Source: Octopus vulgaris (taxonomy: Eukaryota). From it: DNA of 64,000 bases. Position 1 is the stretch's first letter; each line of letters starts with the position of its first letter. Both the position numbers and the translations under genes were made by a program. The DNA is taken from contig OX597832.1 in the NCBI GenBank assembly GCA_951406725.2, forward strand, positions 60,574,001 to 60,638,000, given 5' to 3'. The notes under the pieces are model-generated. The model was not told where the DNA came from, did no database searches, and saw nothing but the letters and a program-made list of their open reading frames with translations. This document shows, piece by piece, positions 1 to 64,000 of this stretch.

Positions 1-673
1 TAAAGAAGAGAGACACAGCTGAAACACTGTGTTTGCTAAATGAGCCAGAATTGCTGAGTAGATCAAAGATCATGAGTCAACAAACAGGATGGAATTTTTA
101 GCCAATGCTAAGCAGCAACAAAACATCAAAAATGCAAATGTCTGCAAAAGCAGACAGAAACTGCAGTGAAAAACACAAAAAATTTATATCCTTGTCAACA
201 GGGCAAACTCTTGAAAGGTGAGCAAATAGATCCACAAATAATATCACATCAGCTTGTTAGGTGGGTTGTAATAGTAATCTAGAAAGTACAGCCTTATCAA
301 AGCCAGTGTCACACCGAATCTACCTGGAAATTAATTATTTGTGCACGTTTCCAGACAACGCTTCATTACTTACATCCTAATCTAGGAGTATATAATTTGG
401 TTGGTCAATCAATTGAATCAATTGCTGAATGGTGTGGACCCACCTAATGCATATAATATAAGAACTCCAGACTAACCAAAGAGCAAATTAAGGAAATAAA
501 AATTATGCATGTGGTTATCACCACTAATGGCCATGTAAATCAGGTGTTGAGCATAAAAGAGAGAGAGAATGGAACAGTCTAAAAATAAATACTGGGGTTG
601 ATTTGTTTGACTAGAATCTTTCAAGATTGAGTTTTAACACTGTCACAGTCAAATGCCAGAAACAAGTACATAA

Positions 674-744
<71 letters not shown>

Positions 745-747
<3 letters not shown>

Positions 748-892
748 TCTCCTTGTTTTTTCTGTGTCCCTTTCTATAGAAGAGTGTAGGCTCGAAACGT
801 AACAGACTTTCTATTCCTGAGCGTTATACTAATACATCTGTTTTTGTTTTGTACACCACCTGTCTTCGTCTTTTGTTTTTTTCGTAAACTCT

Positions 893-895
<3 letters not shown>
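745..895 (+). repeat. Penelope-like-element-type remnant between (TA)n tracts
   Basis: Contains GAAGAG-TGTAGG-CTCGAAACGTA, resembling the degenerate minimal-hammerhead region of PLE terminal repeats. Confidence 0.35.
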
Positions 896-926
<31 letters not shown>

Positions 927-1009
927 GTTAGAAAAGATTTGCTCAAGATGCTGTATACAGGAACTTGAGCAAAAACTTATGTAGCTTTGAAGTGCCTTAT
1001 ATCTACATA

Positions 1010-1060
<51 letters not shown>

Positions 1061-2050
1061 ATTATACACGTGTGTGTGTGTGAATGACGAAATGATACAT
1101 ATATCTGATTTAATGCAGACTTTTGAATCAAATTACACACAAGTGAGAAAAACACTCTTGATCATATAATTAACACGACAGACACTTCTATGCCTACTCA
1201 TAGTTCATGAGTTCATACTCAGAGGTCTTGAGCTATGCAACAGAGCACACATAACCTCACTGGTCACCTCCACACACACTTCAATAACACTAGCTTTTGG
1301 CTTTTCTTTCTTCACTACTTCCTCTCTCCCTCTATGGCTATATCCTTGTTTGTTGTACCGTCTCCCCACATGTGTGTGTGTGTTATTTTTTTTTCTCTCT
1401 CTCACTTTATGTTTGTCACTATCACTCCTTAATTCTAATTTAAGAAGCTAATTAGACGAACATATACAAGTGTATAGGATGCACTGTTATAGAATAACCA
1501 AGATAGTTTCTCGAGACACTTGAAAGAACCAACAGGCCAAACAAATCAACAACTGACAACTAAGAGTGTATACAGAAGTCAGAAAAAAAAAAAAACATGG
1601 AAGAAAGAAGGGGAGAAAAAAAAAAAGGAAGAATGCTGAAAAGAAAGAAATTACTCAAAATGAAGACGAGAAAGGAAAGGAATTTACATGAATGAGTAAA
1701 TAAAGTGAAGTAATGCAAGTAAATGAAGTGAACATACGATGATTATTGCCATCATCGTTATCGTCATTGACAACAACATCAAAATGAAGAAAGAAAAATA
1801 GATCAATGTCAAAAACGAAACTAATAAGCATACAAAACAAGAACCTTTATTACTACAACTAATATTACATAGTAGAGACCAAAATAGTAGCAGTATTATT
1901 GCTGGTTAAAAGTGCATGGTACCAAACTTAATCTCAGAGCAGATGGTTAGCGAGGAAACCTTAGGTGAAGAGGTGAACAACATGAATGACAGTGAACACT
2001 AAAAGTACAATGAAAACTCTAGCTACAGAAGCATAATTGTATAAGATACA

Positions 2051-2091
<41 letters not shown>

Positions 2092-2375
2092 AATAAATAT
2101 ATATATACATACACACACAAGAATATGTAATGTATAGATAGACAGACATTGCTCCACATACACACTTTACAAAAAAAAATATGATAAAACACAAGATGCA
2201 GTTTATGCCGTTTGTTCCTTTGTGTTCATCATACTCTTCCCTACATTTGCTCTGAATATCATAACCGTTGATATCATTGACTACTGTAGTAACCCTAACC
2301 TCTTTACTGGAAGTAGACTGGATGAAGATATTCTATGTGGAGCTCTAAACTTACCAGTATATATGTTCTTTTGTT

Positions 2376-2700
2376 CTTTTACTTGTTTCGGTTATTTGAC
2401 TGCAGCCATGCTGGAGCGCTGCCTTTAATCTAATGACTGGATCCCAGAACTTATTCTTTGTAAGCCTAATGCGGGTACGTCAACACACCAACATACCAAG
2501 CGATGGTGGGTGGGTGAGGGGTGGAGGAACACAGACATGCACACAAATATATATGCATATATAAACAGACTTCTTTCAGTTTCCGTCTGTTGAATCCACT
2601 CACAAAGCTTTGGTCAGCCTGAAGTTATTGTAGAAGACACTTGCCCAAGATGCCACGCAGTGGGACTGAACCCAGAACCATGTGCCTATAGCCACTCCTA
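2376..2700 (-). mobile_element. tRNA-derived CORE-type SINE (family A, resembles octopus OR2)
   Basis: Reverse complement of the 36319 copy, with the CORE-like CTTGGGCAAGTGTCTTC block and the GAAACAAGTAAAAG tail. Confidence 0.75.
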
Positions 2701-2744
<44 letters not shown>

Positions 2745-2952
2745 GTGTGTGTATATGCATATACATACACTCTCCTCCCCACACACATACCAGTAAGCTT
2801 TTTTTTTGTGGGGTAAGATGATTGTTGCATAGCTGAAACTTCATCACAGGATTTACTATTTCAAATAAGTCTATCATTCGCCCAAGACAATCCTCTAACT
2901 CTTTAGTGAAGCCAACCATCCAAACCTTGTCACACACACAAATACGCCAAAC

Positions 2953-2979
2953 CTCTCCCTGAGCTGACCAAACCATTTT
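2953..2979 (-). CDS. Candidate 27-nt phase-0 mbl microexon (KMVWSAQGE)
   Basis: Long pyrimidine tract (2980-3060), TTTCTATTAG acceptor and GAG|GTTTGG donor. Frame-preserving after the 4881 exon. No homology support. Confidence 0.3.
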
Positions 2980-4044
2980 CTAATAGAAATGAAAAAGCTG
3001 ATTGACATGGAGAAAAATGGAAAAAAGTAAAAAAAAAAAAGAAAAGAAAACAGAACAAGAGATACTGTAGGGAAAATGAATGAAAAAAAACAATAATAAA
3101 CCTTCTATGAAAAAAAAAAAGATAATTCTTCTCAGTGTTGACTAGATTTTTTTTTTTTTGTAGCTTTCCAGCATTGTTGTCAAGCTGCACCCAGAAAGTC
3201 CAGGTCTAGCTTTTCCATGGCATAAAAGATGCATTGTGGATATTACGACCTTACTTTATCAGTCAACATTAAAGAGTAAAAGAAAGCAAAACAAATGAAA
3301 ATAAACATAGGAGTCAATAGCTCTGTCCCTCCTGATTGACACACATACACACAATACATGCAACAAATCAATGGAAACTAAGCAGACTTACAACCTGCTA
3401 AAAATAGCAGTCAAATCTCCCTTAAATGACATCCAACCGTCTTAAAAAGGAAGTGCCATTAGGATTATTATAGTCCTAGATACACTGTTTGAATGAAGTA
3501 TGGGGTGGCCATAACTGGAATGACTATCAAAAATTGACCAGAATCTAAGCAGCAACACAACTGCATGAATAGAAGCAATGAAGGAATACATGTGGTCACT
3601 GAATCTGCCAGAAACAGCAGCTGAATCTCCATTAAATAATACTATATCTACAAAAGAGATCGGATGGTCAATGTTGGGACATCTTTGATGTCCATCTTAC
3701 CAGAGCCGAACCAGAGGCTAAAAAACAACAGTCAGTAGACGGGAAACTAAGTCAACTACAGTGTATATCAAAAGACCAAGGATAAAACATCATCAAAGAT
3801 TAGCCAAAAAACTAAATTATTTTGTTTTACATCTTCATCTTTTAAATTTCAAAAATACCATTCAGTTACTCGCTTTTTATTAAAAGAATTTAAATATTTT
3901 ATTAGCTATATTATATAGCTATTTGAATTTAAAAAACAAAACAGGATAAAAAAAATTATCTATATGTGTTTGTGTGCAATACATATATATACACACACAC
4001 ACACATATATGCTTATGTTTATATGCATATGCATCTATTCATAT

Positions 4045-4099
<55 letters not shown>

Positions 4100-4880
4100 G
4101 TGAGTGTGAGCATGTGTGTGTATGAATATATATGTATGTATATTATTCATACATACATACATACATATATATATATCCCTATAGACAAACAGATGTACAG
4201 ACACACACATATTTGCATACATAGATAATGCTAATAAAGAAATGAGTAAATGGGTACAAATTTTAAGAGAAACTTTTGTAGAAAATGATTCAAAGAATTT
4301 TCTTGAAAAAAATATCATTTTTATTTTATTTCATATATTAACTTTTCTTTTACTAATTTATTTTTTCTTTTATCTTTTTGGGTATAACGATTTTTTTTTA
4401 CACTGTCACTAACAATGAATATCAGAGTAAAGAAGATTATAAAATATATGTATGGCAAGTAAGTAGATAAATAAATATGCAAAAATATGCAAAAAAGAAA
4501 AAAACATTCTATAGCTGATAGAAGAAATAAGCAAGAAGACAAACGAGGAAGTATGTTATGTTGCAAGGAAGAAAAACATTTGAATATATTAGCATTAAAA
4601 GAAAGAAAAAAAAGAAAACTCCTTGGCATGGCTTTTACTGTTTCCTTTTTTTTTTTTTGTGATACAAGGTGTGAATGGTAAAGGGAGTTTTTGGTTTAAT
4701 TTTACTTGGCTGGGACCAACACCAAGAGAAGAGAAAGAGAGAGATAGACAGGTTTAATTGAGATTGGATAGGTTTATCTATAAAGAAAATCTAAAATAGA
4801 ATTTTAAAGATAAAGGTGAAAAAAAAAAAGACAGAGAGTGAGAGAGAGAAATGAAGAGAAGAAATTTCATTAATACTTAC

Positions 4881-5057
4881 GACTGTTGGAATCATTCCAG
4901 GCACCAGTGGTTGTAGCCCAGCTGCAGCAGCCTGTGCAGCCTGCAACTGGAGGTTTTTAATAATTAAGTTGTTTCGACCATTTTGAAGTAACTGTTCCCT
5001 CAGATGTTGAGGTGGATGAAGATACTTGCAAGGAGGATCTTTCCTCTGACATTTGCC
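4881..5057 (-). CDS. mbl: Muscleblind-like protein, second coding exon (59 codons; rest of ZnF2 plus Ala/Gln-rich linker)
   Basis: Pyrimidine tract and CTCCAG|GGC acceptor at 5058, donor GTC|GTAAGT at 4880. Translates to GKCQRKDPPCKYLHPPQHLREQLLQNGRNNLIIKNLQLQAAQAAAAGLQPLVPGMIPTV. It joins in frame to complete CFDSIK|GKC-x6-C-x3-H and carries the Mbl KYLHPP...NGRNNL motif. Confidence 0.95.
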
Positions 5058-7049
5058 CTGGAGAGTAAAGAAGAAAAAAAAAAGAAAACAAAACACAATT
5101 AGTAAAAATGCAACAAAATAATAATAATTCTTTCTAACAACAACAACGATATTAATAATAATAATAATAATAATAATACCACCATGTCGAGCACATATGA
5201 TTGTGATGCATGTGTCTGTTGCACCCTTATCAGATGGGTAGTTATGATGGGTATATTGGGCTTCCTAAATTTTTACCCCAGTATCACTTTGATGGTGCTG
5301 CTCTCTCACTCAATAATAATAATAATCCTTTCTACTATTGACACAAATCCTAAAATTAGGGAAAGGAACAAGTTGATTACATCGATCCAAATACTAAATT
5401 GATACTCATGTCATTGACCCCAAAAGGATGAATGTAAAGAGTTGGGGAAAATACCACAAGCAATATGCCCTATGTGCTAATAATAATAAAAATAAGGGTT
5501 TCAAATTTTGAGACAAATGCAAGGAAGGAAGCAAGTCAGTTACATCAACCCCAGTATGCAACAGGTACTTGTATTATTGACCCCGAAAAGATGAATGGCA
5601 AAATCAACCTTGGCAGAATTTGAACCCAGAATGTAAAAATGGATGAAATGCCACTAAGAATTTTGACTGGTGCTTGCGACCTTACATAATAACAATAAAA
5701 AGAAGAATTCACGAAAGTGAATACAACACCAACATATGTATGTATACTAAAAGTACACACACACACAGTCTGTGCACAGACACATATATAGATATATAAG
5801 AAATTGATAAACATGTGAGAGAAAGTGTGGAGAGAAACATGACCTGACACAAAGTAGAGTGAAGTAATTAAAATGGAATCTGGTTCTTCTGAAATTATTA
5901 CTCTGCATTTCTCATCTGCAACTTTCTTACTACACTACATACAAACATATTACATATATATACATACACACACACATGTATGCATGCGTGTATCATCATC
6001 ATCATTATTGAACATCTCCTTATCATGGGTTGGCCGGTTCAACAGCAACTGATGAACCACAGAGTTGTACTGAGCTTTAGTGTCTGCATTGGCATGATTT
6101 CTACAGCTAGATACCCTTCCTAATGCCAACCACTTTACAGACACACACACACATAAAATGGAAGCTAGTTCTTCCTAAATATTTTTGATAGAAAAAGGAC
6201 ATTTCAGAGGAAAGAGATATATTTAAATATACAAAAAAACAAAACAGTATTAACAAAATAAATACATGATGATGGGGGAGACGACGATGATGATATTAAT
6301 GAATAAAGGCATGAATGGATAGAAAATGAGATAAAGATAAAGAGGTAGCATAGCAATAAGATTAATAAAGAATTAATGTATGGGTAGCAGTGGAAGCAAG
6401 GGTGGTAGTACGGTAATCAGAGATAAGGATGTAATGATGTAGAAGACGTATGTGGGGAGGGGGATGAGGGGGATTTAGATGAGCATTTGTTTTGTTTTTT
6501 ATTTATCCCCCCCCCCTTTTTTTACAATGTAATAATGAGAACATGGGGTTAATTAAGACAAAATTAGATAACAAGATAATAAAAGAAGGCACAACCATGT
6601 AGTAATTAAGGAAACTGTACAGTTGGTTTGTCAGACATGTTCAGAAGAATTCGGTGGGAGAAAGCGAGGAAGAAGAAAAAGAGCAAAGTATGAAATGCTG
6701 AATGCATGTAAGTGTGTGTATGTGGGGGTTAAAGGTAGGGTGATGGTTAGTCCAGCAACAAATGAAAGATGAAAATGAAATGAAAGTCTAATGATGGAAC
6801 AGGAAGGAAACCTATGCAATTTCCAATGTAATTATTTTCCTTAATACATACATTATATGTGTGTGTGTGTGTGTGTACTTGTGTTTATGTATGTAAATAG
6901 CTGTAGGCACAGTTGTGTGGTAAGAAGTTCACTTCCACACACACATATTTATTATACATATTCACGTTTAACATATACACACTGATGTCTGTTTACAACT
7001 ATCACATGAGTAAGAGATCAAGACAAGGAGCCACACAAATACATTGTGC

Positions 7050-7099
<50 letters not shown>

Positions 7100-7264
7100 C
7101 TGTGCATATGTGTGTGTATATATGTGTGTGTGTATATATATATATATGTATATAAGTGTGTGTGTATATATATATATATGTATATAAGTGTGTGTGTATA
7201 TATATATATATGTATATAAGTGTGTGTGTATATATATGTATATAAGTGTATGTATATATATATG

Positions 7265-7324
<60 letters not shown>

Positions 7325-7336
7325 CATACATATATA

Positions 7337-8080
7337 TCATCATTGTTTAACGCCGGCTTTCCATGCTGGCATGGGTAGGATGGTTTGGCTGAAAATTGGC
7401 AAGCCAGTGGGGCTGCATCAGGTTCTAATCTGATTAGGCAAGATTTCTACTGCTGGATGCCGTTCCTAATGCCAACCACTCAGAGTGTAGTGGGCGTTTT
7501 CTACGTGCCGCCACCACCACAGGTGCCATTGACTATGGTCTCACTTGGCTTGACAGGTCGACACAAATATGGTATAGTGCCAATTGTCTTGGTCGTCTGT
7601 CCACAAAACCCAACGCTCAATTGATGCTTTTCACATGCCACTGACACCAGTGCCAGTCAGATGGCACTAGCATCGGTCATGACTACAATTTCACTCAGTT
7701 CAATAGGTCATCACAAGCACAGCATATCGCACAATGATTGAAGGGTGCTTTTAACAAACCAGCTATGCAACACTGGCATCGGCCAAGACTATGATCTCAC
7801 TCAGTTTGAAGTCACTGCCCCTATGAGGCCCAATGCTCAAATGGTGCTTTTTATATGTCGCCAGCACAGGTGCTACTCAGACGTCATTGGCTACAATTTC
7901 ACTTGGTTCAACAGGTCTTCACATGCACAGTATATAGCCCAACAACTGAAGGGTGCTTTTAAAGGGCCAGCTACACAACACTGGCATCATCCACAACTAC
8001 AATCTCACTCAGCTTGACATCACAGCCTCCATGATGCCAAACATACAAACAGTGCTTTTTATGTGCCACTGGCATAGATG
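7337..8080 (-). mobile_element. SINE family C (Meta-domain-like, (GAT)n tail) with an internal ~208-bp tandem duplication
   Basis: GCTGGATGCCGTTCCTAATGCCAACC block shared with 9276, 17105, 36795, 41860 and 52622. GAAGGGTGCTTTTAA recurs at 7740 and 7948. Confidence 0.65.
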
Positions 8081-9233
8081 CCATGTGTGTGTGTGTGTGT
8101 GTATGTATGTACAATGTATATATATATATGTGCTGACACATGAAACACTAAGCCTTTGAATCACTCTGTTGCTTCAGCTAAATATCAAAATATATTTATA
8201 TGTTTATATGAAAGATTTCTTTGAGTTTCTGTCCAGCAAGTCCACTCACAAGGTTTTGGAGGCCCAGGGATACACCAGAAGACACTTGCTCAAAATGCTA
8301 GATGGGGGGGGCTGAACCAAAAAGCATTGTGGCTGGGAAGTAAACTTCTTAAAGACACAGTCACACTTGCACGTGTGTGTACTCGCACATCAGAAACCAT
8401 TTTAATAGCTTATAGGCTGGGAAACATTGCCGTGTAGTTTGGTGTATTTGTGCGGCAAATGTCTGATGTAATTGAAGAATGAAAAATAAAAAATAAAAAA
8501 AAAGGAGTGAAACATTCAGTTAGGGCAGCAGTATTGCGTAGTCATTAGATGTGTGTGTGTGTTTCAGCTTGTAGGTGTAAGTGTGTGCATTTGTTTCTGT
8601 TTGTGTATCAGTGATGTGCTCCATTGTGTAAAACCTAAAGACCAAATGAAAACAACAAAACCAATTTTGACTTTCTTTCCTCACTGTTCTCTCTCTCTCT
8701 CTCAGGTATGCAGTCAAGAAGAGCAAACAGTTCTTTGGCACACAACTATTATTCAGAGCACGTAACCATCATTGCCACTGACAACACCACAATCACCACC
8801 TTCATTACCACCACCATTATCATTTTTACCATCAACATTATGGTACAAAATAGTGGTTAGAGCCAGCACAGATGTTTTTCAAGTGTAACAGTACCTACTT
8901 TCAGTAATGTTGTAGTTGTTGTCGACGTTATGGTTTGTTGTTACTGTTACAGTTATAACAACTTGGTTTTGTTGTAACTTTGTTTATTGTTGTTGTTATT
9001 AATGTTACTGCGCTTGCTCTTACTATTCTGGTCTCAAACCACAACAGCTGGCCAACTCCAGCCTTATATATCTGTCCTGGTTTCAATCAATATCTGATAG
9101 GTGTAATACACTGAGGTCATATGTCTACTTGGTTATCAGGACAAAGCTTTGTTAGCAAATTATATCATTTAGTACAATGTTCTTTTTATAATAACTCAAA
9201 TATTCTATAATCTGATGCAATTCATTGTTATTA

Positions 9234-9268
<35 letters not shown>

Positions 9269-9275
9269 ATTATCG

Positions 9276-9478
9276 ATGCCAGGCCCACCTGACTGGCTTC
9301 TGTGCCAGTAACACATAAAAAGCACCAATTCACTCTTGAAGTGGTTGGTGTTAGGAAGGGCATCCAGCTGTAGAAACATGGTTAAATCAGATTGGAGCCT
9401 GGTGCAGTATCTGGCTCTCCAGACTACAGTCAAACCGTCCAACCCATGCCAGCATGGAAAGTGGACGTTAAATGATTA
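9276..9478 (+). mobile_element. SINE family C
   Basis: GGTTGGTGTTAGGAAGGGCATCCAGCTGTAGAAAC...AACCCATGCCAGCATGGAAAGTGGACGTTAAATGAT. Confidence 0.75.
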
Positions 9479-11885
9479 TTATTATTATTATTATTATTAA
9501 AAGGCAGAGAGCTGGCATAATTGTTAGGGTTCATCTTAAACCTCATTAGAATTATTGACCATGTGCTTAAACTAGAACAAAAATTATTAGTATTATAGCA
9601 ACTATCTTCACAAACCTATTCCACTACAAACAAAAGTGCCAAGACCCTCCTGCTCCATTAAACAACTTAGATACCACTACCATAAACCAAAAAAATGTAG
9701 GCCACCCAAATTCTTTACCAGAAACATTAGCACCTATGTTAACAGGATTTACCACATACACACTGTGTATATTTATTAACATTGAAGCTACGTAAGTGAC
9801 TTAAACCTATATGTGTGTATGTGTGTGTGTATGTATGTATGTATATATATATATTTTCCCACATACACACATGCATAGTTGGGTGTGCGTATATGTGTCA
9901 ATGCACTGGACTATTTAAAGATACATAAGAAAAAAATTAGTTTACCAAAACAAGAAGAGGGCGGTGTCCTATCTTTTATGGTAAAATATGAGAACATTTA
10001 CAGAATTGTTGATGGAACACATGTAGATAATCTAGTGATGCTCTAGCTCATACAACGTGTAATATATATGACTGCGTGGGCCAATGACTCATAACAACAA
10101 ATATATACAAGTACAATGTGTGTCTGTATACACACACACACACGAGAACACTGTAGTGATGTCCTTACATGAGTTACAATACATAAAACTTCTAATTTCA
10201 GCTAATGTATGGAAACACATCATACACAATTTATAATAGTTACTGTGGCTGCTGTCCAGATCCGGACAGCCCACAACCAATAGAGCTATGATCAAAGGTA
10301 TGTTATTACTGTTGGTATAATCCCACAATTCATTCAGGGTTACATTACTCATTATGTCCTTTCTTTTCTTTAGATGGCAGGTTATGTGTTTGAAGGAGAT
10401 CTGTTGGCTATCACTAACATGTACAGCAACAGTCCATATAAAGGCACTTCTGATAATGTTCTGTTGTTGTTTCTAGTGCCAAGTTCAATTGAGCAAATAA
10501 CCATCTGATGAAAGATGTATCAAATGATAACCTCACATCTCTTTTGGGGTCACATAAGACTACATTATCTAAAATGACTTCTGCTTTTTTTTAAAAACAG
10601 TACATGTGGATGTTATTTCTAGCAGATTGGGTAACCATACAGAGATGCTCTTTTTGGTGCAATGAAACATGTATCCCAATGTTTAGAATAGGTACAAGAT
10701 GTCTGCAGATGCCATAATAAACATCTAAAGGGGTTTTAGGCACCAGGAGGGGCATACAACTGTACAACATTAGCTCAAAAAGTTCACTCCAACACATACA
10801 AACAAGGAAATGCTGATGTAAAAATAGTGATGATGATGATGATGATATTTAGCTCCAGGTCACAGGATATTAAAGCAAAGTTTATAAAGACATTCGACTA
10901 AGAACGGCACTATTCAATTTATCTTTCCTCTTAGAAAACATTTAACATGTGATTCGAGGGAAATTTAGTTTATATTTCTAGCAACGGCATTCTTTCTAAT
11001 AGTGATGTTTCTTAGTCAGACCCATTCTATGCAGGACTACATTAATGAGTTCTATCTTTTTAAGACAGGTAAGGTGAATGATTTGAAGGAGAATTTGAGT
11101 GTTATTTCATGCTGGTAGAGTGACTATGTTAAAGCTCTAATCTTGGGTTGAAAGTATTACAATAGTAGAGAATATTTTTGTTTGTTTTTTCATGTCTACA
11201 TTCTGATACAGTGAAAGGAATCTGTAAAAGCAGCTCTCAGTGGAATTTATTACCCACTGCTATGGTAAGTATAAACATAATAAACATTTTCAGAGGAAAT
11301 TCTTGGAGTTGTCTTATAATGCCAGTTCCTTGAGAGCCAGAATGTGTGTGTGTGCGTGTGTTTCAACAAAAAGGCAATCTTGGTTCCAACCAATTTAAGA
11401 AGTACTAAATGCTGATGTCTCGGTTCACTAACAGCTAAGTTATAAGCAACAAACTATCAGTCTAACTCTCCATGGAGTCTTTTGGTGGTAGTTTGACCTA
11501 CTAGAAAAAGAAGCCAAACCTCCTTCAAATCACACAGCCACTATCTTAGAATCTAAGCCTACATTGAAATAATGTGGTCCTCAACTGCATGTATTTAAGG
11601 AAAAAGGCAGGGTGGTTATGTCTGGAATGCTTTGAATCATAGATAGTTCTGTGCGAACCGAGTTGATCTGGGGTTAAACAACAATAACAAGTAAACAGTC
11701 CAATAGGGGTAGGTGAGGTTCAGACAGCATGAAGCAGTGGGAGGTCTGGGTGGTGAGCAGGAGGAGAGTAACAACAGCAAGAGACTCTGCAAGAGAGAAG
11801 TGAGGCCGGGGCGTGGGGTGGAGGGTTGAATAGAACTCTTGAAAACTCCTGACATCCAGTTATAAAAGAGCAGAGAGTGTAAAAT

Positions 11886-11920
<35 letters not shown>

Positions 11921-12598
11921 GTATAGTTTATACATAAACATGCCCAAAAGTTTAAAAGGTTTAATGTCAGTGTTATGAAAACAGGAAGTTCTCAATCATG
12001 CATGCATGCATGTGGCTAGCAACTCATGGAATATTAATTGCAACCTGAATAGGAAGGAGGGGGCATTAATTGGTGGTGGTGGTGGTCGTAGTTGTCATAG
12101 TAGTAGTGAATATATAGTAATGAGCTGAAGGAGTGGTGGCAATGAATGTAGTGTTGGTGAAGTAATGTTGGTCCTGGTGGTAGTAGTGGTACTGTTTAAC
12201 CCTATGTCAATCTTGATCAAATACCTATAATCAAATAGCATTCCAACTGTGATCATCCTGTCTGTTTTCCTTCCAGTGTTTTTCCTTATATATATATGGA
12301 AATCAGGGCATTACCCAACACACACATTGTTTACTAAGATGGCAGGGTGTAATTTGAAAGAGATTTGGTTGCTATTTCTAGTAAGTTGAGCAGCTAAGTA
12401 GAAGCACTTTCACTGGCATGTAGTGGTAAAATAGCAATGATTAGTTGAAAGTGAGCGGTGAAATACTATGACAGAGACTGTGATAATCTTAGGGCGGCTT
12501 AAAGGAAGTGGTGGTAGTGGTGGTGGGTGGCCAAAAAAACACTCTCACCTTTTCCCATTTTATTGACAAAACAACCTTGTATTGGAAATTCATTAAAG

Positions 12599-12634
<36 letters not shown>

Positions 12635-14712
12635 GAAATGAAATGTGAAGACCTTGATAAAAAATTCATTAAGTGACACTTTCAGTCTAACATGAAAATG
12701 TTTTTCCTGAGTAAAAAACTGGTCTGTTAAAAGATAAGTAAGATAATAGTATATAACAGGTATCTTGTTAAACTCTGGGTCAGCCTATAAACTAATGGCA
12801 TTACTGCTAGGATTATCCCCACCTTATCAGACATAGTATCTCAAACTACAATATCCAACATGTCCTTTCTTTTACCATAATATCTTAAGAGGAAAGTTTT
12901 CAGTGAGATTTAGCTACACTCTCTAGCAGGTCAACCAACCATGCTTTGTCAGCTAGCATACTGCATGTGTGTGTGTGTATTCTGAATGCTATAAAGGAAT
13001 GATATATAAAGTTTGTGACCTTTCCTGTCTTAAAAAAACACATAAGAACTAGATGGATCACTGAATGAGATGTTATGATATGAAATAGCAGCTGTTTTTC
13101 CCCAACCCCACCAATCAATAAAAAAGAAAGAAAAAATTACATGTGCACACACAGACAGACAAACAGACACACACACACAGAGTTGAGAACCTGTCACCAA
13201 CAGTGATTCAAGGTATCCATGACCTCAAACACTTTTCACTCCTCGCAATAGAACCTGGGACTCCCAAGAGTTCTTGTGTATACTCTCAGTATTGGACTAA
13301 GCTGGAATCCTGTAACAACCTCTGGATAGTTTCCATATAGTTCTTGATAGACTTGGTACTGTCTATCATTTAAGCATTCCACAAAATACAACCTAAGCTT
13401 CTCATCAACCAGGACATTGCTATCCCCATTCGTCTACATTGAAATTTTGAAGAACTGTGAATTTCATGGTTTCCCAGAGGGAGGTGGGGTTCTCTTCAAG
13501 GATCTTGCTTGTCTTGGACCTAGAATCACTTTCCATAATTATTTTCTCCCTAATATTTTTATGCTGTCCTAGACAGTTTGCTATACTTCTCCATATTAAA
13601 TATTTTCCTTCCTATCATCACAAGATGAAGGGCTGGTACTACTGAGAGAGAGAGAGAAAGAGTGAGAGAGAGATATCGCCAGTTTCTTGGTTGCTGGCTC
13701 CTGGTAATGAAGATGAAGCTATTTATTCTGCTATCCCCTGAGCTGCAACAGGTGGCACTGTGCAAACAGCAGTTTCTGGGAACTGCTGGTATTGTTGCTG
13801 TTTATATAACCACCTATTGCTCTCTCCCCGCCTCTGAATTTTTATCTACTCAGTGTAGAAAGCCCTCAACTGGCTATTATTCTTACATATAAAACAAGGC
13901 TCTTTGTCCAGCACTACCACTCTAATTGCTTTCTTTTCTACTCAAGCTCACACAAAAGAGTATAGCAGGCATACCTTTGTACTTCAGCACTCTTCTGCTT
14001 AACCTCTTATTGTTTATTGGTACTAATACAATTACCATCTGCCCTACTGTGTCAAAGAGATGACAATGGACTGAAGGTCAGTATCACAACCAATATCTTT
14101 AGCCATGATAATGGTATTTTGTTTCCACATATACTATGGAACCAAGCTGTGGACAGGTGAGATGAATCAATCTCTGCTGCAACCTCACATTATCCTTGGC
14201 CTTAAAAATCCTGGCACATGCTTCATTATAATCTACTCCAGTAGCCTGCTTATTAAATCAGTTGGAATAGGTAAAACATAAACAGTACATCTAATATTCA
14301 TCTATTCCAAGTTGAGGATTCACTTCAGCACTGCTCCAAATATCTCATTTCTGAACAGATATATGATGCAAGACAGTTTCATTATAAATGTAAAAAAATA
14401 AAATGTTGATATGAAATTAAACCTTCTAGGACTCCGAGATTTCCAGATTCATGCAATTGTGCACCAAACTTATTTTCTTTGGTTGGAAGGTTTATTTTAC
14501 CAAACTGTATTCAGACCATTCAACATAGATGAATTTAGCTAAGAAAATTTAATTCATCTAAGGTATTTAATCCCTGGGAAAGCACAGTGACTCAGCAGGT
14601 AGTCTGTGCTATGACTTCATCAATTGCTATATCAAGAAGATAGGAAGGAACTCAAACTATAGCCAAAAGAAATTATGGAATATTCACCATACACATATAC
14701 AAATGCATAAAT

Positions 14713-14747
<35 letters not shown>

Positions 14748-15454
14748 GATAGATAGATAGATACAAACACGTATGCAAAAACAGTGCGACACACATACAC
14801 ACATATGTACAGAGTAATAGGCATACGGAGACAGAGACAGGCGCAGACGGCGCACTCACTATCCTGATTACTCAACAAATAGACAAACACCACAGAAATA
14901 GACACAACAAGGTCACTCTAGTAGTTGAGCAACAGATATGCAATCATCTGCATTCATGTTGTCGTGCGGGGCTTACGGATGTGAGAGTAAGCCGACAGGG
15001 ACACTGTAGCTGTAGTGGTGGTTGTTGTTTTACACTCACTAACACAACCACCAAAACGAAAACACAGTAATATAACAACTACCAAAATTATTAAGTAGAG
15101 GAGGTGGGGGGAACAGGAGTAAGAGAGGGCTGGTAGGATCTTAAAATGATCTCCTATTAAGTACATAATCAGAATCATTATTGTTGTGACAACCATCCAC
15201 ATCATAGATATGACATCATTAAGTACCACATCAGTTTATGTGTGTGTGTGTGTGTGCGCACGCATCAGATAAGCTAACCTCAGACACCCTGTCTGCAAAA
15301 ACAGCTGAAATGGTCAAGTAGGAATGTCTTTGATTATGGGTAGCCTGCTGGTTGAGGTCCAAATGTAAACAGCCACAATTTATATTACTACTGGTTCTCC
15401 CACTACTACTGCTGCTGCTACAACTACTGAAACAAGGGAAGCTCTATATACTAG

Positions 15455-15630
15455 TTTGACTTGCTAGAAATAGCAGCCAAACCTATCTTCTTCAATCACA
15501 CCTCGCCGTCTTAAATTTGGGAAGGACACATTAGGTGTTAAAGTCCTAGGTATCCAAAGAAGATCAGTATGGTCTTGGCTGGAATGTTCAGCCCAATCAA
15601 AGTTGACCAGGGGCTGAACAACAACAAATA
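15455..15630 (+). repeat. Ancient dispersed repeat family (representative copy)
   Basis: GCTAGAAATAGCAGCCAAA...GGCTGGAATG...GACCAGGGGCT...ACAACAAC. Degenerate copies at about 3390, 3600, 11490, 33880 and 48135, and inverted copies at about 10380, 10960, 12200 and 46750. Confidence 0.55.
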
Positions 15631-15693
15631 CTGCTGCTGCTACTACTATTAATAATAGTAATAATAATAATACTAATGATAATAATAATAATA

Positions 15694-15905
15694 CTTTCTA
15701 CTATAAGCACAAGGCCTGAAATTTGGAGGAAGGAACTAGTCGATTACATTGCCCCAAGTGTTTCACTGGTATTTAATTTATCAACCCTGAAAGCATGAAA
15801 GTCAAAGTCGACCTCAGCGGAATTTGAACTCAGAATGTAGCAGCAGACAAAATACCGCTAAGCGTTTTACCCTGCATGCTAATGATTCAGCCAACTTGCT
15901 GCCTT
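15694..15905 (-). mobile_element. Family B SINE within an (AAT)n tract
   Basis: Reverse complement of 46259-46475. Confidence 0.8.
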
Positions 15906-17104
15906 AATAATGATAATGATGATGATGATGATGACGATGAATTTAATAACAACAACTTGCTAGAACATAAAAGAAGCCACAGCTTATATAAATCCAAGAA
16001 ATCAAAATAAAATCAGGAATATGATGAAAAGGAAGCGTGCAACAGTGTGTGCAGAAATGGATGAAATGTTACAGAATGCGGTGCAGGAGAGGGAAATTTG
16101 GTGCCAGGTGAAATAGATTGACGTGTTTCATTTATGGTAGTGGTGAATGCGGATATGCAATTGCAAGCATATTTGAGCGTTTGTGTTTGTGTGCGTCTAT
16201 GTAAATATAGAACAACATCTGTTGCATGTAGCCAACCTAGAAAAATCTACTCTCTAATTATATATACGTGTATATATATATTGAATGTGTGTGTGTATGT
16301 GTGTGTGCGCGCACACCACGTGTATGTGCACACGTGTGTTTGAATATATATCAGAAGAGTGCACACATGAACCCACATAAACATGTTTTGGAGCAGATGT
16401 GATTGCAGCATGTATTAATGCATTAATATGTAATTATGTGCTGTGTTATGCAGATTACAGATGTATAGAATAATAATGACTGCGATTAATAATTGTATGT
16501 TTGTACCTATGTGTGTGTGTGTATATACATATATGCATGCGTGTGCACACACACACACACAAATAAATACACATACAAACACACAGGTGTACTAACTTTA
16601 GAATGAGCACTCAACATGTGTTGTTGAGGTTAAGCATTCAACTTGGATCGATAGCATTTGAAACCTCAGATGTACTTTTGCCTCTGTGAAACTATGTAAT
16701 ACAGCATATATCCTAAAATCTAGATGAGAAATCTTGTGACATAACAGCTGCATATTAAATGAATTACTCACATGCACCAACAAAAAAACCTGGATGGCTG
16801 CTGAATCAGCAAGAAAGCAGCCACATCTTTTCCAGATCAATCATACTCAGCTATTTTAAAGTAAGGAAGGACATTATCAAATGATAATGTAATTGTAGAT
16901 AGATAATATTGGATGGTCATGGCTGAAATACTTTTCATAATAAATCTGTTGTCTCAGAGATAATGTAAGGACAAAACAACAACCATATCTATTTAAATTG
17001 AGTTTCAAATTTGTGAAAGTGCATTCTTTCTGCTTTCTACTTTTATTTTGAGCCAATAAATGTTGTTTGGGGATTAGGCGACTTCAAAAGAACATCATCT
17101 TCCT

Positions 17105-17300
17105 CATCATAATTTAATGTCTGCTTTCCATGCTGGCATGAGGGGGACAGTTTGACAGGGAACCAGTGCAGCATCAAGTTCCAGTGTCATCTTTGGCATG
17201 GTTTCTATGGCTGGATGCCCTTCCCAATGCCAAAGACTTCACAGAATGTAAAAGGTGCTTTTACATGCCACCAGCACTAGTGAGGTTGCCATGCTAACTT
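17105..17300 (-). mobile_element. SINE family C, degenerate
   Basis: Reverse complement of the 9276 copy. Confidence 0.6.
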
Positions 17301-19954
17301 GGAAGTCCAAAAAGAACAGAGAAGGAAGACGAAGAAAGATAGGAAAAACACTCCCATGACTAAGAAGTATTTGGGAGGGGCAGATGGAAACAAGTGGCTG
17401 TATGCTAGGTGTCAAGAGGTTAAAGTATGACAGAGGGACAAACACAGTGGGTCTTATAGAGGAGATATGTGGCTGAAGGAAATAAGAGGAAAATAATGAT
17501 GGGGTGCTAATTTTTCCCTAATTTTTCCTCCATGAAGTACATTGTAGGAAATTTGTTATGGAAAACTTGCAGTTTAGAGAATGTATATCAAGTAAAGCAT
17601 TTCTGCTAAGACAGCAGCAGATTTTGCAAGGAAGACTCCAGCCAAATGAAAAGATACTTTTTAAAAACAAAACTGGAGTAAAATTTTGATTAAATATTAA
17701 GATGTTTGCATTGAGTTATTTATCATTAATAATATTTTTGCCTCTCTTTTTATATGTTAAATTCGTCATTAGAGATATAACATTTTTTTACATTCACATT
17801 TAGATGTAAACATTAGACATAATGCAAAACATTACCATCATAAAATGTTTATCTTTGTAAGTAATGTCTTGTGATTTTCATTGGTTACAATGTGGGTTTG
17901 CATTTCCTCTCAAAATCTTAAATTCTTTTAACTTAATGTTACCTGAGAAGGTAGAGAAACTACCTTATCCATGTTTGTCCCATTCTTGCTGAAGATTTTT
18001 CTTAAGAACATGTGGTCTTAACTATTTTTAAAGACCACCAGGAAATATGTTATAAAAATCTGCGGCAGAGTGGTTAGGGGGTTGTTTTTATCTAAACTAA
18101 GCATTTGATAGGTATTTTAAAGCCAGTAGGAGAACATTCAGATTTAATTCTGAGTGGGGTAAGATTTAAGAGGGTTTTCAAAAGCATGTGATCTTACCAA
18201 TTTTCAACGACTATAAAAAAGGTGTGTGTATGTATGAGAGAGAGAGGTGGGACAGACAGTCAGACAGAAAATTGGCACAAAAATTGCTGAGCAGCTGGAT
18301 AAGACTGCAACCTACATAACATAAGGGTTCCAAGACTGGCATATAATAAATGGCAAAATGTTGCTTACACCCAGCATGGTATGCCCATACATATATATAT
18401 GTGTATTATATAGATGTGTGTGTACACACGTACACACAGACGGTGGCACCAGGTACCAAGCAATCCCACTCAACACCCTTGCAAAAGTAGTGTTTGCCAG
18501 TGGTTTATTAATAGCTCTCAGCCTGCTTCCAGCATGTATGCAATTTGCTATTTTAGGTTCTCCTTTCAGGAAGAAATACTAAAAGAGACACAGAAAGAAA
18601 GAGTGTGAAAGAGATGTAGACAGGGGGGGTGCAAAGGAGAGAGAGAGAGCAGTTTGAAGAAGAAAAGAGAGACGGATGAAAAAAATGAGCGAAGAAAATG
18701 AAGAAGAAAAAAAAGAGGAGGAAACTGAATCATCATGATGGAATAGTGAATTAATTAGGATTGTAAACATTCTTTCTCATCTCTGCTTTTCTGTTCAAAG
18801 AGAAATCTACTAAGGATCTACTTGAGCTTAGTGGAGTGGTGTAGCATGTTGCGGTGTGGTTTGGGTGTGCGATGGTGCAATGTGGAGTGGTGTGTGAGAA
18901 TGGTGCGGAGTGGAGACCACAAAAGACTATCAAAGAAAAACAGAGAGAATGGATGAAACCAGAGGGATAGGAGGGTGGACGGGGAAGGAGGAAGGAACTA
19001 TAATTGAGACGGAAGTCAGAGAACTCAGAGGGAAGTCTGCTACTAAACATCTAAGAAGAAAATAGAGTAAAACAAGGAAACACAGAGACAAACTTCACAG
19101 AGAAAACAGTAGACCATTTCCACATATACATATGCATACACATTGAATGTGTATGTGCGTGCACATGCACACACATATACATATATTTATAGGATATATA
19201 TATATTATTTTGTGTTTATCAAATGACAGTGGAGTGTGGCAAGTGGTGAGATGCTATACTGGTCCACACCCATCCAACCCATGCCAACGTAGAAAGAGAC
19301 ATAAAATGATCTATGATAATTACACACACACATGCACACACAAATGTGCATGGGTGTGTGCGTGTGTGTGTCTGTAAAAAGAGAGATGCCTTTATTTCAA
19401 ACATGTTATATTAAAGACCCAACTGTGTTTAAGTTTTATCCTTTTTTATCAAGAAATTTTCTTCATTCTTTTACCATCCTTTATATTTAGTTTGGAACAA
19501 TAAGCATTCTCAAAACTATTAACACTTTAAGGCCTCCAGTCTCATTATCTGAATGAAATGGAAAATGTATTGGCAAGTATTTCGCAGTAGGTCACAAAGA
19601 ACCAGGAGAATACTGCTATAAATGATAAAATTGTCAAGGTTGGATTAAAAATTATTCAGTGGTTAACTCCTGGTATATTTTACAACTGCAGTATCTGTAC
19701 GTTGATTTTTGGTTTGTATTTTGCTATTAATAAAATCTCCATAATTCATCTCTTTATCCTCAATAGAATTCAATATAGAAGGGTAGTGTTGTCAACAAAA
19801 ATCTTTTCCATCTAATTATATTATGTGTACTGTATTTTTAACGTGTGGTAATAATAGCTCCTGTTGTAAACAAATTGCCAATCACTGGAAAAGTATCATA
19901 CTTGTGTGACGGATATAACAGTCTGAGTCGTGAAGTTCATAACTTTTATACTTT

Positions 19955-20155
19955 GAGAGGTCATAAGCTCTGGTATTTTGGACATGGGATTACAATGTCA
20001 CAGAAAAGAATTGCAAGGTGGATTCTTCAAGCAGAACCATGTAGCAGGAGACCAAGAACGAGATGGTTGGATAGTATCCATAGTATCAGCTGGCTGTGCT
20101 TGAGAATCCAATCAGAAATTCTAATAACAATTACCTCCGACAGGTCCCTATAGAA
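19955..20155 (+). mobile_element. Degenerate 3' fragment of an RTE-clade LINE ORF
   Basis: Translation KLWYFGH...RRPRTRWLDSI resembles the RTE/BovB C-terminal motif (L.YFGH...RGR..RWLD.I). Confidence 0.6.
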
Positions 20156-20639
20156 GAAGTGCCTGAGGGGGGTCTACCTCCATGACTATTGGGCAGAAAA
20201 GATAGATGGGTGATATTTACATTGAAATGTATATTGATTAGACAAAGACAATGTTTATTTATAAATACATATATAAAAGTGAATGCTTCCAAAAACAAAA
20301 AACCCTAACAGTAATCTGCTCTAAGATATCTCTACACTATGTTGTAACTGAGACACAACAAGCTTCAGATATAGATAAATCAGGTGAAACTTGCAAGGAT
20401 ACAGTCTATACATCCGGGCTTTTAGTAAAAGTAGACTGTACAGCTGCATGTCAAAGAGTTAGTGCCATGAAAGGCATCTGGCTGTAAAACATTGCCTTAA
20501 GAAATCATCTCCACTCTATGCTAATACAAAAAAGTATAAGTAAAAAGAATAGGTCTGTATTATCACTATTACTAAATATTATTACTATTTTGCTTTCACT
20601 CAGGTTCAGTCTTATTTTTGGTAGGATTTATGTGGGTAG

Positions 20640-20780
20640 CAGGTTACTACCTGTAACCTTAAGTATCCACAAGTTTCCAGCAGTCTTTTAAGTGCTTAGA
20701 ACCCACCTGATAGTCCTTGCTGTCCTTAACGGGCAAACTTTCTGTAGGAACTCTACTGGACATTCTATTCCAATCTCCAT
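20640..20780 (-). mobile_element. Possible R4/Dong-like (RLE-type) non-LTR retrotransposon 3' remnant
   Basis: Minus-strand translation ...EFLQKVCPLRTARTIR resembles the LQKA.LLGTARI.R C-terminal motif. Confidence 0.4.
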
Positions 20781-21583
20781 TATTATTATTATTATTACCG
20801 TCATCATTTTGGTGCATGTGTGTATTTTGATAACATATGTATATACTTATTTATAATTATATATGCCCGACCACAAGTGCACTGAGTGTAATTTCCCCAT
20901 ACACACAGTCTCAAAGCCACCTTCCTCTGACTGGATGTAATTGGATGGTGGATGGGGTTATCAAAAGGAGTTAGTTAAGAAAGGAGAGACTGTATGTAAG
21001 TCATTCACATATGTATGCTACTTTCTGCATAATGAACAATCAACAATGCCAACCCACTTATTTTATTAATCACCAACACCACCACCACCGACATTATTGC
21101 AACACCCTCACCATCACCACCAACACAGCTATTAATACCACCTGCAACACCACCACCAACTTTCACTTTGCCACAAGTATTATATCAACCAAATATTGAT
21201 GATGCCATAAACTCAACCTTGTGATACAGCAGTGGTGACGAGGGATGTGTGAATAATTACGAGGGGGAGAGAGACAGAGACAGAAAAAGGGAGAGAGAGA
21301 GAGAAAGAAAGAGAGAGAAGAGGAAGTGACCGGGTTTGTACGAGACTAGTAGGAAGATGGGTAGATTGAGAGAGATAGAGAAACAGACAGACAAGAACAA
21401 GTTTTGTGGCTAATCCCTTGTGCAGTTAAGCTAAGCTTTCCACTAAGCAGGTCAATGTTTCTCTCTCTCTCTCTCTCACACACACCCTTTGCAGATGGTG
21501 CTAATCCCTCAGACACTACTACCACTACCACTTAAAAGCAACACCACCACTAGTATTACTACCGCTACTACTACTATTACTAT

Positions 21584-21617
<34 letters not shown>

Positions 21618-22589
21618 TACACACACCACCGCTTTGAATATCTACTAGTCACAACTACAAAACATTAAGCTATATAGATTAAAAAAAACAAACTAACAAA
21701 GCACACATTTCAGGAGGAAAGCTATTGCAATTACAACTGTTCATTAATATTAACAACAGGAAAAGGGTGCATAAACAACGTGCATGTGCTTTATACATAC
21801 ATACACACCGAGTCATTATGACATCCTTGCGCAATATATAAATATGTATAACTTTAATTCTCCACATGGTAGAATTAATCTGTGAAAAGGATCAGTGAGA
21901 AAATATTTACTGATTCTTAGATAGATTTATTCTTCAGATTGTTAGTTTTCAATGTGCCCACCATTATGAATACAAATTCTGATGTAATGCAAAAATTTTA
22001 GAAATACATTTTGTAGTGGATATTTTCATTAATCCTCTGAATCACATTAATTATCCAAAACACCTACGACATCTATAGCACAAGTATTGGTTGAATGAAG
22101 AATGGTGTCTGCATGAAGCTCATAAAAATGAAATACAATAGACTCAAATTTGAAGATTTCAGAAGCCTCTCTTTCAATTCATCTATTAAAGGAGAATTTT
22201 TCATTCAGAAATTCCATTTCTCTGAGTTCAAAAAGAGAAGGTGCAGAAACACTAAAATCCATGATCAGTTCTAATTGGGTGAATTCTAAAAATCTTTCCA
22301 AGCGCATAAGGATGTTACTGTACATAAACATACAAAGTCCACTGCAGTGGCATTGCATTGAGAAATAAGAAGGAATACCTCTAAGCATTCTGCTCAGTAT
22401 GTCAATGGTTTTGCTAGCTCACTTCATGTAATAACAACAACTTCTGATTTAGGTCAAAGACTAGTAATTTTGAGTGAGGGGGTCAGTCAATACCACTGAC
22501 ACAAGTACAGAATGGGAACAAATGCTGCAAGACACTTTTCCGAGTACTCTAACAATTGCACCAGTTTATCACTTAATAATAATAATAAT

Positions 22590-23278
22590 CTTTTCTACTA
22601 TAGGCACAAGGCCTGAAATTGGGGGAGTGGGATAGTCAATTGCATTGACCCCAGTACGTGACTGATAATTTTCTCATCAACCTCGAAAGGATGAAAGGTG
22701 AAGTCAAACTCAGTGGAATTTGAACTCAGAACATAAGGATTGTTGAACTCAGAACATAAGGATTGATGAAATGCCACTAAGCATATCAACCAGCATGCTA
22801 ACGATTCTGCCAGCTTGCCACCTTAGTAATAATAATAATAGTAAAATTTTTGCCGGAAGGGCAGCTTGTGGTATGAGTTTCACTCGTACTTGGGGATGAA
22901 TTTCACTCGTACTTAATTCATCATCCCTGAAAGGATTGAAGGTAAAGACGACCTCGGCGGAATTGGAACTCAGTCCATAGTGACGGGTGAAATACTGCTA
23001 AGCATTTCGTCCAGCGTGTTAACTATTGAACCAGCTCGACACCTTAGTAATAATAATAATAATAATGATAATACACAAAGCCAGCAATTTTGAGGGAAGG
23101 GTGATAGTCAATTACATCAACCCTGATCCACCCCAGTACTTCACTGGTACTTTATTTTATCAGCACAAAAATGATGAAAAGCTAAGTTGACCTTGGTGGG
23201 CTTTGAACTCAAGATGTAATTGGCCTAAACTAAATACCACAAGATATTTTGTCTGATGCTTTAACAACTCTGCCAGTC
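22590..23278 (-). mobile_element. Cluster of three same-orientation family B SINEs separated by (AAT)n
   Basis: Repeated GAAAGGATGAAAGG...GACCTC...GAACTCAG blocks at about 22685, 22930 and 23170. Confidence 0.75.
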
Positions 23279-24210
23279 AATAATAGCTGTAAGCAACGCA
23301 ATGCCTAATAATACTTTATACTGATAATGAGATAATTGGTTTGCTACTGTTAACAGACATTGTTGTTGTTACTGTCACCGCTGCTCTTTAATAAGCAATT
23401 TAAATAACCTTCACTTAATTAAAAGCTTCAAACACTTAGGATTATCAACAAAATTGTGTCATTTTACAACAGCAACAATAACTAGAATGAAACTCAGAAA
23501 GCTGGTTTAGCGACACATGCTCGCACACAGATAAGAGAGGGAAGGGAGAAGAGAGAAGAGGGAGAGAGAGAGAGAACAACTGATTAAGAAACAGAGAAAG
23601 AGGGGTAATCATAGTCATGGCTAAGAAGTTTGTTTCACAGTCTTGTGCATCAGAGATCAGTCTCAATGTGCAGTTCCCTGGGCATGTGACTTCCACTGTA
23701 CTCACAGGGTGACCAATGCCTTTAGGAATGAGAATTGGTAGACAGAAATTGCGCAGAATGAATTCACAAAACATGCAAATACGTAAGCATGTGTGTGTGT
23801 GTGTATGTATGGGTGCATGTTTGTGTAATACCACACAGACATGCCTATATCAGCATGTGTATCTATCTATCATGGACAAATGTTTTCCACTGTAACTTCG
23901 GGCCAACCAAATCCTTGTGTATGGATTTGGGACAAGAAACTGAGAGAAGCCTGTCTTTATATATCATTGCAATTATGTTAAACAGTCGTATGTCCAAATG
24001 GCCAAATGGTTTTTTTTTCAATATATACATTTGTTTGCAATAGCCCTTTCTTTTGGTCAAACTATCATATCTCCAGGTGTTTCAGATGCCATGATATCAA
24101 AAATTGTCAAAGTGTAGTACAACAGTTTTGCTATGGAATGGTGAAACAATTTCTTTGTTTTCTGAAAACAGAACATTTCGGACTTACGAAACTTTTGCAT
24201 AATAGCAATG

Positions 24211-24259
<49 letters not shown>

Positions 24260-25648
24260 GAATATGAATGTTAGTGTGGAAGCTGGGTAGATGCCCACCA
24301 AAAGCAAAGAACCATCCTTACTTTTGGGTGCTAGATATACTCTCCTGCTCAGTCTAACACCAGCACTCCTGGCCCTTAATTGTTTTCAGTTACAAGGCCA
24401 GAGAAAAGGCTCATGGCTCATGGGCACTACTGCTCCTCCAACAACCAAGCTATCGTATACACACACACAAATATATATATATATGTAGAGCAAGGTGGCC
24501 AAATAAAGGCCATATCGTTGGATGTAACAACTGTTCCTACACAGAAATGTATAGACATTATGGTATGGAAAAGGACAAGTTCATTAGCAACCATCTTGAT
24601 ACTGAATTAACACACACACAAGCTCTGGGCAATTTTATTTAGTTGAAGTCAATATACTCTTGAAGTTACTCGGTGCATGAGGTTTCCGGATATATTTCTG
24701 ATTATTTATATAAAAGGAATAATTTTTCCATGTGGAGGTGGGGATCGTTGGTTGGCAGTGGTAAAAGGATATTCTAGCAAATGACTTCACCTTCTTTACT
24801 CATCTGTTTCTGTTGTGTAAATATGCCTGTTCTTGTATGTGTGCATGTGTATACACATACACACGCGTGTATGCATTGAAGTATTTCTGTGTGTGTGTGT
24901 GTGTGTGTGTGTGGATGAATGTGTGTATAAGTTTTTTACTGAACATAAAAATGAGGGACCATAACTAAAAAATTTGTACTGACACACACAAACTCAAGTA
25001 CACACCCACTATCAATATTAGCTAAAGAAACACAAGACCAGGATGTTAAAAATGCAGATATACACAGACACAAAACACACATAAACACATGCAGATACAC
25101 ACACACACACACACAAACAAATACAGACACACAGGTCACAAGACAAACATGCACAGAGATTAGATCACTGAACAAGAGCTGAATATGTACTTGAAACTAA
25201 ATCTATAACCCAATCCTATAAACAAGTAGCTCTAAAAAAGCCTACAGACCACCACCCACATATTTAGTCCTCGTATCAACCATCACTAGCACCACCCCAA
25301 AAGCAGAACAACTTCACTGGAGTCATTTGTAAGTTGGCCAGATAGGAAAAGGAGATGCTACTTATGATATCATTCCATAGGTTATTACTTTAAATTGAAA
25401 TAATTGGTGTGAGCTGATGTATACGTTTATGTTTGTGTGTGTACATGTCTGGGTGTATGTGTATGTTCGACACTTGAGAAGACTACACTAGCTCATAGAA
25501 ACTCACTGAGCTGTTCTCGGGTGGACTGGTTCAACAGTAAGAGCCTTGTGAATTAAGCACAGGACCTACTTACATGGCAAAGCTGAATATAATGTTTATC
25601 AAGTATGTATGTGTGTGTGTAACATGAGAGAGACAGACAGAGATAATG

Positions 25649-25691
<43 letters not shown>

Positions 25692-26130
25692 CATTCACAC
25701 ACACATATATATATCAGTTAAGGAGGTTTTGCAATTCAAAGTAATGTGAATTCAAAGATGGTGAGTGAAGAGCCTCCGCTCTCACACACACACACACACA
25801 GGTGGTAGCAATAGTGGGGCAGTTGACAGTGATTAAAACAGGTTAAAGAAGAAAAAAGGATAAGAAGGATATTGTTGAGGGGAGGGGAAGAGGATACCAT
25901 ATATAGTTAAAGGCGAATGAGAGGAAGCGTGTGATAACAAATAAAGATAACACACACACATTAACAGATATGGGGTGGTGAGGAAGAAGTAGAGAGAGAG
26001 TGAAAAAGATTATTATCAAAACAGTATTGTCTTTGTATTGTCCCCCCTCCTATCCTCTACCCTTGTGGCAAATAAATGAAATCATTATTATCAAAATAGT
26101 AGGAATAGATAGATATGACTGTTAAAGTAT

Positions 26131-26187
<57 letters not shown>

Positions 26188-26393
26188 GGCTTCTTTTAGT
26201 TTCCTGTCTTCCAAATCTACTCACAAGGCTTTGGTCGGCCTGAGACTATAGTAGAAGGCACTCGCCCAAGGTACCAAGCAGTGGTACCTTGGGCAAGTGT
26301 CTTCTCCTATAGTCTCAGGTTGACAAAAGCCTCTGTGAGTGTGTGTGTGTTTCTCCTTCAAAACAGGTGTTATGCTTAAATTAGTTATTTGTT

Positions 26394-26737
26394 GGATCTT
26401 TTCGGTTTGAACGGCAGTTTTTAACATAATTTCTAGGCAACTAAAAAATTTTAAACTTCGTATACTGGTAGAATGTGTTTATAAAACATCTTTTTCTCTT
26501 GGCTTTATTGAGAAAATTCTATAGTTTGTAAGATATTTGTTGTTTTTTTTTGATGTAAAAAAAAAAAACATTCTGTGCCGAATGAATATGTGAAGAAAAA
26601 AAAGATAACCTTCCCCCCCACCTCTAACCCTAACCCTAAAACAGATTGAAATGCAATAGATCGATACTAGGGTCATAATTATGGGTGGCAATCTCATATG
26701 ACACCGCTAGAAAAAACTGCTGTTCAAACTGGGAGAC
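26394..26737. mobile_element. MITE-like element with inverted termini and an internal TTAGGG-type repeat
   Basis: CGGTTTGAACGGCAGTTTTT (26403-26422) is inverted relative to AAAAACTGCTGTTCAAACTG (26712-26731). CTAACCCTAACCCTAA lies at about 26624-26639. Confidence 0.55.
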
Positions 26738-27210
26738 TGATGGAAAAAGTACCTGGCTGAAGAGAAAAAAAAAAGAAAATAAGTACTCGGGTAAATTTCT
26801 TCAAGCTGGTGCCCCAGTATGGCCATAGTCTAATGACTGAAATGCATAAAACATATACCCATATAAATGCATATATATGTGTGTGAGTTACCTATATTAT
26901 GATATATATGCAAGAAAATAAATTATGTAATATATAATATATATGCTCGCTTATACATACATATCGAGGGAGGGGGCTAGAAAGAGAGAGAGATAAAGGA
27001 AGTGAGAGTAGTAAGAATTATACTTAAATCCCTTGTTTAATAATTAAACAATATTCAGTTGGGTTTTAATTTTAAAATTGAAATTTCAAAATAGTACGTG
27101 GCTCAAATTAAAAAGGAGAGAAAAATTTGTTTTTAAAATAAAAAAAATTAAAAATAGCGTACTTAGTTGAAAAAAATAAACGTAATTGCAACTATATTTA
27201 ATCATTGAAC

Positions 27211-27289
27211 CCAATCTAGCCAACAATCGCCATAGAGAAGCAGACGACATGTTAGGAATGCAGTGAATAGCAATCTGGAAGACGATTGG
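27211..27289. promoter_or_regulatory. Fixed-spacing motif module, copy 1: AGAAGCAGACGACA-N9-TGCAGTGAATA-N13-CGATTGG (CCAAT box on minus strand)
   Basis: Three identical blocks with identical spacer lengths but unrelated spacer sequence recur at 29858-29911. The upstream CYAATCTRGCC block is also shared. Confidence 0.5.
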
Positions 27290-28035
27290 CCCAGAATGTA
27301 TTTTCTCTCCCCCTCCCCTACACACTTCTCGTCGCCATGACTGAATTAGATAAACATCTTTCAGCGATAAGGCGTCGAAATTGTGAAATTATCGATTAAG
27401 GCGAAGAAATTCTCAAAAGATTTTAGGTCGATAAATGATGAGGGATGAACGTCCTTTGTGTGTATGTGTTTTCCGAGTGTACAACGTCGTCCCGCTGTGC
27501 CACATTTTACCATCTCTCTCTATATATATAGGAGCTTTATTGCTACGAATGAAGGGCATGGCATGTCTTAGACGGGGATTAAAAATGAAAAGTGTCATTG
27601 TTTTTATTCATTTAGGCGGACCTGATGAACATTTATTCATTTCGGCTATGCAGCTGCGGTCATGCTGGAGCACGGAAGGGGTTTAAGGCTGCAGATAAAA
27701 ACTGCCTGCATACACATACATATACGTTCTGAGTTCAAATTCAGCTGAGGCTGACTCTACTTTTCATCCTTTTGATATCAAAATAAAGTTGAGCATAACC
27801 GAAAAGCCCCAGGACACCTCTCCACAAAATTTCAGGATTTGCCCCTACAGTAGGAAGAAAACACACACGTAATGTGCCAGTGCGTGCATGTATGTATATG
27901 TGTGTTTCGCACCAGAGCACTATACACAACAATTTCATGGTGATTATTATTATTATTATTATTATTATATCGTTGGTAACACATAAATCCGAAATAGAAG
28001 CATATTCTAAGTTATAGAGCGGTAGATGACAAAGT

Positions 28036-28075
<40 letters not shown>

Positions 28076-28389
28076 AACACATGCATGCATATATTAAGTA
28101 CGTTTACGTACATGCGTGTGTATATTAGTCCACTGGTGTCTTTTCACAGTAGCCATGCATGGGCACATTGTATGCATTTGTGTACGTATGTATGTACATA
28201 TTAGCATACGTACGTACATACATACATGCATTCATTTACACTTACATACGCATACAGTAGAAGTGGATTTAACCAACATTTAAAAATATCAAAAATAAAA
28301 ATAAGCCCCACTTTTTTTGTTCTGGTTCTTCCATGTTACATCATTTCAATAAACATTATTCGCAGCTCAAATATTCAGATATTAATTTA

Positions 28390-28800
28390 GACACACACAC
28401 ACGTATATATGTATGTTTCTATGTATGTGTGTGTGTATGTATGTGCATGGATGTAGGCGTGTATGTATGTACATATGCATGCGTTTATGTACGTATGCAT
28501 GCATGTGCGTATGCATGTGTGTATGTGCGTATACATACGTTTATGTACGTATGTATTCGTTTATATACGTAAGCATGTGTGTATGTACGTATGCAAGTGC
28601 GTAGGTGCGTATGCGTGTATATACGTATGCAAGTGTGTATATATGTATGCGTGTATGCATATATGTACGTATGCATGCCTGTATGTACGTATGCATGTCT
28701 GTATATACGTATGCATGCGTCTATGTATGGTCGAATATGCATGTATGTACGTACGTACGCATGTATGTATGCATGCACGTATGTGTGTGTAGCATGCATT
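28390..28800. repeat. Degenerate alternating purine-pyrimidine satellite (TACG/TATG/TGCA units)
   Basis: About 400 bp of RY repeats with abundant TACGTA. Confidence 0.8.
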
Positions 28801-29218
28801 ATGAGGTTTACCTGTGTTTATTGAGTGCAGAAATATATTATAAACCACACTAATTCACCGGAAGAAGCACGAACAGGTAGAAGCCAACCCAACACCTTCC
28901 ATTAATTGTTAATTTTGTTAATTCTACACATCAGTTAATCATAAAACCCCTTCCTGACACCAAACCTTAAAATCAATTCTTGCATATTTGTTTTATTACA
29001 ATTTTCCCAGAAATTCTAATTTCCAATGTTTTAAAATATTGAAACGAGAAGAAATTGTCTTAAAAAAAAAAATGTTGAAAATACCAAAATGACAAAATGG
29101 GTGGAATATAGCTTTAATTTGAGGTATTGCGACCGTGTAGGGGGTGTGCATATATTTAAACATCTATACACACATACACTTATATATGCTTCATATATAC
29201 ACATATGTATTAGTGCAA

Positions 29219-29264
<46 letters not shown>

Positions 29265-29463
29265 CACACATGCATTTATATATATGACTTGTCTTATATA
29301 CACACACACGTATATATTATATAAACACACACTTATATACATGTTTCCATTATGCAACACATATACAGTCACAAACATAAATATAAACACATTTATGTCC
29401 ATGTATTTATATACATGCATGTATGTATTTGTACACATACGCACACACACACATATATGTGCA

Positions 29464-29559
<96 letters not shown>

Positions 29560-29840
29560 TAGTATATATATACATACACACACACACGCATAACTGTTTA
29601 TATAAATGTATGCATTACACATACACACACACACACACACACGGAGGATTGTCTCCAGCCAGTACAAACTTAGTAATAACTCGATATATTAATATTAAAC
29701 ACGGTTCTTACCCTCAAAAATCGAAATTGAAATTCTAAAGAAGCGAACAGCTCAAACTTTCGTTAGCAAAAAACAAAAAAAAAATGGAAGAAAGAGCGAG
29801 GAAAACCAGCCAAATTCTTAAAAAGCGTCTTCATGTTGCC

Positions 29841-29911
29841 CTAATCTGGCCTCAAACAGAAGCAGACGACAGGATATGTCTGCAGTGAATACTTCTAAGC
29901 AACGCGATTGG
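29841..29911. promoter_or_regulatory. Fixed-spacing motif module, copy 2
   Basis: AGAAGCAGACGACA (29858-29871), N9, TGCAGTGAATA (29881-29891), N13, CGATTGG (29905-29911). Confidence 0.5.
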
Positions 29912-30604
29912 TTGTCATCATTTACTTCCCTACAGCTTGACTACGTTTCTATGAATAAATATATAAATATTCTTTTCTTTTTAAGGAGACCAACATTTTA
30001 CTGCTTAGTTTTCGAGAGAAAAAAAAACTAAATTTATTAAATACAGAGAGGAATAGATTAAAACGAAAAAAGCATTATATATCATTCGAAAAATAATGTA
30101 ACATGGCTTCCTTCTTCCTCCCCCGTTTCCTTTGATTTTCCATTTTGTTGCGCTTAAATAAAGACTAGTTGGATTTTTAAACATTTAAGACGTTGTAATT
30201 TATAAAAGAAAATAGATTTTCTCTCAAAGAAAGTCAATGCAAAATCAATTTGCTATTTATGTATGCGAGCTCGCAAAATGCTTAGCGAGGCATTACCGAG
30301 GGCGACTTTGTCTTTCAACGTTTCAGGGGCCGACAAAATAAAGTAACCAGTTGAACACTGGGGTTGAGGTGACCGACTGGTTTCCTCCATCCCAAAACAT
30401 CAGGCCTTGTATTGTTAAATTTTCACTTATTAGAAAATGTCCACCTTACTGGAAAAAAAAAAAAAAAAAAGGAAGAGGAGGGGGGGCTATGTGCAAAATT
30501 TCAACACCTTCAATGAAAAACCGTGAAGTATAACTTGGGACAGACACGTACGTCTGTATATATACATACATATATATATATATATATACATACACACACA
30601 TGTA

Positions 30605-30655
<51 letters not shown>

Positions 30656-31184
30656 TGTGTGTGTGTGTGTGTGTGTGTGTGTGCATGTGTGAGTTTTATT
30701 ATAGATGTATGAATGTATACATCTATAACTATATGTGTGTGTGTGTGTGTGTATAAACGCATGAGCATGTGTATATATATATATGTGTGTTGATAGATAG
30801 ATAGATAGATAGAGAGAGGGAGGGGGGAGAGAGAGATGAGAAGCAGAGAAATGGTGGAGAGATATAAGAAGAATAATGGCTAACGTAGTGGTATTGACAA
30901 TGGTGGCGGAGGGCAAGCAGTCGCCGGCTTTAAAAATCGGTAACGAGCGCAGTTATCCAACGAAAAGCATTAAAATCAAAGGAGATTTCGGATTTTATTC
31001 AATTGGCTGGCTGCTTTTCACTGACATGACATTGCCAACATTGGTGGTGGGTGAGGGTTATTTCAAGAACTTGCGAGACCGAAAGGAAAGCATCCAAGAG
31101 AAACGAGTCTCGCCAAATAGATTTAATTATTCAATGAATTCAAGCCAAACCGATTTCAAGAGGCTTAATGTGTCCAGAGTTTTG

Positions 31185-31286
31185 TGAGAAAGAGAAAGAA
31201 ACAAAATGAGAATGATAAAGAGAGATAGAGAGGTGCATGAGAGAAAGAGAGACAAGGGGAGAAGCAGATAGATAGATAGAGAGAGG

Positions 31287-31354
<68 letters not shown>

Positions 31355-31478
31355 GGGAGAGAGGGAGAAAAAAAGATAGATAGGAGACTCAGAGAGAACG
31401 AAAGAAATATAGAGAGAGACGGATTAATGAGAGAAGAGTCACTGAAGTAGAGAGAGGAAGATAGATAGAGAGAGAAAG

Positions 31479-31534
<56 letters not shown>

Positions 31535-32015
31535 GAGAGGAGACTCAGAGAGAACGAAAGAAAGATAGAGGGAGAGGGATTAATGAGAGAAGAGTCAGTG
31601 AAGTAGATAAAGAGAGGTGTATGAGAGTTAGAATGAGGAAGGCAGAATAGAAAGAGGGGGTGAATGCAAAAGGAAACAGAAAGAGAGAACGACAAGGTGA
31701 GAAAGAGAGAGAGGGGTGAGTGACAGAAGAGAAACTAAGGGAGAATGAGAGATGAGTAAAAAAGAGAGATAGGGGGAAGCAAAGAGAACATGGAAGACAG
31801 ACAGAGAGGGGGATAACTGAAAGAGAAAGAGAAATAGTAAGAGAGAATGACACAAAAAGAGGATGAAAGGAGCAGTTAGATAAAGAGAAGGAGAGAAACA
31901 GGCATAGAAGGAGGAGGAAAGAGAACGTGAGACAGATATAGAGCGAGGGTTGACTGAGGGAGGGAAAGAGAAAGAGACAAAGAAAGAATGAGAATGGGAG
32001 ACAGATAAAGAGAGA
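31185..32015. repeat. Purine-rich (GA)n/(GATA)n tract with a ~156-bp internal duplication
   Basis: GGAGACTCAGAGAGAACGAAAGAAA...GGATTAATGAGAGAAGAGTCA recurs at about 31383 and 31539. Confidence 0.8.
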
Positions 32016-33112
32016 AGGTTAGGAAAATCCCAATTATGAGAAAGGTCAGTGTTCTCTCAATTCATCATTAGAAGGTTTCAGTTTAGATAACAAACGAAGG
32101 TGGGAGACGAGATGAAAGGGGCGAGAGGCGGGTGTTGACTGTTTCGGGCCGACAGATTGAGTTTGATGTGAGATTCTCATTTCCCTCGCTTAAAAACACT
32201 CGAAGCAGGTGGTATTTGCTATCGTTTGCTTTTAAAACACTGAGCCCGATCTCGATCAAACAGATCTATGTGCGAAAGCGTTCCAACCACGACCATCATT
32301 TATTTTTCAATTGTCTCTTTAAAAAAAAAAATTATTTTATTTGTTTTAGTCGTTGCAATTGAAACCGCGGCGGTCAGGCTGGGGCATCGCTCCAAAAGAT
32401 TTTTCTTCTTTTTGTCTTAAGTTGAACAAATCGATTCCCATATTTATTTTCAATGCCTGGTATTTTATTCCGTCTGTTCCTTTTGCTACGCCACTAAGTT
32501 ATGGGGAAGCAAACAAACCAACACTCATGGTCAGGCAATGATGGTGCTGGGGTCACAAAAACAGGGATAAAACTGAAAGTCCATTGCCTGTCTGTCTGTA
32601 TGTAAATACGTATGTATATATACATATGTGTGTGTAGCCTCTAGTGATATAGGAAAACAGCAATTAACAAACAACCGGGGTTGTAAACAACTGGTAAACA
32701 GCATAAAAAATTCGTTATTAGCAATGAAAGCAGTATTCGTTCAAAATAGCATTCTGAATACCGAACTTAATGTGCATATATACTGTAGAAACATTAGTTA
32801 ATTGCTTATTACTCCCACTATTTACACTGCTGAGCCATCGATGAACCTTTATGTGGTTGTTTGGCCTGCTAGAAATAACAGCCAAAATTCCTTCAAATTT
32901 CATTCTATAGTCTCTGCCACTGCCATCGGGGTGGAAATAGCTATCCAGAAGTGCAAGCACCAGGAATCAGAATGACTGTTCCAGTGCATCTCCCTTGCCA
33001 TCCTCTGGGGCAAGGCCTTTTCCCTTTTGTTAGCTGGGACCATGAGACAGTCTGAATTACAGGAAATTGGACGTTCCACTCCATAATGTAAAAAGTTACT
33101 CCATATAAATAG

Positions 33113-33707
33113 GGTCATGAATGACCATGGGATTGCAGCTAGAAAATCCAGGCAAGGTTGTTCATGAAAGACCAGTAGTCACCTATGCATACCAGCCTCC
33201 TCCTCTCCATACCACTGATGTTATCCAAAGAAAGGCAAAGAGGTCGATACAGTTTGGCACCAGTGATGTCACAACTGATTTATTTCTACAAATGATTGAA
33301 CTGGAGCAAAGTGAGATAAAGTGTCTTACTGAAGAATACGACACACAGCCCAGTTTGGAAATCAAACTCACGAGGACCCTCTTTGGTCATGAATGACCAT
33401 GGGATTGCACCTAGAGACATGCCCCCCCCCAGCAACAAGTCCAGGCAAGGTTGTTTATGAAAGACCAGCAATCACTCATGCATACCAGCCTCCCCTCTTC
33501 ACGCCACTGATGTTATCCAAGGGAAGGGGCAAAGGGGCCGATACAGCTTGGCACCAGTGACATCGCAACTTGCTTCTACAGCTGAGTTAACTCAAGCAAT
33601 GTGAAATGAAGTGTCTTGCTCAAGAACACAACACACAGCCCAGCCTGGGACTAACTAACTACCTCACGATTGTGAGCCCAGTGCTCTAACCACTGAGTCA
33701 AGCGACC
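33113..33707 (-). mobile_element. tRNA-derived SINE family D: partial copy (33113-33370) in tandem with a full copy (33376-33707)
   Basis: GGTCATGAATGACCATGGGATTGCA recurs at about 33113 and 33386. The tRNA-like head lies on the minus strand at 33650-33707, and there is a homologue at 57612. Confidence 0.75.
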
Positions 33708-34770
33708 TACACTTTTTCCATATAAATAACTGACAATAGCTGGCAGTTAGGTCTTAAAAGGACTCATTAAACAGCTGGTTTAATGGGATGGTTACAAATG
33801 GAATACTTTTGACTATAGATCTGAACAATCAAAATTGATCTACAGGTAAAGTAAAAAAAAAAAATACAACTGTTTAGTTTACCTTGTCCTACTAGAAATA
33901 ACAGCTAAATCTCCCTCAAATTATACTCAGTTTAAAAGATTAGACAATAAACATACAAGAAAAACTACATATTGGACAGTGTAGTCCTAGATGCATTGTG
34001 CCTGAATAAAGATGTGATAGTCACAGACATAACTTTTTTGGCTTGAGGTCTGCAACCTCCAAAGAGTCAATTACGAGCCAAGCACCAACAGATACCTCAA
34101 CGATGCTGCCTAAGTAAATGCTTTCCATTTTATTTCTTGGGGTCCTCCACCAACTTTGCCCAATTTAAGGGGATACTTTTTTCTTTCCACTTCGTCCTAT
34201 TCCCCCTCCCCACAGATTTTCAGGTTTATTTAATAAGGTGAAAAATGACAAGGCAACATCCCTAAGGGTACAGAGAAGGAAACAAGAGCAGAAGATATAT
34301 ATATATATATAGGAGCCAAACAAGCTTAGGGGTTGGGGTAGAAATGAAAAAGGGGTGGAGGAGTGGTGAGGGTGGGGGATTTGAGGGATGAAACGGCTGG
34401 GGGGAAGAAGGGAGGAGGTAACAGTTCAGACCCAATAAATGCAATTCAGATATATTCTAATAAGATAAAGGGTGCAGGGGGAGGTGAGGTATTTATCACA
34501 CCACTCCTCCTTCCTCTCTATTTCTATGTGGTAAAAACAAACAGTTCTGCATAAGACAAAGTACATATAGTCATACAAATATGCATACATTGCACACATA
34601 TATACACATGGACACACACAGATACACACACACACACACTCATTCACAAGCATACATTACAAACACATATACATACACCCAGCCCATTTCATGGGTCAGA
34701 CGTCGACATATAGCCTCCCTACTTACAGTCAAGTGCAACTGGGTATGTGTGTATATAGGTGGCAATAATA

Positions 34771-34773
<3 letters not shown>

Positions 34774-34815
<42 letters not shown>

Positions 34816-35318
34816 TATATACATACACATATACACACATATATACACATACACACATATATACATACACATATACACACATATATACACATACACATAT
34901 ATATATACATACACACATATATATACATACACACATACACACATATATATACATACACACATATACATACACACACATATATACATACACATATACACAC
35001 ATATACATACACACACATATATATACATACACACACATATATATACATACACACACATATATATACATACACACATATATATACATACACACACATATAT
35101 ATACATACACACACATATATATACATACACACATATATACATATATATATACACTATATATATATATACATATATATACACTATATATATAATATATATA
35201 ATAATATACTATATATATATATATACATACATACACACATATATATACACACACACATACACACATATATATACACACACACATATACATACACATACAC
35301 ATATATACATACACATAC
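34774..35318. repeat. Compound (TA)n/(CA)n microsatellite
   Basis: Directly visible; source of the spurious 119-224 aa ORFs. Confidence 0.9.
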
Positions 35319-35453
35319 AGAGGGGTGCATTGTGTGTATATGCGATGATGATAATGACAAATGACTGGAATTGAACTCCAGGTTCATGCAGTAATTGGAT
35401 CCTGCAAGGAATGGCACTAAAACACTAAACTCAACAACAACAACATCAAAATG

Positions 35454-35492
<39 letters not shown>

Positions 35493-35829
35493 CTATCACT
35501 GGCTCTCAACCCCCCCACCACCACCTCTACCGTTGGCTACAGCATCTACAACAACAGCAAGAATAATAACAATAACAACAACAAAAAGTCATCACATAGG
35601 GTTGGTTCCAACCCCTCGCTACCCACCACCTCCCTTTGTTAACAGCAATTTCTAGAGAGAATAATGAGTTTGGACATTGGCGCTGAGGAGAACTGGTGGT
35701 GGTGGTGGAATGGGGGGGGGGGCGGTTATTGAAGATTTTTATGGAAGGGAAAAGAGGAAACTAAGAGAGAATGAGGAGAGAGAGAGAGATACGGCAAAAG
35801 GGTTAAAGTGAGTGGGGGAAAGCATCAGA

Positions 35830-35860
<31 letters not shown>

Positions 35861-36318
35861 CATCAAAGTGACAGAGCATGTCAGAGAGAGAGAGAAAGAG
35901 AGCCTCAGACGGATAGAGATATAAAGAAAGTGCTAGAGAAAGAGGGGAGGTCATCAGACAGAGAGAGAGAGAGAGAGATAAATAGAAGGTGGTGGAGGAT
36001 ACGGGAAGAAGGCCAGAGAACGTCCCTCCCTGCAGGAGCAGAATGAGTAAACGGTGCATTAATGAGGAGTGTGAAATTAGCTTACAAAGTGTTAAATTCC
36101 TTCTATGGATGGACCTGGCCGTTATGGCTTTACAGGAGATGAGACGAGATGCAGACTGGATTAGCATGGATGCTGGTTAAGTGGTTAAATGCTACCTCAA
36201 GACTCGCCAGGTGCTCAGTTCAATTCTTTGTATAACAGAAAGCACAGGAGATAATAGAATGGAAAGGAATAAGAAAGATGGCATTTAACCTATTAGCATT
36301 CGGATTATTCTGTCAAAC

Positions 36319-36704
36319 GGCACAGGTGTGGCTGTGTGGTAAGTAGCTTGCTAACCAACCACATGGTTCCGGGTTCAGTCCCACTGCGTGGCATCTTGGG
36401 CAAGTGTCTTCTGCTATAGCCCCGGGCCGACCAATGCCTTGTGAGTGGATTTGGTAGACGGAAACTGAAAGAAGCCTGTCGTATATATGTGTGTGTGTAT
36501 GTGTTTGCGTGGCTGTGTTTGTCCCCCTTGACAACCGATGCTGGTGTATTTATGTCCCCGTCACTTAGCGGTTCGGCAAAAGAGACCGATAGAATAAGTA
36601 CTGGGTTTACAATGAATAAGTCCCGGGGTCGATTTGCTTGACTAAAGGTGGTGCTCCAGCATGGCTGCAGTCAAAATGACTGAAACAAGTAAAAGAGTAA
36701 AAGA
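36319..36704 (+). mobile_element. Full-length family A CORE-type SINE inserted in a MITE
   Basis: A-box-like TGGCTGTGTGGTAA, B-box-like GGTTCAGTCC, CTTGGGCAAGTGTC core, internal TA/TG tract and AAAAGAGTAAAAGA tail. Many homologous copies occur in the window. Confidence 0.85.
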
Positions 36705-36794
36705 CAGAGAGAGAGTAATGCTTATTTATTCACCTTGTTTCGAATTGATCATGCATTATCTCATAGCTTTGAGATTTCAATGATGTGCCATTCA

Positions 36795-36985
36795 AGAAGC
36801 ACTGGTGACGGTACCTCATAAAAAGCACCAAATATGCTCTTGGAGTGGTTGGCATTAGGAAGGGCATCCAGCTGTAGAAACCAAGCCAAAATGGACTACA
36901 GAATCTGGTGTGGCTCCTGACCTCACTGGCTCCTGGCAAACTGTGCAACCCATGCCAGCATGGAAAACAGACACTAAATGATGAT
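36795..36985 (+). mobile_element. SINE family C nested in a MITE
   Basis: GGTTGGCATTAGGAAGGGCATCCAGCTGTAGAAACC...CCCATGCCAGCATGGAAAAC. Confidence 0.75.
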
Positions 36986-37797
36986 TGTATATTTTTAAAA
37001 TGACATTCTAGAACAAGTGTGAGAGGTTAGATCTGACCAGTTAGGGCATAAAATATGTAGAGTATTTAGGCTATATATGGTCAGTTTTGAGTGCTAAAGC
37101 ATTAAACTAGCCATAATCAGGCCCAAATATTCTACTTGTTTTATGACCAAACTGACCAGATTTGGTCTTTCACACCTAGCCTACAGTATCAATCTAAAAA
37201 TAAACAATCAGACCAGAGAAATCTTGAAAACTGCAACATCGTCCATGATTAATTCAAAAACGATGTGACAGAGTAATCTGAATGCCGAGAGTTTAAAGCA
37301 AGCACTGCCAATGGCATGAAGGCCGAATGTAGCCTTTGATGTTACTGAACAAGCTATCTCGGACCACAGAAGGAAGGAGAGAGAGAGAGGAAGTAAAAAC
37401 CAAGCACTTTCACACAGATTATTGCTAAAACGTGTGTAATTCTAGGTGTGTCTTGTGAGTAATTATGTAACATTAGTATTTAATTAATGAGATAGCTAAT
37501 AATCTCTGCGTGTAATTATAACTCACAGTTAATGTATGCATAATTGCATGTAGCACACAGAGGAGGAAGGTGGAATGGTGAACACTAAAGAGACGGTTAG
37601 GGCTGAGCGAGATGAGATGCAGGAGTTAGCTGGGTCACATGACATTCCTGTGAATTAAAAATATACAGCAGCACACGATATTAGGAGCGAATTCAAACAA
37701 ATGGAAACCCACGTTGTTTGAAGACTTACATGGCATGCTTAAGCTGTACACCATGTCAACTCGTCTGCCAGAAAATACAGTACGTCACACACACCCA

Positions 37798-38048
37798 TAT
37801 ATATATATGTATGTATGTATGTATGTATATATATGAACATATATATATATATATATATGAACATATATATATATGAACATATATATATATGAACATATAT
37901 ATATATATATATGAACATATATATATATATATATGAACATATATATATATATATGAACATATATATATATATATGAACATATATATATATATATGAAGAT
38001 ATATATATATATATATGAACATATATATATATATATATACACACACAC
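37798..38048. repeat. Periodic (TA)n-GAAC compound repeat
   Basis: About 9 units of GAAC followed by variable (AT)n. Confidence 0.9.
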
Positions 38049-38611
38049 ATAGGAACAGACAACAAAAGTATATGGGTGTATTTGAAAGAGAAAATGCATA
38101 CAGCTATAGCACTCCTTCCAGACACCAGACACCATATATATGTGTGTGTGTGTGTATATATATATGTATGTATGCGTGTATATATGTCAACGTTTCGTAA
38201 TGGCAGTGTACAAGACAGGAGTGGAGGAGATAAACAGTTTCAAATTTATCACAAACATGTCAGACCACAAACAATTTGGAATATCTAATTCATCCAGTTT
38301 GTCGTCGTCATCATCGTCATCAAATTATTATTATTATCATCATCATCATCATCATCATTATTTCTCTAGTTGTTGTTGATGCTGTTTTGGCTCCTATTTT
38401 GTTGTCTTATTTTGTATTGACAAGGAATTTGCAACTATTTTTTTTTTCTCTTTCTTTCTTTCTTAAAGGAACCGAAAAACAAAACAAAGCAAAAAAAAAA
38501 AAAAGCAAGGAAAAAAAGAAAGGAAAAAGAGAAGAAAAGCAAAATTCAAAACCGAAAAGAAAAAAAAACCAAAAAGAAACCCTGATAAACAGGAAATTTA
38601 ACAGAATATTG

Positions 38612-38908
38612 AAATAATAACAGTAGTAGCAACAATAAGAAGAACAATAATAACCAAAATAATAACAAAAATAATAATAATTACTACAATAACCATAATA
38701 ATAACAATAATGATAATAATAACAATAACGACGATAATAATAACGGATAATAAAGATGATAATAACAATAATGATAATAATAATAACGATAATAATAATG
38801 ATAATAATAATGATAATAGTAATAATAATAATGATAACAATAATAATAATAATGATAATAGTAATAATAATAATAATAGTGATAATAATAATAATAATAA
38901 TAGTGATG

Positions 38909-38953
<45 letters not shown>

Positions 38954-38962
38954 TTGATGATG
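38612..38962. repeat. Degenerate (AAT)n/(AAC)n trinucleotide tract
   Basis: Directly visible. Confidence 0.9.
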
Positions 38963-39599
38963 ATGGTTTCTGACAACAGACATTAACAAAAACAGCCAAA
39001 CATCTTTTTGTGTGAGAAATGTCTTTGCTTGAATTCTTTTTTTTTCTTTTATTATTTTTTTTTTCCATGAAAGAAAGAGACAGTTGATGGTGGTGGTCAT
39101 GACAGAGTTGGATGGAGCAACGCAGTGGTGGTGGTGGAAAAAAAATTAATTGATTCCTGCCCCCCATTAGATTGATGGTACTGATATTGTGGTATCAAGA
39201 GAGAGAAACAGAAAGAGGAGAGAGAGTGTGTGTGTGAGAGTGTGTGTGTGTAATATAAATGCTGACGGGGGTGGTATGGGGTGTAGAAGAAGGTGGACGG
39301 GAAGGAAATGGGGGGGTGCTGAGGGCGGAGGATAAGAGAGGCCGAGTGAGAGAGAACATTATATTTGAAAGAATTAAATAGCATCAATAACAACTGCTAC
39401 AACAACAACAACAATAATAATAATAATAATAATATAATAGTAATAATAATATTAATCAGGATGATGATGACGATGATGACGGGTGACAATGATAATAAAA
39501 CCACCCGCTACATTTCTTTATGTGATGTTGTGTGAATTTACATTTATTTAAGAAAAAAAGTTTAGGAAAAAAAATAAGAGGTAAAAAAAAAAACTTGGA

Positions 39600-39619
39600 A
39601 TACACACACACAACACACA

Positions 39620-39697
<78 letters not shown>

Positions 39698-39886
39698 CAC
39701 ACACACACATACATATACACACACACACACATATATACACACACACACACACATATATACACACACACACACATATATATACACACACACACACATATAT
39801 ATACACACACACACACATATATATATATGTACATCCACACACACATAAATCTCCATGTTTGTTATTTCATGTGTTTGCATGTGAAA

Positions 39887-39955
<69 letters not shown>
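39600..39955. repeat. Compound (TA)/(CA)/(GA) microsatellites
   Basis: Directly visible. Confidence 0.9.
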
Positions 39956-39957
<2 letters not shown>

Positions 39958-40842
39958 AAAATAATAAATAATAAATTTTTTTTTCTCCTTTTTCAAATTA
40001 AAACAAAATAGAACAAAATATTCCTGTAGAAGTAGAAGAAAAACCTAGGAAAAAGAAATCAAAACAAAACACCCAAAAGAAAACTCCTTTCAATAAAGGC
40101 AACGAGGTTGGGTGGGGAGTGAGAGAGAGAGAGGAAACGGAGAAGATGGGGACAGGGGGGGTGGGAGGGGAACTCTGTAAAATTCATTCGTGAAAGACGC
40201 GAAGAGTGATGAATATGATGATGTGGAATAACAAAAATAGAAATGAAAATTTCCAGAGAAGCAGACAGAAAGAAGAATATTGGTAAAAACTTTCAGGGTC
40301 TTCATGGAGTTCCTTAAATGCTGGCATCTCAGTTAAGCATGAAGCCGAGTTGCTTAAATTCGAGCTCTTTAACTAACGATGGGTGGGTGGGTAGGAGAGA
40401 GGGAGGGAGAGAGATAGAGGGGGGAGCCATGAAGGAGAGGGGTTAGGACACAGAAATGTAGAAATTAATCCGAAATGCTGCAGTTATTAGATGATAGCAA
40501 GACTGTGATGAACGGGTGGGGTTGGGGTGTATATAGGGGTAGATTGAATGAAATGGATGGATGGGTGGGTGGTGGCTGGGTATATGGATGGATGGATAGA
40601 TGGGTGGCTGGCTTGATGGGTAGAAGCATGGCTCGATGACTGGGTGGGTAGATGGCTGGGTGGATAGTGGAATGACTGGGTAGATGCCTGGATAGATGGA
40701 TGTCTATCACTCCACGTGTCAGATGATGGGTGGATGGAGTCAGAGATAGACAGCAAAATTGATGGAGAAGTATTATACAGAAACATACAGATGATAATCA
40801 ATAGCTAGATGGATAGACATAAGAAAACAAACAGATACTGAT

Positions 40843-40990
40843 AGGCGCAGGAGTGGCTGTGTGGTAAGTAACTTGCTTACCAACCACATGATTCTAGTTT
40901 CAGTCCCACTGCGTGGTATCTTGGACAAGTGTCTTCTACTATAGCCTCGGCCTGACCAAAGCCTTGCGAGTGGATTTGGTAGACGGAAAA
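40843..40990 (+). mobile_element. Family A SINE, 5' half
   Basis: GGCGCAGGAGTGGCTGTGTGGTAAG...GGATTTGGTAGACGGAAA matches the 36319 copy. Confidence 0.75.
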
Positions 40991-41630
40991 TATATATGTG
41001 TGTGTGTGTGTGTGTGTGTCTGTCTGTATATGTTTGTGTGTCGGTCTTCTCAAAAGTGCAGACCAAAGTTTGTTGTTTTTTGGGGGCTATTTTGTGTAAG
41101 GCCGATCAGCAATTTTGCATGGTGGACCACCTGTATATGTAACCCTCCCTTCTCTACATCATTGATTTCGTTCAAAGGAAATCTTAGAGTCAATATGAGT
41201 TATAATGGCAGCGATGTCATTGCAATGGTTAGTGTTAGAATACGAAGATCCAGAGCAGATCCATACAACATCACACCCAAAAATAAACACTTACTTCACC
41301 CAACCACCTGCGGATTGATTCTTCATTTATCAACCCCAGAATGATAAATGATCAAAGGTGCAGTTGCATCTCTTCGGGATTTGAACATGGAACATAAAGA
41401 GTCAGAACAAATACTTGCAATGCCTTGTAACGACTTTGCCAACAGCCATCATATAAATACAAGAAGTATTCTACGTTTGATCGGTGAGGGTTTATGAAAT
41501 CCAAGAGTTGCAACCGAGAGTAACCACAACGCTGTAACAACTATTTACGTCCTATTTCAGTATTGAGTAATTTTTCTTCTTGTTTGTAAATGCAAACATA
41601 CATACATGAGTGTGTATCTATCTACCTATC

Positions 41631-41675
<45 letters not shown>

Positions 41676-41859
41676 TTTCTAGATCCAATATACGTATAAT
41701 CAACAAAACAGTACTCCAGCCAATAAGAAATATCAATTTAATACGCATACTGAAAGAGCTACTAACAGTTTCATGCAATAAGGATACTTGGAAAAGTATA
41801 TTTCTAAAATGTGCAATGCATCTTCAGGTTCTGTTTATACTTTTGGCATTATGTTGTGC

Positions 41860-42112
41860 TTAGGAAGAAAACCTATCAAGCTGAGCAAAATTGCAGCTGT
41901 GGCAGATACAGGTGTCACATAAATGGCACCCGTACTGGTGGCACGTAAAAGCAACTGTTACACTGTCAGAATGGTTGGTGTTAGGAAGGGCATCCGACTG
42001 TAGAAACCATGCCAAATCAGACTGGTGTCTGGTGCAGCCTTCCAGTGTGCCAGCTACAGTCAAACCGTCCAAACCATGCCAGCGAGGACAATGGACATTA
42101 AATGGTGATGAT
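41860..42112 (+). mobile_element. SINE family C
   Basis: Same core and GACATTAAATGGTGATGATG tail. Confidence 0.7.
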
Positions 42113-42223
42113 GCTATATATATATCAAAAATTAGGGAATGTAATAAATAAAATCCAGGCTTACATAAAGACTGCTTGAAGCTTACTATTTTCCTACAAG
42201 TTGATCTTTTCATCTTACCTTTA

Positions 42224-42259
<36 letters not shown>

Positions 42260-42262
<3 letters not shown>

Positions 42263-42566
42263 GCAGTATCGCCTGGCGTTGCTTGGGTTTGTAAGGGAAA
42301 TGACTATATATGCATTTTTAGAGAGTTACTTCCCTTTTATAACCCGAGCAAAAATCATTAAAAATGCGAAAAAATGATGGAAAATTTTTTTTTAAATCGT
42401 AGACTCATCGTAGATGCGTGCTAATACCCAGAAGGGCTCGATATGAATGACGATTATAAGATACCCGCTTTTGGTTAAACTGCACCGCAAAATGTGGGAG
42501 TAGTTAGGAATCTAAATCGGAGTAGACAGAGTCTCACACACACAACTTCAATTTTATATATAAAGA
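42260..42566 (-). mobile_element. Non-autonomous Helitron-like element (~307 bp) inserted in (TA)n
   Basis: Minus strand begins A|TCTTTATATATAAAA and ends with a GC-rich subterminal pseudo-hairpin (CCCAAGCAACGCCAGGCG) then CTAC|T, a variant of the CTRR end. There is no TSD and the insertion site is A|T. Confidence 0.7.
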
Positions 42567-42575
42567 TATATATAA

Positions 42576-42965
42576 GCAGGCTTAGCTGTGTTGGTTAAGA
42601 TGCTCACTTTGCAACCAAGTAGCTTTCTTGTTCAATCTCGATCCATGGTACCTTGAGCAAGTGTCTTCCACTACAATGTCGGGCTGACCAGTACATTTCC
42701 AGGTGAAACTGGTAGAGGAAAACTGTGTGGAAGCCCACCGTATTTCTACGTGTGTGAGTGCGAGTGTGTCTTTCTTTCCACCACCACTTGACAACTATTG
42801 TTGGTTTGTTTATGTCCCTAGTAGTTCAGCAAGAGAAACCAATACATTAAGTACCAACTACGCTTTAAAAAAGAAACAAACAAAAAAAAGGACTGTGGTC
42901 AATTTGTTTGACTAAAGCTTTCAAGGCAATGCCCCAGAATGGCCACGGTTTCAATGACTGGAAAC
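42576..42965 (+). mobile_element. Degenerate family A-related SINE
   Basis: Shares CCTTGAGCAAGTGTCTTC, CTTGACAAC and AATGACTGGAAAC blocks with family A. Confidence 0.6.
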
Positions 42966-45112
42966 AGGCACAAGGTATATTCGAGTGTGTGTGTGTGTGC
43001 ACAAAATGTGTTGGGGGTGAAGAAGTAAAGGAAGGAAAGAGGAAGAGGAAGAACATATAGGAAGAAACAAAAATGTATACATTGATGAAGGCGGCGGCGA
43101 TGGTGGTAAAGGTGCTGGGAGGAGGAGGAGAAGATATAGAAGGCAAAAGACAATGACCTCAATGTTTTCTTCTCTACGTATCACTGCCTCTCCCCTCCTT
43201 TCCTCCCTACCCCTCTCTATTTCAGTCTTCCACTCCCCCCTCCCCCAACCTGCCCTTCCTCTTCCTTCTACTCACAGACAGCACTGAGCTCTCTTTTGTA
43301 ATGATGGAGAAGATAAAAGAGGCATTTTTGTTGTTGAGGCAGCCTCATCACTTATCTTTCTGTATGTGTGTATGTATGTGTATATATGTATGTACGTGTG
43401 TATGTGTCTAGCACTATGCTTGTATATGTATAATTCTCAGTGTATTTATGCGTACGTATGTCTACCTCTATGGCTGTGTATGCATGTACCCCTCCACATA
43501 CTTCACTGTGTGTGTGTGAGAGCACATGTATGTCATTATGTATGTGATTGCATATGTCTAATTCTCAGTTTGTGTGTATGTGTATGTATGTATATGCTTG
43601 TATATGTATAATTCTGAATGTGTATATATGTGTACCTCTATAGTTGTGTGTGTATGTATGTCCTGGCATACATATAATTCTGTGTATCCTTCTGCATAGT
43701 TCAGTGTGTGTTAGTGTGATGTGTGTGTGTGTCAGTGTTGATGTGTGCGTATATGTATGTATACCTACTAATGTGTAAGTATATACCTATGTTATGTATA
43801 CCTGTGTGTGTGTGTGTGCATACAGCTTTGTGTATCTGTAGCTGTGTGTGTGTGTGTGTATGAAGGTGTATGTTACATGATGAACTTGGCTGATGTTGCG
43901 GTGGGAAGTTAAGAGAAAAAAGCGATGGGGGTGGCGGCAGGAGGTAAGAGGCAAGGGAGGCTGGGGTGTGGGGCTTGTCGCTGGCAGGTTTTTCTTAGCA
44001 AACTTTACAGTCTGTCAGTCACACTACACACACACACACACACACACAACGCAATTACGGGTGTGCATCTGTGTATGTAATTGTCTCCTGTTTGTGTAAG
44101 ATACAATTACACAAACACACACGTACATTATACACATACACATATACATACATTACGCACACATATTTATATATATATATATATATATATGTAATACATA
44201 TGACAGACCATTGCATACATAAACATGTACACACAAACACACACATACACACACAAACTTACTTTCACACATTCACAAACGCCAACAAAAAGCAATTATA
44301 GTCAGCCATACACATTCACACACACACACACACACATGGACAGTTTACACACAAGCTCTTAATTATACATACACACACATACACTCACAAGCATACAAAC
44401 AAGCAGAAAGAAATGCAAAGGTGTTCCACAAGTAAGGCAGCATTTAAGCATGATTTACAGTGGAAAACTTGACAGACCTTTGGGACACATGATTAGAGTT
44501 TTCTTACAAAATGTGGCTTGTGCTGAGCAAAGATAGGAGGAGGAGGAGGAGGGGGTAGTAGACAGAGGAGATTGTGTAAGGAAGTAGCAAAACTGCTGGA
44601 GGGGTAGGCAGTGATGAGATGTGTGTGTGTGTATGTGTGTTTGTGTGTGTGTGTGTGTGTGGTGTGTTTGTGTGTGTGTGTGTGTGGTGGGAGCCCATTC
44701 CAGGCTGGGAAGCATGAAGAATGCTGCTTTCTTGGAGTTAGAGAGAGAACCCGGGATGGTAGGGAGTAGGGGAGGGACAGAACGTGGTGGGGGGAGGTAG
44801 GGGTTGAATGGCGGGAGTGTTGTGTGTGTATCTGTGTGTGTGTGTGAGCATGCGTGCTTGTAATTAATTGTTGTGTACAGGAGTGACGGCACAAATCTCA
44901 TGACATATATGCCTATGTACACACACACACACACATGGATATACATACACTCAAGCAAAAACACACACACACACACACACAGGGATATACACACATGTGT
45001 AAACACACAAACAGGTACAGGCATAAGATTTACAGGTACACACACACCCATAGGCATGCAAAGTTACTTCATATATATATATATATATATACATACACAT
45101 ATATATACATAC

Positions 45113-45145
<33 letters not shown>

Positions 45146-46054
45146 TGCCACCTACAATTAAAGATTATGTTATCAAACGGTTATTGTTATCAAAATTTGT
45201 GGGTGCCCAAACATGTTCAATATGTTGCTATTTTGTCTTTTTAATTGCTACAGCTGTTTATTGTTATCTACAAAGCTCTGTTCCAAAATGATTACAGCAA
45301 CCAACTTCCACTGCATGCATGCGTGTGTATAGGCCATCTAACCAGTCCCGGCATGGAAAAGCAGAGGTAAGAATGACAGTAATAATGATGGAGCACTATA
45401 CGACATTATATCATATGATATAATACACTATATATATATAGGGTAAGTCAGTCAGTGAAGGGAATGGAGTAGGTAGTTATGTAATACATATGTTTCAAAG
45501 GATGTACAGAACAAGTATTATGCAACTTTAACGTACTACACAATGTTCCTCTTTTACGACCATGAACAAGTAGGTAAGTACCCAAGAAGAAGGAACACTG
45601 AACATCTATGTAGCATCTTAGAGTTACGTGATAGCTGTCTGGTAAATCCTTTGAAACATAGGTTCTATGAAACTACCTATTCATTTACTGAGCTTGTCTC
45701 TCTGCCGTGTGTGTGTGTGTGTGGTTGTCTAAGTATTTGAGAGGAGTTGTATATGTGTGTGTGTGACTGGCTGTAATTGTTTTTCTTGGTGTGTACATTT
45801 TGTGTTTATGAGAACATGTCTATGTATACTTGTATTCGTATCTCCTCCCTCTCTCATTACTCATCCAACATCTGCCACAAAGTCATCTCCCCTGGGCTCA
45901 AACATACCCAACTGAGTGGAGAGGGTATTTCTTTTTCATGTAAGTTACCTCAAGAGCTTACCAGTACCTGTACCATGAAAATAAGCACCCAGTAATTAGT
46001 GTAAGGCAGTTGGAATTAGAAAGGGCTCCAGCCACCAGAGACACCATACCGAAG

Positions 46055-46197
46055 CTTCCATCTACCAAATCCACTCACAAGGCTTTGGTCAGCCCAAGGC
46101 TACAGTAGAAGACTCTTGTCCAAGATGCCATGCAGTCGGACTGAACCTGGAACCATGTAGTTGGTAAGCAAGCTACTTACGCAGTCACTCCTACGCC
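46055..46197 (-). mobile_element. Family A SINE, 5' half (back-to-back with the family B copy at 46259)
   Basis: Reverse complement of the family A head and core. Confidence 0.7.
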
Positions 46198-46258
46198 TAT
46201 ATATATATATAGATATATATATATATATATATGTCATACACATTATGTATAATGTGTA

Positions 46259-46475
46259 AGGCAGCGAGCTGGCAGAATCGTTAGCACACCGGGCGAAATG
46301 CTTAGCAGTATCTCGTCTGTCTTTATGTTCTGAGTTCAAATTTCGCCTAGGTCGACTAAGCCTTTCATCCTTTCAGAGTTGATAGATTAAGTACCAGTTG
46401 CGTACTGGGGTTGATCTAATCAACTGGCCCTCTCCCCTAAAATTTCCGGCCTTGTGCTAAGAGTAGAAACGAATT
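46259..46475 (+). mobile_element. tRNA-derived SINE family B (Nin/Deu-domain-like; resembles octopus OR1/OK)
   Basis: GGCAGCGAGCTGGCAGAATCG head, GAGTTCAAATT B-box and the GCCTTTCATCCTTTC...GAT...TAAGTACCAG central block. More than 10 related copies occur in the window. Confidence 0.8.
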
Positions 46476-47029
46476 ATCCATAATGTGTGCACATGCCAAT
46501 ATGTAAGATAAAGTATGTTGCTATATGGAAACATGGCTGCATTTTTCCATTAATGTTTGTATGTGTCCATGTGCGTGTATAAGGTGCTGGGGGTTTTTTA
46601 GCCCCAGGGCAGCTGTGACTGAGTGGAGCTATGAATAAGGGTCACGATGATCACCCTGTCATATGACATGTCTGGAATGACAATGGTTGACCCGTAATTC
46701 TTTTCTTCTTAAGAGTTCCCTGTGTGAACATTTTGTCATTTAAGCAGACATAAATACTGCATCCAAGATTACATTATCTAATATGGACTTCCTTATTTAA
46801 GATGGTAAAAGATGATTCGAGAGACTTTGACTGATATTTCTAGGAAGCTGAAAGACTACTTACAGTCACCTGCAATGGATGAGGGAGACATGGTATCAAG
46901 TACAGTGTGTGTGTGAGTGCACGTGTATGTACACGTGTAAGAAGTTGATCATATGCGTCTGTATGTAGAAATGAATTTAAATGCATGTATATGTGTGAAG
47001 AAATTAGAAAGGGTGAAAGCTAGAGAACA

Positions 47030-47075
<46 letters not shown>

Positions 47076-47754
47076 GATGGTTTGGGGATTGGTTGGTATG
47101 CTGGGAAGTAAATCGTCCTGGACCTTATCTTAACAGCAGCATCAATTTACCAAAGTGCCAACACTAAGAACTGTCTTGGGTTGCAATAACAAACCTCCAC
47201 CACCACCACCATCGCTGCTGTAATGATCACAACAACAACAACAGCATTAACAAACACACATTTCCTAAGGTTTTTTTTTTTTCCTTTCCAAGTCGGACAG
47301 AGCTAAATGGATGAAAGGAAAGCTAAGCTGGAGCTATCTAATAGCAAATTTCGCTCTAAACATTGCTAAATTTGGGTAGCGGAAAGAAATCTCCCTTCAC
47401 ACAAACTCTATCTCTCTCTCTTTTTCCTCCTCTTTCTCTCTCGCTTTTTCTCTACCCTTCACACCTGACACACATTCTTCTTAATCGTCAATTGAGGCAC
47501 AAACACACACACACACATATATACACACAGCTGTAACCATTCATGTACACCTCTTACCCTCTCATGCTTCAACCCTCCACACGCGTCTCAAAATCATTCC
47601 TCTCTGCAATCACAGAACACACATACGCACACACACATATTTATATATAAACATATTCACAGATGTAATCATTCATGTACATGGATTCTATTTCTTTACA
47701 CACACACACACACACAGAAACATACTCATTCAACATGTACACAAATACATACAC

Positions 47755-47786
<32 letters not shown>

Positions 47787-47864
47787 TTTAAGTAATTTAT
47801 TTTACTCAAAATATGCCCCTTCCAACCTCGTTACACACCAAATTTTCACACATACACATACCTA

Positions 47865-48065
47865 TTTCTTTACTACCCACAAGGGACTAAACACAGAGGA
47901 GACAAACAAGGACAGACAGACGGATTAAGTCGATTTTATCGACCCCAGTGCGTAACTGGTACTAATTTAATCGACCCTGAAAGGATGAAAGGCAAAGTCG
48001 ACCCCGGCGGAATTTGAACTCAGAACGTTAAGACAGACGAAATACAGCTACGCATTTCGCCCGAC
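47865..48065 (-). mobile_element. Family B SINE (young subfamily with a different 3' end)
   Basis: CGACCCTGAAAGGATGAAAGGCAAAGTCGACCCCGGCGGAATTTGAACTCAGAACG with CpGs retained. Confidence 0.8.
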
Positions 48066-49007
48066 ACACACACACACACACCCACATCCATCCCATCCTT
48101 CCAGTCAATGAGAGGAGCTTTTCTGTGCTGACACAATTAACTAGAAATAGCAGCCTAATCTCCTAAAAGCTTTAAAGAGAAAAAAAAAAGAACAGGAAGT
48201 GTACATTATGATATAGTTGATGTTACACCATTAGCGAAACAAACACAATGCAGGATGGTCGTGATTGGAACGCCATTAATTGTGGGTCTACTCAAGACTA
48301 ACCTGAGGCCAAACCACAGCAACATCAAAAACAAAGAAACATACTGAAATCGCCATTCTTGTTTTTGTTAACACAGATATTTCTTTATGGAACCACTGTC
48401 CAGTTTGACCCCTGTCCAAACTCAAACCAGTTCTGTAATATCACAAGACGGTCCAAATATCCACAGTGATTCCACCCAAGTGATTTATGACAACCACCAC
48501 AGGTCTTAGAATGCTCTCATCCAAGTGTGTCACCACAAATGCAGTGGAATTGTCATTACGTGGATGATAGTGTTGACCCTTCTCCCTCCATGAAACACAC
48601 ACACAAAAGAGATGTATGGAGTAGTCATGTATCTCCTCTACAGCATGAGGCTTGTTCCTGTTCCTAGACCATATTATAACTTCAGGATGCCTGGCATAAA
48701 AACCACATCTGCTCAATACCACTCCACTTCTATTATCTCTACAGATTTTCCATACAAATTATAGCTTATGCTGATTTTGTCACAATGTTTCATGTATGAG
48801 ACGGCGTCTCAGATGTGAAACACTGTGATAAAACCAGCACTGGCTGTAATTTCTATGGAAAATCAGTAGACATGACCTTACCATGTGATTTAAGAGCACT
48901 GCTAACAGAGTAGTACATGGGATTGACTTATGAAATAAATCTTTTAATGTACTTTGTAGCACGTTAAGGTCGCATAACGAAATGCTGTGTCCCCAAAAAG
49001 TCATTAA

Positions 49008-49233
49008 CCCTTTTGATACCAACCCGGCCAAAAACGCCTCTGGCTCTGTAGTACAAATGGCTTACTTTCATAAGTATTGAATTAAATAAAATCTTCCACC
49101 AAACCTTAGTCACAACTTACGTTCCCAACACTAGTTTAATGAAAACTAAGTTCCTTTACTAAATTCTTTGTTATATTTAAAATTAATTGAAAGAAATACA
49201 GAGCATCTCAAAATAAATACAGTAACAAAAGGG
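49008..49233. mobile_element. piggyBac-type MITE (226 bp) with TTAA target-site duplication
   Basis: TTAA|CCCTTTTGATAC ... GTAACAAAAGGG|TTAA: imperfect TIRs with CCC/GGG ends and a TTAA TSD, characteristic of the piggyBac superfamily. Confidence 0.85.
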
Positions 49234-49569
49234 TTAATACTCCACCTCTCAGTTGAGGGGTTTTTGTCTTGCGGGTTTCTTGATGACTTCATTAGGGCCG
49301 ATGGGACAATAAATGCACCCAGTACAAACTTGAAATCTATTGTTACCAAATTCCTTTTAAAATACACGCTACTGTTATTTAGATACATTTATGAAATTCA
49401 TTAGAAAGGAAAAGAATTTATTAGAGTTATACCAATGCTGGCGTTGGGCAGCAACATAGCAGAATTGTTTGCATGTCAGGCAAAATGCTCAACTGGCATT
49501 TCATCTTGTCTTCATATTCTGAGTTCAAATTCTCCCGAGGTCCACTTTACTTCTTATCATTTCAGGGGT

Positions 49570-49902
49570 CCAGTCCCACTGTGTGGCATCGTGGGCAAGT
49601 GTCTTCTACTATAGTCTCAGGCCGATCAGAGCCTTGTGAATGGATTTGGTAGATGGAAACAAAAAAGCCCGTTGTGTATATCTATCTGTGTGTGTGTGTG
49701 CGTGTGTGTGTGTGTGTGTTCATCCCACAACCATTGCTTGACAATCGATGTTGGTATGTTTACATCTTAATAACTTAGTAGTTTGGTAAAAGACACCAAT
49801 AGAATAAGTACTAGGCTTACAAAGAATAAGTCCTGGGGTCAGTTTGCTTGACTAAAGGTGGTGCTCTGGCATGGCCACAGTCAAAATGACTAAAACAAAT
49901 AA

Positions 49903-49905
<3 letters not shown>
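49570..49905 (+). mobile_element. Family A SINE, 5'-truncated and fused to a family B head
   Basis: CAGTCCCACTGTGTGGCATC...AGAATAAGTACTAGGCTTACAAAGAATAAGTCC. Confidence 0.75.
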
Positions 49906-49960
<55 letters not shown>

Positions 49961-50301
49961 ATATATCTATATATGTATGTATATATATCTTTGGCTTTGT
50001 AAGGTCAACAGATATTAATTGAGCATGAAATCAATAATTACTTAATCAATTTAATTAAACACAAGGTCAGCAGCATTTTCTATGAAGTATCTTAACAACA
50101 TTGAATGTGGTTGCAAAAAAAAAAAGCAAAAAAAAACAACAAACTAAAAACCCATTAGCATTTTATATCCAATATCAAGTGATACAGTAAATAACTTCTT
50201 CGCTAATTTCAGGCCATCCAATCTACCTTTTACTGAATTACAGATTAAGTGGCTGAGTATACATGCACTCAGAATGAGAAAGCTCTAGATGTATATAGAT
50301 A

Positions 50302-50743
50302 TAGGCATGGTTGCTTCCCAACCACATGGTTCCAGGTTCAGTCCTGCTGCATGGCACCTTGGGCAAGTGTCTTCTACAATAACCAAAAGTTGATTAAAGC
50401 CTTGTGAGTGGATTTGGTAGATGGAAACAGAAAGAAGCCCACCATATATGTATGTGTGTGTGTTTTTTGTCTCTGTGTTTGTATCCACCCCACCAACCAC
50501 TGCTTGACAACTGGAGTTGGTTTGTTTACATCCCTGAAACTTAGCCTACTGGTCTCTTTTGCTGAGTCAATTCATTTGACTAACAGATTCTTCAAGTCAG
50601 TGCCCCAGCAAGGCCGCAGTCTAATGACTGAAACCAGTAGAAAATAAATGCTATATACAACTATCTATGTGTGTACATATGTGTTGTCTAGAGCTTAGGG
50701 TGTTTGGTTTACAATCAGAAGGTCTTGAGTTCAATTCCTGGAC

Positions 50744-50795
<52 letters not shown>

Positions 50796-51010
50796 ATATG
50801 TTTGTGTGTCTGTTTTTGTCCCACCAACATTGCTTGACAACCAATGCTGGTGTGTTTACATTCCTGTAACTTAGTGATTCGGCAAAAGAGACCGATAGAA
50901 TAAGTACTAGGCTTACAAAGAATAAGTCCTGAGGTTGCTTTGCTCGACTAAAGGCAGTGCTCCAGCATGGCCGCAGTCAAGTGACTGAAACAAGTAAAAG
51001 AGTAAAGAGT
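50302..51010 (+). mobile_element. Two adjacent family A SINE copies (degenerate 50302-50645; 3' half 50783-51010)
   Basis: Matches the family A core and tail. Confidence 0.7.
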
Positions 51011-51619
51011 ATGCATGTATAGGGGTCTAATTGTGTGTATTTGGAATTAGTAGAATTGCGTACTCATTGAATTATAAGCATTAAAAGACTAAAACATACA
51101 TCCCACAGTCACTTGTATCCTTAGCATAACATAATCTACATAACATAATAACAGGCAGGGTTATAATTTGAGGCAGGTTTAGCTGCCATTTCTAGCTAGC
51201 TGAACAACAACCATGTAGAAAGTCCCTCCTTGTAACATGTACAGAATAACTTTCCTTCATTTGTTTTTGTTTTTCTGTTTTTAAGGTTATGATTCAGAAA
51301 GTTTTTCTCTAGTGAAAACTGACTGACTTTACTTCTGGGTAATGTAAAACGATCTTGGAGAAAGAAAATCTCGCAATTAGAATCACCCCCAAAACACACA
51401 AAAATTAGATTTCTGGTTCAGGTTTTTTATTGTGTGTTTTTAGTTTGGTTTACGTCTTGTTTTCTTTCTCTTTTTTTGCCCTTCATTTACTCATTTCTGT
51501 ATTTATTTCGGGTCTTTTTTCTTTGCTCCTCAGAATAGGTAAGAGATACAGATATAATTACAAAGTGCCACAAGAATGTATGTGTGCGTGTGTGTGCTTG
51601 TATATGTGAATGCATGCAT

Positions 51620-51650
51620 GTATTTGTGTGTGTGTGTGTTTGTGTTTGTA

Positions 51651-51702
<52 letters not shown>

Positions 51703-51738
51703 TTTGTGTGTGTGTGTATATATATATATATATGTCTT

Positions 51739-51800
<62 letters not shown>

Positions 51801-51842
51801 TATATATGTCTGTGTGTGTGTGTATATATATATATATATGTC

Positions 51843-51875
<33 letters not shown>

Positions 51876-51902
51876 GTCTGTGTGTGTATATATATATATG
51901 TC

Positions 51903-51933
<31 letters not shown>

Positions 51934-51938
51934 GTCTT

Positions 51939-51972
<34 letters not shown>

Positions 51973-52035
51973 AGTCTGTATGTGTTTGTGTGTGTATATA
52001 TATATGTGTTTGTGTGTGTTTGTATATATGTGTGA
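51620..52035. repeat. Higher-order (TG)n(TA)n-TC compound microsatellite
   Basis: Repeated TGTC(T)-(TG)n-(TA)n units. Confidence 0.9.
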
Positions 52036-52621
52036 GTGTAGCCCAAGAAACTAAAATCTCGACACTAACAAGGCTTTCACCCTCTCATCTTTTCTCTCTC
52101 CTTTCATTTACATCTTCATACATCCTGCATCTTACATGCGTTTTTTTTTTATGTGTTTGGTAATAACATAACTAAGTCCTGTGCCTCATTGTACAACTGA
52201 CACTAAGGCATCTTGCAACCATCATCATCATCATCATTACCACCACCACAATCCCATGCCCATCACCATCATACCACAACCACTACCCGCATTCTAAAAG
52301 TCTGTTTATATACAGACTAGCAAAGATATGATGGCTTTACTTAACACAGAACAGCACATCCCTGCTCGGTTACAATGGGATTCTGCTTGTCATGGCATGT
52401 GTTCGAATGTTACGCAGACAACAACCTCAACTGTGGCACGAAATTTTAAAGAAGTACTGGGAAACTTCAACACTGACCCCAATGCTGGACTGGTCCTTAT
52501 TCTATCGACCCTGAAAAGACGAATGGCAAAGTCGACCTCAGTGAAACTTGAACACAGAATGCCACTTAGCATTTTGTCCAGCGTCCTAACACTTCTGCCA
52601 GTTTGCACCTTACAGCTGATA

Positions 52622-53120
52622 ATCATCATCATCATCATCATCATCATGATTTAACGTCCATTGTCCATGCTGGCATGGGTTGGACAGTTTGACTGGAGCT
52701 GGCAAGTTGGAAAGCTGCACCAAGATCCAGTCTGATTTAGCATGGTTCCCTATGGCTGGATGCCCTTCCTAACGCCAACCACTCAAAGAGTGTAATAGGT
52801 GCTTTCATGTGCCACTGGCATGAGTGCCATTCACGTGACAACGTTGTCTGCCAGGACTGTGATTTTGCTCAGCTTGATGGGTCTTTTCTCAAGCACAACA
52901 TAATACCAGAGGTCTTGGTCATTGCCACTGTGGGGCCCAACACTGGAAAGGAGATCAGCCACTTTGCCTCAATGAGGCCCAACACTCGAAAGGAACTCAG
53001 TCACCTCACCTCTGTGAAGCCCAATACTTGAAAGGAACTCAGTCAGTTTGCCTCCATGAGACCCAACACTCGAGAGGAACTCAGCCATTTTGGTTCCGTC
53101 AGGCCTAATTCTCAAAAGGT
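52622..53120 (-). mobile_element. SINE family C with an attached 42-bp minisatellite
   Basis: (CAT)n tail at 52622, core at about 52755-52785, and 42-bp units at 52936-53120. Confidence 0.7.
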
Positions 53121-54829
53121 ACTAATAATAATAGCTTCAAATTTTGGCACAGGGAGTTAAGTCAGTTACACTGACCCAAGTATTAAACTAGTCCTTAAAT
53201 TTATTGACCTCAAAAGGATCAAAGGCAAAGTTGACCTTGGTAGTATTTGAGTTCAGAACATAAGGAGTTGAAAGAAATACCACTAAGAATTTTGTCCGAT
53301 ACGCCAACAACATTTACCAACAGGCTGCCTTAGGCATCATTCATATAATGAAACCAGCTTTGAGCGTTATGCTTTTAAACAGTCTCAACCAACTAAGGAA
53401 CAATATCAAAGTCACTGTTAACATCATTAACAGTCAAGAAACAAATTCAAGGTTTGGTGCTTTAAATGACCTCAACTGTGGAACAAAATCTTCAGTCATA
53501 GAATTTTGAATCAAGCAACCAAGAACATACAATCCCGTAACAAATGTTTTAGGTTTTGGTGGGGCAGGAAGTCCCTAAATGATGAAATAATGCAAGAAAC
53601 CCAGCCAGGAGGGATTGATAATATGGAGTATAAATAGCAATTAGATTTAGTAACTTCTGGGTGCGTGGTTTTTGGTTCAATTCTACTGTGTGGCACCTTG
53701 GGCACATGTCTCCTACTATGGCTCCTGAGCTGACCAAAGCTTTCGAAGTGGATTTGATAGGCAGGAACTGAAGATAGGGCATCAGAGAAGGTGTAAGTGG
53801 AAGAGATAGAGAGAGAATATTCGTGGTAGATATAGGGAGAGAGTATTAGTGGAAGAGAGAGGGTGACACAGATAGAAAGAAAGCAAAGAGTGGAAAGAGA
53901 AAAGTGTCAACAAGAGAGAGGATGAGGAAGAGACAGATGCATATTCAAAAGAAGAAACAGTCATTATGAGAGAGAGAGAGGGGGGTAGAAGTAGTAGAGA
54001 GAGGGAGAGAGACAGATTCAGAGAAATATGAAAACAAGAGGGAGATGGGGAAGAAAAGTTGAGATAAAGGAAAAAAGAGAGAGAGAGAGAGAAAGGGGTA
54101 CGTATAAAGCCCAATAATCATTATCTGTGAAAAGAAATCATCACCATCATCATCATCATCATTGCTATTAATATAATTGTTGTTGTTATTGTTGCAGCAG
54201 TGCCATTGTCAATGTAATTGCACCAGCATCACCCACCACCACGACCACCACCATCAATATTATTATTATCAACTTGTTTTTATACTTGTTTGTGTTGGTT
54301 ATAGTGTTTTTCATTATTGTTATCATCATCATCATCTTCGTAATTGTTCTTGCTGTGTCTGATTCCACCCCCACCACAACCCCTGCTCCACACAGTCCAA
54401 CACAAACTGCAGCCACCACCACCACCATTCCTCCCTGCTACGGTGAACACTGTAGAATAGCAGGAAATTTTCCAAGTGAATTACTCGGCAGAGTGCCACT
54501 TGGAAAACACATGCACGCATACACACACACACACACACACACACATTACTGTGGAATACAAAACAGTCAATAACCCTCACCATCATCATCACCACCACCA
54601 CTACTAATGCTAACTAATACCAACAACAACACCCCCCACCCCATCCCAACCAAGACCACTACCATCAACCCAGCACCAAAACCAAATCCACCGACACCAC
54701 CATAGTCGTGGGGGTGGGGGGGTGGATTGTACAATTCAGATGTAAGAAAGAGAAAACAGACAAATCATATCTATGTGTGTGTATACATGTGTGTGTGTGT
54801 TTGCATGTACATACATATATATATATATA

Positions 54830-54976
54830 GGTGCGGGGATGGCTGTGTGGTAAGTACCTTGCTTCCCAACCACATGGTTCAGGGTTCAGTCCCAATGTGT
54901 GGCACCTACTATAGCCTTGAGCTGATCAAAGCCTTGTGAGTGGATTTGGTAGTAGGAAGCTGAAAGAAGCCCATTG

Positions 54977-55037
<61 letters not shown>

Positions 55038-55236
55038 TTGTGTGTCTGTGTCTTTCCCACCACCTTTGCTTGAAAATCTATGTTGGTGTGTATACATCCC
55101 CGCAACTTAGTGGTTCAGTAAACAAGATCAATAGAATAAGTACTAGGCTTACAAAGAATAAGTCCTGGGGCCGATTTATTCGACTCAGGGCAGTGCTCCA
55201 GCATGGCTGCAGTCAAATGATTGAAACAAGTAAAAG
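54830..55236 (+). mobile_element. Near full-length family A SINE
   Basis: Head, internal (TG)n tract and tail match the 36319 copy. Confidence 0.8.
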
Positions 55237-55971
55237 AACAGATACATACACACACACACACACACCTTCATCATCATCATCATCATCATTTGATGTCCTC
55301 CATTTTCCATACAGGCACAAGCTGAATGGTTTGATAGGAGCTGGCAAACCAGGGGTCTAGAAACACACATGTAGATGTGTGTGTATGTACATACTCATAC
55401 ACACAGGGATAGATAGGAATACATACAATGATATGTACACACTAAGTCACGACAGGTTCTATCAACCAAGTGCACTCGCGAGGCTTTCATTGGTCCAGCA
55501 CTATAGCAGAAGCCACCTGCCCAAGGTGCCATGTAGAGGGACTCAACCTAAAAGCGGGGCTGCCTTAGCAGTTTTATGGCCACCACCTCCTCGGAAAAAT
55601 CAATGCATTGAGCCTTATAGTATATTTTATTGACAGCAAGCTATGATATAAGTAGATCAGAAGTGTGGCCCTAGCCCCGTGAGGCTCCTGAAGCAACTGA
55701 CCAGTGTATTCATGCCTTAAGATGGCCCTGCATGAAACCAATTGGCTGAAAAACAGGCCAATGAACTCTCTGATCCTTACAGACTCTGCTTTTTTAACAA
55801 ACAAGAAGAAATCAGTTCCCATCACAACAAAGTCAACATGTGCTCAGTAAAATTTATTCCAGAATATTCTCAAGAGACTCAGCTTCCATATACCTCCTAG
55901 TCATTCTTCAACAAACCAACAACACAACCTCATTACTATCACTGCCAAAATAAAACAAACAAAAAATATAT

Positions 55972-56553
55972 TTAACTTGTTTACATTTAAACCAATCATA
56001 TTTCGCCCCAAAATTCAACCAGCTTTATGTTAAAACCTGCCAGATCCAGCCTGTCGCACCTACTCTACAATGTCATTCTAAAAATAGACTAACACACCAT
56101 TGAAATCCTGAAGCTTTGAGATGAAGCAGGATTAATTCAAAACAATGTGAAGAGATACAGCCCAATGGTTATGTGTTGCACTCTTGAGCACCAGATCATG
56201 GGTTTTCATATTGTTTTGCTCTGGCATTGTGTGGAGACTGGCATTTCAATGAACACACCTAATATTTCTTGTGTATCGGAAAAGGTGACTGAATGAGATT
56301 GAGCTAGGATTTGCACTCCGACCTCGTAAAACCTTAACCAGCATTGACTACCCAAAACAACCCATGAGTTGGAGGGCTGTCGCCTGATTGGTGCAAGGGC
56401 ATCATGCACCAGGAGTGGGAGGGAAACACCAACAAATGGTGGGTGCAGTGACATGCTGTTACAGCACGTTCCCCTCATGCAGCAATTTTTATTACTAACG
56501 TGAAGAAATAAAGCATTATAATTGACAGAGCAATCTGAATGCTGTAGGGTTAA
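55972..56553. mobile_element. Second-family MITE copy interrupted by a ~346-bp insert
   Basis: Ends ...AATCTGAATGCTGTAGGG|TTAA. The insert is flanked by a GTGAAGA duplication. Confidence 0.55.
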
Positions 56554-57611
56554 ACAAAGTAGCCAACCAGAAAATGTGGGGGTGATAGGAAGAGGAGCAA
56601 TGGTACCACAGGGAAATAAATGGTGGTGGTGGTGGTGATAGTGAGATAGTGATGCTGATGGTGGGGGGTAAAGAAAATATTTACAAATATGATATCAAGT
56701 ACAAGGAGAAAAAAAAAAATAATTACAGACATGATGAAGAAATTAATGCTACAAATAGCAGAGACCAGACAGTAAAAACATTCCAGAATCTCAAAAATTA
56801 ATGAAAAAAAAAAAAAATGATTGAGCTTGAGAGATGAAGAAAACAGAGAGTGAGAAGAGAGGTGAAACAATCTGAGAGAGAGGTTACCAGAGAGGGAGAA
56901 TGAGAAGATAAGAGTAATAGAATTGGAATGGGAATAATAGAATAGGACTACAATATAGTATAAGAATACTGAACAAGAATACAATATGTACATAGAATAT
57001 TAGAATACGATTGTAAACAAAGAATAAGAACATGGATAATAGAAGATCAGAATAATAGAATACAGAATATAATACAGAATCAGAATAGAATGCAGAATTA
57101 GAATAAAAGAATAAGAATATCCTGAACATCAACCAAATCTAACATGGAAGTAAAAACCTTGAATAAACATCTCTCGCTCTATGTAATTTGGAACCCAGAC
57201 AGTCCTGAATTATTAATTTATTTAAAGGATTTACAGTGAGTCTTGTGTTCTTATTTAACATTTGAATGGCGGGGTAGGTTTGAAATGTTAAGCACAGCTT
57301 TCTATAACTACACACATTGAAACTGAGTGGAGTATATAAGATATCATTCGAGCTGTAAAAATAGCAGCTAAATACCCACTCAAGTTACACTACCATTAAA
57401 CTCTATCATCCAACCTGGAAGACAGAGTTTGGTCCCATAAATGTATACAAAATGGGCTGTTAGACATTTCATAAAGGTAAGTAAAAAAGGATGAATGTCT
57501 AAGTGAACCTTGGTTACATAACAATTCTGTGATCCACTGCTCTCCAAGAAATAATGATTCCAAACTAAGCCACAAGGCCCATGCATTTTGTGAGAATTAA
57601 ACAAAGGGTAA

Positions 57612-57941
57612 AGAGCCCCTTCGGTCATGAAGGGCCATCGGATTCCACTTAGAAAGTTCCTCTCCAAGGAACAAGTCCAGGCAAGGTTGTTTATGGAAGG
57701 CCAGTAGTCACCCATACATACCAGCCTCCTCTCTCCATGCCACCGATGTTGTCCAAGGGAAAGGCAGAGGGGATGATATGGTTTGACACCAGTGATGTCG
57801 CAACTCATTTCTACAGTTGAATGAACTCGAACAACATGAAATAAAGTGTCTAAGAAACACAACACACAGCCTGGGCTGGGAATCAAACTCACTACATCAT
57901 GATTGTGAGCCTGTTGCTCTAACTACTGAGCCATGTGCCTT
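57612..57941 (-). mobile_element. SINE family D, full copy
   Basis: Colinear with 33376-33707. Confidence 0.75.
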
Positions 57942-58605
57942 CACTGAGAATAAAGTACAGCTGATGTAATCAACCCCAATATGTGACTGGTACTTGTTTA
58001 GCCCTTTCATTACTGTGTTTCCATAGAAACACAACACAAGTGTTTTAATTAAATTTGGATTTTGTAAAACAAATTGGATATTATTAAGATGATGTTTGAA
58101 ACACAAAATTTTCATAAAAGGTTTTAATTTAGCTCATATCTGTCCCAAATATTCTACCTGTTTTATGTTTAAACTGACCAGATTTGGCCTCTCACACTTA
58201 CCCTACAATGTCATTTCAAAATCAATAATCACATCAATGAAGTATCAAAGCTGCAAGCCAATGCAGGATTAATTTAAAACAAGCATTATGTCTGACAAGG
58301 GTCTCTGAATGCTAGAATTACAGCAGCAAGTTTGTCTTATAGAAACAGGGGTTGGTGTTAGTCAGGTTGATATCATATGGGTTAAATATACCATAATCTC
58401 TGCAGTTTCTGGGTGTTTTCTTTTGTTTTTTTTCGAAGGGTTTTGTGTGTGTGTGTGTATGTGAATTTGAATGTATATACCTTTTTCAGGAGGTGCATTT
58501 TTTTAAACCAACATTTCATTTAACATGTAAAAATGGTACACAAGAAAAACATAATCAAAGAAAAGGAAGGTTACAGAAATGAAATAATGAAATAGCAGGA
58601 CTTAC

Positions 58606-58794
58606 TTTTATCGAATCAAAGCAAGCTGTCACGCGTCCATTTTGTACTTCTACGTGAGAGGGCGGATGAGCAAATTTGCATTCTGTTTCGGAGCGTGTAC
58701 ATTTGTTTCTTTGGAACTCGCGGCAAACTTCCAGTGTCAGCCATCGCGAGTCTTTGACGTTAGCAAGATTAAGCATAGGGTTAACCATGGCCAT
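58606..58794 (-). CDS. mbl: Muscleblind-like protein, first coding exon (63 codons; CCCH ZnF1 and first residues of ZnF2)
   Basis: Translates to [63 protein letters not shown]. This contains the [10 protein letters not shown] signature and the C-x7-C-x6-C-x3-H finger of the Muscleblind family. It ends at a phase-0 donor AAA|GTAAGT (intron starts at 58605). The start ATG at 58794 is inferred; in-frame ATGs also occur at 58788 and 58776. Confidence 0.95.
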
Positions 58795-59815
58795 AACAAA
58801 TGGGTAATCTTCTTCACAGAAAGAAGTTTTGAAAGACTTCAGGGTGTGCGCGCAAGGGGAAAAAGGGGGTTTGTCGTATATTCGGATGAAAGAACGGTAA
58901 ACGGACAAAAAAGAGATAGAAAGAGACAGACAGGAAGAATGTGGTAGGTTTTAAAAAAAAATATTTGGACTGTCGGTTTAAAAATTTTTCAAATAAAAAT
59001 ATAATACAAAGAATAAAACGATGGACACACAGACACAAAGAAAATATGTTAAAGTCGACTGTAAATGGAATTACGATCCGAGATTTCCAGCAAATGGAAT
59101 ATTCTTTGAATTTTTCCTTTCTTTTTTTTTTTGATTGTGCTTTCAGAGAAGTATAAGATCAGCAGAGAAATAGGGGGTGTGTTGTTGACACGGAGGAGGA
59201 TGTGTGCATGTGTATGCTTGGGTGTATGTGTTTATGTATATGCATGTATGGGCTGTGATAATAAAACGGCTGCCAACAATGGATTAAAGAGTCTGTTTGG
59301 GGGAGGGGAGATATTTTTCTTCATATATATATATATATAAAAATCTCACAGCAACTGCACATTGGGGGTGAGGGGTGACGTTTTGGTAGAGGGGAGGGCA
59401 GGTATATTATATAATATATTTTCTAAAATATATATATATACATATATATATATGTATATATATATATACATATGTATATATATATATAAATATATATATG
59501 TATATATATATATATATTAATTTCGTTTCGTGTTGTTTTTTTTTTTCTTTTTTAATATTTACTTTTAAATATTTAATTAAAAATTATTTTCGTTTAGTAA
59601 AAAAAAAAAAAATAACACTGTTTCTTTTTCTTATTCACTTTGAATGATGTTTGGCATTGGCTTTTGTTTTTGTTGCTTTTTGTGGAAAGGAGAAATTTGT
59701 GGGGTTTTTGGGTTTTTTTTTTTACAAAAAATGGTAAAAATATTTGAAAATATCCAATTTCACACCAATTTATGGCATCCAGCAGTGTTTTTTCCTGAAC
59801 AAATTATGGTTGAAC
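58795..59815 (-). other. mbl: Putative 5'UTR part of the ATG-containing mbl exon
   Basis: Strong acceptor TATTTTATTTTATTTTCCAG|GTT at 59816/59815. A weaker alternative is TTCCATTTACAG|TC, which would start the exon at 59058. The region 58795-59200 has no ATG on the minus strand and retains CpGs. Confidence 0.5.
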
Positions 59816-59968
59816 CTGGAAAATAAAATAAAATAGAATATTTTGAGTAAATCTATTTATTATTAGCATCGATTAAGAAAAAATTAACAAAGATTCATAA
59901 TTTTACAAATGTCAAAGATGAAAATACCAAACGGTTACAGCTTAAAAACGAAGGAAAATGGAGTTAGT

Positions 59969-60358
59969 TTTACTCTTTTACTTGTTTCAGTCATTTGACT
60001 GCGGCCATGCTGGAGCACCGCCTTTAGTCGAGCAAATCGACCCCAGGACTTATTCTTTGTAAGCCTAGTACTTATTCTATCGGTCTTTTTTGCCGAACCG
60101 CTAAGTTATGGGGATGTAAACACACCAGCATCGGTTGTCAAGTGATGTTGGGGGTACAAACACAGACACACACACATATATATATATATATACATATATA
60201 CAAAGGGCTTCTTTCAGTTTCCGTCTACCAAATCCACTCACAAGGCTTTCGTCCACCCGAAGCTATAGTAGAAGACACTTGCCCAAGGTGCCACGCAGTG
60301 GGACTGAACCCAAAACCATGTAGTTGGTAAGCAAGCTACTTACCACACAGCTACTCCT
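59969..60358 (-). mobile_element. Full-length, well-preserved family A SINE just upstream of the mbl ATG exon
   Basis: Reverse complement of the 36319 copy with CpGs retained. Confidence 0.85.
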
Positions 60359-62013
60359 GGTTCTTGGAATATAAATTAATCTGAATTAATGTGGAAGGTT
60401 TTAATTTATATCAGTTTAAAACAAGAAGCTTGTATCAGAGAATCACCGTCTGTTTCAAGGATAGCTTTGGTATGAAAAGGGCTCAATTTTTGCTCCTGTC
60501 TCACTGCCTTGTATATAATCTTTGAGACAGACAAGAGCAGATTATATTAATTACAAAGACTGAGGCATTTAAAGGGGAATTTTATTTCATTGTATTTGAT
60601 TTATCCTGATACCAATACCGGGACGACGAAAGGGTAAGCTGACCTCGGAATTATTACTAATAATATTAAGAAAACCACTACTACTACTAATAATAATAAT
60701 CCATATGAAACAGACACAAAATATATATTTAAAAAAAACAAGCAGATACAAACTAATCACAACTTAAAACTTAATTAGTCAGTCATAAGTAATGTCAAAC
60801 GAGATCTGAGCTCATTGAGAGAGAGAGAGAGAGAGAGGGGGGGAGAGAGAATAGAGAGACTGAATGGAACAACAAAATAGATTATAATCATGTAAGCTAT
60901 CTGTTAAATGTGCTGAAATAGGTGTGGCCTGCAGTTTTATAGTTTGTCTCTTTTTTTTTCCTTTTAAATTTTTTTTTTGGGGGGGGGGGGTTATTGGTGT
61001 TTTGTTTTGGGTTATTTATATGTGGGTGGTGGAGGGAGTGCAGAGGGGGGGGAAATAAACAAAAATAGAGAGAAAGAGTGTGTGAAGGAAAATTAATTAA
61101 CTAGGACTGCCATTCTCAGCTGTATTTTTAACTGAATGTCATCAAGGAAAAAAAAGGAAAGAAAAATGTCAATATGTGTGTGTGTATGCATATATATATT
61201 TATAAACACATGCACACATGCATATACACACACACACACAAACATATACACACATGCACAAATATACATATATACACACACATGCACACATACTTATATA
61301 CATACATATACATACATACACACATACATGTATATGCACACATATGTATACGCGCACACACACCATCAGAAACATCTGTATATCCATTTGTATACACACA
61401 TGTACACATACATCTAAATATCTGTATACACACACACACTGTTGTATATTCATCCATCTTGAAACAAGACATACATCTCTCTACCTATCAATACATATAG
61501 ATCTGTATACATGCTTTGTGTGTGTGAGTGGAACAAAAACAATAGCCCAGCCAATAATTTCAGAAACCTCTCTGCCACCAAGCCCTCACCACCGCCATCC
61601 TTGCCCATCCCTCACAAAACAGCTCCTGTTTCATTTCCTTTCAATGTTGATGACACCAAATTCCTCATAACACCCAGCCATTCACTCATCTACCCACCAC
61701 CACCTACATTTACATTAGACACCACATCCACCACCACCACCACCAACAATAACAATTGTTACTACTCCAGCAACATTACTAAGCACCACCACTGCCACCA
61801 TCCAGCACATGCTAAATTAACCACTTTTTGTTAGTAGTGGTGGCGTTGATGGTGGTGTCAGACAAAGGCAGTGAGAGAAGGAATTCTCAAATGACAGTAG
61901 ATTTATTGACAACCAAATGGCCACTGTCCTACCCATGCCAGCATGGGACATGGACATTAAAGAAGAGACAGCAGCCTTCAACTCACTAAATATTTTTATA
62001 ACTTCTTGGAGTC

Positions 62014-62212
62014 TTTTACTCTTCTATTTGTTTCAGTCATTTGACTGCAGCCATGCTGGAGCACCGCCTTTAGTCGAGGACTTATTCTTTGTAAACATAG
62101 TACTTATTTTACCGGTCTCTTTTGCCGAACCGCTAGGTGACAGGGATGTAAACACACCAGCATCAGCTGCAAGCGATGTTGGGGGGACAAACACAGACAT
62201 ACAAACATATAT

Positions 62213-62262
<50 letters not shown>

Positions 62263-62403
62263 GACAGGCTTCTTTCAGTTTCCGTCTACCAAATCCACTC
62301 ACAAGGCTTTGGTCAGTCCGAGGCTATAGTAGAAGACACTTGCTGAAGGTGCCACACAGTGGGACTGAACCCCGTTACCATGTGGTTGGTAAGCAAGCTA
62401 CTT
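62014..62403 (-). mobile_element. Family A SINE
   Basis: Highly similar to 59969-60358. Confidence 0.8.
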
Positions 62404-63136
62404 GGAGTCGGTAAAACTATACCAACTCTGATTCCAACTCACAATGTCTTTATTCTTTAATATGAACCAGTTATAACATATAGGCCTACTCAAAGTACAA
62501 GCGTATGCATATGCTTTATGGGGTATGCAGACCACAATCATTTGATTACATAAAGAGGAGTCAGAGTCAGAGGTGCATCAAAGTTTCTTGTTTCGACTCC
62601 ACAGCCCTGCTTATAAGCCATCAAATATGGTTAATTCAATAACCAATGCCCGCATAAAAAAAAAAGACATAGGTATGGTAAAAACAGATAAGGCACCACA
62701 AGGTGGGATTGAACTTGCAACAAAGTTAAGTGCAAGTATAAAGATTTTTAAGCATGACACCACACCACAGGTGCCGACAGTAAGCTGCCTTTAATCCTTG
62801 AGCAGAAGGAGAAAATGAAAGGTGTGATTTGAAGAGGAGATAAATTGTTGAGCTAAGCAGCTTCCTGCTATGCTGGTAGCATTTGCTGGGTAGGGAAGGA
62901 GAGAGGGGAGGTCTGAGGGTATGGAGAAAGAAGTGGGACAGGAAGGGGAGGAGTAATGAGGGAAAAAGGAACCATTTAGGATCTACAGCAAATAGAATCT
63001 GATTAGTTTATAGCTGGCTTAGATCTAAAGAGATTCAGGAATTGCAAAGAAGCTACCTGTCTCTTGACATTATCCTTCCTGTTTCTCATTTAAAAGTGTA
63101 AGAATTGAAGACTTCTGAGGAAGGAAGAGAATCGCT

Positions 63137-63490
63137 GGCGAGGCTGTGTGATAAGAGGTTTGCATTGCAGCCACATGGTTGTGGGTTCAGTACCACACGG
63201 TGGTACCTTGGGTGTCTTCTACTCTAGCCTGGGGAATGGTGGGGTGGATTTGGTACATGGAAACTGAAAGAAGCCTCTTGTATATAAATATGTATATATG
63301 TTTGTGTGTTTTGTGTTTGTCTCCCACCACCACCACTATGACATGACAACCACTGTTGGCTTGTTTATGTCCCTATAACTTAGCGGTTGGGCAAGTGACC
63401 AAAAAAAAAAGGAAATACTGGGGTCAAATTGATTGACTAAACCCTTCAAGACAATGCGCCAGCATGGTCACAGTGCAAAGAGCGAAACAA
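63137..63490 (+). mobile_element. Degenerate family A-related SINE
   Basis: GGCTGTGTG...GGATTTGGTACATGGAAACTGAAAGAAGCC...TAACTTAGCGGTT. Confidence 0.65.
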
Positions 63491-63515
63491 ATGTGTGTGT
63501 GTATGTATGTGTGTG

Positions 63516-63551
<36 letters not shown>

Positions 63552-63795
63552 CAAACACACACACATTACATTTACAAACACATACTCATTACATACATAC
63601 ATACATACAAACATACACACACACACACACCATCATTCAGTCAGCTGTAGATTTCAAGGGCAATTGTTACTTTGCAGTTGGCAGAAGCAACAAGTACCTT
63701 GCTCAAGTACCTGGTCTTGGAATCAAACACCCATCCTTCTAATTGTGAGCCACACAGTTTAATAACTAAGGTCAGTGTAATCTTCATATACTTAA

Positions 63796-64000
63796 CCCTC
63801 TTGATACTAACCCGGCCAAAACTGGCTCTGGCTCTGTAGTACAAATGTCTTGTTTTCATAAGTGTTTCATTAAAATATACCACTAAACCTTAGTCTTAAT
63901 TTATGATCCTAACAGTAGCTGAATGATAAGTAAGGTATTTTACTAAATTCTTTGTTATATTTACAATTAATTGAAAGAAATATAGAGCATCTCAAAATGA
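63796..64000. mobile_element. Second copy of the 49008 piggyBac-type MITE (cut by window end)
   Basis: TTAA|CCCTCTTGATAC, colinear with 49008-49215. Confidence 0.8.

Follow-up and report, generated by a model that had tools for sequence, protein, structure and literature searches.

Few circular RNAs have a demonstrated function, and circMbl is one of them; it has been described in flies and mammals, where long flanking introns are a feature of the exons that produce it. circMbl derives from an orthologous exon in fly, mouse, and human (PMC9352392). In Drosophila, circMbl (circMbl1, mbl exon 2; PMC9352392, PMC5387669) comes from an internal exon that carries the start codon together with an extended 5′ UTR part and A-rich tracts, and whose short reading frame would end soon past the junction. 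This circle is demonstrated, contributes >70% of the signal of its exon, and relies on Mbl motifs in the introns on either side. In human and mouse, MBNL1 exon 1 likewise combines UTR with an N-terminal zinc-finger coding part, lies downstream of non-coding exons, and carries nine conserved YGCY motifs at its 5′ end, with a human circle that is modest in muscle (PMC5389549). Other circular RNAs are associated with reverse-complementary repeats (Alu-type, RCM) in both flanking introns (PMC6769675; PMC8516420), and circRNA orthologues in mammals are described as a by-product linked to repeats that are young and species-specific (PMC8516420). Here, we compare the muscleblind (mbl) locus of Octopus vulgaris with these systems, starting from a window (the whole stretch of DNA analyzed) of 64,000 nt.

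The start-codon exon of octopus muscleblind

The mbl gene lies on the minus strand, with its ATG at 58794. The start-codon exon (58606..59815, minus strand) measures 1,210 nt, begins at the acceptor 59815 after a pyrimidine tract, and ends at 58606, directly before a GT donor, just as the initial annotation had drawn it. Its coding part (58606..58794, minus strand) consists of 189 nt, that is, 63 codons ending in phase 0, which encode ZnF1 plus the initial Cys of ZnF2 and show 100% identity to MBNL of Octopus sinensis (P0007). The other 1,021 nt (58795..59815, minus strand) form a 5′ UTR part with eight upstream ATGs, four A-rich tracts, and a (TA)n repeat. The rest of ZnF2 is encoded by the next mbl exon (4881..5057, minus strand), and the intervening intron spans 53,548 nt, in agreement with the 53.5 kb first given for it. 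The intron on the 5′ side spans 50,527 nt, so that both introns flanking the exon are very long. Its last 153 nt (59816..59968, minus strand) hold the pyrimidine tract and, presumably near 59865 (going by the consensus), the branch point.

The RNA evidence consists of assembled contigs from four of the 24 listed runs. In all four, contigs cover 58605-59310 and 59562-59817/8 of the exon, the repeat-rich middle having been skipped in the contig mapping. In RNA contig X2, the start-codon exon continues into 80 further letters, the first 30 of which match L007:6346-6375 with a GT donor adjoining. This contig thus joins the start-codon exon to an exon 50.5 kb upstream, which indicates that the start-codon exon is internal and that its acceptor is used; the reading under which it would be a first exon with no acceptor, named at the outset as one of two results that would speak against a circle, is ruled out by the same join. 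The alternative acceptor put forward at 59058 has to be dropped as well, as contigs in all four runs cross this position unbroken.

Val, as the GT donor gives, follows the last exon codons in 104 of the 120 short homologues listed (of 370), and among 80 related loci fetched of 229 found, a GT stands right after the last codon in 41, while 33 are spliced forms, five lack the motif, and one is of another kind. Since this boundary is conserved across animals, the octopus exon is, on sequence comparison, orthologous to the circMbl exon of fly and human, and the equivalence proposed by the initial annotation is upheld. With the fly exon (PMC9352392, PMC5387669), it shares its internal position, this 3′ boundary, an extended 5′ UTR part, tracts rich in A, and a short frame predicted to end soon past the junction; with mammalian MBNL1 exon 1, it shares the combination of UTR and zinc-finger coding sequence and the presence of upstream exons.

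The octopus exon differs from these counterparts in its motif content. YGCY occurs 14 times in the exon versus 12.2 times in shuffled sequences (p 0.285), and no excess of it was found in the 500-nt flanks (4 vs. 5.7 and 4 vs. 3.7 when shuffled), these being motif counts and not binding tests. Only two motifs fall within the first 150 nt of the exon, versus nine conserved ones at the 5′ end of the mammalian exon (PMC5389549). The known trans-acting driver of circMbl is therefore not evident, from motif counts, at the octopus locus, which presents flanking SINE pairs where the fly exon relies on Mbl motifs (PMC9352392, PMC5387669).

SINE copies around the exon and their predicted pairing

The SINE family concerned is short, high-copy, and dispersed: its members are ~390 nt long, with an internal microsatellite and a putative short-repeat tail, and number 239 in 1.064 Mb, or about 2.2 per 10 kb (1.4-3.4 per 10 kb across seven regions). 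By eye, and against the consensus, the SINE head contains words that may correspond to A and B boxes, and among tRNA-derived SINEs of octopus, the OK/OR families would be candidates for its identity. ARAGORN found no tRNA in the SINE heads, and Rfam gave no tRNA match on them; its 60 matches all fell below gathering scores and were mostly microsatellite look-alikes. In the RNA data, contigs derived from every member of the family accumulate on the SINE.

Upstream of the exon, a full-length young copy in gene sense (59969..60358, minus strand) ends 153 nt from the acceptor and is 93-95% identical to its ten best copies elsewhere in the genome. It is preceded by a copy without its first bases (62015..62403, minus strand), which has a 9-bp target-site duplication, and by an old inverted copy (63143..63394, weaker to about 63548, plus strand), 76-79% identical to distant copies, which is a competitor for pairing. 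Downstream, the nearest full inverted partner (54842..55237, plus strand) lies 3.37 kb from the donor and shares 74.5% identity over 412 nt with the 59969 copy. Farther on stand a cluster of three plus-strand copies (49566..51006, namely 49566-49904, 50311-50645, and about 50743-51006) and a very young plus-strand copy (36324..36701), which is the best-matching inverted partner, 23 kb away. Gene-sense fragments, among them 55453..55553 and 46053..46180 (both minus strand), are also found in this intron. No target-site duplication was found at 59969 or 36324, and the same check (duplication or tail) on the 54842 copy returned a microsatellite word only. The copies around the exon are between 76% and 99% identical to their distant relatives and were therefore inserted at different times. 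The initial annotation had the right places and strands for the copies at 59969, 62015, 54842, 49566, and 36324; it omitted the plus-strand copy at 63143 and the minus-strand fragments, whose presence makes pairing within one intron possible, and what it described as one plus-strand element (50302-51010) is indeed plus-strand SINE sequence but comprises two copies separated by a tRNA-like piece.

Reverse-complementary copies are thus present in both introns flanking the exon, as in Alu-type circRNAs, and they likewise include young, lineage-specific repeats (PMC6769675; PMC8516420). The predicted duplexes of the 59969 copy with four downstream copies range from −454 to −618 kcal/mol (−508 kcal/mol with the 54842 copy), versus −104 for a same-orientation control, so that a SINE duplex across the exon is physically plausible on these folding models. 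Unlike in the Alu-type case, however, the octopus pair is placed unevenly about the exon (153 nt from the acceptor, 3.4 kb from the donor), only 74.5% identical, and its pairing is predicted.

Comparison with control exons shows that the inverted SINE excess exceeds chance only modestly. By several measures, the start-codon exon stands in the upper tail: it has the highest inverted signal of the eight mbl exons at 5, 10, and 25 kb; its summed inverted score is equalled or exceeded by two of 40 control exons at 5 kb and three at 10 kb; its across-minus-within score is reached by one of 40 at both distances; and its inverted-minus-direct score is reached at 0.4-1.2% of overlapping pseudo-exon positions from 5 to 25 kb. 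By others, it stands out less: inverted family pairs also bracket control exons, 12/40 within 5 kb and 22/40 within 10 kb, a SINE copy lies ≤300 nt from the match edge in 5/40, and the best single inverted match is equalled by 5/40 (5 kb) and 10/40 (10 kb). An equal excess in direct orientation is found in 5/40 and 2/40 controls (5 and 10 kb), as against 1/40 and 2/40 in inverted orientation; strand permutation gives p = 0.16, 0.067, 0.014, and 0.11 at 5, 10, 25, and 50 kb. Within 1.5 kb of the two splice sites, no inverted match was found, such a match being rare among the controls as well (one of 40), and local repeat density is high (14 half-hits vs. a mean of 5.7). Of nine related genomic loci with long flanks, some of them near-duplicates, a single one shows a match across the exon, and it is only 45 nt long; the other eight show none. 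Hence, the inverted pairs that the initial annotation saw across the exon do exist and may plausibly pair, but they are not confined to it; most likely, they arose by chance from a family that is very common, and not as a dedicated mechanism.

A predicted circle and its possible drivers

A back-splice from 58606 to 59815 is predicted to add three residues and a stop, at 59806-59804 inside the 5′ UTR part, and would yield a peptide of 66 aa; a translated circle of the circMbl type would be expected to give a peptide under 10 kDa. This length is the one initially announced, whereas the product would hold not ZnF1 alone but also the first Cys of ZnF2. The early stop, to which the initial annotation had drawn attention, is rejected as a mark of selection: 11% of positions in this 5′ UTR lead to a stop in three codons or fewer, which is the rate expected by chance, and stops near junctions arise geometrically (PMC5387669). 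No circle-type peptide tail was found among the 120 short protein homologues listed of 370; the best candidate, P0121, is an intron read-through. No back-splice joint appears among the 15 joints listed of 77, in contigs of four of 24 runs, and this is not evidence of absence, as SINE matches filled the tables (24 of 850 loose ends are listed) and contigs drop rare forms; in other animals, none of the 75 loci with the motif (from 80 fetched of 229 found) shows a back-splice-like contig. At the exon end, where a back-splice would branch off, X1 and X2 each have a low-depth contig that continues into the intron without a break, which is a weak hint only.

On the basis of homology, the octopus exon likely circularizes too, and the reading that we lean toward, with a little more than even confidence, is that an internal start-codon exon between introns of ~50 kb likely yields some circular RNA through its inherited layout, the inverted SINEs being probably chance insertions that would at most add to it. 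The two very long introns would delay linear splicing, such that donor 58606 would sometimes attack acceptor 59815. The copies at 63143 and 62015, 736 nt apart and transcribed first, would form a duplex of their own, so that the 59969 copy stays available to the 54842 copy across the exon; this would form a 4.7-kb loop, lying near the acceptor and 3.4 kb away from the donor, in a duplex that ADAR would weaken. The circle would remain at low level, any 66-residue peptide being a by-product. Because the circle itself is predicted and not observed, its formation in this scheme rests on homology; and since the inverted signal lies in the upper tail of the controls, it favors a real role of the SINEs more than an incidental reading allows.

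That no meaningful circle is made is a doubtful alternative, under which the exon would be spliced linearly, the SINE duplex edited and melted, and any feedback exerted through exon skipping or 5′ exon choice as for human MBNL1 exon 1. The linear joins present in the RNA contigs agree with it, as do the low overall level of Octopus vulgaris circRNAs (296 in all; PMC9699675) and the skipping of the orthologous exon that MBNL proteins promote in human cells (PMC5389549); contigs that start at 59817 in two of the four runs, and an O. sinensis isoform X1 represented by four accessions of one protein, give weak hints of alternative 5′ exons. Yet the orthologous exon does circularize in fly, mouse, and human (PMC9352392), skipping and back-splicing can co-occur (PMC6769675), and the YGCY cluster that drives the human skipping is not seen in octopus either, where the first 150 nt hold two motifs. 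Still somewhat less probable, in our view, is that back-splicing is driven mainly by duplexes that the 59969 and 62015 copies form with the plus-strand copies downstream, as with human inverted Alus. The strength of the predicted duplexes, the rank of the exon (first of eight mbl exons, its summed scores being reached by 1-3 of 40 controls), and the absence of a YGCY excess as an alternative driver argue for it, and with two gene-sense copies upstream and one competitor within 5 kb, one copy is left free. Against it stand the distance and divergence of the nearest partner, the lack of an inverted match close to both splice sites, the controls that equal the best single match or show the mirror excess as often, the local repeat density, and the youth of the key 59969 copy; moreover, in octopus, ADAR reportedly counteracts back-splicing (PMC9699675), and fly circMbl is attributed to Mbl motifs, not repeats. 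A role of the SINEs in the predicted octopus circle is putative.

Implications for the history of circMbl

Whereas circMbl and inverted SINEs are each well-known biology, an octopus circMbl is a prediction from homology. In its boldest form, which we deem improbable, the octopus would retain an ancient circMbl with a swapped driver, recent SINE duplexes replacing the MBL motif cluster and placing muscleblind dosage under ADAR control. If this were true, it would be the first lophotrochozoan circMbl in the literature searched, and a clean case of transposons re-wiring a conserved circle, in animals whose A-to-I editing is extreme. More generally, a circMbl in a mollusc would add a third bilaterian branch and bear on the ancestral versus convergent origin of this circle, and the octopus mbl locus offers an inexpensive test of whether ADAR-rich cephalopods suppress repeat-driven back-splicing.

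A circMbl-orthologous internal exon between two long introns

The muscleblind start-codon exon (59815-58606, minus strand) is an internal exon, orthologous to the source of circMbl and placed between two introns of about 50 kb. The initial annotation had given it about 1210 nt from acceptor 59815 to donor 58606 and a downstream intron of some 53.5 kb, and both hold: it spans 1,210 nt between an AG acceptor and a GT donor, and 53,548 nt separate it from the next exon (minus strand, starting at 5057). Its 189 coding nt end in phase 0, and these 63 codons (58794-58606) match the beginning of P0007, the Octopus sinensis muscleblind-like protein, at 100% identity; a search of the whole genome (2.8 Gb) matched twice, here and at the gene's ZnF3 exon. 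Two adjacent 13-residue stretches of the P0007 isoform map to one and the same site near 60495870 of this contig, 78 kb below the window start, which may reflect either a duplicated mini-exon in O. sinensis or an annotation artefact.

Judged by its position, the octopus exon is the circMbl exon. ZnF2 continues directly after its last codon in 104 of the 120 long homologues listed, and 104 of the 120 short homologues listed read into Val there, as a GT donor would produce; at the same codon, 80 related loci divide into 41 with GT exactly there, 33 spliced, 5 without the motif and 1 other. PMC9352392 derives circMbl from MBNL1/2 in mouse and human and from the second exon in flies, where the circle accounts for over 70% of that exon's signal.

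On the RNA side, contigs from four runs of four studies (runs guessed to be RNA) cover the exon in two separate blocks, 58605-59310 and 59562-59817/8, its middle being passed over as repeat, so that continuity between the halves is indirect. All four pass 59058 unbroken, and the alternative acceptor proposed there is not upheld. Their main contigs end their match at 58605, a single G common to the intron and the next exon, as linear splicing gives. Past 59818, a contig of run X2 carries 80 extra letters, the first 30 of which match one of 42 loci, at L007:6346-6375, in a flanking stretch beyond the window. This match lies beside a GT donor and within a non-coding exon of about 81 nt (L007:6423-6343, minus strand); from there to the acceptor is about 50.5 kb, the intervening intron measuring 50,527 nt. 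A pyrimidine tract and AG precede this upstream exon too, which probably makes the start-codon exon the third of the transcript or a later one. A contig of run X9 has 256 extra letters at the 5′ side, and in two of the four runs contigs start at 59817, weakly hinting at several alternative upstream partners.

Joined donor to acceptor, the reading frame gains three residues and a stop, which reproduces in silico the predicted 66-aa product annotated initially. Such a stop falls within three codons at 11% of positions in the exon's 5′ UTR, and PMC5387669 warns that stops near junctions are expected by chance, while reporting a band just under 10 kDa for the circMbl peptide. Also in the 5′ UTR (58795-59815) are eight ATGs ahead of the start codon, together with four tracts rich in A (59723, 59671, 59553, 59132), at which oligo-dT priming could occur on a predicted circle.

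Inverted SINEs around the exon

Every SINE copy annotated initially is present on the strand given. The entry at 50302-51010 (plus) is SINE sequence made of two copies rather than one. The upstream intron contains a further, unlisted plus copy (63143-63394), and unlisted minus fragments lie in the downstream intron, at 55453 and 46053 among other places. A tRNA-like stretch (50678-50749, plus; Rfam RF00005, 25.3 bits, below the cut-off of 29) separates the two copies at 50302-51010 and probably represents the head of a different SINE family. Other repeat families are also inverted across the exon, 47863-48062 (86% over 200 nt) and 56024-56157 (78% over 134 nt) matching window-relative 69460-69659 and 67648-67781 in the flanking stretch L003. 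Over 1.064 Mb the SINE family numbers 239 copies of at least 80 nt, at densities of 1.4-3.4 per 10 kb across seven regions; extrapolated to the genome, this makes roughly 600,000. Copies around the exon differ in age: identity is 93-95% between 59969 (minus) and its ten best distant copies, and, to distant copies, 94-99% for 36324 (plus), 80-84% for 54842 (plus) and 76-79% for 63143.

Inverted SINEs bracket the start-codon exon somewhat more than most exons. Among sliding pseudo-exons with all repeats counted (overlapping, hence not independent, positions), 23%, 51% and 88% had an inverted match of at least 100 bits within 5, 10 and 25 kb; the exon itself had none within 1.5 kb. Its best match was equalled at 5.8% of 513 positions (5 kb) and 9.7% of 423 (10 kb), and its inverted-minus-direct score at 1.2%, 0.5%, 0.4% and 9.3% (5, 10, 25 and 50 kb); random strands on the observed copies gave p = 0.16, 0.067, 0.014 and 0.11 at these distances. 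Forty real exons served as further controls, chosen among 49 PDZ and 115 RRM matches so as to have short open frames and lie at separate loci, with introns of unmatched length and flanks that may hold other exons. An inverted family pair occurred in 12/40 within 5 kb and 22/40 within 10 kb, and a family copy within 300 nt in 5/40. At 5 and 10 kb respectively, controls equalled the best inverted match in 5 and 10 cases, the summed inverted score in 2 and 3, and the inverted-minus-direct excess in 1 and 2 (mirror, direct excess: 5 and 2). Depending on the measure, the exon thus belongs to the highest-ranking 3-25% of real exons, and it comes first of eight mbl exons at 5, 10 and 25 kb. Its patch is repeat-dense (14 half-hits vs 5.7), and it was chosen after the fact; the excess is suggestive, not strong.

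Muscleblind motifs

PMC6769675 ties circMbl to Mbl motifs of flanking introns, and PMC5389549 describes nine conserved motifs at the 5′ end of mammalian MBNL1 exon 1, which is skipped under MBNL and yields relatively little circle in muscle. YGCY counts at the octopus exon are at background level: 14 vs 12.2 expected in the exon (UTR part 7 vs 7.2; coding part 7 vs 4.3, p 0.065), and 4 vs 5.7 and 4 vs 3.7 in the 500-nt flanks. Lone motifs at 59868 (a likely branch point) and 58597 (9 nt past the donor) are chance-expected at this density. Over the 500 nt past the donor, sense and antisense motifs number 125 and 121 across 32 related loci, so that a plain count detects no signal there either; four of the related loci (L216, L221, L260, L185) have 11-14 each (3-6 antisense), against 4 in the octopus.

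Origin of a predicted circle

The initial annotation proposed that inverted SINEs may drive back-splicing. As isolated pairs with internal microsatellites included, 59969 and 54842, across the exon, are predicted to form a duplex of -508 kcal/mol (4.7-kb gap), against -381 for 59969 and 63143 within the same intron (2.8-kb gap), -319 for 62015 (minus) and 63143 (736-nt gap) and -104 for a same-orientation control. The 63143 and 62015 copies, being the closest together and the earliest transcribed, would pair with each other and so leave 59969 to a cross-exon partner. A young insertion cannot account for a layout shared with flies and mammals; eight of nine related genomic loci with long flanks (some near-duplicates) show no match across the exon, and orthologous mammalian circRNAs accompany young species-specific repeats as a by-product (PMC8516420). 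We regard a SINE-driven circle as improbable. That the exon yields no meaningful circle is also doubtful, if somewhat less so. We lean towards a predicted circle in which the inherited exon/intron layout would yield some product, the inverted SINEs being incidental.

For O. vulgaris, 296 circRNAs have been described, at low levels that the authors link to ADAR (PMC9699675), muscleblind being absent from the article, supplement and preprint passages searched. Editing prefers young repeats across animals (PMC9989829), and SINE fragments are frequent in octopus brain transcripts (PMC9115989). The non-subscription literature searched contained no text joining circular RNA, octopus and muscleblind, and no report of a cephalopod circMbl. 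The octopus exon is a predicted further case of circMbl, with its circle, editing and peptide all at the level of prediction.
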